A stretch of 64,000 nucleotides of DNA from the NCBI RefSeq assembly GCF_963921235.1, contig NC_086097.1:21206001-21270000 (forward strand). Reading direction: 5' to 3'. Below are positions 1 to 64,000 of this stretch, one piece after another. How positions within the stretch are numbered: the stretch's first letter is position 1; every line of letters begins with the position of its first letter. Made by a program: the position numbers and the translations under genes. The DNA is from Mobula hypostoma (Eukaryota). The notes beneath the pieces were generated by a model. It ran no database searches. It was not told where the DNA came from and saw nothing but the letters and a program-made list of their open reading frames with translations.

Positions 1-457
1 TGGCAAAAGATCAGAGGGGAGATGTGCCCTCAGGGTAGTAGGACTCTGAACCCCACTACCCATAATGGCTGCAGAAAACTTCAATGTGTTTAAAAAATAC
101 TTCCATGTTTTGGGAGATCTGTGCACCTGGTGATGAACGATGAGATTAGCTTTGGTAACTCTTTTTTGACTGGTATGTACAAGATGAGCCAAGTGGCCTC
201 CCCTGCCATAGCAGCAAAGTATCAAGCCCTTCCACACTCTTTGCCCAGGCTGATCACCAAGTACGTATCTATACTAATTCCATTTACCAGAACTAGGTTA
301 AGAGCCTATGAGCATTTGGCTCATATCTTTCAGATATTTCGTTAATTTTCTGGGAGTATTTGCATGAATGCTTCCTCAGGTAGTGTCTTCTGGATTCCAA
401 TCACCCTTTGATCCCCTTAAACCTCTTATTGCTTGCTTGTCAATTTAAACCTATGTT

Positions 458-3165
458 CCTGGATTTCAGTGCTTTAAAAGGGATAGAGAGGGAGGAAAAA
501 GGGGAGGAGGGGTGGCATTACTGGTCAGGGATACTACTACAGCTACAGAAAGGGTGGGTAATGTAGCAGGATCCTCTTTTGAGTCAATATGGGAGGAAGT
601 CAGGAACAGGAAGGGAGCAGTTACTCTACTGGGGGTATTCTATAGGCCCCCTGGTAGCAGCAGAGATACAGAGGAGCAGATTGGGAGGCAGATTTTGGAA
701 AGGTGCAAAAATAACAGGGTTGTTATCATGGTTGACTTTAACTTCCCTAATATTGATTGGCACCTGATTAGTTCCAAGTGTTTAGATGGGGCAGAATTCG
801 TTAAGTGTGTCCAGGATGGATTCCTGTCACAGTATGTGGACAGGCCGACCAGGGGGAATGCCATACTAGATCTAGTACTAGGTAATGAACCGGGTCAGGT
901 CACAGATCTCTCAGTGGGTGAGCATTTGGGGGACAGTGACCACCGCTCCCTGGCCTTTATAATTATCATGGAAAAGGATAGAATCAAAGAAGACAGGAAA
1001 ATTTTTAATTGGGGAAAGGCAAATTATGAGGCTATAAGGCTAGAACTTGCGGGTGTGAATTGGGATGATGTTTTTGCAGGGAAGTGTACTATGGACATGT
1101 AGTCGATGTTTAGCGATCTCTTGCGGGATGTTAGGGATAAATTTGTCCCAGTGAGGAAGATAAAGAATGGTAGGGTGAAGGAACCATGGGTGACAAGTGA
1201 GGTGGAAAATCTAGTCAGGAGGAAGAAGGCAGCATACATGAGGTTTAGGAAGCAAGGATCAGATGGGTCTATTGAGGAATATAGGGAAGCAAGAAAGGAG
1301 CTTAAGAAGGGGCTGAGAAGAGCAAGAAGGGGGCATGAGAAGGCCTTGGCGAGTAGGGTAAAGGGAAACCCCAAGGCATTCTTCAATTATGTTAAGAAAA
1401 AAAGGATGACAGGAGTGAAGGTAGGACTGATTAGAGATAAAGGTGGGAAGATGTGCCTGGAGGCTGTGGAAGTGAGCGAGGTCCTCAATGAATACTTCTC
1501 TTCGGTATTCATCAATGAGAGGGAACTTGATGATGGTGAGGACAATATGAGTGAGGCTGATGTTCTGGAGCATGCTGATATTAAGGGAGAGGAGGTGTTG
1601 GAGTTGTTAAAATACATTAGGACAGATAAGTCCCTGGGGCCTGACTGAATATTCCCCCAGCTGCTCCACGAGGCGAGGGAAGAGATTGTTGAGCCTCTGG
1701 CTAGGATCTTTATGTCCTTGTTGTCCACGGGAATGGTACTGGAGGATTGGAGGGAGGCGAATGTTGTTCAAAAAAGGTAGTAGGGATAGTCCGGGTAATT
1801 ATAGACCAGTGAGCCTTACGTCTGTGGTGGGTAAGCTGTTGGAAAAGATTCTTAGAGATAGGATCTATAGGCATTTAGAGAATCATGGTCTGATCAGGGA
1901 CAGTCAGCATGGCTTTGTGAAGGGCAGATCGTGTCTAACAAGCCTGATAGAGTTCTTTGAGGAGGTGACCAGGTATATAGATGAGGGTAGTGCAGTGGAT
2001 GTGATCTATATGGATTTTAGTAAGGCATTTGACAAGGTTCCACACGGTAGGCTTATTCAGAAAGTTAGAAGGCATGGGATCCAGGGAAGTTTGGCCAGGT
2101 GGATTCAGAATTGGCTTGCCTGCAGAAGGCAGAGGGTGGTGGTGGAGGGAGTACATTCAGATTGGAGGATTGTGACTAGTGGTGTCCCACAAGGATCTGT
2201 TCTGGGACCTTTACTTTTCGTGATTTTTATTAACGACCTGGATGTGGGGGTAGAAGGGTGGGTTGGCAAGTTTGCAGATGACACAAAGGTTGGTGGTGTT
2301 GTAGATAGTGTAGAGGATTGTCAAAGATTGCAGAGAGACATTGACAGGATGCAGAAGTGGGCTGAGAAGTGGCAGATGGAGTTCAACCCGGAGAAGTGTG
2401 AGGTGGTACACTTTAGAAGGACAAACTCCAAGGCAGAGTACAAAGTAAATGGCAGGATACTTGGTAGTGTGGAGGAGCAGAGGGATCTTGGGGTACATGT
2501 CCACAGATCCCTGAAAGTTGCCTCACAGGTGGATAGGGTAGTTAAGAAAGCTTATGGGGTGTTAGCTTTCATAAGTCGAGGGATAGAGTTTAAGAGTTGC
2601 AATGTAATGATGCAGCTCTATAAAACTCTGGTTAGGCCACACTTGGAGTATTGTGTCCAGTTCTGGTCACCTCACTATAGGAAGGATGTGGAAGCATTGG
2701 AAAGGGTACAGAGGAGATTTACCAGGATGCTGCCTGGTTTAGAAAGTATGCATTATGATCAGAGATTAAGGGAGCTAGGGCTTTACTCTTTGGAGAGGAG
2801 GAGGATGAGAGGAGACATGATAGAGGTGTACAAGATAATAAGAGGAATAGATAGAGTGGATAGCCAGCACCTCTTCCCCAGGGCACCACTGCTCAATACA
2901 AGAGGACATGGCTTTAAGGTAAGGGGTGGGAAGTTCAAGGGGGATATTAGAGGAAGGTTTTTTACTCAGAGAGTGGTTGGTGCGTGGAATGCACTGCCTG
3001 AGTCAGTGGCGGAGGCAGATACACTAGTGAAGTTTAAGAGACTACTAGACAGGTATATGGAGGAATCTAAGGTGGGGGCTTATATGGGAGGTAGGGTTTG
3101 AGGGTCGGCACAACATTGTGGGCCGAAGGGCCTGTACCGTGCTGTACCATTCTATGTTCTATGTT
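458..3165 (+). mobile_element. CR1-clade LINE, 5'-truncated ORF2 (APE endonuclease + reverse transcriptase), relatively young but disrupted
   Basis: ORFs 512-1102 and 1106-1648 (same frame, in-frame stops) and 1686-3101 carry APE motifs (GVFYRPP, DFNFP, LDLVL, SDH) and RT motifs (DFSKAFDKV, GVPQGSVLGP, FADD). There is a small deletion/frameshift near 1767 and a (TTCTATG)n-like tail at about 3150-3165. Confidence 0.95.
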
Positions 3166-3198
3166 ATCTAGTCTTAGATACCTCTGTTATGTGGTAAG

Positions 3199-3876
3199 AC
3201 TCTTGGAGGATCAGAGGGATCTTGGGGTCCAAGTCCATAGTACACTCAAAGCTGCTGCGCAGGTTGACTGTGAGGTTAAGGCATACAGTGCATTGGTCTT
3301 CATCAATCGTGGGATTGAGTTTAAGAGCTGAGAAGTAATGTTACAGCTTTCTAGGACCCTGGTCAGACCCCACTTGGAGTACTGTGCTCAGTTCTGGTCA
3401 CCTCACTACAGGAAGGATGTGGAAACTATAGAAAGGGTGCAGAGGAGATTTACAAGGATGTTGCCTGGATTAGGGAGCATACCCTATGAGAATAGGTTGA
3501 GTGAACTTGGCCTTTTCTCCTTGGAGCGATGGAGGATGAGAGGCATTGATCGTGTGAATAGTCAGAGGCTTTTTTCCAGGGCTGAAATGACTAACGCAAG
3601 AGGGCACCGTTCTAAGGTGCTTGGAAGTAGGTACAGAGATGTCAGGGGCAAGCATTTTTTAGGCAGAGGGTGGTGAGTGCGTGGAATGGGCTGCCGGCGA
3701 CTGTGGTGGAGGCGGATAAGATAGGGTCTTTTAAGAGACTCCTGGATAGGTACACGGAGTTAAGAAAAATAGAGGGCTATGGGTAACCCTAGGTAATTTC
3801 TAAAGTAAATACATGTTCAGCACGGCATCATGGGCCGAAGGGCCTGTATTGTGCTGTAGGTTTTCTATGTTTCTAC
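3199..3876 (+). mobile_element. CR1 LINE 3' fragment
   Basis: ORF 3338-3676 (LVRPHLEYCAQFWSPHYRKD); CR1-type 3' UTR ending ttttctatgtttcta. Confidence 0.9.
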
Positions 3877-4128
3877 GTGTAAAAATGATTCTTTCTACCA
3901 ATCCATGCATGGTTTTGCGTACCCATATCACATCTAACCCTCAGCCTTCTCTGATGCAAGGATAATAACCGCTTATCTACCTTTTGCTTACAACTGAAAA
4001 ATTCTATCCCTAGCAATACCTTCATGAAGCTTTTCTGTGTTTACATCCTCTTGACCAAAACTGTACAAAATACTCCAGCTTTGGCTTAATCAATGTTTCA
4101 TACAGTTATATGAAAACTCCCTATTGTT

Positions 4129-4265
4129 AAACACAAGAAATTCTGCAGATGCTGGAAACCATGAGCAACACATATGAAATGCTGGAGGAACTCAGTAAGT
4201 CAGACAGCCAAGTCAGACAGCCTCTATGGAGGGGAACAAACGGTCAAATGTTTCAGGCTGAGACT
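4129..4265 (-). mobile_element. Penelope-like terminal fragment
   Basis: Reverse complement resembles the terminus of the PLE at 24960-25058 and of other copies (ctgagttcctccagcatt...cagcatctgcagaat). Confidence 0.7.
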
Positions 4266-4405
4266 GTTATTCTTATTTTTTAAGCCACAGCTAATGAAAG
4301 TGAGAATCCCAAATGCCTTCTTCATCACACCAACTACCAATGCAGCCTTCTTCAGGGATATTTGGACTTGAGCATCTTAGTTTCATAATACTCTCAAATT
4401 GTATA

Positions 4406-4570
4406 CTTGTATTGCTATATTTACGCTCTATTCTTGGTGTATTGCTATATTTACACTCTATTCTTGTATTGCTATATTTACGCTCTATTCTTGGTTGGTG
4501 CAGCTGTAACGAAACCCAATTTCCCTCGGGATTAATAAAGTATATCTACCTATCTATCTATCTATCTATC
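4406..4570 (+). repeat. Three tandem ~28-31 bp units followed by a non-LTR 3' end with (TATC)n tail
   Basis: gtattgctatatttac(g/a)ctctattctt occurs three times, followed by aataaagta and a (ctat)n microsatellite. Confidence 0.75.
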
Positions 4571-4705
4571 AAAGGCCTTTCAATTCATAGTGTATGCCTA
4601 ATCCTTACTAGACCTCCCTCCCCCAAAATGCATCACATCACACCTATCAGGATTAATTCTATCTGTAATTTCCGTGCCTAATTTAACAGCTCAATCAATA
4701 CCATT

Positions 4706-4852
4706 GATTTTTACCATTAATCTTGATAAAGTCATCTCGATGAAGGGTCTTGGCCTGAAATGTTGACTGTTTGTTCCTCTGCCTGACCTTCTAAGTTCCT
4801 CCAGCATTTTGTGTGTGCTCTGGATTTTCAGTGTCTGCAGAATCTCTAGTGT
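4706..4852 (+). mobile_element. Penelope-like terminal fragment with degenerate hammerhead motif
   Basis: gatgaagggtcttggcctgaaatgttgact; flanked by tcaatcaata(c/t)catt at 4691-4705 and 4853-4867 (14/15 TSD). Confidence 0.75.
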
Positions 4853-6321
4853 TCAATCAATATCATTCTGTAGTCTAAGATGACTGTCCTCAATACCCAC
4901 ATCACCACCACCAATTTGTGTTGAAAAGAATCTCATGATTCCTTTTCTTATTACACTATTTACTTATTTTTGTCATCTGTTATCATTTTACATATCTGCA
5001 CTGCACTGTTCTGGCAAAACAACAAATTTCATGTTGGTGATAATAAATCTGATTCTGATTTTATAAACTCATGCAGAATTGATATTGGATAATAGGAAAA
5101 TCAAACTGCTTGTGAAAACTGTTTCAATATTACTTTGGTATTTTACCATTTGATGCCAAGAAGGTCAAGTGACAATATCTCCTCTTACTATTGATTCTTT
5201 TTTCTAAACTATTCTCAGCATTTCTACATGTTGACAGTGAGAGTGTGTATTCTAATGGCGTAAAAATTAAGTGCTGATGAATGGTGAAAGGTTTCATTCT
5301 TTACCCTCAGCTGATGTCTCAATCAATGCATGCAGGCTACCTGAGCCCTCAATACTGTAATGTTGAAGGCACATCAGTAACGGATCCTACCCCTCCGTCA
5401 TATCTAATCTGCCAGCTACAAGAATAACATGGCATCAAGGAACAATATCTAAACAGCTGCAGTAAGAGTTGAGGAAGTGTGGGTGAAGGTCAAGTTTCCC
5501 CTATGTGTTTATACCTTATATATTTAAATAATTGATTTCAGTGTCCTCAATATGAAAACCCTCCATGTTCCTATAAAAGTATAAATCTGTTATGGTGGAA
5601 GAGAAATCGTATTGCACTTGTATGACACCTTAATGCAAAGGAACTAGGAAGGCTGATAGACACAGGAGAATATATTGTGACTATTATAGAAACATGGCTT
5701 AAAGGAGGGCAGAAATGCACAACATTTTTGATTGTGGACTTTAAAAAGAGCTGGGAGAGGCAGCAACTTTGTATAAGGAAACAGTTGTGATGATGGGGAA
5801 CATAACTCGAAAGATCCATAAATGAGGTTATATCGGATTAAAAAAAAGAGCACAAAAAACCCATCATGCTGGAAGTACATATTTGGCTAACAAACACTCA
5901 GAGCAGGGCAAAACATTTAAGTATGTAGACAATTTCATAGAGCAAAAATAAAAGGGTAGAAAATTTCAATTACCCTAATATTAACCTGGACTCAAAGGTG
6001 TAGAAGTTGCAGAGTTCTCAGCAGAACATTTTTGAAATCAGTACATCAGGAGAGAAAAAATCTAGATTTGAACCTGGACTGTGGAAGTGGTAGCAGGAAA
6101 AGAACACTCTGGTGGCAGTAATCACAATTTTTTGAGGTTTAGCACAATAATGAAAAGGAACAAAATACGAAGTGAGTAAACATTCTAAACTTGGGGAACA
6201 ACTGTTAACAAGTATAATTTAGCAAAAGTGGAAGAGAAGGAGAGTGTTTGAAAACAAAGACCTTAAGTGTGAGGGAGATTGAAGAGTTCTAGAACTCGAG
6301 CATACATAGGGTTATTATGAG

Positions 6322-6600
6322 GATGTCACCCAGGACACGCCCTCTTCTCATTGCTACCATCGGGCACATACTCAATGATTCAGGAATAGCTTCTTCCCCT
6401 CTGCCATCATATTTCTGAATGGACATTGAACCCATGAGCACTACCTCACTACCTTTTTTCTCTCTTTTTGCATTACCTATTTATATATATTTCTTATTGT
6501 AATTTATAGTTTTTATTATTATGTATTGCAATGCATTGCTGCTGCATAACAACAAATTTCACGACCTATACCAGTGATATTAAACCTGATTCTGATTCTG
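6322..6600 (+). mobile_element. Rex1/Babar-like LINE 3' end
   Basis: Similar to 9603-10065 and to the reverse complement of 14169-14500; ends aaacctgattctgattctg. Confidence 0.7.
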
Positions 6601-6944
6601 AGAAAAGCACTGAAGACTGGAGGTACTCAGCAGGTCAGGCAACGTCTATGGTATTAGAAATAGTGTTAACGTAAAAAGCAAATGACTAGTCATTAAAATG
6701 GCCTTCATATTTGCTTTTATGGCTTTATGAGAATGCTGCTGGGAGTGCTGAATTCTACTGCTGAGGGGAAAGTGGCTATTCCTGGACTCTTTTCTTTGGA
6801 ACAAAAGTGGCTGAAAGGAGATTTAAATGAATATGTATATAATTATATAGGTCCTTGAATGAACAATTATGGAGAATCAGTTCCTTTTAATTGTGTTCAA
6901 TAACTAGGGGGGCAGATTTAAGACAATTTATGGACAGATTAGAG

Positions 6945-7182
6945 GGGGAGGGAGGGAGGGAGGGAACGTTGACTCAAACCATGAGAGGGCTGCGTCGGGC
7001 ATTTTCGTGCCTTACAAGGCGCAGATTGGAGGTCTGTGTGGGACACCACTCCTTGCACAGACACTAGAGCAATGTGTGGTTAAGTGTCTTGCTCAAGGTC
7101 ACAAACATACTGCCACAGCTGAGGCTCGAACTAGCGACCTTCAGATCACTAGAAGAATGCCTTAACCACTTGGTCATGTGCC
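6945..7182 (-). mobile_element. tRNA-derived SINE with (TCCC)n tail
   Basis: Minus-strand head ggcacatgaccaagtggttaagg...gttcgagcc (Pol III A and B boxes); TSD agattagag at 6936-6944 and 7183-7191. Confidence 0.8.
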
Positions 7183-7974
7183 AGATTAGAGATGGGAATT
7201 AAATATATACTTTTCAACCGGGGTGCAAATTTGGAACTCTCTGCTCAAAGAAGGAGGAAGAAAATATTGACAAAGTACATGGGTGCACATCTGAAACTCC
7301 ATAATATACAAGTATATGGAATGAGAGTTGGGAAGTGGAATTGTTTTGAAGAAGATTTTCTTAATAGTTGGTATGGTCTTTCTGTGCAATCAAGTTTTGA
7401 TGCTTCTACCACAGCATCAAGATTAGTGCAATCACTTTATAGTATCAAAGATCACTAATCAGAGTTCGATCTCCTCCTTGGCAATAAGGAGTTTGTACAT
7501 TCTCCTTGTGACCATGTTGCTTTCCTCCACATACCCTGTTTTTCTCCTACATTGCAAGGACGTATGGATTAGTAAGGGGTAGTAAGTTGTGGCCACCAGA
7601 AGTATGCTGACATTTACCGGCTGACCCCAGCATAATCCATGTACATCATGGGCACAAGAAATATAACTTTTTTTAAAAACTGGGTGAACAATAACATCAA
7701 TAAAAATAAAAAGGACTTTAAGAATATCTTACAGTCATACAAAGGTCCTTTTTTATTCAAAGTCTCTCAATTCACTCCTGAAAAACTTAAGTATAAACCA
7801 ATTGACTTCCATTACATGAAACAGATATATATTCAACTCATGTTTATTCACTGATATTAGACAGACTTCTGTGGTGTGTGATTCAAATGCAAAGCAGAAG
7901 CTAATGGTACAAGGAAGAATACAAGATAAAGAAATTAAATACAGAACATGGTAAAAGCTGCACCAGATCAATCT

Positions 7975-9602
7975 CATCTCTTACTTGGCCAATAAAGAGA
8001 TGACACAGGATCGGAAGATACAGAATCCTTATGGGTAGAGTTAAGAAAATGCAAGGGCAAAAATACCCTGATGGGAGTTAAATACAGGCAGCCAAGCAGT
8101 ATCTAGGATGCAGGATGTAAATTACAATGGGAGATAGAAAATGCATGTCAAATGGGCAATGTTACGATAGTCATGGGGGAATTTCATTATGCAGGTAGAT
8201 TGGGAAAATCAGGTTGGTGCTGGATCCCATGAAAGGGAGTTTGTAGAATGCCCATGAGATGGCTTTTTAGAGCAGCTTGTGGTTGAGCTCACAAGGGGAA
8301 AGGTAATTCTAGACTGGGTGCTGTGTAATGAACCAGATTTGATTTGGGAGATGAAGGTAAAGAAACCCTTAGGAGACAGTGATCAAAATATAAAATAATT
8401 CACCCTGCAGTTTAAGTGGAAGAAGCTAAAGTCAAATGTATCAGTCCCACAGTGGAATAAAGGGAATTATAGACACGAGACAGGAGCTTGCCGAAACTGA
8501 TGGAAGGGGACATTAGCATGATGACAGCAGAGCAGTAGTAACTGGAGTTTCTGGGAAGCAATTTGGAAAGCGCAGGATAGATACATCCCAAAGAAAAAGT
8601 ATTCTAAAGAAAGGATAATGAAATCATGGCTGACGAGGGAAGTCAAAGACAGCGTAAAAGCAAAAGAGAGGGCATATAATATAGGAAAAATTAGAGGATT
8701 GGGAAGCTTTTAAAAAACAGAAGGCAACTAAAGAGCCACGCGGAGAGAAAGGATGAAACATGAAGGTTGGCTAACCAATAATATAAAAGAGGGTACCCAA
8801 AGTTTTTTTTAGATATATAAAGAATAAAAGAGAGGCAAAAGTGATTATTGGATCGCTGCAAAATGACGTTGGAAGGTAGTATTGGGGGACAAAGAAATGG
8901 CGAACAAACTTAAAAAGTATTTTGCATCAGCTTTCATTGTGGAAGACAGGAGCAGTATGCCAGAAATTTGAGAGTGTCAGGGGCAGAGGTGAGTGTAGTT
9001 GCTATTACTAAGGAGGTGATTGAGATAATGGACTATGCCCCAGGGTTCTGAAAGAGGTAACTGAAGAGATTGAAGATGCATTAGTAATGATCTTTCAAGA
9101 ATCAAAAGGTTTTGAAATTGCCCCCGAGGACTGGAAAATTGCAAAAATCACTCCACTCTTTAAGAAGAGAGGGAGGCAGAAGAAAGGAAATTATAGGCCT
9201 GTTAGTCTGACCTCAGTGGTTGGGTAGATGTTGGAGTCCATTATCAATGATGAGGATTTTGGGATACTTGGGATACATGATAAAATAGGCCAAAAGTCAG
9301 CAGGGTTTCCTTAAGGGGAAATCTTGCCAGGGAAATCTGTTGGACTTTTTTGGGGAAATAACAAGCAGGATTGAAAAACGGGGAGCAATGGCTTTGTTTC
9401 TTAGGATTTTCAGAAGACCTTTGACAGTTTGCTGGACATGAGGCTGTTTAACAAGATAAGAGCCCATGGTATTACAGCAAAGATACTAGCATGGAAAAAA
9501 AACACTAGCTGACTGGCAGGAGGCAAAGAATGGGAATAAAGAGGGCCTTTTCTAGTTGGCTGTCAGTGATTAGCAGTGTTGTGACCGCTTCTTTCCACTT
9601 TA
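7975..9602 (+). mobile_element. Degenerate CR1 ORF2 (endonuclease to RT)
   Basis: Collinear similarity to the CR1s at 458-3165 and 25296-28168 (e.g. aattataggcctgttagtctgacctcagtggttggg), with many stops and frameshifts. Confidence 0.8.
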
Positions 9603-10065
9603 TTGTAAGTTTCGTCAGCTCCATCTTGAGTACTAGCCTACAAAGTACCCAGGACATCTTACAGGAGTGGTGTCTCAGAAAGGCAGCGTCCATTATTAAG
9701 GACCTCCAGCACCCAGGACATGCTCTTTTCTCACTGTTACTATCAGGTAGGAGGTACAGAAGCCTGAAGGCACACATCCAGCGATTCAGGAACTACTTCT
9801 TCCCCTCTGCCATCCGATTTCTAAATGGACATTGAACCCTTGAACACTACCTCACTTTTCAAAAAAATATATAGTATTTCTGTTTTTTGCATGACTTTTA
9901 ATCTATTCAATATATTTATTCTGTATAAAGTATACTGAATAAGACTTATTTATTATTATTACTATTAGCATTTTTTTCTTCTGTATTATGTATTGCACTG
10001 AACTGCTGCTACTAAGTTAACAAATTTCACGTCACATGCTGGTGATAATAATCCTGATTCTGATT
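9603..10065 (+). mobile_element. Rex1/Babar-like LINE 3' fragment
   Basis: ORF 9530-9835 C-terminus (HPGHALFSLL...RFRNYFFPSAIRFLN) is nearly the same as ORF 14369-14689; (ctgatt)n tail. Confidence 0.8.
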
Positions 10066-10345
10066 TACAGGGTTCCATATTGAAAACTGATTCAAAAAGA
10101 TAAGGCAAATGGGATTCAGATTAAGTTGGGAAAATAGATCCAAGACTGCCTTAGCAGTAAGATGCCTGTAACTAATGGCCTCCTACAGGAATTGGTCCTG
10201 GAGCCACCCACAGCTCCAATCTGCTAAATAAATTTGCCACGGACACTACACTGATTGGCCTTATCTCAAGCAATAACAAGGTGGCCTACAGGGAAGAAGT
10301 CATCTCTCTGACACAGTGGTGTCAAGAAAACAACCTCTCAAAGAG

Positions 10346-11133
10346 GGTATAAAAGGAAATAAGACCCTAAGATATAGGAGCAGAATTAGGCCATTTGGCC
10401 CATCAAGTCTGCTCCGCTATTTCATCATGGCTGATCCATTTTTCCTTTCATCCCCAATCTCCTGCCTTCTTCCCATATCCCTTCACACCCTGACCAATCA
10501 AGAATGAATCAATTTCTGCCTTATACATTAAGATTTGGTCTCCATAGCCGTCATGGCAATAAATTCCACAGAACCACCATCCTCTGGCTAAAGAAATTCC
10601 TCATTTCCATTCTAAAAGGACACCCCTCTATTCTGAGGCTGTGTCCTCTGGTCCTAGGCTTTCCCACCATTGGAAACGTCCTCTCCATATCCACTCTGTC
10701 AGAGCCTTTCAACATTCGATAGGTTCAATGAGGCCATCCCTCGTTCTTCTGAATTCTAGTGAATACAGGCTCAGAGCAATCAAATGCTCTTCATATGACA
10801 AGCCGTTCAATCCTGGAATCATTTTCGTGAACCTCCTTTGAAACCTCTCCAGTTTCAGCACATCCTTTTTAAGATAAGGGGCCCAAACCTGCTCACAATA
10901 CTCCAAGTGAGGCCTCACCAGTGTATTATAAAGCCTCAACAATACATCCTTGCTTTTATATTCTAGTCCTCTTGAAATGAATGCTAACATTGCATTTGCC
11001 TTCCTCACCATAGACACAACCTGCAAATTAACCTTTAGGAATCCTGCACAAGGACTCCCAAGTTCCTTGGCACCTCAGATTTTTGAATTTTCTGTCCATT
11101 CAGAAAATAGTCTACCCTCTTATTTCTTATACC
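10346..11133 (-). mobile_element. CR1 LINE 3' part
   Basis: ORF 10709-11026 (LVRPHLEYCEQVWAPYLKKD). Confidence 0.85.
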
Positions 11134-11135
11134 AT

Positions 11136-11803
11136 TAGAGCAGGCAGCTCATCTTCTCCTATGACTGTCCACCTTGATGTCGAAGATCAAGGTTCGTCGT
11201 CTGCTGTGGCTGATGTGGAAGGCTTGCTTGACTGCTGAGCCTCGCGTATTTTTCTATCACTTAGTTCTTTAATAAGGACTCAAACCATCCTGCAAATATC
11301 CCCTAAACCGACGTACCCTTTCAAAATTTAAAGTCGTACTTTATCATTACTCATTTGGTTTTGATTGTTATCCTTTTTTCTTCCAATTGCATCAGCTCTT
11401 CATCTGTCAGCTCTTGGTGATGGGATGCCAAAACCTCTTCAACATCATCTTCGTCAACTTCCACAAGCCAGACTCACGTTGTCCTTACTTCGTTCACCAC
11501 GATCAAAACGCTTAATTATGTCTAGTTTTACTGTAAGTGTAACACCCTTATGAGCTCTTTCAGGCTTTTCCAATACCATAGAACTCATCTTGCAAACGGC
11601 TGTTCACAAGCTCGTGTTTAAGCAATGCCGGTGAGAATCCAGGGGAGAGCGGCTGCTTGGGGCGCGCTGCCGTTTATTGCGTGCTGATTTTTTTTTTCGT
11701 AACAGTGAAAACACCTTCTGAAAGCGAAAATAGGGTACTAATGTAGGTCTTTCGTAACAGTGAGGTTTCGTAAAGCGAACGTTCGAAAAGTGGGGGACAC
11801 CTG
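11136..11803 (-). mobile_element. pogo/Tigger-type DNA transposon remnant (one end)
   Basis: Terminus TA|CAGGTGTCCCCCACTTTTCG at 11803 with subterminal ttacgaa repeats; minus-strand peptide KGVTLTVKLDIIKRFDRGE resembles an N-terminal HTH-psq; opposite TIR not found. Confidence 0.6.
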
Positions 11804-11805
11804 TA

Positions 11806-13490
11806 CCTAAAAACCACATTCTTAACCATTGACTCTAACATCTTCCCAACCACTGAGATCAGACTAACTGGCCTATAAAATTCCTTTCTTAAGCCTTTCT
11901 CCTTTCTTGAAGAGTGGAGTGACATTTGCAATTTTCCAGTCCTCCGAAACCATTCCAGAATCTAGTGATTCTTGAAAGATCATTACTCTTGAGCCACCTC
12001 TTTCAGAACCCTGCAGTATACACCATCTGGTCCAGGTGACTTATTCTCCTTTAGATCTTTCAGTTTCCATTACCTCTCCCTAGTAACGGCAACTTCACAC
12101 ACTTCTGACCCCTGACAGTGGAACTTCTACCTTACTGCTCATGTCTTCAACAGTGAAGACTGATGCAAAATACCTAATCAGTTCATCTGCCATTTCCTTG
12201 TCCACTATTTCTACCTCTCCAGCATCATTTTCCAGCGGACAAATCTACTCTTGCCTCCCTTTTACAATTTGCCTCAAGACAGCACACACCTCCTCCTCTG
12301 TAATCTGTATGGAGTCCATGAAGTTGATGCCGTTTTGCCTTACTTCTATAGACTCTCTGTCCATCTCCTGGTAAGTGCAAATGCGAAAATGCATTTAAGA
12401 TCTCCCCCTTCTTTTTTGACTCCACACATGAATTACTATTCTGATCTCCCAAAGGACCAATTTTGTCCCTTGCAATCCTTTTGCTCTTAACATATTTGTA
12501 GAATCCCTTAGGATTCTCCTTCACCGTGTCTGCGAAGGTAACTTCATGCCTTCATTTAGCCCTTCCGATTTATTTCTTTCGTGTTCTCTTGCTTTACTTG
12601 GACTCTATAAGCACCTTATTTGTTCCCCTCTGTCTATTGCTGCAATAGACAGGGAGGAACAAATAAGGCTTTTTTTCTTAACCCAAGGCCTCAATATCTT
12701 TTGAAAACCAAAGTTCCCTACACCTGTTATCTTTACCTTTTATTCTGACCCAGGCACATACAAGTTTTCTACTCTCAAAATTACACTTTTGAAGGCGTCC
12801 CACTTACTAAGTACACTTTTGTCATTAAATAGCCTGTCCCAATCCAACTTGCCAGATCCTTTCTCATACCATCAAAATTGACCATTTCTCTAATTTAGAA
12901 TCTTCACCCACAGAGCAGACCTATCTTTATTCAAACTTACTTTGAAACTAATGGCATTGTAATCACTAGATGTAAAGTGTTCTCCTACACAAACTTCTGC
13001 TCTGTCCCATCCACTAACAGCAGATCAAGTACCGCACGCTCTCTCATTGGGACTCCTATGCACAGATTAAGAAAACTTTCCTGAACACGTTTGACAAACT
13101 ATATCCCATCTAGTCCTTTTACAGTATGGGAGTCCTTGTCAATATGTGGAAAGTTAAAATCACCTACTCTATAATAGCCTCATGTTTCTTGTAGCAGTCT
13201 GCAATATCTCTGCAAATTTGATCCTCCAAATAACTCAGACTGTTGAGTGGTCTATAATATGTGACTCAGTTCCATCCATAACATCTCACGAGACAAGTTC
13301 TCCAGTCTGTACTGACTGAACACTGCTTGCCATTTTCCTTGACTAGCAATGTCACTCCTCCTCCTTTAATCCCTCTTGCTCTGTTACACCTAAAACAACA
13401 GAACCCTGGAACATTGAGCTGCCGGTCCAGCCCCTCCTGCAAACAAGTCTCACTAATATCATAATTCCAGGTGTTGATCCATGCCCTAAG
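11806..13490 (-). mobile_element. CR1 fragments (pre-RT and endonuclease regions; probably two copies)
   Basis: ORFs 11674-11931 (YRPVSLISVVGKMLES), 12225-12524 (KENPKGFYKYVKSKR) and 13266-13493 (ISET...GGGV). Confidence 0.8.
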
Positions 13491-14168
13491 CATGGACTAT
13501 TTTCTAAATGGGGGGGAAAGATTCAAAAATCAGGGATGCAGAGGGACTTGGGAGTTCTCTTACAGGATTTGCTAATGGTTAACTTGCAGGCTGAGAATGT
13601 GGTAAGGAAGACAAATGATTTTTTGCATTAATTTTGAGAGGACTAGAATACAAAAGCTAGGATAAAATGCTGAGGCTTTATAAGGCATTGGTCAGACCAC
13701 ATGGAGTATTGTGAGCAGTTTGGGCTGGCACTGGAGAGGGTCCAGAGGACATTCATGAAAATGATCCTACGAATGAAAGCGTTAAGGATACGAGGAGCAT
13801 TTGATGGCTCTATGACTGCACCTGATGGAGTTTAGAAAAATGGGGGGGAGGGCGGGGGCGCTCACTGAAACCTATTCAACCTAGATATAGTGGATGTAGA
13901 AAGGATGTTTCCTGTAGTGGGCGAGTCTAGGATCAGACGACATAGCCTCAGAATAGAAGGACATAGGGACATCCATTTACAACAAAGATGAAGAAAATTT
14001 CCTTTGGTCCAAGGGTGGTGAATCTGTGGAATTTATTGACACATATGGCTGTGCGGGCCAAGTCTTTGGGTGTATTTAAGACGGAGGTCGATAGGTCCTT
14101 GACCAATCAGGGTGTCAAAGATTACAGGGAGAAGACAGGAGGAATGGAGTTGAGAGGGCCAGTAAATT

Positions 14169-15480
14169 AGAATCAGAATCAGGTTTATTGTCACTGGCAT
14201 GTGACGTGAAATTTGCTAACTTCCCAGCAGCAGTTCAATGCAATACATAATATAGAAGATAAAAATAAGTAGATCAATTACAGTATACATATATTGAATA
14301 AATTGAAAATCCAGCAAAAAACAGAAATACTGTATATTAAAAAAAAATGAGGTAGTGCTCAAATGGGCTCAATGTCCATTTAGGAATCGGATGGCAGAGG
14401 GGACGAAGCTATTCCTGAATCGCTGAGTGTGTGCCTTCAGGCTTCTGTACCTCCTAACTGATGGTAACAGTGAGAAAAGGGCATGTCCTGGGTGCTGGAG
14501 GACCTTAATCATGGACACTGCCTTTCTGAGACACCACTCTCTGAAGATGTCCTGGGTATTTTGTAGGCTAGTACCCAAGATGGAGTTGACTAGATTTACA
14601 ACCCTCTGCAGCTTCTCTTTGGTCCTGTGCAGCAGCCTCCTCAATACCAGACAGTGATGCAGCCTGTCAGAATGCTCTCCACAGTACATCAGCAGATGTT
14701 TTTGAGTGTATTTGTTGACATACTAAGTCTCTTCAAACTCCTAATGAAGTATAGCTGCTGTCTTGCCTTCTTTTTAACTACATCGATATGTTGGGACCAG
14801 GTTAGATCCTCAAAGATCTTGACATCCAGGAACTTGAAGCTGCTCACTCTCTCCACTTCTGATCCCTCTAGGATGATTGGTATGTGTTCCTTTGTCTTAC
14901 CCTTCCTGAAGTCCACAATCAGCTCTTTCGTCTTACTGACGTTGAGTGCCAGGTTGTTGCTGCGGCACCACTCCACTAGCTGGCATATCTCACTCCTGTA
15001 CGCCCTCTCGTCACCACCTGAGATTTTACCAACAATGGTTGTATCGTCAGCAAATTAATAAATGGTATTTGTGCTATGCCTATCCACACCGTCATGTGTA
15101 TATAGAGAGTAGAACAGTGGGCTAAGCACACACCCCTAAGGTGCACCAGTGTTGATCGTCAGCGAGGAGATGTTATCACCGATCCGCAGAGATTATGGTC
15201 TTCCAGTTAGGAAGTTGAGGATCCAATTGCAGAGGGAGATACAGAGGCCCAGGTTCTGCAACTTCTCAATCAGGATTGTGGGAATGATGGTACTAAATGC
15301 TGAGCTATAGCCAATGAAAGGCACCCTGCTTATGTTGTCCAGGTGGTTTAAAGCCGTGTGGAGAGCAACTGAGGTCGCACCTGCTGTTGACCTATTGTGG
15401 CGATAGGCAAATTGCAATGGGTCCAGGTCCTTGCTGAGGCAGGAGTTCAGTCTAGTCATGGCCAACCTCTCAAAGCACTG
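14169..15480 (-). mobile_element. Rex1/Babar-like LINE, RT and 3' end
   Basis: ORFs 15193-15465 ([23 protein letters not shown]), 14689-14976 (WCRSNNLALNVSKTKELIVDFRK) and 14369-14689; (gattct)n tail at ~14169. Confidence 0.85.
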
Positions 15481-15510
15481 ACCAACCTCTCATCAGCTAT
15501 GGAGCAGACT

Positions 15511-15908
15511 TAAGAACATAAGAAATAGGAGCAGGAGTAGGCCACTAGCCCGTTGAGCCTGCTCCGCCATTCAATAAGATCATAGCTGATCTGGCCGTGA
15601 ACTCATCTCTACCTACCTGCCTTTTCCCCATAACCCTTAATTCCTTTACTATGCAAAAATCTATCCAGCCTTGTCTTAAATATATTTACTGAGGTAGCCT
15701 TTATTGCTTCATTGAGCAAAGAATTCCACAGATACACCACTCTCTGGGAAAAGCAGTTCCTCCTCATCTCTGTCCTAAATCTACTCCCCCGAATCTTGAG
15801 GCTATGCCCCCTAGATCTAATCTCACCTACCAGTAGAAACAACTTTCCTTTCTCTATATTATACCTTTCATAATTTTATGTTTCTATAAGAACTCCTCTT
15901 ATTCTTCT
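15511..15908 (-). mobile_element. CR1 3' end
   Basis: ORF 15609-15842, close to the 3' end of the CR1 at 25296-28168. Confidence 0.85.
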
Positions 15909-16019
15909 TGATGGGCCAAATGGCTTAATCCTGCTCCTGTGTCGTAAAGTCTTATGGTTATGCTCCAACTTCATAAAACTTTTGTCATACTTCTGGTGGA
16001 GTACCACGTGCTGTGCAAC

Positions 16020-17148
16020 TCTACAGACTGTCTTTACACATCTGGAGACAAAGGATGCTCAGGTGAGAATGCTGTTCTTGGATTACAGTTCAGCATTCAA
16101 CACTATAATTCCCTTCAGGCTCGGCAAGAAGCTCAGAGATCTTGGACTTCACCCTGCCTTGTGTAGTTGGATCCTGAACTTCCTGTCAGATTGCCAGCAG
16201 GTGGTAAGAGTAGGCTTCCTCACCTCCACCCCTCTGACCCTCAACACAGGTGCTCCTCAGGGTTGTGTACTAAGCACCCACCTTTACTCCCTGTATACCC
16301 ATGATTGTGTCACCACCTACAGCTCCAATCTGCTAATTAAATTTGCTGACAACACTACATTGATTGGACTAATCTCAAATAATAATGAGGCAGCCTACAG
16401 AGAAGAAGTCATCATCCTGACACAGTGGGGTCAAGAAAACAATCTCTCCCTCAATGTCGCAAGAACAAAGGAGCTGGTTGTAAACTACAGGAGGAATGGA
16501 GACAGGCATCAATGGATCTGGGGTTGAGAGGGTGAACAGCTTTAAGTTTCTCGGCATCACCGAGGATCTCACGTGGTCTGTACATACTGGCTGAGTGGTG
16601 AAAAAAGCACAACAGCGCCTCTTTCACCTCAGGCAATTGAATTTTGGTATGGGCTCCCAAATCCTAAGGACTTTCTACAGGGGCACAATTGACAGCATCC
16701 TGACTGGCTGCATCACTGCCTGGTATGGGAACTGTACTTCCCTCAATTGTAGGACACCGCAGAGAGTGGTGCAGACAGCCTGGCGCATCTATAGATGTGA
16801 ACTTCCCACTATTCAGGGCATTTACAGAGACAGGTGTGTAGAAAAGGCCTGAAGGATCATTGGGGACCCAAGTCACCCCAACCACAAACTGTTCCAGCTG
16901 GTACCATCCAGGAAATGGTATTGCAGCATTAAAGCCAGGACCAACAGGCTCCAGGACAGCTTCTTCCACCAGGCCATCAGACTGATTAATTCATGCTGAT
17001 ACAATTATATTTCTATGTTATATTGACTGTCCTGTTGTACATATTATTTTTTACAAATTACTATAAATTGCACATTTAGACTGAGACATAACAAATATTT
17101 TTACTCCTCATGTATATGAAGGATGAAGTAATAAAGTCAATTCAATTC
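16020..17148 (+). mobile_element. Rex1/Babar-like LINE, RT and 3' end
   Basis: ORF 15982-16527 (LDYSSAFNTI, GAPQGCVLS, KFADN) and ORF 16595-16852; tail aataaagtcaattcaattc. Confidence 0.85.
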
Positions 17149-17590
17149 TTGTCACTATGTTATAGGAAGGAAATATATTCTCAGGGTTATCATACATTAA
17201 GATGCCATGTCAATGTGAATAAGAAAGACCTACCTCATTTGGTAGAGGGAAGTTTACTTTTATCAGGACAGAATACTGTAAGAACTAGAACTCGTTTTCC
17301 AAAAAGGTGACAGAGACAGAAACCTTAATAGGAGATTATGTCCTGGGCAAGCACTTGAAATTCAGTAACCCATGGTTAAGACTTGGGAAAGGCCTTAATA
17401 CGTGTTTTGATGTTTTTTTCTGGTGATGGAGTTTTTATTTACTTTACATGATACCGACGCTGTTTACCAACCTAGCCTTTTCCAGTCCTCCCTAATGCCC
17501 GAGAACCAGGCCAGTTACTATCACAACCACGTTACGGACAACAGACCGCGGAGGGTTTCTATCGATTCACCAAGAGCGGCCGGGACCTAC

Positions 17591-17719
17591 TTTAAGATTC
17601 TTTTCAGCTCTGGAAAAGTCGAGGACCCCAGAAAAGTCCGGCGGGGGTACGCGCCTCTTGTAGTACTTGAAGAGCCTCCTGAAGGCGTCCTCCCCCTGTT
17701 CCAGCCGCCCGGCGGCCAT
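17591..17719 (-). CDS. ALKBH1: ALKBH1 coding exon 1 (AlkB-family nucleic acid dioxygenase); remainder not found in window
   Basis: Hand translation [43 protein letters not shown] resembles the vertebrate ALKBH1 N-terminus (GEDAFRKLFRFY...GVIDFS). It ends at phase-0 donor AAA|GTAGGT, lies in a CpG-rich region, and is head-to-head with SLIRP as in human. Confidence 0.88.
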
Positions 17720-17928
17720 TGTCTTCCGTCAGCCCGGTCCGGGCCCGCCCCGCCGGTGCTCGCTGCCTTAGTTCCACTGTAATCACCGCCAGCCGCCTCA
17801 AAAACAACTAGAAATCACAGCAGATATATGTTAATTTATCGAAGTTTTATTTTGATGGGGAACGCGTGTTGTCTTTTGATCGTCAGCCTCGCGGGTCAGA
17901 GGTCAGGAGTCATCATCGGGGAGTCGGC
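17720..17928. promoter_or_regulatory. Bidirectional ALKBH1/SLIRP promoter within CpG-rich island (~17450-18130)
   Basis: 209 nt between divergent ATGs; GC box cccgcccc at ~17745-17752; marked CpG enrichment relative to flanks. Confidence 0.8.
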
Positions 17929-17998
17929 ATGGCGGCGCCACCGTCCCGCAAGGTTTTCGAGGTCTTCATCTCTCGCGTTCCCTGGACCCTGGCAAACA
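17929..17998 (+). CDS. SLIRP: SLIRP exon 1 (RRM protein, mitochondrial)
   Basis: MAAPPSRKVFEVFISRVPWTLAN, RNP2-like VFISRVPW; donor A|GTGAGT, phase 1. Confidence 0.92.
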
Positions 17999-18153
17999 GT
18001 GAGTGACGCCGACTTTGCTTTCCGCTGCTCGGGAGGAATGCCTTTTTGTGCGAGTGATTTTTTTAAAAATTAAGCTAGTGGGCGATGGAGGAGTGGGCCC
18101 CGACCCTGTGCAATAGCAACCTTGGTCATGCACCCGAACTGAATATATAACCC

Positions 18154-18370
18154 ATAAAATGTTGGAGGTGCTCAGCAGGTCAGGCAGCATCTGCGGAGAG
18201 GAATAAGCGGTCAACGTTTCGGGCTGAGACCCTTCATCAGGACTTGTGAAGGTTGTCGTCCCAAAATGCTGCCTGTTCTCCATTATAGATGTCCCTGACC
18301 TGCTCAGCTCCCCCAGCATTCTGTGTGTGTTGCTGTGAATTTCTGGCATGTGCAGAATCTCTCATATTTA
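18154..18370. mobile_element. Fold-back insertion of two opposed Penelope-like termini
   Basis: Perfect 14-bp TSD tgaatatataaccc at 18140-18153 and 18371-18384; left arm is a minus-strand PLE terminus and right arm a plus-strand one. Confidence 0.85.
18209..18244 (-). ncRNA. Minimal type I hammerhead ribozyme motif
   Basis: Minus strand reads a-gtc-CTGATGA-a-gggt-ctca-gccc-GAAA-cg-TT-gac-c: core boxes, stem I (gtc/gac), stem II and palindromic ACGT in place of stem III. Confidence 0.7.
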
Positions 18371-19459
18371 TGAATATATAACCCTGCGTTTTGTATTTTA
18401 AAATTAAAACACTGAACTTCCACATGGAGCGTCGGCAGAAAGAAACAAAACTTTGGTTTTAAGTTGAAAACCCTCCATTTGGAATTTAAGTGTAATATTT
18501 CGTATTAGTACTGGTTTATCATTCACGTGTACTGAGTTACAGTGAAAACCCTTTGCATGTCAGCCAGACGGATCAGCCATATCTAAATTATAATACTAAG
18601 TTGTATGATATTAAGCCATACTGAAGTTATTCAATGTAGTAAAAAGCAAATAGAATCCGGGTATATATAGACTGTTACAGAGCAAGTGCAGTGCAGGCAG
18701 ACAAATAAAGTGCTAGGGCTATGATGAGCCAGATCAAGTGTTGCTCTTGTAGCCCATCAGTGGTCCATTCAAGAGTCAAATATAACTGGGTTAAAAGCAG
18801 TCCTTGAGTCTGGTGATATGCAGTGACTCCCTCCTTTAGACTATTTGAGGTAATTATTTTATTTTTTTACTTCTCTTCTGATATTTGTATATATGTGCAC
18901 TTGAAATGCAACTGTGATACTGTAATTTCTTTTGGGATCAATAAAGTATCCCTGAGAGATGGGAGAAGAGAGGATGACCAGGGTGGGAGGGAATCCTTGA
19001 TTACTGACAATGAGATGGGTTCTTTGAGGAGGTAAGTGAATAACATGGAACTGTTTCTACCACTGATAAAGAGTCTTTGACTTGAAATGGTAACTCTTGT
19101 TTGTTTTCTGAGTGTTTCCAGCATTTTCTGTTCTTATTTTGTATTGCTGATAAGGGAAATGGATAGTGTCAATTCAAGCTATTGAAAGGAAATTGACGGA
19201 CGTCCATGGAATGTTAATTTACTGAGCAACAGGGAGAGGGCTAAGGAAATGGGGATACATTTGGTATGTCTTTGACTTGTTACTTCGAAGGAAAACAGGC
19301 TGTCCCTTCTAAGATGCCTTATTCATCTTATAATTGTTTCCATTAAAGCATCCGGAATTGTCCTTAACTATGCACAAGATGCTGGAGGAATTGAGCTGGT
19401 CGAGTAGTATCTATGGAGGTAATTATCATGCACTTTGTAGGTGGTAAGAGTGGGCTCTC

Positions 19460-20342
19460 TCACCTCTGCCCCTCTTGCACTCAACACAGGTGCCCCTCAG
19501 GGCTGTGTACTAAGCCCCCCTCCTTTACTGTCTGTATACTCATAACTGTATCACTACCCACAGCTCCAATCTGCGAATTAAATTTGCCGATGACACTACA
19601 CTGATTGGCCTTATCTCGAATAATAATGAGGCAGCTTACAGAGAGGAAGTCATCACCTGACACAGTGGTGTCAAGACAACAACCTCTCCCTCAACATCGC
19701 AAAAACAAAGGAGCTGGTTGTGGACTACAAGAGGAATAGAGACAGGCTAAACCCTATAGACATCAATGGATCTGGGGTTGAGAGGGTGAACAGCTTTAAG
19801 AGGTACAACAACACCTCTTTCACCTCAAACGATTGAATAAGTTTGGTATGGCCCCTCAAATTCTAAGAACTTTCTATAGGGGCACGATTGAGAGCATCCT
19901 GACTGGCTGCATCTCTGCCTGGTATGGGAACTGTACTTCCCTCAATCGCAGGACTCTGCAGAGAGTGGTGTGGACAGCCCAGCGCATCTGTAGATGTAAA
20001 ATTCCCGCTATTCAGGACACTTGCAAAGACAGGTGTGTAAAAAGGGCCTGAAGGATCATTGGAGACCGGAGTCACCCCAACTACAAACTGTTCCAGCTGC
20101 TACCATCTGGGAAACTGCATAAAAGCCTGGACCAATAGGCTTCGGGACAGCTTCTTCCACCAGGCCATCAGACTGATTAATTCATGCTGATGCTTCTGTA
20201 TTTCTATGCTATATTGATTATCCTGTTGTATATACTACTTATTATAAATTATTATACTTGCAAATTGTACATTTGAATGGAGATGTAACAAAGATTTTTA
20301 CTCGTGTTTGAAGGATGTAAGTAATAAAGTCAGTTCAATTCA
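19460..20342 (+). mobile_element. Rex1/Babar-like LINE fragment
   Basis: Closely similar to 16200-17148; ORF 19833-20051 (LRTFYRGTIESILTGCISAWYGNC). Confidence 0.85.
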
Positions 20343-21084
20343 GTGCTAATATTAACAGAAAGTGCTGGGGATACTAAACAAGTCGGGCAGCATCTGAAAT
20401 CGGAAAGAGATTGTTTGCTTCATTTCTTATTCACACTGTGTTGACGTCTTTTACCTGGGATGCAAAGAAATCAGATCTGCTTATAGTCAGAATATAGAAA
20501 AGCAAGGAGAGTGATTCTTCTTGTGAAAATAATTATGGAAAAAAACAGTGAATGTTTACCTTTTCACTTGGTAAATCATTTTATGAAAACTTGCTATCCA
20601 CTATTTTCTCAGTGGCAAGTTTTGATGGAATAGACAGTAAATGCTGTGTGAGCCACTAACATTACAAAAATGAATTAATTTAAAGTTCTAATACGGTTCT
20701 TTTCAACAAATAATGCCTTTTTGAACACTGAATCTTCCCTTCAATATCTTCTTTTTGCGTTCTCTTGCAATTCCTGTTTTTGCCTTTCAAAATCTGTAAC
20801 TCCCTACGTTAAATTACATCTGCTCCCTGACTCCTATTCCATAAAGTAGAATGTACAAAACTGAGAATGGATAGTTTCTGAGGTGGTATTTTACATATTT
20901 TTAGTCAATATCGTTCAGCTCTTGGAAAGAGACTTCTAAGCTGGGAAAGTTGTATGATAGGCTTGGGAAATGGAAAAGTAAGTGGCTGAAAATTGTTTGC
21001 AGTGTTCCTGCAGGAATAATTTACAGAAGTAATCGAACATTTAAAAAAAGAAGTTATTGAATTAATGAATCTGTGTTTTTGCAG

Positions 21085-21143
21085 AAGAAATCAAGGATTA
21101 TTTTGGACAGTTTGGATCAGTGAAGAAATGTCTTCTTCCATTT
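21085..21143 (+). CDS. SLIRP: SLIRP exon 2
   Basis: tttttgcag| (K)EIKDYFGQFGSVKKCLLPF |gtaagt; 59 nt, phase compatible with exon 1. Confidence 0.93.
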
Positions 21144-22199
21144 GTAAGTATTCAATTAACTTTAATCATACTCTGTGTTAATAAATATAAGCTGAATCTT
21201 TTCTTTCCTATCTTGAATGGATCAACTATATATTTTAGATTTTAAAATTAAATGCAGCATTGAAATCCCTTGTAAAGTCCAGAATGAGGAGAAGGCTAAT
21301 CGGTATTTCACAGAGATCTGCTTTTATTTAATCTATCTTATCAATTGTGTGAGGAAATATCAGGAAATGGCAAACTACAACAGATTTTAAGAAATTCCAT
21401 AAATACTTAAAACAGACAGAGAGGCAACCTGTTAGGGACTATGAAAAATAAAGTTTTGAAGTAAGGATGTACAGTAGCATGTGCCAACAGTTGTGAAATT
21501 TCAACTGGTACAGAGCAGTGAAGTGATTTTTGGGTTGGATACATTAATGTTAGAATTGCAAGTGGGTGTGGAGAAAGTGTAAATGTGTAAACTAGAACAG
21601 CAAACAAATGTCATAAGATGCTAGACAGATACAGTTTGGGACACCATAAGTAATTAATTGTGAGAATATTAAGCATTGACTGAAAGACGAGAATTTTAAT
21701 AAAAAGTAGCATTGTTTCCACTGGTTAGGTACAAATATCAAAGCCATGTTTATTGCCATAGGCACAAATACATGTATGCGAAGATGCAATAAAAAACTTG
21801 GGAGTTGCATCACAGGAACGTAGCATCTGATGTACATTATCACGAAAAATAAATTGAACACAATTTTTACAAGAAAGAACACAATTAGAACAAAAAAACA
21901 AAGAAAATAACTTCTTTGGAACAAAGTTTTCTATAATATAATGATTCATTCTTTTTATGTTCATAAAAGGGAGCTTTTTCTGGTTGGCTGCCAGTGACTA
22001 GTGATGTTCCAAAAAGTCTGGGTTGGGACCGCTTCTTTTACGTTATATGTCAATGATTTGGATGATGGAATTGATGGCTTTGTGGCCGAGTCTTCAGGTG
22101 GTATAAAAATAGGTGGTGAGGCAGGTCGTTTTTAGGAGGTGGAGAGGCTGTAGAAGGACAGATTAGGAGAATGGGCAGAAAAGTGACTAATGGGATTCA

Positions 22200-25058
22200 A
22201 ACCCGGACTCCAGCAATGACCATAGACACATTCGAAGTGATTGCGCAACCACCAACTGCGACTCCAGCCTTGAACTCCAGGCCGGGTCTTTATATGCTGC
22301 TATTGTGAATCCCGTCTCCCCTTCCCCCACCACCACTCTGCAATCCCATCTCCTTCAGATCCCACCGTCAGCTCCTGGGCCCTCAGAGGCTCCATCTTCC
22401 TCTCACCCCAACCCTCTCCTCTCCATTGACACTCCCAGCCTCCCCCCTCCCCACTCTGATCCCAGCTCTCATCCGTGCCGGGTCTTTACTATCCCCTCTG
22501 ACCTTCAACTGTCGGAGGCAGAGCGCTCTGTCCTCAGTAAGGGCCTCACCTTTGTCCCCCTTCGCCCACACCTCAGCGAGTTCTGTGTTCGCCATGATGC
22601 GGAACTTCTCTTCCGCTGTCTCCAAGCCTACTTCTTCGGCAAGGATCTTCCACCCCCACCGATGACCCCTTCTCCCGTCTTCAACCCTCCTCTTCTTCAT
22701 GGACACCCCGCTCTGGTCTTCTGCCTGCTCTGGATCTCTTTATTGCTAACTGCCGACGGGACATCAACCGTCTCGACTTCACCGCACCTTGTCCCCATTC
22801 CAACCTCACTCCTTCGGAACGCTCTGCTCTCCACTCCCTCCGCACTAATCCTAACCTTATTATTAAACCCGCTGATAAAGGGGATGCTGTTGTAGTCTGG
22901 CGTACTGACCTCTACCTTGCCGCGGCACAGCGACAACTCGTGGATACCTCCTCTTATTTACCCCTTGATCATGACCCCACTAAGGAGCACCAGGCCATTG
23001 TCTCCCACACCATCACCGACTTTATCCGCTCAGGGGATCTCCCATCCACTGCTACCAACCTTATAGTTCCCACACCTCGCACTTCCCGTTTCTACCTCCT
23101 ACCCAAGATCCACAAACCTGCCTGTCCTGGCCGACCTATTGTTTCAGCTTGCTCCTGCCCCACCGAACTCGTTTCTGCATACCTTGACACGGTTTTATCC
23201 CCCCTTGTTCAATCCCTTCCTACCTATGTTCGTGACACTTCTCACGCTCTTAAACTTTTCGATGATTTTAAGTTCCCTGGCCCCCACTGCTTTATTTTCA
23301 CCATGGATGTCCAGTCCCTATATACTTCCATCCCCCATCAGGAAGGTCTCGAAGCTCTACGCTTCTTTTTGGATTCCAGACCTAATCAGTTCCCTTCTAC
23401 CACCACTCTGCTCCATTTAGCGGAATTAGTCCTTACTCTTAATAATTTCTCCTTTGGCTCCTCCCACTTCCTCCAAACTAAAGGTGTAGCTATGGGCACC
23501 CGTATGGGTCCTGGCTATGCCTGCCTTTTTGTTGGCTTTGTGGAACAATCTATGTTCCGTGCCTATTCTGGTATCTGTCCCCCACTTTTCCTTCGCTACA
23601 TCGACAACTGCATTGGCGCTGCTTCCTGCACGCATGCAGAGCTCGTTGACTTTATTAACTTTGCCTCCAACTTTCACCCTGCCCTCAAGTTTACCTGGTC
23701 CATTTCCGACACCTCCCTCCCCTTTCTAGATCTTTCTGTCTCTGTCTCTGGAGACAGCTTATCCACTGATGTCTACTATAAGCCAACTGACTCTCTCAGC
23801 TATCTGGACTATTCCTCTTCTCACCCTGTCTCTTGCAAAAACGCCATCCCCTTCTTGCAATTCCTCCGTCTCCGCCGCATCTGCTCTCAGGATGAGGCTT
23901 TTCATTCTAGGACGAGGGAGATATCTTCCTTTTTTAAAGAAAGGGGCTTCCGTTCCTCCACTATCAACTCTGCTCTTAAACGCATCTCCCCCATCTCACG
24001 TACATCTGCTCTCACTCCATCCTCCCGCCACCCCACTAGGAATAGGGTTCCCCTGGTCCTCACCTACCACCCCACCAGCCTCCGGGTCCAACATATTATT
24101 CTCCGTAACTTCCGCCACCTCCAACGGGATCACACCACTAAGCACATCTTTCCCTCACCCCCCTCTCTGCATTCCGCAGGGATCGCTCCCTATGCAACTC
24201 CCTTATCCATTCGTTCCCCCCCCATCCCTCCCCACTGATCTCCCTCCTGGCACTTATCCGTGTAAGTGGAACAAGTGCTACACATGCCCTTACACTTCCT
24301 CCCTTACCACCATTCAGGGCCCCAAACAGTCCTTCCAGGTGAGGCAACACTTCACCTGTGAGTCGGCTGGGGTGATATACTGTGTCCGGTGCTCCCGATG
24401 TGGCCTTTTATATATTGGCGAGACCCGACACAGACTGGGAGACCGCTTTGCTGAACACCTATGCTCTGTCCGCCAGAGAAAGCAGGATCTCCCAGTGGCC
24501 ACACATTTTAATTCCACATCCCATTCCCATTCTGATAGGTCTATCCACGGCCTCCTCTACTGTAAAGATGAAGCCACACTCAGGTTGGAGGAACAACACC
24601 TTATATTCCGTCTGGGTAGCCTCCAACCTGATGGCATGAACATCGACTTCTCTAACTTACGCTAATGCCCCACCTCCCCCTCGTACCCCATCCGTTATTT
24701 ATTTTTATACACACATTCTTTCTCTCACTCTCCTTTTTCTCCCTCTGTCCCTCTGAATATACCCCTTGCCCATCCTCTGGGTCCCCCCCCCCCCCGGCCC
24801 CTGTCTTTCTTCCCGGACCTCCTGTCCCATGATCCTCTCGTATCCCTTTTGCCTATCACCTATCCAGCTCTTGGCTCCATCCCTCCCCCTCCTGTCTTCT
24901 CCTATCATTTTGGATCTCCCCCTCCCCCTCCCCCTCCAACTTTCAAATCCCTTACTCACTCTTCCTTCAGTTAGTCCTGACGAAGGGTCTCGGCCTGAAA
25001 CGTCGACTGCACCTCTTCCTAGAGATGCTGCGTTCACCAGCAACTTTTATGTGTGTTG
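22200..25058 (+). mobile_element. Penelope-like retroelement (RT + GIY-YIG endonuclease), 5'-truncated and frameshifted, inserted in a CR1 fragment
   Basis: LSKGLTFVP; ORF 22940-24238 (FYLLPKIHK, GRPIVS, MDVQSLY, GVAMG, RYIDN); end of ORF 23769-24665 (VIYCVRCSRCGLLYIGET...RFAEH); pyrimidine-rich 3' region; TSD atgggattca at 22190-22199 and 25059-25068. Confidence 0.95.
24973..25008 (+). ncRNA. Minimal type I hammerhead ribozyme motif in PLE 3' terminus
   Basis: agtc-CTGACGA(24977-24983)-agg-gtctcgg-cct-GAAA(24997-25000)-cg-TC-gact; predicted cleavage after the GUC ending at 25004. Confidence 0.75.
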
Positions 25059-25295
25059 ATGGGATTCAGTTGGGAAGTGTATGGTCATGCACTTTGGTAG
25101 AAGAAATAAAAGCATTGACTATTTTCTAAATGGAGAGAAAGTTCAAAAATCTGAGGTGCAATGGGACTTGTGCGGGATATGGGGAGAAGGCAGGGGATTG
25201 GGGCTGAGAGGGAAATGGATCAGCCATGATGAAATGTCAGAGCAGACTCGATGGGCCAAATAGCCTTGTGAATATCTTGTGTTCTTATGCTGAGA

Positions 25296-28168
25296 GAAGA
25301 ATGGATCCTTGGGCACTTTATCTGAATGCCTGTATTATTTGTAACACGGTCATTGAATTTGTGGCACAAATCAGAATAAAGGGGTATGATTTAGTGGCCA
25401 TTACAGAAATGTGATTGCAGGGTGGAGAGGATTGGGAATTAAATATCCAAGGATATCAGGTAATACGGAAGGATAGGCAGCAAGGTAAAGGAGATGGGGT
25501 AGTGCTCTTAATTAAGGATGGGATCAGGGCGAAAGTGAGAGACGATGCAAGATCTAAGGAGCAGATATTGAATCCATCTGGGTAGAGATTAGAAATAGTA
25601 ACGGGAAAAAAATCACTGGTGTGAGTTGTCTTATCAGCCACCAAATAATAACATTACAGTGGCACAGTAATATCTGAGGCATGTAAGAATGGAACAGCAG
25701 TTATCATAGGGGACTTTAACTTGCACATAGACTGGGTGAATCAAGTTGGTTGAGGTAGTCTTGAGGAGGACTTCATAGAATGCATCTGTGATGGCTTTCT
25801 TGAATAGCATATTGCTGAACCTACAAGGGAACGTGCTATCTTAGATCTAGTCCTGTGCAATGAGACAGGTAAAATTAGTGATCTTGTAGTTAGGGATCCT
25901 CTCAGAAAGAGTGATCACAGTATGATTGAGTTTCTCATACAAATGGAGGGTGCATTAGTTTGATCGAAAACCAGTGTATTATGCATAAACAATGCAGACT
26001 ACAATGGGATGAGGGAGGATTTGGCTAGTGTAGACTGGGAACCCAGGCTATGGTGGGATGGAAGACATTGGAAGATTGAAAGAGATTTTTCATGGTGCTC
26101 AACAAAAGTATATTCCAGTTAAAAGCAAGGACAGTAAGGGTGGGGAGAGCCAGCCTTGGATAACTAAGGAAATAAGGGAAAGCATCAAACTAAAAACTTG
26201 TGTGTACAAAGTCGCCAAAAGTAGTGGGAAACTGGAAGATTGGGAAAACTTTAAGAAGTAACAGAACCACTAAGTGGGCAATAAAGAAAGGGAAGCTAGA
26301 TTACGAAAGTGAACTAGCACAAAATATAAAAACAGTACAATTTTTTATAATTATATAATTTGGAAAAGGGTGGCCAAAGTTAATGTAGGTCCCTTGGAGG
26401 ACGAGGAGGGGCGAATTGATACTGGGTAATGAGGAAATGGTAGAAGCTTTGAAAGACTATTTTGTGTTGGTCTTCATGGTGGAGGACACGTCTAACATGC
26501 CGAAGAGAGATGATATGGATGCGATGGGAGGCGAGGACCCTAATACTATAACTATCACTAAAGAGGTAGTGCTGAGCAAACTTGTGGGCCTGAAGATAGG
26601 TAAGTCCCCTGGTCCTAATGGAATGCATCCTAGGGTACTGAAAGAAATAACAGAAGTTCCAGTAGAGGTTTTGGTGATAATTTACTAAAATTCTCTGGAC
26701 CCTGGGCATCTCCCGTTAGGTTAGAAGATGGCGAATGTCACACCACAGTTCAAAAGGATGTAGGCAAAAGGCAGGTAGCTGTAGGCTAGTTAGTTTAACA
26801 TCTGTAGTTGGGAAAATGCTTGAAGCTATCATTAAAGATTAAATAGCAAGGCATTTGGAACAAAATGGATCCATTAGGCAGATGCAGCATGGATTCAGAA
26901 AAGGCAGGTCCTGTTTGACAAACTTACTAGAGTTCTTTGAGGATATAATAAGCGCAGTGGATAGACGGGATCAAATGGATGTTATTTATTTGGATTTCCA
27001 GAAGGCGTTCAATAAGGTGCTGCATAAAAGACTTATCCGTAAGATAAGGATGCATAGAGTTGGGGGTGATGTATTAGAATGGATAGAGGATTGGTTAGCT
27101 AATAAAAAGCAGAGAATTGGGATACATGGGTGTTACTCTAGTTGACAATCAGTGGTGAGAGGAGTGCGGCAGGAGCTGGTGCTGGGCTTGCAACTGTTCA
27201 CAATATACATTAATGATCTGGAAGAAGAGACAGAGTGTTGTGTATCTAAGTTTGCTGATGACACTAAATTGAGTGGAAAAGCAAATTGTGCAGAAGATAT
27301 GGAGAGTCTGCAGAGAGATAAAGATAGGTTAAATGAGTGGGCAAGGTTCTGGTAGATGGAGTACAATGTTGGTAAATGTGAGGTCATCTACTTTGGAAGG
27401 AAAAATGGAAGATCAGATTACTATTTAAAGGGTAAAAGATTGCAATATGTTGCTGTGCAGAGAGACTTGGGAGTGCTTCTGCATGAATCGCAAAAGGTTG
27501 GTTTGCAAGTGCAGCAGGCTATCAAGAAGGCAAATGGAATGTTGGCTTTCATTGCTGGAGGGATTGAATTTAAGACCAGGAAATTATGCTGCAACTGTAT
27601 AGGGTACTGGTGAGGCTGCATCTTGAGTATTGTATGCAGTTCTGGACTCCTTATTTGAGGAAGGATATACTGGCCTTGGGGGTGGTGCAGAGGAGGTTCA
27701 CCAGGTTGATTCCAGAGATGAGGAGAGATTGAGTTGCCTGGGGCTGTACTCGCTGGAATTCAGAAGAATGAGAGAAGATCTTAAAGAACTGTATAAAATC
27801 ATGAAAGGAATAGATCAGATAGAGGCAGGAAAGTTGTTTCCACTGGTGGGTGAGACTAGAACTAGGAGACATAGCCTCAAGATTCGGGGGAGTAAATTTA
27901 GTATGAAGATGAGGAGGAACTCTTTTTCCCAAAGAGTGGTGAATCTGTGGAATTCCCTGCCTAATGAAGCAGTGGAGGCTACCTCAGTAAATATATTTAA
28001 GGCAAGGTTGGTTAGATTGTTGCATAGTAGGGGAATTAAGGGTTATGGGGAAAAGGCAGGTAGATGGAGATGAGTCTGTGGTTAGATCAGCCATGATTTT
28101 ATTGAATGGTGGAGCAGGCTTGACGGGCCAGATGGCCTACTCCTGCTCCTATTTCTTATATTCTTATC
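25296..28168 (+). mobile_element. CR1 LINE, near-complete but degenerate ORF2
   Basis: ORF fragments from ALYLNA...YDLVAITE through QHGFRKGRSCLTNLLEFFE, LDFQKAF and KFADDTKL to the 3' UTR with a cttat-type tail. Confidence 0.92.
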
Positions 28169-28619
28169 CAAAACTACAATTTTAAACATTTATGAGGATA
28201 CAAAAACTAGCTTAAGTTACCTAAATTAAATAGTATCATATTTGAAGAAAATGTATAATTGCACAGAATGAAAGAGGATAAAATTGCAAAGGATGACTAA
28301 AAAGACAAAAAAAAATGAGTTGAAGCTAGTGTTAAATGTAAAAAAAATAATTTGATAGATATTTGAAAGGGAAAGGAGTTAACAAAGTGAGGGGTGGTCC
28401 TCTAGTGAGTCTGGGGATTAATAATGGGGAAATGACGTAGCAGATGAATTAAAAAGATATTTTGCAATAGTGTTCACCAGAAAGGATTCCCAAAAGTTAA
28501 AATAAGTCAGGAATTGGAAAAGAGTGAGAAAATTATTCTTAGAAATACGTTGCTGAGTTGGAGCTTCAAGTGGTTCTGGTGGACTTCATCCTGGAGCCAC
28601 AAAGAAGTAGTGAAAAAGT

Positions 28620-28742
28620 AACACACATAAAAATTGCTGGTGAACGCAGCAGGCCAGGCAGCATCTATAGGAAGAGGTACAGTCGACGTTTCTGACCAAG
28701 ACCTTTCATCAGGACTAATTAAAAGAAGAGATAGTAAGAGAT
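28620..28742 (-). mobile_element. Penelope-like terminus with hammerhead motif (28681-28717)
   Basis: Near-identical to the reverse complement of 24950-25058; agtc-CTGATGA...GAAA-cg-TC-gact with weakened stem II. Confidence 0.8.
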
Positions 28743-29086
28743 CTCAGTCCATTCAGAAATCGAGTGGCAGAGGGGAAGAAGTTATTCATGAATCATTGTG
28801 TGTGTGCCTTCAGACTTCTGTACCTTCTCCCTGATGGTAACAGTGAGAAGAGGGCATGACCTGGGTGAAGGATACCACCTTTTTCTGGCATTGCTCCTTG
28901 AAGATGTTCTGACTATTGGGGACGCTAGTCTCCGTGATGGAGCTGGCTGAGTTAACAACTTATTGAATTGGTTAGATTAGAAAATACAAATGTTTTGCTC
29001 CTTCATTCAAACAAGGAATGAGTTGGGGAACTGGAAACTATAGGCCACTTAGCCTAATTATGTCATTGGAAAAATATTGAAAAGCC

Positions 29087-29610
29087 GATAGATAGAAATT
29101 ACGGTGTCACAGTTGCATTATAAGTGCACAGATATACAAATATTAGACAAGAAGTAAGAAAGAATTTAAAAAATCGGTTACCTCAAACAGTCTAACAGGA
29201 GGGGGGTCATCATTTCCCCCAGCTACAGGTTGACTAGTGGCCGAGGGTAAGAATGACCTAATGCTCTCTTTGGAGCAGCACATTTGTCTTAGTCTATTAC
29301 TGAAAATGCTCCTTTGTTCAGCCAAGGTGGCATGCAGAGTGAGAAACATTGTCCAGAATTGCCAAGATTTTCCATAGAGTCCTTTGTTCTACCACAGCCT
29401 CCAGTGTGTTCGGTTGGACTCCTATAACAGAGCCAGCCTTTCTGCTGAGCTTGTTGGCATCACGTGTGTTGATGCCATTGCCTCAGCACACCACTGCATA
29501 AAAGACTGTACTGGTGTCAACAGACTGGTAGAACATGTGAAGGAGGGGCCTGCATACTTCAAAGGGCCTCAGTCTCCTCAGGAAGCAGAGGTGATTCTGG
29601 CCCTTCTTGT
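29087..29610 (-). mobile_element. Rex1-like LINE 3' fragment
   Basis: ORF 29143-29349 (IFSNRLRQMCCSKESIRSFLPSA); its 3' UTR matches 18822-18950 in the opposite orientation. Confidence 0.6.
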
Positions 29611-30867
29611 ACATATTATTAAAGATGTGTTTAAAAAAAAAAGGTAATCGGGAAACTTTAGGAAATCATGTTGTCCTGTTTATTTGATTTTTGGAAGTAG
29701 GAAAGTATTGCAGATAGTGTAATCCCTTTCCAGCACCAGTAATCACTGGTTAGGGTTTTATTCCTGCTGCAGCCTGTGAGGAGGTTGTCTGCTCTCTGTG
29801 ACCATGTGGATTTGCTCCAGTTTATTCACATTCCAAAGGTGTACGGTTAACAGTAGCAAGCTATGGGCATAGTATGTGAGCACCAGAAGTATGGTGACAT
29901 TTGCGTGCTGCCCCAGCACATTCTCAATAATTTGAGTTGATGCAAAACAATACATTATGTGTTTCAATGTATGTGTGGCAAATAAAACTAACCTTTTTTT
30001 TTTAGTAATTGATGGATGAATTGTTCTTCGATTTCTGGTCTTTTGCCAAGGTGCTTTCTCAGTTTGTTGCACAAAGTAGAGGAAGTAAAATATAGACACT
30101 GATAGAGATTGGCTTGTAAACAAATTAGGCTAAAATGGAGGGGAATGAACAGTCAACTTTTCGGACCAAGATCCTTCATCAGGAACAGGAAAGGAAGGAG
30201 GCGGTATCCAGAATAAGAAGGTGGGGAGAGGGGAATGAGTACAAGCTGATAGGTGAAGATGTCATCTAATAGTTCCCTCCTTCAGCGATTTATGTCTTTC
30301 ACCTATCCCCTCCTGGCTTTTTGCCTCAACCCTTCTGTGTGAAGAAGCTTGATAAGTAAATTGAAGGGATTAGACCCCTTGGAATATATCGAAGCCTGTT
30401 TTCTTGTAATTTCAAATTTTAGTCATTTCTTCATTCGCAATTCAACCAACTATCCAATGTTACTCACTAACACTGCATGTTTTTTCCCTCCAACTGGCAT
30501 CACCACCAACATTGTTACTCACCTCCTGCAGGTCTCCACAGGCTTAAAACTTCAAGCTAACTTCATTTATGTATTTCCCTTTTTTTGATAAAAGGTCCTT
30601 GGCCTGGGATGTTAATTCTAATCTCTCTCCATAAATGCTGCCTGACCAGTGAAGTATTTCCACTGATCTGTTATTCCAGATTTCCAACAGCTGTGCTGTA
30701 TTTCTTTTGGATTTGAAAACAAAATGCTGAAAGAACTCACATCAGGTGGCATCTGAGAGAAAAATATTTGTTACAATTCCAGAGGCAGAGACGGACATGA
30801 ATTCAAATATTTGCAGAAATAGCAGTAAATTGATTTGTAATGCTCATTGACCAAATTCATATTACAG

Positions 30868-30975
30868 GACAAGGAAACTGGATTTCACAAAGGATTTTGT
30901 TGGGTCAGCTTCACTACAGAAGAAGGACTTCAGAATGTGCTGCAGACAGAAGTACATAATATTGAAGGTGCAAAG
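30868..30975 (+). CDS. SLIRP: SLIRP exon 3
   Basis: attacag| [36 protein letters not shown] |gtaatt; RNP1-like KGFCWVSF; 108 nt. Confidence 0.95.
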
Positions 30976-31923
30976 GTAATTTTAAAATGCTGTTTTCTTT
31001 TATTCAAAGTATGAGGAAATAATTTGATGTTCATGAAACTCTCCTGATGAAGAGAGCCACTTCAAAACAAATGTCTTCAGTTTGTAGCTGCTGTCTGCAT
31101 CAACTGTGGTGCGTGTGGGATAATTTGCAGTAAAGCTAGCATTAAGAAACCATAGGGTATGTAGGAATGGAGTACTAAGTAGTCTTGATATTTTTAAGGA
31201 GGGATATAGAATATAGCTTCTTGGGTTCTGTAGGACTAAGATTTTCTAGACTATTCAAATGACTCTTAGTATCAAACTAAGTTAATTAAAAAGTTAGTTG
31301 GGATTTTCTATTGAACTGTGTTTATGGGAACATGTGAATAAGACTCTGGTGAATCATCAGGATTTCCTGAAAAATTAGATAATCTGTTTGGTTGCATTTG
31401 CATTTTAAACAGATTGTGTGAAAAAGGGAAAACTGAGGTTTTGGAACTAGGCTTAAACTTCTTGATGAGACTGATATCGTCGAAGGCCAACATCTTTGAA
31501 CTATGAAGGAGGAGAGGGAAGAACTGGTGTTGGAGACTGGTTGTATGGTGGCAGAGTAGGTTCAAGGGCAATTGATGGTTTACCTCTTGAAAATCATGGG
31601 CATGGAAGTGCCATTGGTTTTTATTAAATTTTCCTAAATAACCACCTCAGAAAATAAATCCACAAAAGGCAAAAGAAAATTTGTTTTATTTTAAAAAAGA
31701 ACAGAAATGGGTTACCAATAGTAACATCACCAGACCTATATTACAAAGGCAAAGTTTAGCCAAGATCCTCAATGCCATTTGCTGCATTTAGCCAACTACC
31801 TGGCTACTCTTCTGTTTTAATATTATAGTTTACAGCAACACTCTTCCATGGGGATAATGTTGGTATTACACTAAAGCAAAAATAGAAATTGAATAACTCA
31901 TTAAAAATTTATTCTCTTCACAG

Positions 31924-31995
31924 CTTCAAGTTCAGAGGAACAGAAAATTATTCCAAAGACAAAGAGCCAAGAAAATTACCGAATCAGCAAGTTGA
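31924..31995 (+). CDS. SLIRP: SLIRP exon 4 coding part
   Basis: ctcttcacag| LQVQRNRKLFQRQRAKKITESAS*; completes the RRM; spliced CDS is 309 nt = 102 aa. Confidence 0.85.
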   Translation, partial: LQVQRNRKLFQRQRAKKITESAS

Positions 31996-32044
31996 TACCG
32001 ATATGGAGGGTGTAGTTCAATTTGTTTTTGTCTTAAAGTTGATG

Positions 32045-32050
32045 AATAAA
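32045..32050 (+). terminator. Candidate SLIRP polyadenylation signal AATAAA
   Basis: AATAAA 49 nt after the stop codon, followed by U-rich sequence. Confidence 0.65.
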
Positions 32051-32293
32051 CAGTTGTAATGTTTAAAATCTCCCTTTTGCATTTTCTTGCGTGCTTACAT
32101 TAGCATTTTTAATTAGAAAAATAGATTGAATTTTACTTTACAGGAACATCACTGTAAAGGAAATTCACACAAGGAAATTGTTTCCAGATTGTGTTGTAGC
32201 CATGATATACAGCAAGTCCATGCAGAAACAAATGCTAGGGACATTGGTTTGAACTAAATTTTGTTGAAACATAATGGTATTATAAAAGTTCAT

Positions 32294-32495
32294 CTATTCC
32301 TTTCTTCGCTTCTTTCCCTCATGTTCGTATTCTTTTGAACGGCCACTTTCAGGTCTCTTTGAACCACCATGTTGCTTGGCTTCCTCCAAGAACTTATCCA
32401 GCCCGAAGGGATCTTCTTCATCCCTCTCAAACTGAACAGGGCCTTCACGACGCTGTTTGCGGTCTGTACCAGAAAATTCCCTGTCAGGGACAAAC
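32294..32495 (-). CDS. SNW1: SNW1 exon 14 coding part
   Basis: FVPDREFSGTDRKQRREGPVQFERDEEDPFGLDKFLEEAKQHGGSKRPESGRSKEYEHEGKKRRKE*; acceptor ttttag. Confidence 0.97.
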
Positions 32496-32917
32496 CTAAA
32501 AAAGAAAATGACAATTAATTTATATTTTGTGGGATAATTCTCAAAACTAGTTGTGCACAAGTGATTCAATCAATGTAAGCAAATGGTATTGAAGAAAACA
32601 TTAGAGTTGAAACTTTATTTCCATTGAGAAGCTACATCTACACAAGAGGCTTCTGCCAAGCTTACTCATGCCAAGATCTACAGTAAAATGAGTTAATTAT
32701 ACAAATGTTTTAGAATTTTTTTTTACTGTCTAAACCTTAATTGTTCTTAAGGCACATTTCCAAAGCAACAAATTGTATTGCACAAGAGCAGTGACACCAA
32801 TCCTCTCAAAAGAGAAACCATAGTTAGTAGTTATTCTCATGAAAGATCGATGATTTGAAACGTTAACTTTCTTTGGACAGCTATTAATTTGTTGAGGATT
32901 ATGTTGCCGTTTTAGAG

Positions 32918-33400
32918 AATTCTAGTTAGGCTGCATCTGGAGTATTGCATACAATTCTGGTTGCTCCATTATAGGAAGGATAGAGGCTTTGGAGAAGGTG
33001 CAGAAGAGGTTTACCAGGATGCTACCTGGATTAAAGGGTATGATCTATAATGAGAGGTTGGGCAAACTTGGGTTGTTTCCTCTGGAGTGGCGGATCTGAT
33101 ACAGTAGGCAAGTAATATATTTTTCCCAGGGTTGAAATGTCTAATACCAGAGGCATACATTTAAAGTGAGAGGGGGTAATTTCAAAGGAGAAGCGAGAAG
33201 CAAGTGTTTTTATACAGAGTGTTGAGTGCCTGGTATGGTAAATACATTAGGGACTTTTAAGAGGCATTTAGGTAGGCACATATGTGAGGAGAATGGAAGG
33301 ATATGGACATTGTACAGGCAGAAGAGATTAGTTGGCAATCTGATTACTAATTTGATTGATTTGGCACATGGGCTGAAGGGCAAGTTCCTGTGCTGTTTTA
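32918..33400 (+). mobile_element. CR1 3' fragment
   Basis: Nucleotide similarity to 2630-3140. Confidence 0.75.
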
Positions 33401-33665
33401 TAGGAGCATCCTGGGGAGAGACTTAGGGAGAATTTAGAGGCTTACTATCTAACAGTTGAAGCCACAACTGAAGATTAAAAGCTGAATGCCCAAGAATTAG
33501 AAGAACATATATTACAACATCTTGAAGGAAGATACACTCTCAGCCTAGTTTTGGATGATTTAAAATTTACTTTGCAGAATGAAGGAGTATTTATAACAGA
33601 CAAGTCAACAGGTTTAAAAAAAAATGAGGTAAAGGCAAAAAAGAATGCTACTGTGAGTTACTTAC

Positions 33666-33829
33666 CGGTTGTTTTTCATAAATGTGTCCAAATCATCACC
33701 ATAGGTGTCTTTATCAGCATTTTTGGTAGGTCTGTACACACTTTGTGCCATGTCTTTGCCAGCTCTCCATGGCTGGTCATAAACATTGTAAAGTTCGTCC
33801 TCTCCACCTGCAAAGCCACTGTCCATGCC
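33666..33829 (-). CDS. SNW1: SNW1 exon 13
   Basis: GMDSGFAGGEDELYNVYDQPW...FMKNN(R); 164 nt; AG/GT bounded. Confidence 0.97.
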
Positions 33830-34798
33830 CTGCAAAAACATCAGCTGCATCATTACTGCTCATCAATGGTTTAAACCAGAGAATCCAGTTGCTCCTAGCG
33901 AGATTAAAACTAGAAGTCATGGGTTAAGGGTGAAACATGCAGGGGAACTTTTCTCAGAGGGTGGTGAGTGTTGAACGAGCTGCCAGCAGAAGCATATTCA
34001 ATTTCAAAATTTATGTGAGGTCTGGATAGGTACATGGAGTACTATGGATTGGGTGCAGGTTAATGACACTGGGAAGGTTAATAGTTTGATTTGGACTAGA
34101 TGGGCCAAACAGCCTGTTTCTGGGCTATGACTCAATTTTCAAGTTTCTTTTAAATTAAAAATACGAGGTTCACTCAATTTACTTTCCACGGGATGCAGAT
34201 AGGAACTGCTTTAAGCATCTTAATTTTGAGATCCAGTCCCATACTGCAGCCCCAAAAAAATAAAAGCTTAACAGGTTTATAAATGGGTCATTTAGCCCTC
34301 AACAGAAAACAATTTTATCACTGAAAGCTCTACGTAGATTCATCTATGATATGAGGCTTCTGAAGTATTTTGCTCAGTATTTTTCTAATGAGAAAAAAAC
34401 TTTCATAATCTGGTTCGAATCACAAGTATGTGAGGTCCTTTTGCTGGGGTTAATGAGTAATTTGAGGTGGCATATCAAGATCATTAATATCTTGCCACAT
34501 TGTATAAAGTGTGACTATTTTGCTCCCCATAGGCTGGGTGGCAATATTATTTGGTTTTTGCTTTCCCTGTTCATTATAGAGAAATGACCTTTTCAGCAGA
34601 TTTGTTGAATTGTGATCTATATTTTCCAGATGGAATACCTGGATTGTACATACAGCACATTATAGTGGTTTAATAATGTTAAGTAAGATTTGGGAAAGCA
34701 AATACCAGTGACAGCTAGTTTTATTTTTTTAAGGAATGAGGAAAACTATTGCATAAATCAAGCTATGTAACTTCTTTGCATTGACCACATTATTTTAC

Positions 34799-34916
34799 CT
34801 TGTTCTGGTTGAAGAGTCTTTGGTCATAGGCTAGTTCAGATGATACATGTTGATGTGGTACACCCAGTGCAATCAGCTCACTGATATCTCGATCCTGATC
34901 CTTCTGCTGTTTGAAC
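34799..34916 (-). CDS. SNW1: SNW1 exon 12
   Basis: FKQQKDQDRDISELIALGVPHQHVSSELAYDQRLFNQNK; 118 nt. Confidence 0.95.
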
Positions 34917-35634
34917 CTGGTATTCAAGCAAGTTTTAATTACTTATATGTTGAATTCACCAGGCACCATGTGCAGAAATTCAAGTTATAGACCAGAGTCT
35001 ATTTAAACAAGTATTGTTCACAATTCAAAACTATTTCATTAGGTGGAAAGAACTTTGGGATATAATGAAGATGTGTAAGATACTGACCACCCATCAAGTC
35101 CCTGCCAGCTCTTGATAGATAAAGTCTCATTCCCCTAATTTTCCACAGGCTTGCAAATTGTTCACTCTCACCTGCCCATCTAATTCTTACTATACCAGAT
35201 TTCCAGATTACTATAGCAGAGTTCCAGAGTTCCAGATTACTGAAAAATACTGAAAATTAAAATGTAACATTATCAGTTGGCTTAAAAGAAACATGTTCAT
35301 CTCTCAGATTTTACTGATGACATACAGTAGCTTAGAGACAGCACTACCCCTTAGAGTTAAATGTTTATTTGTTCAAAGCCAAACAAGAGACTGGCAAAAA
35401 AGCACACTTTTTTGAGGGAATATTATTTAATGTTTCATCTCAATAGAGATTATGTGCCTCTCAACAAGTAAAACATCTCACATCTGTATTCAGGGATTGG
35501 CCATTATTTCCTTGTGCAGGTATCTGTGGCTCAGTATTATCTCCAAACCAGAAGGTTTGGCTGGCAATCCAGGCCTATTCAGAATGCTGCATTGTTGCAA
35601 GTGCCATTCTGAAGGTGAAATGAAATGAAGGTGG

Positions 35635-35895
35635 GCGCCACTATAGCATAGTGGTTAGAGCGACGGTATTACAGCTTGTGGCATCAAGAGATTAGAGTTC
35701 AATTCTGACATCATCTGTAAGGAGTCTGCATGTACTTCCCACGATCACGTGGGTTTCCTCTGGGTACTGTTCCTCCTACAGTCCAAAGATTAGTAAGTTA
35801 ATTAGTCATTGTAAATTGTCCTGTGATTAGGCTTGGTTAAATTGGTGGGTTGATGTTGGCGTGGCTGAGGGTCTATTTTGTTCTGTAACTAAATA
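35635..35895 (+). mobile_element. tRNA-derived V-SINE-like element
   Basis: Head tagcatagtggttag...gagttcaattc; core gtgggtttcctctgggtact...cagtccaaaga. Similar copies at ~7420-7650, 29700-30000, 43945-44235, 45940-46225 and 59265-59495. Confidence 0.65.
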
Positions 35896-36244
35896 ATTTC
35901 AAAGGAAGCTCCCACATACAGCGATGTGATAAATTGTTTCAGTGAGTTTCATCAGGCTGATGACCTGACTCACCTCAGCCCTTGCTGCTTGGCATGTATG
36001 TAGTTCTGTGTTAACATACCCTCAGTAGGCTCACACTTGCAACAATACACTGAGCAATATTCATCCTCTAGTCAAAATTGCTAAACTCGAATTTCTGGTC
36101 ATAGTGCTATTTGTGGGTGTTTATGGCGTGCACCTGGAAATTTTACTTCATGGTTCTAGAGCATTTTAGACTCTACTGAAGCTGTACATGAAATGAATGC
36201 ACTGTATTGTTTCTTAACTACCAACATCATACTTTCTGCAATGT

Positions 36245-36350
36245 TAGAAATCAGGAAAATGCGAAATGCAGGAGGAACTCAGCAGGTCAGGCAGCATCTA
36301 TACAGGGATAAAAAGCCAACATTTCGAGCTGAACCCTTCATCAGGACCAA
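36245..36350 (-). mobile_element. Penelope-like terminus with hammerhead-like motif (36315-36348)
   Basis: Minus strand ggtc-CTGATGA-a-gggt-tca-gctc-GAAA-tg-TT-ggc. Confidence 0.7.
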
Positions 36351-38582
36351 TTTAATACTTTTTTTTAAGTTTTTTTAAGGACAGACTGCTCCTTTCCAAA
36401 CAGAATCAAATTACTGGTGACCTCACGATGAAAGAAAGCTTTTGATTTAAGTCGGAGATAATTAGGTCTAAGTCACTGCCATGGGGAACTTTTTGCAGAG
36501 ATGTGCTGGGACTGGACTGATCAGCTTTCAACAACCACAAGCTATTTCAGATAGATGCCAGTATTGTTTCTGTACTGGAACAGCTTAGCTCGAGTTAGTT
36601 CCTCAGTGCAAGTCTCCTCTACTATTACTAGGATGTGCCTGGTTCCATGGCATTTGTTGTACCCAGTGTTCTGTGTTGCTTCTTGATACAATGTAGAAGC
36701 AATCAGACTTGCTGTAGACTGCCTTCCATTATTGCAGACCCAGGCCAGAAGGCAAGACTGACCGTTTATTTTGGGCAGCACAGTAGCAGAACTAAGAGGG
36801 GTTATCTCAGTGATTGTGATCTGGGTTTAAACCTGACCTTGGGTGCTATGTGGAGTTTGCACGTTATCCTTGGGACCATGAGAATTTCCTCTAGATGTGT
36901 TGATTGGTAGTCAATTGACTAATGCGTAGCTGAGTGATAGAATCTGAGGGAGTTGATAAGATTAATATAGGATTGGTGCAAATGGGCAGTTGTCAGCACC
37001 GTCTCAGTGGTTTGAAGTGCCTTTCCTGTTTGACTATTTGGAACTTCCAGATAAATGTGGTTGTGTCTTCTTCAGCACTCACTGGAGAATATTGTTGAAG
37101 CTTCCTATTCCAGTTAGCCATTTTAAATTTTCCACCAGCAATAATTATGTGACAGGGCTGCAGAGGATTGATCTGATCCATCAGTTGCTTATCCATTTCT
37201 GTTGGCATGGTATTTTTGTTATTTAGCATGCATGTAGTCCTGATTTGTGGCTTCAGTGTTGAGGGCAACTTGTTTAGCACCTGATTAAAACTAGTTAAAA
37301 CTAGTTAAGACTTGTCCGACTGCACCTCAGTGAAACTATATTGATATCCTGGCTTGACGGTAGTGTTAGATGGAGGGAAAGGTTAAGTAACACAATTACT
37401 GCTGATGGCCCAAAATGCCCCACAGATGCCATTGAGCCGGTAGACAGTTTCCAAATCTACCCTACGTAGTACAATTATAATGCTACACAACACAATTAAT
37501 ATTACTATGTAGTCATTACTTCTACTGAAAGCTATTATGGACAGAAACATTTGCCACTGGATCGTCTGGCAACACAAACAAGGTCAGAAAGGTTTATACC
37601 TTAAATGAATTCACTCACTACCTGCCACAGACCGACTCTAGCAGATCCATGCTTCAGCGTTCAGCCAACTCAGCCAGCATGGATACTAAGCCACCTTTGG
37701 GATGATCATTGAAGTACTTTAGCCAGAGTACATTTGGTTCTCCTGGTATTTCCATATGTTCTTCCAAATGGAGAAGCACCAACTCATCAACCAAGGACAG
37801 ACACTGAGTGATCATTGAGTTTCCTTGACCATATTTGACTTAGTGCCATGGGACCTCATGGGCTCTGAGGCTAATAGTGGGGATCACCACGGCTACTCCT
37901 TCCTGCCCGGATATCACTGTGCTGTCACTGCTGCCTGGATAGGATGTACCAAGGGATTGTGATGGCAGAGCCTGGCACTTGCCTTAGGGCATGTGATTCA
38001 ATGTTTACAACCTCTGCCCGACCAGACTGTGGGACTGCTTGCCAATTTAGACTCCACTCCCCAAATGTCTGTGAAGTCAACTGGCTGCAAGCTACTTTAC
38101 TGCATCCGAATTTGATACTAGCACTGACACCAGGTGGTGTGTCTGGATTTATTCTGCCTCTACCTGTGGTAATGGCACCACCAAATGATTTGTTGGGCCT
38201 TTTCAGAGGGCAAGTGCCAAGCTGAGTAACAATGCCAGATCAGACAGGAATAGTAGATTTCTTCTAAAGGAGGTAAGTTTTTAATGACGATCCAGTACAT
38301 TTATGGCAATCAATAATTAATAACTGATTTTAAATACCATTGCTATCAGGGCAATGTTTTATTTGGGCCTTTGGATTGCTAGTCCAATAACTTTACAACT
38401 GCATCATCACCATAAAAAGTAACACTAAACTTTTTTTCCCCCAAGAAAAGCTGATTAATTCTAGGCTGTAAGCCAAAGGAATTTTGAGATGAGGATTTTT
38501 GCATGCTACTCTACACAGCACAGACCAAGGCACTAAGCCACTTATAAATATGATTTTCTCATAGGTTCATGTCGTAACATAC

Positions 38583-38679
38583 CTCCTATCTGGAGCTGCA
38601 CGGGCAAGATTACGATCATGTTGTCGGTCTTTTCGTCTTTCGTGTCGAATTTCATCCCTTTCTCTTGTTTCATTTTCCT
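38583..38679 (-). CDS. SNW1: SNW1 exon 11
   Basis: (E)ENETRERDEIRHERRKDRQHDRNLARAAPDR(R); 97 nt. Confidence 0.95.
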
Positions 38680-39893
38680 CTGGGGGAGAAAGAACACCAC
38701 ATTATTCAATTTCTACACCATACAAAGCTTTTTATTATTAATGTATTGTCTGAAATTACTGAAAATCAGACTTTTAAGCTGAATAGCATTTATTTGGATA
38801 CAGTTACTCTATCATACTGGAGGTGCCAATTATCATTTAAAAGAAGTTCCTACAACTGAAAACAAAATAATGAAATGCCCTGCATTTGTTGTATCGTGTG
38901 GTCCTCCTTAAGGAAACGAGCGAGTTTCATTTATAATCAACAAAGAAGATTCTGCTGTTACCTGGAGGCAGAGAAAGTAGGTAAGGTATGAAATATGTAT
39001 TTTGCATTAATATTGACAGAGGACATGGAAGATAACAAGATCCGAGAGGAGTATGCTGATATTCTACAACATGTCAATAACAAGCAAGTGGTGTTGGAGC
39101 TCTTGAAAAAACCAAGGTAGATAAGTTCCAAGGGTCTGACAGGATCCATCTCAAATTATTGAGACCTGAGATTACTGGCACCTTTGCAGACATCTATATA
39201 TCCACTTTAACCATAGACAAGATTCTAGAAGACTGGAAAATAACCTCCTTTCTTTAAGGGAAACAGAGACAACGAAGAAAATTATGTGCCACTGAGTCTT
39301 ACATCAATGGTAGGGGTATTACTAGAGACAAATCATAGGTGCATTTGCACACTTAGACTTACTAGGGATAGTAAGCATAGCTTCAGGTAGGGAAGTTCAC
39401 ATCTTATAAGCTTGAGTAAGTTTTTTTAAAATGATAAAGATGACTGAGTGGTGGAGTTAGTTTGGGGATCTGTGGTCCATAAGAGCATAAGACATAAGGG
39501 CAGAATTAGGCCATTTGCTCTGCCATTTCATCATAGCTGATTTATTATCTCTTTCAACCCCATTCTCCTGCTTATTCCCTGTAACCTTAGATGATCTTCC
39601 TGATCAAGAACCTAACAACTGCTGCTTTAAATATATCCAATGACTTGGCCTTCACAGCTGTCTGTGGCAATAAATCCCCCACATATTCATCACCTCTGGC
39701 TAAAGAAAGTCTTCCTCTCTCCATTCAAAAGGGAAGTCCCAGTGGTATTCTGTGAGGGTAAGTGCTGGGACTGCTGTACAAATGATTTTGCCAAAAATGT
39801 AGATGGGCTGATAAGTAAAGTTTGTAGATGACATAAAACTTGGTGGATCTGTAGATAATGAGGAAGGTTGTCAAAGGATACAGCAATATATAG

Positions 39894-40517
39894 CAATCCA
39901 CACAAAGTGCTGGAGGAACTCAACAAGTCAGACAGTTTCTATAGAGGGGAATAAAACGTTGCATTTTGGGCTGAGACCATTCATCAGGACTGGAAAGTAA
40001 GGGGACAGAAGCCAATTTAAAGTAGGGGAAGGGAAGGAGTACAAGCTGGCTGGTGATAGGTGAAACCAGATGAGCGAAGGTGGAAGAGGTAAAGAGGTGA
40101 AGGAGAAGGAATTTAAAAAGAGAGGACAGTGGACCATGGAATAAAGGGGAGGAGGGGAACCAGAGGGAGGTGATGGGCAGATGAGAAGGGGGCAACCAGA
40201 ATGAAGAATTGGAAAAGAGTAGGATGGAGGGGACAAATTACCAGCAGTTGGAGAAATCAGTATTAATCCCATCAGGTTGGAGGCTACCTAGACAGAATAT
40301 GAACTACTACCTATCACCTGCTGGTTTGTACCATTTCCCCTCCTTCCACCTTCTTATTCTGGCTTCTGCCCCTTTCCTTTCCAATCCTGAAGGGCCTTAG
40401 GCCCAAAATATTGACTGCTGATTCCCTCCATAGATGGTAGTTGACTTACTGAGTTCCTCCAGCAGTTTGGATGTGTTGCTCGAGATTTTCAGCATCTGCA
40501 AAATCTTGTTTATGATT
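39894..40517. mobile_element. Fold-back Penelope-derived insertion inside an old CR1 (~38950-40740)
   Basis: Minus-strand PLE 3' region (39894-~40300) joined to a plus-strand PLE terminus (~40310-40517); flanks tacagcaatatatag (39879-39893) and tacagcagtagatag (40518-40532) match 13/15. Confidence 0.75.
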
Positions 40518-40994
40518 TACAGCAGTAGATAGGTCAGTTAGAATCGTGGGCAGAGAAATGGCAGATGGAGCTTAATTTGGACAAGTATGATGTGTTGTGT
40601 TTCAGGAGGTCAAATGCAGAGGAATCTTCAGAGTAAAGGCAAGACCTTTAGGAGTTTAGAGGGATCTTAGGGTGTAATTCCATTGCTTCCTGAAAACACT
40701 ACTGAAGTTGATAGGGTGTTAAAGGTCGTACATGCGTATTGCAATGTCACTACAGCAGTGTAATGTCAAGTCACTGTGCCACACAAACATGATGTCAGCA
40801 GCTTCAGTATGGGCCACAGCCAACAGAGGTCAGATACTTTTGCGAAGGAGGCAAAAAAAAAATTCAATCGCTTTCTACACATTCTTTTTACAACTTTAGT
40901 AGCCAAGGATCAGTTTGTCCCACTTTTTTCTGAGGATGGAATTAGAAACAAATGTATTGCATTCAACTGCCCGAAACCACAAATGCTTCTAAAT

Positions 40995-41075
40995 GAGGGG
41001 TTCCCAACCTTTTTTATGTCATGGACCCCTAGCATTAACCAAGGGGGTCTCTAGACCCCAGGTTAGGAACCACTG
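40995..41075. mobile_element. Tiny hAT-like MITE
   Basis: Imperfect TIRs gaggggttcccaacc / ggttaggaaccactg; TSD unclear. Confidence 0.45.
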
Positions 41076-41404
41076 TAATCTAAACCAAATCGCAAGGTCA
41101 TTTTTACTTCCAAAAATACAGAAATTAAAAGTTTATTACGTGGAGGTGCTCCTCTTAAGATGTTTAACAATGTGCTCAGTTAGAACCTTAAAAGGAATTC
41201 AAGACCAGTCGCTATATTTGAAAAATCACTCATATATTTGAAGTGCTGAGATTGAGAGCCAGTGATGGGAATGTGAAGGGACATGGAAACTGGAGCGCTG
41301 GCAAGTATGAAGGGAGTGTAGGTACCACTACTTGGTGAGCCAGATGTCAAAACGTCATGATTTCCAAATATTCTGCACATGATGCCCTCACAAAACCTTC
41401 CTAC

Positions 41405-41546
41405 CTTTCTCTATGTGAGTCTTGATACCAGCTCTTCTTTCCCTAGCAATCTGAGCCAATTCTCGAAGCTTCTCTTCTTTCTTCTCTTTCTCTTTCTGAG
41501 CCATTTTCCTTTCAACCTGTGCTCGCATCTCCACAGCTTCCCGAGC
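41405..41546 (-). CDS. SNW1: SNW1 exon 10
   Basis: AREAVEMRAQVERKMAQKEKEKKEEKLRELAQIARERRAGIKTHIEK; 142 nt. Confidence 0.97.
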
Positions 41547-41673
41547 CTAAGGACACAGCACATGCTAGTTAAGGAGTAGGTCTGCCTTAGCGAAGTTGCA
41601 GATGAGCAATAGTGATAGAGGAATTCACTAACAGGGCTGCATTTTGCAACTTTTCAAAAGTTGATAAAGATAC

Positions 41674-41790
41674 CTTTCTGTCAGCAATGTAAAGAGCCTC
41701 TGCAAGTTTAGCAAAGTTCTCATTAATGTGAACTGTTTGAAGTCCCCGTCCGTCAGCAGCCAAACGTTTATCCAATGGAATGGTGTATCC
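41674..41790 (-). CDS. SNW1: SNW1 exon 9
   Basis: GYTIPLDKRLAADGRGLQTVHINENFAKLAEALYIADRK; 117 nt. Confidence 0.97.
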
Positions 41791-42018
41791 CTGGAACACA
41801 GAACATAATCACATGTTAAACATAACGGCAATAATGAGTCCAATTCAATTCTCACTCTGAACATACCAGGGCAGTTGATTCAGATCTTTACACCTTTGCT
41901 GATATTGTTAATTGGGTCAAGATCAGAACTTATCAATAACTAAAGCTTTGGTTATTTGTTTGTTGAAATCATTGCCAAAATAAAACCATCAGTTAGAGAA
42001 CCAAGTCCAGTACAAATA

Positions 42019-42553
42019 CACACAGTGGCCACTTTATTTGGTACCTCCTGTACCTAACAAAGTGACCACTGAGAGTATGATTATGGTCTACTGCTGTAGC
42101 CCAGCCACTTCCAATGTTCTATGTGTTGTGAATTCACACCACTGGTGTAATGATTGGTTATTTGAATTACTGTCACTTTCCTATCAGTTTGAACCAGCCT
42201 GGCCATTCTCTTTTGCCCTCTCTCATTAACAAAGCGTTTTTAGCCATTGAGGTGCCACTCATTGCGTATTTTATTTGTTGCACCATTCTCTGTACACTCT
42301 TGAGACTGCTGTGCAGGAAAACCCCAAGAAATCAGCAGTTTCTGGGATACTCAAACCATCCTGTCTGGTACCAACAATCGCAGTCAAAGTCACTTAGATT
42401 ACATTTCTTCCTCATCCTGATGTTTGGTCTGACCAATAACTGAACCTCTTGATCATGTCTGCATGCTTTTATGCATTGTTGCTGCCACACGATTGGCTGA
42501 TCGATTGCATTAATGAGGTATACAGGTGTACCTAATAAAGTGGCCACTGAATG
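42019..42553. mobile_element. Non-autonomous Tc1/mariner element
   Basis: TIRs cacacagtggccactttatttggtac / gtacctaataaagtggccactgaatg flanked by TA at 42017-42018 and 42554-42555; internal repeat of the TIR motif at ~42050-42072. Confidence 0.85.
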
Positions 42554-43599
42554 TATAAAGTTCATACATACTGCACACGTTAGGAAAAAACTATGGCGAA
42601 AATATTTATTGCAAATCTCATCTTTCTTTATACGAGCCTGAAGATGAGGTTTCAGCAGATTCAGGAACACTGATACAGTGCTGTTGAATATAACGACAAA
42701 AACATTCTCCCCAGGGCCATATACAGTTAAGAAATAAATTCAATTTACACTGAAATTCTAACAGATCACTCCCAGTTCCAATGAATTTCCTCAAGTAAGA
42801 TATGCCAAGGTTCACCTTTCCACGACCAGAGCTGGAGCTTCACATCCTGCCATTCGAGACACCCTATCCAACTATGCACTGATCTCATGCCTTAATGCAC
42901 ATGCATGGATGCTGAGGTCAGGCTAAACTTGAGACAACGGTCAGGGACATAAATGATATGGATCAATTCAGAAGCAAGTCAAGGAGGGAAATTGAGAAGA
43001 GGTTGTGACCTCCACCAAGTGCCACACTTTTGTACACTTTCTAATGCACCTTGGTCTCCTGATAAACTACAACATCCCTCATGATAGTCCCACCATTCAA
43101 AATCAAATCAGATTTTGACTCTCAGCATGCTTAGGCTGAAGATTTACCAACAATTCAACTTGTATAATTCTACTGCAAATTGGAGGTCAGTTGCAAGAGA
43201 TATTCTAAGTGTAATCCAAGTGCTGGTCACACATTGCGCCAACACACCATGGCAAATTTCCAATACATGTCAATGTACATGGTGAATAAAAGTTGATCCT
43301 TGAGTGATCTACAACTTCTCTTGTATGTGAAGTGCCTTACTGGCACAGTTTAACTATTCTTCTCCAACTTGTCTACCCTACTCTCATGCTATGACATGGC
43401 CATCAACTGGAAAAAAAATACACTGTTCTACTAGTCTCTCTTAAAAAAAAACTAACAATGCATTCTTTAAACCAGCAGTCTCCAGTACTGGTAACATTGC
43501 TATTTCATTTTAATTAAACCTAATGGCTACACTACATTTTCTTTTAAATACCATTCTATTTTGTAGATTCCAAAAAAAAATCACTCCAAGTCTCTTTAC

Positions 43600-43665
43600 C
43601 TTGGCGTTCTTCCAATTTGATATGCACGGAGGAATTTTCCACTCTTGCTGTTCTTTCACAGTCAT
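43600..43665 (-). CDS. SNW1: SNW1 exon 8 (contains SNW motif)
   Basis: MTVKEQQEWKIPPCISNWKNAK; 66 nt. Confidence 0.98.
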
Positions 43666-45793
43666 CTGAAACAAACAACAATATTTTATGAGAAGAATCA
43701 CATATACTCAAAGAGGACAACTCTTAGAATGGCCGGGCTTAATCAAATGCACCACTGTAGCAACATTCAGAATTCATGTGGAGACACAGTAACACCCTTT
43801 TGTATCATTTCCCTAGAATATTGCACATAAATTGACCGAATGTGTAATGAGTTGAAATCTAGACAAACAAATGTGGCAACCAACTTTGGAAAACTAGATC
43901 CAACAAATAGAGATTAGTAAAAGTGTCTAAGAATTTGAATTGGGGCAGCATGGTAGTGTACTAATTAGCACAACAGTTTACAGTGCCAGATGCAAGATGG
44001 AGGTTCAATTCTCACTCCCATCTACAATGCATTTACATTCTCCCTGTGAATTTCCTCCCATGTTCCAATGAAGAAGAACTTGGGGTTAGTGAAGTGTAGG
44101 CATGTTATGTTGGTGCCTGTGGTAATACTTACAGGCTACACCAGTACAATCTTCGCTAATTTGATTTGATGCAAAGGACATATTTCACAGAATGTTTCAA
44201 TGAACATATGACAAGTAAAGCTAATCTTTATCTTCATAAAGAATCTTTTACTTTGAACAGGTAGAAGCATCCAGGTTTAACTCAAACTGGGGAGTTGATG
44301 CAGCTGAAAAAGCCTTGTTATTTTAAGAACGAGGCAACAAAATGAACCCACACAGTTTTGTGCTGTGTTCAGAGTTTTGCATCAAAGTGGCCATTTAACT
44401 TACTATGCCCATACTGTTCCCTGAAAGAGGGGGGTCCCAGTTATCCTACCTTTTAAACATAAGATTTAAAAAAGATGATCCACTTTCTCTTTAAAATGAT
44501 TTATAAATTCAATTTTCTTCAGCTTTTCTTGTATCCCCTTCCAGACCTATAATGGAGTCTGCTGCAAATTCTAACCCTGTGACCATTGTGTAATTTAATC
44601 AGTCCTCTACTGTTGGCTATGTCTTTAGCTTCTAAAACTAAGAGCTCTGGAAATCCCTCCGCTTCTCTTTCCTCCTATCAAGTCATCAATCAAAGCTTTT
44701 CTCTCTAAGTTAATGAACATCTTCACTACTACTTCCTCATATGGATGGTACAAATTCCTTTGATAAAGTCGGGATTAAGCTTGAAGGCCAATGAGAAGTA
44801 CAAAAGTTGAAGCTGGTTGGCCGGAGCGAGCCCACTGGGGAAGTCAGGGTTGTCCACAATACCACAATTTTGGAGACTGAAGACAACCACTTGTTCTAGG
44901 GTCACAGAACTGTGTATGTGCATGGGTGGAAGGAGGGAGGTATGAGGCTTGTTTCGCTGTTGTTGCTTGATATCTTCTGGTACGGTACCTGTGGATACAA
45001 TCATAGAGCAGATGGTCTGGCCAGACGCTTCAGACAATGAAGGAACAGCAAATCAAGGAACTAGTGGAACTGCAATGGAGTGAACTTTTAATGAGAGGGG
45101 AAGGACTGGCAGCAAAAGCACATACTTCCAAAAAAATTCAAAGTAGTTGCTTGCAGGTAGGACATCCTTGGTGGTTCAGTTGGCTTCACCACCATGATCG
45201 TTCAACTCCCTATAGAATGGAAATACATGTTCTGCATAATCTTCTGCAACTGTTTTGTAGGGGAAGCGGGCTGGTAATGTGCAATTCTCTCAATGATGGA
45301 TGTCACAGTGAACTTTACTAGACAGCAGGCTGCCTGATAAAATCAAGTATTTTTAACAGCAATGCCACATTTTACTTTGCTGCAGAGTCATTATACCATA
45401 CTCCATTTCTCCACTGAAACCCACAAGAGAGGATGAGCTGTCAGTGACAGTTACTGCTGCTTTCAGTCACTTCACTTCCTGCCATTCTTCACCCTGCCAC
45501 CAAACAATAGCAAGTTTTAATCCATCTGCAGTAATTGACTTTAAATGGCCCAAACCCATGATTCTGGTGTGGGGATTTCATTCATCACTGCAGGAACTAT
45601 GGAGTCATCTGAAGTTATGAGTCAATCAGCTTATGAAAAAGAAATTACAATAGAGCTAGACAAAGGACTTGTGTGGCAGCCGATTTAAAAATAAAGCTTT
45701 TATCTGGAAGTTTAAAACAAAAGATCTACTCAAAAAATCTCAATGAAATATTAGTGAGCACTTCTCTCTAGCATTAGTTGATCACGCTCCTAC

Positions 45794-45863
45794 CTTTCTG
45801 CTTGGCGAATGCATGACAGGTGCAGGGGGTGATGGGGGACCTCGAGGAATTTTCTTATTAATC
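45794..45863 (-). CDS. SNW1: SNW1 exon 7
   Basis: INKKIPRGPPSPPAPVMHSPSRK; 70 nt. Confidence 0.97.
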
Positions 45864-45939
45864 CTAAACAGAAAAGACAGAAGCCAATTAAGCAGAATAA
45901 CATCTTTAAGAAGAAACAGTAGAATTCATGTTAATGGAC

Positions 45940-46225
45940 AACACCGTAGCAAATGATTAGCATGATGCTATTATAGCTCTGGATGATCCGGAGTTTGGAG
46001 TTCAATTCCAGCGCCGTTCTGTAAGGAGTCTGTATGGCCTCCCCGTGGAATGCGTGGGTTTTCACCGGGTGCTCTGATTTCCTCTCAGTCCAAAGACCTA
46101 CCGGGTAGGTTAATTAGTCATTGCAAATAATACTGCGGTTTGGTTAGAGTTAATCGGGTTCCACGAGGGTTGCTGAGGGTATGGCTCAAAGGGCCTACTC
46201 TGCGGTGTATCGCTAAATAAATAAA
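45940..46225 (+). mobile_element. tRNA-derived V-SINE-like element
   Basis: B-box-like gagttcaattcc; core gcgtgggttttcaccgggtgctctgatttcctctcagtccaaagac; A-rich tail. Confidence 0.7.
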
Positions 46226-46382
46226 AATAGAAAAAATAAATTTCTGATTCACTCTCCCATACACAGTACTAGAATGGAACTTACCGTAATTAATAGAAAC
46301 AGATTAGACAATTTAATATTTAATGGAATATTCTTGAGCTCCAAAAAATTATCAATTTTCTGATTACATAATCAGCATATTG

Positions 46383-46700
46383 TAGAAACAGAAAATTTAC
46401 AGCATAATACAGGCCCTTCAGCCCACAATGCTGTGCCGAACATGTACTTACTTTAGAAATTACCTAGGGTTACCCAGAGCCCTCTATTCTTCCAAGCTCC
46501 ATGTCCCTATCCAGGAGTCTCTTAAAAGACCCTATCGTATCTGTCTCCACCATCGTTGCCGGCAGCCCACTCCATGCACTCACCACTCTCTGTGTAAAAA
46601 AACCCACCCCTGACATCTCCTCTGTACCTACTTCCAAGCACCTTAAAATTGTGCCCTCTCGTGATAGCCATTTCAGCCCTGGGAAAAAGCCCCTGACTAC
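46383..46700 (-). mobile_element. CR1 3' end
   Basis: Reverse complement closely matches 3560-3876. Confidence 0.85.
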
Positions 46701-47012
46701 CCACACTGTTTTGTCTGGAGTTCTTTGCTGTACATACACACAGATTTCATGACAATAATGAATGAGTTTAACTTGTTTTTTTTTTGAAACAGTATGTTTC
46801 TATTAAACATAGTGGGCACTGGACTGTGTGGTAACACTTGGGTTGTCCCCAGCACATCCTTGGGCAGGTTGGTTATTAACGCAGTTGATCTCATTGTATG
46901 TTTCAACACACATTGATAACTAAACTTGAATTTAAATCTCATACAAATCAACTTCTGAAGACAAAATCAAAGGTCACTGAAATAATTTACTATTTGATTG
47001 CTATTCACTTAC

Positions 47013-47117
47013 TTGAATCGAGGCGGTTCCATGGGGTCCTTTTGCATTTCCACCATCCTGATAACCCTTTGTTTAGCTCCTGAGTTGAAAGCAACACCTT
47101 GCTGAGAAGGAGTGTAC
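47013..47117 (-). CDS. SNW1: SNW1 exon 6
   Basis: YTPSQQGVAFNSGAKQRVIRMVEMQKDPMEPPRF(K); 105 nt. Confidence 0.97.
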
Positions 47118-47404
47118 CTGCATTGAAGAATAAACTTAGTTTATTGACATGGTCATTTATTCTGACATATGTATACACAAATGAGTATTCGGTTCCAAGA
47201 AAATGCACGAGATCCTAGTATCACACAAATCAGGAGTCACAGTCAGTCACAACTTCTCTGTTAGTTCAGAGATCTCCATCAACAGCATGGATAGTAGAAT
47301 ACATATATACATTGACAACACTAATTCTTTGCCCCTTTAATTTGATATAATTTTTTTTATTTATCTGGAACTTAAAAGAATGCACATGTATGTCATTGCG
47401 ACCT

Positions 47405-47770
47405 ACCAAATGTTTAAAGGACGAGACAGGGTGGATGTGGAGAGGATGTTTCCTGTGGTGGGAGTATCCAGAACTAGAGGGCACAGCCTCAAAACTGAGC
47501 GACCCTTTAGAACAGAGGTAAGGAGGAACTTTTTTTAGCCAGAGAGTTGCAAATCCTTGGAATGTTCTGCCACTGACTGCGGAGGAGGCCAAATCCATGC
47601 ATATATTTAAGGCGGAAGTTGATTGTTTCCTGATCGGTCAGGGCATCAAAGGATATGATGAGAAGGCAGGCGTATGGGGTTGAGTGAGATACAGGATCAA
47701 GCATGATGGAATGGTGGAGCAGATTTGATGGGCTGAATGGCTTAAATCTGCTCCAATGTTTTATTGTTTT
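47405..47770 (+). mobile_element. CR1 3' end
   Basis: Similar to 13880-14160 and 61970-62220. Confidence 0.8.
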
Positions 47771-48379
47771 CATTTAGAGGTACAGCATGAGGCACGCCCT
47801 TTCAGCCCAACAAGCCGTACTAACCAGCAACTTACCTACTTCACACTAGCCCAATCACAGAACAATTGACAATGATCAATTAACCTACCAACTGGACTGA
47901 GTGAAGGAAGCCCACGTGGTTCAGAGGAAGAACGTACTAACTCCTTACAGGGAATGCTGGAGTTGAACTCTGAACTCCAGAACACCAAGAGCTGTAGTAG
48001 ATTTGCGCTAACTGCTACGTTATCATAACACCCTTAATGCTTGTTGAAACTCAGCCTTGGTTACAAATTCTTTAAGCTAGAAAACAAAGATCCAACTCAG
48101 CCCTTTGGATGCTATTACAAAGCCTGTTCCCTCATGACCCTTCCATCCATTCACCTGGCAGCTGAAACTACATCACGTTTTTCTCTATCTTGGTCATTTC
48201 TGACTCAAGACCAAGTTTCTGACCATCAAGGTAAACACGTTTTAGTTGCATTACTTCATTAATGCATCAACTTTCCTGCCAAATAAAACACTTACCCATG
48301 CACGTGTTCCCTTATGTGCTGAATAAGAAAAGTAAGAAATAAGAAGAATTGGTTATTTTATCCCCCTGCACCTGCTTTA

Positions 48380-48755
48380 GGGTGGTGGGATGGCGATATA
48401 GTATGTCTCTACCAGAGGAGGTGCAAGGTGCTTCTTCCTTCTACTAGCCCGTAGGTCACCCTTGGGCAAGGTGTAGCACCTGCTTAGCCCCCTGATTAGG
48501 GTCACATGAAGCCATGGGAGCATATGGTGGATGGTCGCACTAGCAGCTGATGCATATCACAAGTCCTGGTTATGCAACCACTGACGCAAGATAATCTCTG
48601 AAGAGTATCTATCATGGCTGGGATCACCCATCTTGTAAAGACACTGCCTAAAAGCAGGCAATGGTAAACCACTTCAGTAGAAAACATTGCCAAGGACAAT
48701 CATGGTCATAAACCATGATTGCCCATGACATACAACATGGCATGATGATGATGAC
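48380..48755 (+). mobile_element. SINE-like element with (GAT)n tail
   Basis: Discrete GC-richer segment containing ggcaatggtaaaccactt (reminiscent of RTE-related SINE sequence) and ending gatgatgatga. Confidence 0.5.
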
Positions 48756-49633
48756 CTGGTCTTTGAATCAACAAGATCAAGGCTGATCTGTTGCTTCGTG
48801 CCATTTTCTCGTATCGTCCAAAAACCTTTATTCCCTTAATATCTATCAATAGCTCAGCTCAGTTGTAAAAGGAACATGAAAAATTCACTGACTATGGGTG
48901 ATGAATTTTATCTCTAAACTGTATTGACATTGTGGTTTTTGATTCTAGATGCCTCAGCCAGGGGACCCTATCTATACTGTGAAGTTTTGGGTGTATTTTT
49001 TGTTTATCCAAAGAAATAGTTTCTCATTCAACTAAACCCAAGAGTAATGTTGCCCAATCTGCTTAATCATTCCTTACACCATCGCTCCAGGATTAATTAT
49101 AGTGTACCTTTACTGGAAGAATATCTTTCCGTATGTATGGATAACAGACCTGGACACAATATTCCAAATTTAGTCTTATCAAGGTCTAGCAAACTAGAGC
49201 ACGACACTTATACCCATGAACTCAGAACGCATGTATCTGAAAAGCCCAATTTGCACTCTATGGAAAAAAAAATTAAAAAAAAAGCTCTGCCTGATATTCA
49301 GGTTCACACAATATTCTAACCACCGATCATTTTTGGGATCACTGATTGATACAGGGATCTTGGTCTTATCAATTACTCAATTTTAAAATCTCATTGTTGT
49401 TTTCAAATTCATCCCTTTCTCTGCCTCTTCTAACTCTCTGTAACTTACTCCAACAGTACCAGCATTCCTCAACTGTTGGTGCAGGAAGCATGGTGCCACT
49501 TGTAGGCACGCTCTTGAGCAAGAGCGTATGCCTTAATCAGTCTGACAGCTATGCAGGAGGAACCTTTCCGCTGCTTTTCCATAGTCCCCTTTTTTAAAAA
49601 AAATTCAAGTTTTCATAATCCAACTCTTGACAG

Positions 49634-50207
49634 TCACAAAAGGCTGGATTTCCCAGTGGCTACCCATTTTAATTCTATTTCACATTCTCATTCTGGCTTC
49701 TTCTATGGTCATGATGAGGCTACCTTCAGGTTGGAGGAGCAACACTTCATATTCTGTCTGAGGAGCCTCCAACTTGATGCCATAAACATTTATTTTTCTT
49801 CTTTCTGGTAACTACTCCCACTCTCCCTTCACTCTTTTTCCATTCCCCATTCTGGATGCCTTCTTCTCCTCACCTGCTCATCACCTCCCTCTGCTGCCCC
49901 TCCTTCATTCCATTTCTCCAATGGTCCACCGACCTCTCCTATCAAATTCCTACTTCAGTTCTTTACCTCTCTCACTTATCACCACCCAGCTTCTCACTTA
50001 ATTCTCCCTCTTCCCTACTCACCTATCTTCCCCCTCACATATCACCTGCCAGCTTGCATCCCTTCCCCTCTCCCCACCTTCTTGCTATGGCTTCTTTCCT
50101 CTTCCTTTCCAGTACTGAAAGGATCTCGGCCCAAAACGTTGACTGTTTATTCCCTCCACAGATGTTGCCTGACCTACTGAGTTCCTCCAGCAAATTTTTG
50201 TGTGTTG
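49634..50207 (+). mobile_element. Penelope-like 3' fragment (end of GIY-YIG ORF + terminus)
   Basis: DFPVATHFNS...EEQHFIFCLRSLQ aligns with 24480-24660; TSD ctcttgacag at 49624-49633 and 50208-50217; hammerhead core degenerate. Confidence 0.85.
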
Positions 50208-50358
50208 CTCTTGACAGACAAGCTAAGATTATTATATGAAGTGTAATCAAAACGATATATCCAAAGCACTACATGCTGAACCTCATTAAGATACAGCATG
50301 CATTAGAAAAACAAATTAGACATCAAAATATCACCACTGCTTGTGTGACTCTTCTAAC

Positions 50359-50465
50359 CTGATGTACTGTGCAGGGGCTAGTTTCTCAGCTGCTCGAACA
50401 GGCATGGCTGCTGCAACCTTCTGTGAGACTTGTTTCTCAAGAGCTGAACGCGTCTTTTCAGTCAA
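50359..50465 (-). CDS. SNW1: SNW1 exon 5
   Basis: LTEKTRSALEKQVSQKVAAAMPVRAAEKLAPAQYI(R); 107 nt. Confidence 0.97.
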
Positions 50466-52063
50466 CTGTAATGAAACAATAGTCAGTTTAGCAAATTAAA
50501 ATGCATTACCTCTGGACTGCCTATGGTCAACATACCACACAACTTCTACTTACGATCTTAATTTTCAAGGATTCACAGGCCATCTTACCCAAGACAAAGT
50601 CAACTGTCAAAATGCATTAGTCTTTAAACAAAGGTGTTAGAAACACCATGTCACACAATATTATGAAGTTGCTTATTCCCAGTGGAAGAATGTAATCGTA
50701 CCCTCAATTAAAGGGTACTTCTTCTGACTCTACCAACATTTCAGTTTTGTTTCCACAGATAACACTCACGTTACTTTTGCTGTACCGGATCAGCAGTAAT
50801 ACTGAGGGACATTTTAACATCACTCCGCACTGAAAAGCCTTTCCCTCCCTTCATTTCACCTAGCACACAGTTCTTTGTCATTCTTAAACACCACCAAACA
50901 TCCACACGTGAAAACTTGCTATGAATACCAGTGAGCTATTTAACTTCAAAAGACATCACAAACCCTGCAATCTAACATTATTTCACAGTGGAAATCAAAG
51001 CTGGAATGTTGTATACATAATGATTTGTACCTCTACATCATTATTATTGGTTACTATTGTAGAACATTCAATCTACAAGGCTAACTTGCACACCTACCTG
51101 CTGCTGTCTCTCTGAATCAATCAACCCAGATTCAACCTCTCACAAAGCACATGTGTGGAACATAAGGCAATACAGTCAATTTTATTACAGTACATGATCT
51201 TCCTTTCTGTGTGACTAACGTATGCATGATTTATAATGCTGAAATCTCCCAAAGAACGTGACATACTTTGGCATGTGTATACTTTAGAAGTCCATGTATT
51301 ATAAAATCCTCCAAGATATTGTACAGAATTCATCACACTAACAGAACCAGAGTTAATGCACCTGAATAAAAGAATCTCCTTTTATTTAGAAATGTCATAT
51401 CCTTTGGCATGAAGGGAGTAAGACACCATGAAATCTACTTTGTCATCCCCACATTCCTGTTATGTCTAAAAACATGAAACTTTCAAATTGCCTGAATGTC
51501 TGTAAAATGTCTTCAAATTTTTTAAAAAAATTTCTGTGTAGTACAAATTGTTATTCAGAAACACGGCAGAAAATCTGTACACTAATTTCTTCATGAAAAA
51601 CAGAAGAAACAATCAATTAATCTGTCTGATGGACATGTGCAGGGAAGAAAATATCCATTCCCACAACAAAACATGCAAGATATGTTTAAAGGGTTTGGCC
51701 TGTAGCTCAACCCTTTGAAGACTTATTTCTCCCATAAATCATCTTGTATGTGAAAACAGCTTGTTCATTAACTGACTTTTGGGAACACTACAGTCAATTC
51801 AGCTGCATCCTCTAAGAATCCTCTGGTGTACAGAAAATGTTATGCAAATTCCAGTATTTTTCAACAGCTTTTGTATAAAGTCAGAGAAATGGCTAGTCCC
51901 GCACTGCCAGAGAATGGTGAAAGCAATATTGAAGAGTCATTTGGAAGGACACACACACAGGTAAGGAATTGAGAGATATAGACCACATGCAGGCAGATGT
52001 GCAGTTTAAATTGGCATGGTCTGGAGGGTCTGTCCATATGTTGCACTGTCCTTATGTTCTACA

Positions 52064-52545
52064 AGGCAATAAGACATTGTAGCAGATTTAGGCCATTGAG
52101 TCTGCTCCACCATTCAATTATGGCTGATTTAATGTCCCTCTCAACCTCATTCTCCTGTCTTCTCTTCATTACCTTTGACACCCCTACTAATTAAGAAGCT
52201 ATAAACTTCTGCTTAAATATACCCAATGATCTGGCCCCACTGCTGCATGTGAGAACGAATTCCACAGATTCACCACCCTCTGGCTAAACAAATTCCTCAT
52301 CTCTGTTATAAAGGGACATCCTTCTATTTTAAGACCGTGCCCTCTGGTCCTATACTCACCCACTATAGAAACATCCTCTCCACATCCATTCTATCAAGGT
52401 CTTTCATTATTCAATAGGTTTCAATGAGATCCCTGCTCATTCTTCTAAACTCCTGCCAGTACAGGCCCAGAGCCATCAAACACTTCACACGCATTAACCC
52501 TTTCATCACCAGGATCATTCTAGTGAGCCTCCTCTGGACTCTCTC
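52064..52545 (-). mobile_element. CR1 3' end
   Basis: Similar to 10365-10850. Confidence 0.8.
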
Positions 52546-52665
52546 CAAGCACAAGCTTACTCTTCTTTTCAAATCTCCAGTATCTCCTTGAATTCAATAA
52601 TATCGTCAAATCAGAAACATTCCCTATGTCATACCTACACATTTGTAGAAATATAAGTAGTTTAC

Positions 52666-52761
52666 CTCCTTTATACTGTCTTCATCAGGCCTCTGCAGAT
52701 CTGGGTCATCTTCATTTATAACTTCTTTAGGAATAAGATCTGTAAACTTGCTGTAAATAAC
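52666..52761 (-). CDS. SNW1: SNW1 exon 4
   Basis: VIYSKFTDLIPKEVINEDDPDLQRPDEDSIKE; 96 nt. Confidence 0.97.
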
Positions 52762-53012
52762 CTGCAGAAGAGAAACAAACGTTGATGAACATTGTAAGTC
52801 TGTAAAGCCAAATTTTCTGAATTACACATTACACCCTCATCATCTTGACAACTATTGTATAACTTAATAAAATGTTATCTACCCAAAATATGAGTTAGAA
52901 TTCTGGATCAGGGGTAAGGAAGGTATTCCTCACTCAGCCCATCTGATGATGGAAGTAGAAAACAAAGTAACATAACACATCTGCAGATAAGAATCAGATG
53001 GGAATTACTCTA

Positions 53013-55065
53013 CAGGTCGACCTTCACTAATCTGGCGCCATTGGGACCTGAGGAGTGCCGGATTAGTGAAGATGGCGAATTACAGAAGGATCACATTAAG
53101 CAACAGCTAACCACCTCATCATACCTTAAAAATATCATGTAAATCAGTACAAGTTAGATAATAATGAAACAGAAATATTACCGTGTACATACATCTATTG
53201 ATGCTTCTGGACAAATCTTCAGTGATGTTCCTGGAATCATCGGGTGTTTTGGGTCTTTCAACATCATACAACCTCCTCCAGGCGACCCAGCCGGGGCTGA
53301 TCAGACCCCAGCTTGTGTCCAGATGGCTAGCCACTTATGACTCCATGGCTCCCCTCCTTTGAGCCACAGCCACCTTGAGGCCCTCTCTGCCGCATCGGTG
53401 GTACTGCGGATGGCTCTCCTCTTCCTCTCTCCCTCGATGCCCAAAATGCTGAAGGCTCTAACTAAAGAACGGGCTGCGAATCCCCTACAACCAACCTCCA
53501 CTGGGAGACACCTCGCTCTCCATCCAGCCTGCTGACAGTTGCTGACCAGTCCTGCGTACTTGGACAGCTTCCTTTCAAAGGCCTCCTCTAAGCTATCTTC
53601 CCATGGGACTGTCAGCTCCAGCAGCACCACTTGCTTAGTAGACTCAGACACTAGGACAATGTCTGGTCGCAGGGTGGTGGCTGCGATATGTTTGGGGAAC
53701 TTCAGCTGCCGTTCGAGGTCCACCAACAGCTGCCAGTCCCTTGCAGAGGTCAGAATGCCTGCAGATGTTCTTTTGGCGGGTATTGGCTGCTCCCCAGCTC
53801 TGACAAAGGCAATGGTCTGCTTGGAGGGTCGGGACCGCTTCGCCCACTCAACTCCTGCGCTGACGGCTTCAGCAATGGTCTTCAGGACCTGATCATGCCT
53901 CCACCTGTACCGTCCCTCACCAAGTGCTCTTGCACAGCCGCTGAGGATGTGCTCCAGGGTTCAAATGAGTAGCAAGTGAAATTTTGATAAAGTAATATAC
54001 TGTACATGCACAGATAAAATAAAGGGTACAGGCAAATGTACAGGAATTAACTTATACAGAAAAGTTGAGCTTTCCCGCTTCTAAAGTGAGACGTTTAATA
54101 TACCTTCAGGTAAAGTCACATGTCTGCAAGTGTGGGGTTGTCAGGATCATTAACATTTTGTTAGCACGGTAAATTACAGGAAATTGCCTTATACCCTGTT
54201 GGCAATTCTGCATCTGCTGTTGTAAGTGTTTTTCTTGGTGTACATCTCCAATACAAAGCAGTCTCATCAGCATTGTACACCTGCTCGGAGCTTAATTTTT
54301 CATCGGAGACTAACTTGGCGAACTCGTCAACAAACTCTGCTGTTGCTTCCTTGCCTGCTGAACGTTTTTCACCACACACTGCACAACACTGTAAGCCATG
54401 ATGCTGCTTGAACTGATGAAGCCAGCCTTCACTATAGTCACACTCATAATCTAGTCCTCGTTCTTCATGAAACACTTTTGCTTGTTCCTTCACCATATCT
54501 CCAGATAGTTCAACACCTTCACTTACACGAAGATTAAACATTATCAGCACTTTATCTAGTTCTGAACTTCTTCCATCTTTCATTGTTTTTCTTATGCAAA
54601 TGTTTCTTTCAGCCACTATCAGCAAAAAAATGTAGCAGTTTTTCTTTCTGTTTCCTTATATCGTCCACTGTGGAAGAGCCAATGTTGTAGCACTCGCACA
54701 AGCTTTTCATCGATACACCACTGTCCAGTTTTTTTTCAAGAGTTCAACCTTATCTTTAATGGATAACGTGCGGTGTTTTTGCTTCACAGCACGAAGTGCA
54801 TTTCCTTTACTCACTGGGGTCATAACTGGGGCTAATAAAAGGCCATTGATATTAATAAATGCAGGAAAACAAGCAGAAATCACCTGTCTGTGCTTACAAG
54901 AGCGCGCCAACATGTGAACAGATCTAGTGCAACCAAAACAATGCGCAGCAGATTGGTATGGTGGCCCGGGAAATTTGAAATTACAGTTGTGCGGAAAATT
55001 TGAAATCAGTGCTGGATTATCAAAGGAACCGGATTACAGGTAGTTGGATTAGTGAAGGTCGACTG
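53013..55065 (-). mobile_element. pogo/Tigger DNA transposon, internally deleted, both TIRs present
   Basis: TA|cag(g)tcgaccttcactaatc at 53011 and gattagtgaaggtcgactg|TA at 55047-55067; transposase remnants KHRTLSIKDKVELLKK (HTH-psq), CENP-B-like HTH (SEGWLHQFKQHHG) and VYNADETALYW (start of DDE domain). Confidence 0.92.
53190..53961 (-). mobile_element. 3' fragment of a restriction-like-endonuclease non-LTR retrotransposon (HERO-like), nested in the Tigger
   Basis: Open frame from ~53960 to 53301: TLEHILSGC (zinc knuckle end), RWRHDQVL, LRPDIVL...LLELTVPWE...KLSKY...VEVGCRGF. Confidence 0.85.
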
Positions 55066-55068
55066 TAC

Positions 55069-55230
55069 CTTGTCCTTTGACTGTCCTTGTCTGGCAATGG
55101 CATCAAATTTGATCTTCCCCTCTGCGTCCACCTGAACCGGCAGGGCATTGGATGATTTCTTCTTGCGGCCCATGTCCAATGGAAACTGTGCCATATGGAT
55201 CTCTGGAAATGCGCCTCCATCGCCAAAATC
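55069..55230 (-). CDS. SNW1: SNW1 exon 3
   Basis: DFGDGGAFPEIHMAQFPLDMGRKKKSSNALPVQVDAEGKIKFDAIARQGQSKDK; 162 nt; donor AAG|GTACAG. Confidence 0.97.
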
Positions 55231-56139
55231 CTGGAGGTAGAAAAAGAAAGACCGAATCAGTACTCCCAAGAGTTACAGTTTTATAGAGCTGCAACATTAT
55301 CTTGACACTCGAACTCAATCCACTGATTAACGAAGGTCTTCTTAACTACGTGTGATAAATTTGAGGGAACAATGGACTTGGACCCCAAAATCTTTCTGTT
55401 GCTCCACATGCTAAGAATCCTGCCATCCTTGATGGACACACCCAACAAATTCTATCTCAATAAAACCTGTTTAAGGAGGTGTCAATTAATATTAGGGAAG
55501 TTGAAGTTACCCATGACAACAACACTTATCTTTGCACTTTTCCAAAATCTGCCTCCCAATCTGCTTCTCAGTGTCTCTGTTGCTACTGGGGAGGGGGGGG
55601 ATCACTCCCAATTAGACTAATTGGTCTCTTCCAATTCCTGACTTCCACCCACACTAAGTATGCGATCACTCCACGGCATTTGCCCTTTCTGCAGCTGTGA
55701 TACTATCTCTGAAAGGCATATTTGCATAGCCTTGAAACACATTCAAGATGTTAAACAAGACAGTCATCCATTACACATTTTAAGTTGCTATTTTAAAATT
55801 GAATGTTTTTATTTAGATAGTTCCTCCACTGCAGCCTCTATACATCACTTTACTGATCTTTTTATACTGACTCCTGCAGGTTAGCTGTAAAGATTATTTG
55901 AAAAATGAAAATATACTTCTGAGCACAAAACTTTGAAAGGGTCTACTCAGAGAACAACATGTTGCCTTTTGTACATACATTTTTGAATACACTTAAGAAA
56001 ATATTGAAAAAATTTTTAAACCAGTGACAGCAGGTCACTTGATACTATTTTGTGCTGAAAGTAGGGAAGGATTTGGCCGAAAAAAATACAGAGTAGGGAA
56101 AATATGAGGTTGAAGGAAAAATGGAAAAGTAAATTATTT

Positions 56140-56661
56140 TTTACAACATTGGAAAGAGCTTAATGCTCCAACTACCTTTTTTTGGTTTTCTCAGACGATT
56201 TTATGTTTGAATTTGGAGAAAATTAGAAGTAACCTTTATGATTCTTCATTTAAATTTGAACAGATTTGGGGACCTTTTATTCGATATTTTCATTTAATGT
56301 AATATTTACCCTTCTTGTTTTTTTTTCACTGTTTTTAATGGAGGTCGGGATTGAGGACGTGATTTTAAGTTTAACTCTGTTTGGTTTCAAGTTAGCCCAT
56401 TGCTTTGCCTTGCTTTTAGTTAGCTGCACGGTGGGTTTTTTTTTGGGGTTTTTTTTTTCTTTTTTTTCCATTGATATATATAAAATTTAGTATACTATTA
56501 TGTTATCTTGGTTTCTTATGCTTAAATTACATTGTTTGTAGTATTTTCTTTTTGGTATTGTTATCTTTTGGAATTTTATTATACTTTAACATTGTATTAA
56601 TGTTTATATGGCTTACCTTTTTTGTATACTTACTCAATAAAAAGATTTAAAAAGAAAGAAA
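56140..56661 (+). mobile_element. L1-clade LINE 3' end inserted in an old CR1
   Basis: Peptide HWKELNAPT...LNLEKIRSNL...FEQIWGPFI resembles the fish L1 ORF2 C-terminus; T-rich 3' UTR, AATAAA and A-rich tail; perfect 16-bp TSD gaaaagtaaattattt at 56124-56139 and 56662-56677. Confidence 0.85.
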
Positions 56662-58195
56662 GAAAAGTAAATTATTTAAATAGAGTAAGACTACAAAATA
56701 TTGCATTTAATGGAATCTGGACTCATTTTGCATAAAGCAAAAACTGGTACGGAGGTACAGTGAGTATTTAGGAAAGTTAATGGAAAGTTGACCCTTGTTA
56801 CAAGAATACAATTGCAAGGAAGCTTTGGTCTCCAAATTTAAAGAAGGATTTTGAGGCAGTATGGGGAAGGTTCAATAGGCTGATTTATGGAATGTAAGAT
56901 TTGACCTATAAAAGACAGGTCAAACAGGATCAGACTTTGCTCGTGAAGTTCAAAAGAATGAGAGTTGATCTTACTGAAGCACTATTCACAGGATGGGTAT
57001 TTAATATTTACTCCGATTGGGGCTGTTTATAGCTTTGGAATAAGGAGTCATCCATTTCAGATGGAGATGAAAGGGAACTTCATCTTAGTGTTTCAACTCT
57101 CTGAAATTCTCTAGCCTAGACTTCCAAAGGCAGAATCAGTGCATATATTCAACATGGAGACCAACAGACATTTGAACTACAAGGGGGAATGAACTGCGAG
57201 GTAGAGTTGAAACTAATACTGGACCAACCATAATTCTGTTGAAAGTTGGAGACAGCTGGAAGAACCAAATGATCTACTTCTGCTCACGTTCTATGAGAGT
57301 GAAGAATGACAAGATACTCAGGCTGAACTTCAGTGGAACAGAGAAGTCCGTGTGAAACTGCAAATCACTAATCCTGGTATCCTTGCTATGCAATAATGCA
57401 AAATAGCAAACATTTGGCAGAGCTGTCAGATGCACAGGAACTACAATTATAAACAAGAGCAGCAAGTTTTTGTTTAGAGTTAGTGTTCAACAATCATTGA
57501 CTTATAATTGCTCCCACAAGACTGGAAAAGAGTTTTATCAACAACATTAATTCTCAGTGGCAAAGCCAACCCAACTGCAATGCTGTCAAGCACCCTAGTT
57601 AGTCCATGCCCAAATGTTTTGTCAGGCAAAGTGCTGTGAAAGACCAGAGACTTACTTGAATAGCAGAATTGAAGGCAGGCTGAATACAAATGGTTGTGTT
57701 GATTCCACATATTTAGTAACCCCCTAGTTTTAAGTTTTTCCCCTACTTACCACCCTGGCTGCTGAATACACCTTTTGATAAAAGGTAGAAACAAAGTAGC
57801 AAGTAGTAGAAGTCACACTAAAATAAAAACAGCTCATAAATCTCTCAATACCTTCACTGACAATCAAGGTAATTTCCAGTACTTTGTTATGTATCAGTAA
57901 CACTAATGCCGTAACAAACTCCAAAATATGAATGGAAGATGTGTCCGTTAAATATTTACAATAAAGTTAGTGTTGTTTACACAGCACCTGATGAGCTGTG
58001 GCAGAGAACTGAGCACCTGAAATTCAGTCTCTATGCAATCGATAATAATGCTGAAAGTACAGACATGAATAAAGATAGAAATTCTTACATGTATCAATAT
58101 TACTAACTGCTGCAACTAAATGTCTAGTTCAAGCACATGATATGTCAATGTTGTGTTCGGCAAAATAGATAATCATGACAAGATTGCAGATGTAC

Positions 58196-58349
58196 CTCCA
58201 AGGAACGAGGAATCCATCCTTTTCGATGCCCATATGGCGGAGGTTCTCTGCGGGATGCTACCAAGGCTGTTTGTCTGGCTCGTTGAGCACGGGCCTTTTC
58301 GTCAGCTTCCAGCTGATCCTGGGACAGCTGTGTTGGCGCAGGAAGAAAA
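58196..58349 (-). CDS. SNW1: SNW1 exon 2
   Basis: (S)FLPAPTQLSQDQLEADEKARAQRARQTALVASRREPPPYGHRKGWIPRSLE; 154 nt. Confidence 0.97.
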
Positions 58350-58977
58350 CTTGAAAATAAAAATAAAAATGTTTTTAATATTTCCAATAGATATGGCAAG
58401 GCAAATATCTCCTGGCTTTTCCACAGTGGAAAAGTTCCTGTGAACACCTGGACCGTGGAGCAAGTTGTTCAAAACCGTAATTTATCACACTGTTATCAGA
58501 TTTTTTTTATTTTAGAAATCCCTCAAAAGATTAATATTTTCATTTGAAATTTGGAATATTAAGGCTGGCCACACCATTGTGAGCACTTACACTACTTTGC
58601 AACTTATACCTGTGAGACATATTTTACCATACTACATATAAATAAGAAATATCTGATTAAGGATGTCCCACTTTAAATAGGCTACAGCACAACATAGGAG
58701 ATTAGAGCATTGGGGAAAATATATTAACATGGATTAAAGAATGGAAGTAAGAGTCAGAATAAAAGGTCCTTTTCAGACCAGAACAATGTAACCAGTGGAT
58801 CAGTCCTTGGCTCTCAATTATTTCCTATTGATATTATTGACTGAGAGGAGGGTGGAAAGAGTATTAAGCACCTAATTTTGCTTATGGCATGAAGATAGGC
58901 CGCAGATATTGACTCATTATCGTCACATGTACCAAGATACAGTGAAAAGCTTGTCGTGCTTACTGTTCATACAGATT

Positions 58978-59900
58978 AAAATTATGAGGGGTATAGATAG
59001 GGTAAATGCAAACAGACTTTTTCCACTAGATAGGGTGGGACTACAACTAGAGGCCATGGGTAAAAGGTGAAAGTTGAAAAGTTTAAGGGGAACATGAGGG
59101 GAAACTTCTTCACTCAGAGGGCAATGAGAGTGTGGAATGAGCTGCCAGCACAAGTGGTGCATGTGAGCTCAATTTCAACGTTCAAGATAAGTTTGGATAG
59201 GTACGTGGATGGGAGGTAGGGAGGGCTATGGTCCCAGTGCAGCTCGATGGCTATAGACAGTTTCTAGCCGCTGTCTGTAAGGAGTTTGTATGTTCTTCCA
59301 GTGACTACATGGGTTTCCTCTCAGTGCTACAATTTCCTCCCACAGTCCAAAAATGTACCAGTTGGTAGGTTAATTGGTCATTGTAAATTGCCTGTGATCA
59401 GACTAGGGTTAAATCAGGGGTTGCTGGGCGACATTGGTTCGAAGGGCTGGGACGGCCTGCTGCAAACTGTATCTCAACAGACAGACATAAATAAGTAAAG
59501 CGTAAAAGCTACCGAAAAAGTGCAGTAAAGAATAAAATGCAAGGTCATGATAAGATAGATTATGAAGCCAAGAACTAACAATGGGATAGAAGCTCTCCTT
59601 GAGCCTGCTAGCACATACCTTCAGACTTTTGTATTTTCTGCCCAATGGCAGAGCAGGTAAGAGGGAATGACTGAGGTGGGTGGGGTCTTCGATTATGCTC
59701 TCTGATTTACTGAGGTGAGAACTATGTATACACAGAGTCCAGAGAGGGGAGGCTGGTTCCCGTGAAGCACAGAGCTGTGTCCATAACCGCAGTTTTCTGC
59801 AGTCACGTGCAGAGCAGTTGCCATACCAAGCTGTTACGCATCCAGACAGAATGCTTTCTATGGTGCATCAATAAAAATTGGTAAGAGTTGACAGAGGCAT
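58978..59900. mobile_element. Cluster: CR1 3' end (+), V-SINE (+), Rex1-like fragment (-)
   Basis: Similarity to other copies in the window; ORF 59409-59645 (RKYKSLKVCASRLKESFYP). Confidence 0.65.
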
Positions 59901-60100
59901 GCTGACCTGCTGTAGCTGACTTGAGAGGACAAAAAATATAACAGTTAAGATTTTGTAAAAAGAACAATAGTTGAAGTGCTCAGAGTATCACAACGTCTAA
60001 TCTATTATCCTCAAAGTTAGTGATGTAACTTTGAATTGACATAACAGCAAATATGGAAATCATAACCATCTAGTTCCTTTGAGTCTTAAGTTCTTTTCTA

Positions 60101-60195
60101 AGTCTTGAAGAAAGGTCTTGGTCCAAAACGTTGACTGTTTATTCATTTCTGTAGATTTTTACCTGACCTGCTGAGTTCCTCCAGCATTTTGTGTA
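60101..60195 (+). mobile_element. Penelope-like terminus, degenerate hammerhead
   Basis: agtcttgaagaaaggtcttggtccaaaacgttgactg...ctgagttcctccagcattttgtgt. Confidence 0.7.
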
Positions 60196-61899
60196 AGCTG
60201 CATCCAGTTTTTTTCCTGCTGAGGACATTTGTCCTCTGATGACCCTGAGCTACAGAGGTTTGGTTGATGCACACGGCTCAAACAGAGAACAGAGCTGGGT
60301 GACTGAAATACAATGGGTACATCCTTTAGTAAGGAAACTTGGGGGGGGGGGGAAGAAAAGTGCCAAGATGTGGCATTAATGCCCATGGCTACAGTAGCAT
60401 AATGGCTAACTACTAAACCAGAGGCCAGAGTTACAGATATAATAAGTTTGAATTGCATGATGGCAATTGGGAATGTAATTAAATAAAAATGGAATGAAGT
60501 GTTAGCAATAAAGTCTGATTCCATCCCATAAGGAAGGTAAACTGTGATCTTCTTGCCCGTTGGCCTTTAAGTAACTCAACCCACACTCAAGGCTGACTCT
60601 TAAAAAAGTCCAGCATTTCATTCAGGGGCAGGTGAGTTTGAACAAGAAATGCTATGAGCACCCTGTGAAAGAAGTTTTAAACAAATACAGCAACTGCAGA
60701 AGTCAAAGATAAGAGAGAATTAACAAAAATGTAATATTTATATAGATAGATACCTGCAAAAAAAAAATCGAGGAAATGAAAACTGCTGGAAACATTCAGC
60801 AGGGTAGAGAAACATTGTGTCCAATTGATGACCATTGCTCAGCACAATCTGAAATATTTCAATCCTCTGATACTGCCAGACCTGCTGAGTATTTCTAGCG
60901 GTTTGTTTTATTTCAAATTGAAAGATAGTAAGTTAACATCCAGAGTGCATTCATGGCAGTTTTCTGAATTAATACACATCAGAATCTGAAAGCCAAACAG
61001 AAGTGTTGTTGGAACTCACACAGTCAATAGCATCTGTTGAAAAAGAGACCATGTGACAATTTGGGTCTACTTTGAAAACTGCCATCCCTCCACTTTGAGT
61101 TCTCAGAGTCTCTGACAACCTCGTCATCTTAATGTGAGCATATAATCATAAAATATGAACCCAAGTCATTCAGAAACCAAATCAAGAAGCACCATTCATA
61201 TAAGAACAGAAGAAATGTGAAATATTTCTTAACGTAGATGCCAAGGAGCAACTGAAGTTTAAGACGAATTCTGTTTGGTTCTGAGTGAAACTATCAAATA
61301 TTGAAAGGCATAAACAGAGTGGATGTGCAAGAGGGTACAAGTTGGTAGGTTAATTAGCCACTGTACAATGCCTCTGCGTGCAGATGGTGGGAATGAACTG
61401 ATAGGAGTGTGAGGATTGTAAAGTGGAACTGTTCTAGGGTTGGAAGAAATAGGTTCTTGATGGACAGGCTCCATGATACTTTTGTCTTAGATCAATATAA
61501 ATACACTAAAATATAGATTAGATTGAATAAATTAAAAGGTATATGCCAAGTCTTTAAGATTGTTGTACTAGCATTGGCAGAGGAGCTATAACTACACTAA
61601 CATCTCAAAGATCAACATCATTATTGCTTTATCCTAAATGGCTCCACAGAAAATCTTTCCATCTAGTTAATCCTTAATTCATAAAACTCCAACAAGGACT
61701 TACAGAAACATAACATGATAGAAAGACCAGCTAAAATGTTAGATGCAGTAACACAACTATTGCATACTTGTTTTAGCCCTGTTTCACACAAAGAATATTG
61801 ATTGAGATGCACTTTACACAACATTCCTTCATGCTACACGACAATTTATATTAGGCCCATTTCTACATATTAATTCCACGAACATTGCAACACAGCTAA

Positions 61900-62645
61900 G
61901 CATATTCAAGGATGTAATGTTCTGGATTTCTAAGGCACTGATGAGACCTCACTTGCACTGTGGGAGGGTCATCCTTTATAATGGAGATGAGGAGGAATTT
62001 CTTTAGCCAGAGTGTGGTGAATCTGGAATGCATTGCCACGAGTGGCTGTGGAGGACAAGTCATTGGGTATATTTAAGGCAGAGGCTGATAGATTCTTGAT
62101 TAATCAGGGCATGAAGGGATACAGGGAGAAGGTGGGAGATTGGAGCAGAGAGAAATAAATCAGCCATGATGAAATGGCAGCGCAGACTAGATGGACCAAA
62201 TGACCTAGTTCTGCTTGTGTGTCACCAAAAGAACAGCCTCCCCTTCGTGGATTAGGTCTACACCTTTTACCTCCTCCTTAAAGCTGCCGGCATAATCAAC
62301 GTGCCCACCCTCCCTGGATATTATCTCTTCTTCCCCCTCCCATATGAAGATTTAAAAAAAAGGCTTAGAAGCATGTACCACCAGGCAGGTTCTATCCCAC
62401 TGTTATAAAGCTATTGAAAGGACCCCTAGTACGATAAAATGTACTCTTGAACTAACAATTTACCCATTTATGGCCTTGCACCTTATTGTCTACCTGCACT
62501 GCACTCTCTATCACTAGTACTTTATTTGACATTGTCATTGTACCCTGTACTACTTCATTGCAACGTTGTAAATTAACCTACATGGATGGTACACAAGTAT
62601 TACACTGCACATCTGTAAGTGTAATAATAATAAACCAATTTGATT
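61900..62645 (+). mobile_element. CR1 3' end followed by Rex1-like 3' end
   Basis: Similarity to other window copies (ttctttagccagagtgtggtgaatctg; ttctatcccactgttataaagctattgaa). Confidence 0.65.
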
Positions 62646-63302
62646 CAAGCAACTCAGAACGAGGGATTAGGTTCATCATTCCTCAACCAACTCCTTGAAA
62701 TTAGGCCTCCTCAGTATTGCTCAGAGTACTACGATTTTACCCATTACTTTATTTTTAAAAATAACGTTTCCTATTTCAGGTGCTGGATGAAACCATGGCA
62801 ACAATTACGTGGCGACACAGATACTACACACCTTCAGCATTACATTACCAATAAATTTTATGTGCAACTAAGTATTAAAATGGTCCGATATAGATCAGAG
62901 TTACAGAACCAACGAAAACAAAACCCAAGTAACTTGGACAATATTAAAAATAAGCAAGAAGAAACACAGATTAATACCTAAACCTTCAGTCCCGACTATA
63001 TTTCAATATAAAGTAGGAACTTTTCCCAATAATGGAACACGCAAGGGGACTCTAAAACCCATCTGCCCACGGTATTGCTCCCGTTCCTCAGCACACAGTT
63101 CGGTTGGTTGGAGCACGATCAGCAAAGGCGCTTCGACAGGCCTCCCAGGAAAGGAGGTGCCAACAAAACCAAACAATTCCAGGGGTGCCACACAGTTCGC
63201 ACCAACTCGCGTTTACTTACACCAGCGGGAACTCGGAGCTGGCAGGTAACAGGAACTATAACCAGGCAGCCGATTACTGCAGGAATATAAAGCATAACTA
63301 AC

Positions 63303-63316
63303 CTCGTCAGCGCCAT
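63303..63316 (-). CDS. SNW1: SNW1 coding exon 1
   Basis: aaaATGGCGCTGACGAG|gttagt gives MALT(S) in phase with exon 2; the 14 exons total 1614 nt = 537 aa + stop. Confidence 0.9.
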
Positions 63317-63900
63317 TTTCTCCTGGTTGTTGCTGCCCCTGACGATATACGTCTGACGTTATGCCGCAGGGGCTGAGATGTCAACCAAACCAGGCGTCAC
63401 CGCGGTGCGGCAGCTTTGATCATGTCTGCGTCATGATGTAGGCATGCAATTTGCATTTGGCGCCCTTCGCAGCGGCCCTGCGTTGGACAGTGATCGGATC
63501 GCTCAGTTGACGTAAACATGACTGACAGCAGGTTTGACCCGCCCACTGGTTGTCCCTTGGATGCTGATCTACGTCTATAGGTTAAAGCCTCATGGGAGTT
63601 GTAGTTCTCCTACTTACTTTTCTTTTAATATACGAAGTAACCGGGATTTCTTTCCCATAGAAAGACTTCGTTATGCTATCTTATGCATTGAGTAACGCTC
63701 ATTCAGTTTATTAAGTCAAATGAGAAAACAGGGGTGTTTTTAAAATGTTGTAGTTTTCTTCCAACTCTGTCCTGCTTAAAACGACTTGCCAGTTGGAGTT
63801 TGTGACTACAATTCCCATATGACTTTGCGCGATAGGAGGAGGTCATGGGTCAGGGCTTCCCGGTTGTCGGAGGCTGAAGCCGTCTGTTGCCAATAGCCGG
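63317..63900. promoter_or_regulatory. SNW1 CpG-rich promoter, probably bidirectional
   Basis: Two opposed ACTACAnnTCCCA (ZNF143/THAP11-type) motifs at 63593-63605 (-) and 63805-63817 (+); octamer ATTTGCAT at 63449-63456; YY1-like AAAATGGCG over the ATG. Confidence 0.7.
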
Positions 63901-64000
63901 TAAGAGTTGCGATGTAAGATACCATTGGTGCAGGGTTCAGCACCCGTACACAACGGTATCATACTGGTCGTTTTTGGTTGAGATACTGCTCGTTTTTATC

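What the first reader, a model, noticed from the sequence alone, without database searches (positions are those of the whole stretch)
18140..18384. 217-bp fold-back, hammerhead-carrying Penelope-derived insertion with a perfect 14-bp TSD at the start of SLIRP intron 1
Seen: tgaatatataaccc is duplicated exactly on both sides. The insert has no coding sequence and consists of two PLE termini pointing outward. The left arm holds an intact minimal hammerhead on the minus strand; the right arm holds a decayed one. Established: PLEs often leave inverted terminal fragments and carry minimal hammerheads. Inference: the perfect TSD alongside clearly diverged arms suggests the composite may have moved as a unit, i.e. 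a tiny non-autonomous ribozyme-bearing retroelement reminiscent of a retrozyme. It lies 155 nt from the SLIRP donor at the edge of the shared CpG island and could form a long hairpin in the pre-mRNA.
Basis: partly seen in the sequence, partly recalled or inferred. Interest (0 to 1): 0.75.

Follow-up and report, generated by a model that had tools for sequence, protein, structure and literature searches.

The report
Old fold-back Penelope retrotransposon stub
This 217-base hairpin in the first intron of SLIRP is an ordinary, old insertion of two back-to-back ends of a very common Penelope-type jumping gene; it was likely built at the moment of landing rather than copied as a unit, and its one recognisable ribozyme motif lies on the strand that SLIRP does not transcribe and is predicted to be silent.

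Summary
Observation confirmed: perfect 14-bp TSD, 217-bp fold-back, 155 nt from the SLIRP donor. Both arms are the hammerhead-bearing end of a Penelope-like element with RT and GIY-YIG. The claim that the composite moved as a unit is not supported. Head-to-head pairs are common (22 in 800 kb, about 1e5 per genome). Their junctions vary (19 lengths in 50 listed). Tailed and tail-less arms form no separate lineages. No sister carries this copy's private changes. TSDs of 12-15 bp are the family norm, and other diverged pairs keep perfect ones. The insert is old: three related organisms carry it. The minus-strand motif keeps its core but has U at position 17 and a 3-bp stem I, and is predicted to be masked by the hairpin. 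The SLIRP-sense copy is broken. The architecture is published (PMC8557442, PMC3846280). The family data (one tail per pair, 21 of 24; arms sharing private variants) fit one RNA copied twice at both cut strands. This scan has reported the same pattern before, on this and other genomes.

The parts
18140..18153 (+). left target-site duplication (14 bp)
18154..18245 (-). inverted, tail-less PLE terminus (hammerhead + arm), stopping about 9 nt short of the usual proximal end; 11.5% from the majority of old arms
18208..18245 (-). minimal type I hammerhead motif: C3 at 18240, extra A after A9, 4-bp stem II, palindromic 15.1-16.1, U17 at 18213, 3-bp stem I; predicted masked in the hairpin
   Evidence: motif description in PMC4209133
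18238..18246 (.). head-to-head junction in the 50-nt register, at a 3-nt self-complementary word at the foot of the hammerhead
18243..18336 (+). sense PLE terminus with broken hammerhead (G5, A6 and G12 changed, stem II mismatch, small indels); 25% from the majority of old arms
18337..18370 (+). about 34-nt PLE tail, present on this arm only
18371..18384 (+). right target-site duplication (14 bp)
17929..17998 (+). context: coding part of SLIRP exon 1; donor at 17999
17594..17719 (-). context: start of ALKBH1 coding exon 1, divergent from SLIRP
   Evidence: E 9.6e-6

Best explanation
The insert is a short head-to-head insertion of an endonuclease-bearing Penelope-like retrotransposon, likely assembled once at this site when the element's enzyme primed reverse transcription from both cut strands of the target, and it has likely decayed in place since. 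Shown: the arms are the element's hammerhead-bearing terminal repeat, which lies both behind and in front of an RT + GIY-YIG ORF; the family has two alternative outer ends about 35 nt apart; inverted pairs nearly always use one of each; the two arms of a young pair are closer to each other than to other copies; junctions vary; TSDs centre on 12-15 bp. Inferred: staggered nicks 14 nt apart, two cDNAs begun at the two internal start sites of the same RNA (or two RNAs of one source), both ending at the foot of the hammerhead where the RNA may begin, then joined through a 3-nt complementary overlap. Predicted: no self-cleavage, since the SLIRP-sense motif is broken and the antisense motif is a lone, weakened, masked monomer.
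For: Linkage to ORF: RVT_1 (E 1.9e-5) and GIY-YIG (E 3.4e-4), both under Pfam's cut-off, in L068; tblastn hits in 19 of 30 old-subfamily loci; the same repeat 736 nt ahead of an ORF segment in 4 of 19 loci. Abundance: 24 inverted pairs and 126 single arms in 864 kb; 22 pairs in the 800 kb outside the window give about 96,000 (60,000-145,000) per genome. One tail per pair: 21 of 24 in that sample and 15 of 15 in loci picked on the hammerhead alone, against 49% expected from 60 of 107 singles (P 1e-4 and 2e-5). In L088, L142 and window 39862-40530 neither arm contains the other, so neither is a copy of the other. Young pairs (n=23): 0.035 within, 0.076-0.078 between, 0 of 2000 permutations as low; tailed-tailed, tail-less-tail-less and cross distances equal. 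Junctions: 249 young pairs, 19 lengths among the 50 listed (counted by hand). TSD of 12 or more exact bases in 16 of 27 young and 7 of 51 older pairs. Literature: inverted 5'-truncated copy and one-sided 30-40 bp tail (PMC8557442; PMC3846280); both strands cut and extended, two internal RT starts bounding the tail, hammerhead not needed for insertion (PMC11167929).
Against: This copy's arms differ by 32%, among the top 5 of 41 old pairs, and unevenly (11.5% and 25% from the majority). A perfect 14-bp TSD at that age has a chance of only about 3-23%. Its junction register recurs (9 of 50; 133 near-matches), as descent from a shared composite would also give. Arm concordance in young pairs could also come from one dominant source or from conversion between arms. 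DNA searches scored only 40 candidates each (of 3298, of 310). The mechanism is read from genomic products, not tested. No empty site was found.
Confidence: 0.82

Rival explanations
1. The 217-bp composite is a non-autonomous, retrozyme-like element that was transcribed as a fold-back RNA and moved as a unit by PLE proteins.
For: Many loci match nearly the whole 217 bp at 73-78%. The junction register recurs. The TSD is perfect while the arms are 32% apart. PLE proteins can act in trans on sequence between pLTRs (PMC3846280).
Against: 0 of 5 exact-junction loci share the private changes and 4 of 5 have the tail on the other side. Best non-self match to the right arm is 82%. No separate left-arm and right-arm lineages. 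Junction lengths run from 39 to 68 nt in the listed young pairs, and hammerhead-to-hammerhead offsets from -66 to +406 in the blind sample. The insert is shared with related organisms. There is no tandem or same-strand hammerhead pair.
Confidence: 0.06
2. The mirror arm arose by self-priming: one cDNA (or an antisense template) folded back at the short palindrome at the hammerhead foot and was copied again.
For: Proposed for inverted PLE junctions in PMC3846280. Explains the identity of young arms and the palindromic junction words. Among the 29 non-self loci the tail lies, by eye, about 13 times on the side that fold-back from a tailed strand predicts and 7 times on the other.
Against: In this copy the tail-less arm reaches further 5' than the tailed arm, so neither is a sub-copy of the other; the same holds, by 75-330 nt, in L088, L142 and window 39862-40530.
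Confidence: 0.09
3. The hairpin or ribozyme has been kept because it affects SLIRP splicing or the shared ALKBH1/SLIRP promoter.
For: Position 155 nt into intron 1 at the edge of the CpG island. Retained in three related organisms. Only 3 differences in 115 nt across its right end in the most distant one.
Against: The sense hammerhead is broken; predicted pairing of the donor with the insert is 0.006; the longest perfect helix is 11 bp. Arms have decayed at least as much as other old pairs. With about one pair per 36 kb such a position needs no special cause.
Confidence: 0.03

Closest known systems
Complex insertions of EN+ Penelope-like elements: inverted 5'-truncated pLTR, one-sided 30-40 bp tail, TSD (PMC8557442 Fig. 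2 legend, passages; Adineta Pen2a in PMC3846280, passages)
   Same: Head-to-head pLTRs with a short overlap, tail on one end, TSD, hammerhead in the pLTR.
   Different: No ORF between the ends; both arms stop at the hammerhead foot; TSD 12-15 bp against 8-10 bp in Adineta; about 1e5 such pairs per genome.
Minimal hammerheads of metazoan PLEs (Cervera and de la Pena 2014, PMC4209133, parts 1-2 of 4)
   Same: Type I, no helix III, extra nucleotide after A9, palindromic 15.2-16.2; that paper also notes pairs on opposite strands 100-700 bp apart and no activity of a single motif.
   Different: Here the two motifs overlap at the fold; one is broken, the other has U17 and a 3-bp stem I.
Anolis Poseidon PAc in vitro (Frangieh et al. 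2024, PMC11167929, parts 1-2 of 4)
   Same: Hammerhead ahead of the ORF, two internal RT starts bounding the tail, both target strands cut and extended.
   Different: This family has a Neptune/Nematis-type Cys linker (no tree built). The paper's main text does not describe coupling of the two start sites in inverted products; its supplements were not read.
Non-LTR retrozymes of metazoans (PMC7229834, passages)
   Same: Small, non-coding, hammerhead-bearing, flanked by TSDs.
   Different: Retrozymes are direct tandem repeats with canonical type I ribozymes giving circular RNA; this is an inverted pair with minimal, masked motifs.

Membership tests
EN+ Penelope-like element insertion | terminus belongs to an element encoding RT and C-terminal GIY-YIG endonuclease | tested here: met
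   both Pfam hits below curated cut-off; 19 of 30 loci
EN+ Penelope-like element insertion | the repeat stands both before and after the ORF (pseudo-LTR, partial tandem) | tested here: met
   (4 of 19 loci, young subfamily)
EN+ Penelope-like element insertion | minimal hammerhead in the pLTR | tested here: met
   against PMC4209133; sequence only
EN+ Penelope-like element insertion | inverted 5'-truncated copy, 30-40 bp tail on one end, TSD | tested here: met
Neptune clade | Zn-finger-like Cys motif between RT and EN | tested here: met
   seen in translations; shared with Nematis per PMC8557442
Neptune clade | RT groups with Neptune in a tree | not tested
   no reference sequences fetched
Self-propagating non-autonomous element | copies share junction and private changes with different TSDs | tested here: not met
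   searches score only top candidates
Self-propagating non-autonomous element | left and right arms form separate lineages | tested here: not met
Non-LTR retrozyme | direct tandem repeats with same-strand hammerheads | tested here: not met
   (next minus-strand core found by the pattern is 10.5 kb away)
Non-LTR retrozyme | canonical type I hammerhead with helix III | tested here: not met
Non-LTR retrozyme | self-cleavage and circular RNA | not testable with these tools
   needs cleavage assay and RNase R northern

The most novel reading that the evidence does not exclude
These fold-backs are a fossil record of how Penelope elements insert: one enzyme dimer cuts both strands about 14 nt apart and copies one RNA twice, once from each of its two internal start sites, running off near an RNA start at the hammerhead foot. 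The strict one-tail rule and the private variants shared by the two arms of young pairs would be the signature. This concerns the family, not this copy.
Probability: 0.55. Interest if true: 0.45.

Novelty: new member of a known kind. Interest (0 to 1): 0.15.

Why it matters
This copy matters little: it is an old, decayed stub of a published architecture. Its use is as a caution: a perfect TSD with diverged arms and a recurrent junction do not show a self-copying mini-element. The family statistics bear on an open question, how PLEs form inverted copies with a one-sided tail, and suggest a direct test in the existing in vitro system.

Tried and rejected
Rfam scan gave no hammerhead; its 7 weak hits are all far below gathering scores. 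A recalled name for palindromic PLE derivatives found no relevant paper and was dropped. Searches for a paper on such stubs in rays or on twin priming in PLEs found none relevant; the library lacks most subscription journals and Repbase. Empty site: no joint skipping the insert among those listed, but lists were cut and repeat contigs swamp the region. No holder on record as RNA was listed; two runs guessed to be RNA do not cover 18014-18145, which is not evidence of silence. The TSD letters in related organisms could not be read cleanly. The constrained fold was off by one base and was redone. One search used the wrong frame and is void (redone). One search hit an unrelated repeat. Some of the 36 'single' arms starting at the hammerhead foot are missed or decayed pairs. 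Loci were picked by a one-tailed query, so the pooled 78 of 88 is biased and only the two unbiased subsets are used. Duplicate or self loci (6, 8) were dropped; 23 of the 88 pairs were left out (not one-tailed, or an arm too short). In one search this copy scored 12 rather than 14 because of the narrower search box.

Full report
Observation. The window has identical 14-mers at 18140-18153 and 18371-18384 around 217 bp with inverted arms. Both strands fold far better than shuffles (z -5.67 and -6.65). The insert starts 155 nt after the SLIRP donor at 17999. SLIRP is identified by an exon match to the human protein, by exon positions, and by contigs of two runs guessed to be RNA that end at 17998. 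ALKBH1 runs the other way from 17719. The insert lies at the edge of the CpG-rich stretch.

What the arms are. Single-arm relatives continue upstream through about 300 pyrimidine-rich bases into an ORF with RT, a Cys-rich linker and GIY-YIG. In the older subfamily, to which this copy belongs, 19 of 30 loci gave tblastn hits to that protein. In 4 of 19 long young copies the same repeat stands at a fixed distance ahead of the ORF, so it is a pseudo-LTR. Copies end at two places about 35 nt apart, the PLE tail. This copy has the tail on the right arm only.

How common. In 864 kb (80 stretches of 10 kb chosen without regard to content, 20 of them beside the window, plus the window) profile searches found 24 head-to-head pairs and 126 single arms. 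The 22 pairs outside the window scale to about 96,000 per genome (60,000-145,000), 18 of them short. An exact two-arm pattern found 249 young pairs, control 0.

Did it move as a unit? For: many loci match nearly the full length at 73-78%, and the junction register recurs, with 133 sites within one mismatch against 6 for the control and 9 of 50 listed young pairs. Against: the 50 listed junctions have 19 lengths, many with private filler (counted by hand). The recurrent register coincides with a 3-nt self-complementary word at the hammerhead foot. None of the 5 exact non-self matches shares the right-arm changes, and 4 have the tail on the other side. The decayed right arm has no match above 82% over its length among 40 scored of 310 candidates. 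In 23 young pairs the arms differ by 0.035 within an element and by 0.076-0.078 between elements whichever sides are compared; in 41 old pairs 0.196 against 0.208-0.231. A propagating composite would give separate left and right lineages; none is seen. Two of 78 columns differed weakly between sides in old pairs (P about 0.01, neither fixed).

The TSD argument. Exact TSDs of 12 or more occur in 16 of 27 young and 7 of 51 older one-tailed pairs, against 1 of 400 random boxes; L032 and L083 keep perfect 14-mers with arms 31-32% apart. The insertion is old: contigs bridge both borders in organism B (about 3% diverged, and one contig spans the junction with 3 differences in 104), the left border in organism C and the right border in organism D (7-9% diverged; its left contig enters the insert by 29 nt, just under the tool's 31-nt rule). 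The uneven decay of the two arms (11.5% and 25%) is not explained.

Mechanism. One tail per pair holds in 21 of 24 pairs of the sample and 15 of 15 pairs picked on the hammerhead alone, against 49% expected from single arms. In several pairs neither arm contains the other, which argues against simple fold-back copying. Young arms share private variants within a pair. Arm 5' ends pile up at the hammerhead foot: 36 of 126 singles start between -12 and +5, and 36 of 54 young arms between -11 and +8, of which up to 30 come from loci picked for short junctions. PMC11167929 (parts 1-2 of 4 read) reports that a PLE protein cuts and extends both strands, starts at two internal sites bounding the tail, and needs no hammerhead cleavage. 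I infer two primings at a staggered cut, likely on one RNA, joined head to head by a short overlap. That the RNA begins at the hammerhead foot is a lead from earlier scan notes, consistent but untested.

The ribozyme. The minus-strand motif matches the minimal PLE hammerhead of PMC4209133 (parts 1-2 of 4), where single motifs did not cleave. It has U17 in place of C, which lowers cleavage rates (recalled, not from a call), and a 3-bp stem I. In the whole insert RNA the predicted probability of stems I and II is near zero. It is antisense to SLIRP and upstream of the ALKBH1 start codon. The sense motif has three core changes. In the pre-mRNA the hairpin forms (55 pairs at P>0.8, longest perfect helix 11 bp) and does not pair with the donor.

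What is known. The architecture is described in PMC8557442 (passages) and PMC3846280 (passages); opposite-strand motif pairs in PMC4209133. Retrozymes differ in being direct tandem repeats (PMC7229834, passages; PMC6155905, passages). Paper searches showed no paper on these stubs in this lineage or on coupled use of the two start sites; supplements were not read and Repbase is not searched. Earlier notes of this scan describe the same stubs and the same model on this and other genomes (none by sequence); I reached my reading before seeing them.

Verdict. Interest 0.15.

Noticed in passing
window 22195-25075 (+): Long, 5'-truncated, frameshifted copy of the young PLE subfamily (RT, Cys linker, GIY-YIG, 3' repeat with hammerhead) in SLIRP intron 2.
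   Followed up: partly
window 39862-40530: A second, longer head-to-head pair of the old subfamily; the tail-less arm has over 330 nt of upstream sequence, the tailed arm about 78.
   Followed up: partly
window 18371-18373 and L002-L030: The first three bases of the right TSD also follow the tail in 9 of 29 other loci (two of them duplicates), and the last bases of the left TSD resemble the element's proximal end; this hints at short homology with the target at both ends.
   Followed up: no
family, 4-10 nt before hammerhead C3: Initiator-like pyrimidine-A words lie where arm 5' ends pile up in both subfamilies (consensus recalled), a possible RNA start.
   Followed up: partly
L007 and L008 (G000:C50): Two loci about 220 kb apart, in opposite orientation, with the same element and the same flanks: a segmental duplication or assembly duplicate, not a transposition.
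   Followed up: no
window 18675-18721 and 21966-22185: Other high-copy repeats in SLIRP introns 1 and 2.
   Followed up: no

Follow-up and report, generated by a model that had tools for sequence, protein, structure and literature searches.

Splice signals derived from transposons are known, and among the closest described cases are those of C. elegans, where laboratory alleles with Tc1 near a donor undergo hybrid SOS splicing. Hybrid cuts are given for a Tc1 copy 3 nt from the donor in the legend of Extended Data Fig. 9 of PMC12779559, and the portion of that source drawn on here speculates that ITRs carry back-up splice sites; SOS cuts are scattered, mostly non-GU-AG, lie near the ITRs and leave indels, and two intronic Tc1 copies were not SOS-spliced. 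SOS splicing depends on ITR pairing and on AKAP17A, CAAP1 and RTCB. Introners (10.1101/2022.06.06.494994 and PMC11282704, in their accessible parts) obtain a splice site from a target duplication together with an element end, reach nearly to both splice boundaries and give rise to new introns. For the donors themselves, the accessible part of PMC11732430 distinguishes two classes, of which AG//GUNNN makes up 45.1% of human donors and is preferentially read via U5 loop 1; G at -1 is stated to permit any base at +5, and AG//GUAAGUA is given as the extended donor consensus. Members of the AG//GUNNN class are characterized by dependence on U5 loop 1 or LUC7L3 and not on U6 m6A. TIRs of the pogo superfamily are 8-33 bp long (PMC9219625, in the part available), and the TIGD2-like/jerky-like group is derived from Tigger (PMC7386202, likewise in part).

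Intron 3 of SNW1 in Mobula hypostoma adds a natural case to the known transposon-derived splice signals, with a main mechanism that is ordinary. By analogy, the locus can be regarded as the natural counterpart of the laboratory Tc1-near-donor alleles with hybrid SOS splicing: a TA-targeting ITm element lies hard against a donor, the TIR of its family contains a donor-like CAG/GT (a single slash marks the exon-intron boundary), and the TIRs can pair. In contrast to the alleles in the cited part of PMC12779559, the SNW1 case is natural, vertebrate and present in two species, the element is on the intron side, and the exact canonical junction is the only one among the joints listed; scattered, mostly non-GU-AG cuts with indels near the ITRs were not found among these joints (15 of 33). 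The origin of a splice site from target duplication plus element end is shared with introners as far as the cited parts describe them, but no new intron arose in SNW1: the host acceptor is kept, with 249 nt of the old intron between it and the element, which places the locus outside the introner definition. The literature searched, which covers subscription journals thinly, yielded no report of a fixed natural transposon in a donor TA or in SNW1 intron 3.

The window, i.e. the whole stretch of 64,000 nucleotides that was analyzed, was compared at 80% likeness with four of 24 listed runs: a presumed-RNA run of the window's species (X5, contigs only), a presumed-RNA run of a related species, species B (X15, contigs only, from a study different from that of X5), a DNA run of species B (X8, contigs), and a metatranscriptome (X20) as a third RNA-type run. 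The RNA label of X5 and X15 is presumed, and is backed by the absence of the exact intron-skipping joint from the DNA run. Contigs lose rare isoforms and carry no information on splicing efficiency, which applies to all splice joints reported here, and statements on joints cover the 15 that are listed of 33. Donors were scored by consensus matches (of 9) and predicted U1 pairing energy. An Rfam scan of positions 50000-60000 returned no families at the gathering score. Self-comparison of the window also revealed a near-perfect palindrome of 55 bases at 12614-12668.

On the minus strand, exon 3 of SNW1 ends in AAG and the intron opens with G, TA and CAGTCGACC; the present donor is AAG/GTACAG, in which the donor-side copy of the TA target duplication (55066-55067) occupies +2/+3 and the element begins at +4. 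The TIRs share a perfect core of 17 nt (53016-53032 and 55047-55063), which has two matches in the window against 0.08 expected, a number reached in none of 100 shuffles; no further copies occur in the window beyond both element ends, and a search of viral contigs gave no matches. Twelve metagenome matches to the core were rejected as chance 17-mers, as they have no wider similarity to the element. The termini differ by one base (left, CAG-TCG; right, CAGGTCG), which the first-pass annotation did not note, and the G missing from the left TIR corresponds to donor position +7. The TA target is confirmed by 150 contigs of species B DNA that align through 53011 and then diverge. The first-pass annotation had placed an element in the TA at +2/+3 with its TIR serving as donor from +4 onward, and the TA on both sides, the perfect 17-nt core and the 2307-nt intron bear this out; the presence of a transposon end inside the SNW1 intron 3 donor is confirmed. 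Its figure of about 250 nt for the intron without the element agrees with the 252 nt computed by subtracting the element and one TA, and the read-through it foresaw on donor failure, 20 codons followed by a stop ending at 55006, was reproduced. The features of the locus are collected in Table 1.

Table 1. Features of the SNW1 intron 3 locus, in window coordinates
Feature	Position	Strand	Basis or remark
SNW1 exon 4	52666..52761	-	Protein alignment and contig joint
Host-intron remainder, 249 nt, with own acceptor	52762..53010	-	Single contig, depth 7.9, species B DNA
TA target duplication, copy 2	53011..53012	.	Sequence; X8 contigs
Right TIR, 20 nt, CAGG read inward	53013..53032	+	Repeat search; X8 contig break-points
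Tigger 3' part with sub-terminal hairpin	53013..53179	-	Hairpin 53022-53036 / 53057-53071
Nested 5'-truncated non-LTR retrotransposon, 3' fragment	53180..53962	-	Protein alignment; contig joints
Tigger/pogo 5' part	53963..55065	-	Covered by family contigs
Broken transposase remnant (CENP-B_N, HTH_Tnp_Tc5 and first catalytic Asp)	54139..54823	-	Profile search, protein alignment
Cryptic donor CAG/GTGATT in the element, GT at 54883	54875..54886	-	8/9 consensus matches, against 6/9 for the real donor
Left TIR, 19 nt, supplies donor from +4	55047..55065	-	One G shorter than the right TIR and most family ends
Donor +1..+3 (G and TA target duplication)	55066..55068	-	Sequence; splice joint GT..AG
SNW1 exon 3	55069..55230	-	54 codons, AAG at end

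All 14 exons of SNW1 were found; exons 2-14 were aligned to shark and skate proteins without internal stop, and exon 1 was located by motif. Exon 2 is 87.5% identical to that of skate and 80.4% to that of catshark. Exon 3 is matched with no differences by contigs of both presumed-RNA runs (X5 record 17 and X15 record 8), its loss by skipping would be frame-neutral (54 codons), and a Pfam search with it gave no match. The idea that exon 3 is a diverged duplicate was dropped, as most of its odd residues are also found in shark and skate SNW1.

The joint from 55069 to 52761, with 2307 nt skipped and GT..AG ends, was found in X5 (one contig, depth 76) and in X15 (one contig, depth 434) and was absent from the DNA run X8; the metatranscriptome contributes a single contig that ends at 55079 without reaching the donor, and the joint is hence represented in two of three RNA-type runs. 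The element-made donor works in two species. No joint to the cryptic donor at 54883 is among the 15 of 33 joints listed; use of this donor would add 185 nt including a stop. Sense ATTAAA hexamers are located inside the element at 54760 and 54099.

In the DNA of species B, one contig (X8 contig 18) extends from unique flank into the right TIR by 37 letters, and another (contig 25) from exon 3 into the left TIR by 27 letters, with 30 intron-side letters against a bridging rule of 31. Around the insertion, 892 letters could be aligned between the two species, with 15 differences. An empty site was sought in X5, X8, X15 and X20 and none was found; X8 bears the insertion. The insertion is common to the window's species and species B and thus predates their split.

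The whole element (53013-55065) comprises 2053 bases, of which 1270 nt are Tigger and 783 a nested non-LTR fragment. Judged from its sequence, the element is assigned to Tigger/pogo, by its TA, its TIRs, its DNA-binding domains and its nearest named proteins. Pfam profiles for CENP-B_N (E 9e-06) and HTH_Tnp_Tc5 (E 2.2e-06) both score past the curated cut-off, and the domains and the protein alignment at 54823-54139, minus strand, place the transposase remnant in the sense of SNW1, as the first-pass annotation had it. The remnant contains frameshifts, one stop and deletions, and the rest of the DDE domain with the second and third catalytic residues is gone. Among named proteins, those closest to it are TIGD2-like and jerky-like (51-67% identity); a DD32D spacing, within the DD29-36D range used for pogo, is present in five of seven close relatives, while the other two fall outside the search pattern, and the region is deleted here. 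With TA duplication, short TIRs (here 19/20 nt), CENP-B_N and HTH_Tnp_Tc5, and with DD32D in five of seven close relatives, the element resembles the JRK/TIGD2-related branch of Tigger as portrayed in the available passages of PMC7386202 and PMC9219625; it differs in that two of the catalytic residues, the second and the third, are absent from the SNW1 copy and a LINE is nested in it, and insertion into a donor is absent from those passages. The sub-terminal hairpin has a z of -3.0, with two of 200 shuffles equally good.

At the left end, 60, 9 and 9 contigs of three runs (78 in total) stop at 55063 and continue with loose letters starting CTGTA, which indicates that most family ends read CAGG. 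For the family terminus, proposed earlier as a test of the insertion, this gives a divided result: positions +4..+6 read CAG either way, but the majority terminus CAGG differs from the end that had been claimed, a difference that touches only +7 onward. In X15, three contigs that derive from other loci stay aligned up to and including 55068, on the strength of which a G-less terminus variant may exist in the family. A species B contig has two extra letters relative to the window, and its end point is compatible with the CAG or the CAGG state. The SNW1 Tigger part differs from family contigs at 353 of 3985 letters (18 records, among the 25 records listed, with 7143 more beyond the list). A miniature Tigger derivative of about 150 nt, in which one terminus (53013-53102) is fused to the other (about 55004-55065), occurs in all three ray runs. 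Furthermore, contigs of the transposase region extend past the 54185 deletion in presumed RNA of both species (X15 record 3 and X5 record 12); X15 record 3 continues for 972 letters beyond 54185, at a depth of 335 against 434 for SNW1, and points to a transcribed family copy elsewhere in the genome, possibly intact or domesticated. Database models also include close transposase relatives fused to host proteins, with a GTF2I-like partner in the sawshark model and a TBC1D4-like one in the crayfish model.

The nested fragment, 783 of the 2053 element bases, had been overlooked in the earlier reading. Tigger copies without it join 53179 to 53963 (among the joints listed, one contig in X5, four in X8 and one in X15), from which it follows that the Tigger part is 1270 nt and that the LINE arrived later. 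The fragment has an open frame of 219 codons (53960-53304), and the 3' end of its family lies at 53183, as seen from loose contig ends; compared with family contigs it shows 15 differences in 459 letters (two records, among the 25 records listed). No Pfam families were found in the fragment. Over 208 amino acids it aligns to the C-termini of RT-bearing polyproteins, with up to 90% identity (conger-eel elements), and by this alignment it comprises a C-terminal zinc knuckle and a PD-(D/E)xK-type (restriction-like) endonuclease. It is 61-63% identical to the pufferfish polyproteins Q76IN2 and Q7T1J8, which we take to be HEROFr and Zebulon, hence our label HERO/Zebulon-like. The HERO clade, as defined in the accessible part of PMC4640811, likewise has a zinc-knuckle tail and a PD-(D/E)xK-type endonuclease at the C-terminus. 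The clade is placed by its RT, however, and for this RT-less fragment the likeness consists in the C-terminus and the presumed names.

At the protein level, the nested LINE is 85-90% identical to elements of conger eel, dab, pipefish, herring and catfish. SNW1 itself is only 77-87% identical between skate and teleosts; the LINE is thus more alike across fishes than the host gene, so that horizontal transfer of the LINE is likely on these comparisons. Horizontal transfers are described as common around ray-finned fish in PMC7070016, whose main text, in the part available, mentions neither HERO nor cartilaginous fish. In the DNA of species B, depth of the LINE contigs drops steeply from 3' to 5', as expected with many truncated copies. 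Loose ends also recur in X8 at 53229-53230 (89 contigs) and 53320 (40 contigs), which suggests that part of the LINE 3' tail is also found in another family or in a SINE.

The predicted U1 pairing of the present donor is -6.8 kcal/mol, against -8.0 kcal/mol for the empty-site reading and -5.7 to -10.9 kcal/mol for the 13 SNW1 donors; in register, the present donor forms five U1 pairs, the fewest of the 13, and the others six to nine. The GTAGAG donor of the empty site is a reconstruction from the window alone, and is one base off the consensus GTAAGT. The exchange had been proposed as near-neutral, which stands in so far as the energy remains inside the range of the gene; given the fewest in-register pairs, 'neutral' is approximate. 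Eleven of the 13 donors (32297-63316) have AG at -2/-1, six of 13 lack G at +5, and the exon 2 donor is GTACAT. The intron 3 donor belongs to the AG//GUNNN class (AG at -2/-1, no GURAG, no +5G); it has the same exon-side AG as the class in the available part of PMC11732430, and differs in that a transposon end supplies +4 onward. The share of AG//GU donors in SNW1 (11/13) is above that of human genes, for which about half is reported. Tolerance is probably owed more to the AG//GU class of the donor than to a chance fit of the TIR to the old donor, the cause suggested before.

We favor, with a probability of roughly 0.7, the reading that a transposon entered the TA of the donor and that splicing there persists as AAG/GTA was kept and donors of this class are read mainly via the exon-side AG. 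In this sequence of events, an element with TA on either side inserted before the split of the species that share it, with exon 3 joined to exon 4 at GT..AG in the contigs of both. As the TA target is duplicated, any TA-targeting element landing here retains AAG/GTA. According to the published donor classes, U1 and U5 loop 1 would pair with the exon end and GUA, positions +4..+6 would be weakly constrained, and, compared with the empty-site reading, the CAG of the TIR would cost about one G.U pair. Decay of the element and the younger LINE fragment would have followed later, and the missing G at +7 probably reflects decay or a variant form of the terminus instead of a repair that was required. 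The gene carries the element as a tolerated passenger, not as an adaptation; predicted TIR-TIR pairing over the present donor (0.27-0.39 at +2..+5, about 0.75 from +6) could impose a cost. A rough count, which takes a TA density of 6.5%, a 2.45-Gb size proxy from X8, an assumed 100,000-150,000 GTA donors and an assumed 150-5000 copies, gives 0.1-5 expected donor-TA hits for the family; hits in this number are expected by chance, and the survival of one would require no special mechanism.

The evidence at +7 can also be read the other way, i.e. that the insertion was harmful at first and that selection favored the deletion of a G from the left TIR because it repaired the donor, which we consider unlikely. 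The majority terminus CAGG (78 contigs, three runs) would give an in-frame competing CAG/GT at +6, adding Val-Gln, and the G loss takes this site from 5/9 to 3/9 consensus matches and from -5.6 to -1.6 kcal/mol; moreover, the family terminus would form a perfect TIR stem of 22 bp, predicted to cover +2 onward, and once the G is lost, +2..+5 are predicted to pair with the far TIR at 0.27-0.39 instead of 0.66-0.96 if the LINE is in place, or at 0.10-0.15 instead of 0.52-0.76 without it, and the TIR duplex weakens from -40.6 to -33.5 kcal/mol. However, a C at +3, as in the +6 site, is disfavored in donors, the same loss also cuts the in-register U1 pairs from seven to five, and equilibrium folding over 1.5-2.3 kb disregards co-transcriptional U1 binding. 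The SNW1 copy has many other indels, among which one more is unremarkable, and, with three X15 contigs aligning through 55068, a G-less variant may simply have inserted. The locus would be the fossil of a healed donor if a fresh +6 donor and TIR stem had been followed by back-up (hybrid SOS/TIR-donor) splicing until the G deletion restored canonical splicing; this fuller account is improbable as well, and, if true, would show in nature and in a vertebrate the back-up donors within TIRs that have been suggested on the basis of Tc1 alleles in C. elegans. Doubtful to a greater degree is an ancestral consensus donor AAG/GTAAGT, for which the insertion was a real downgrade absorbed by the exon-side AG, with the right-hand G gained later: the empty-site reading is one base from AG//GUAAGUA (PMC11732430, part available), and at the right junction the terminal G of the TIR and the duplicated TA again make GTA, after which a consensus tail would be a liability, but an extra indel is demanded at one exact place, and the empty-site reading is already an acceptable AG//GU donor, which is the rule in SNW1.

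Removal of the element aided by TIR-triggered SOS or hybrid SOS-spliceosome splicing is very improbable. Pairing of the SNW1 element TIRs is predicted, and the hybrid cuts next to Tc1 and the proposed back-up sites in ITRs provide a precedent; on the other hand, SOS cuts are scattered and leave indels, whereas the sole exon 3-4 joint among those listed is exact and GT..AG, intronic Tc1 copies can escape SOS splicing, and the TIRs measure 19-20 nt here against 54 nt in Tc1. That the locus was misassembled, or that this copy of SNW1 is a dead duplicate, is hardly credible: the region is repeat-rich and the whole element is spanned by no single contig, but both junctions are reproduced in species B DNA contigs, spliced contigs from the window's species agree with exon 3 at every letter, and exons 2-14 have no internal stop.

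In SNW1, a core splicing gene, a TA-targeting transposon occupies the inside of a donor that works, and it has persisted across a species split. A TA-targeting hit in a donor is possible because GTA donors contain the target TA. As a single case, the locus is an instructive curiosity with a main mechanism that is ordinary. On a genome-wide scale, surviving hits would be predicted in AG//GUA donors and would avoid donors that depend on GURAG, and the allele with its reconstructable earlier states would constitute a minigene series on TIR pairing, TIR-encoded donors and SOS factors in vertebrates.
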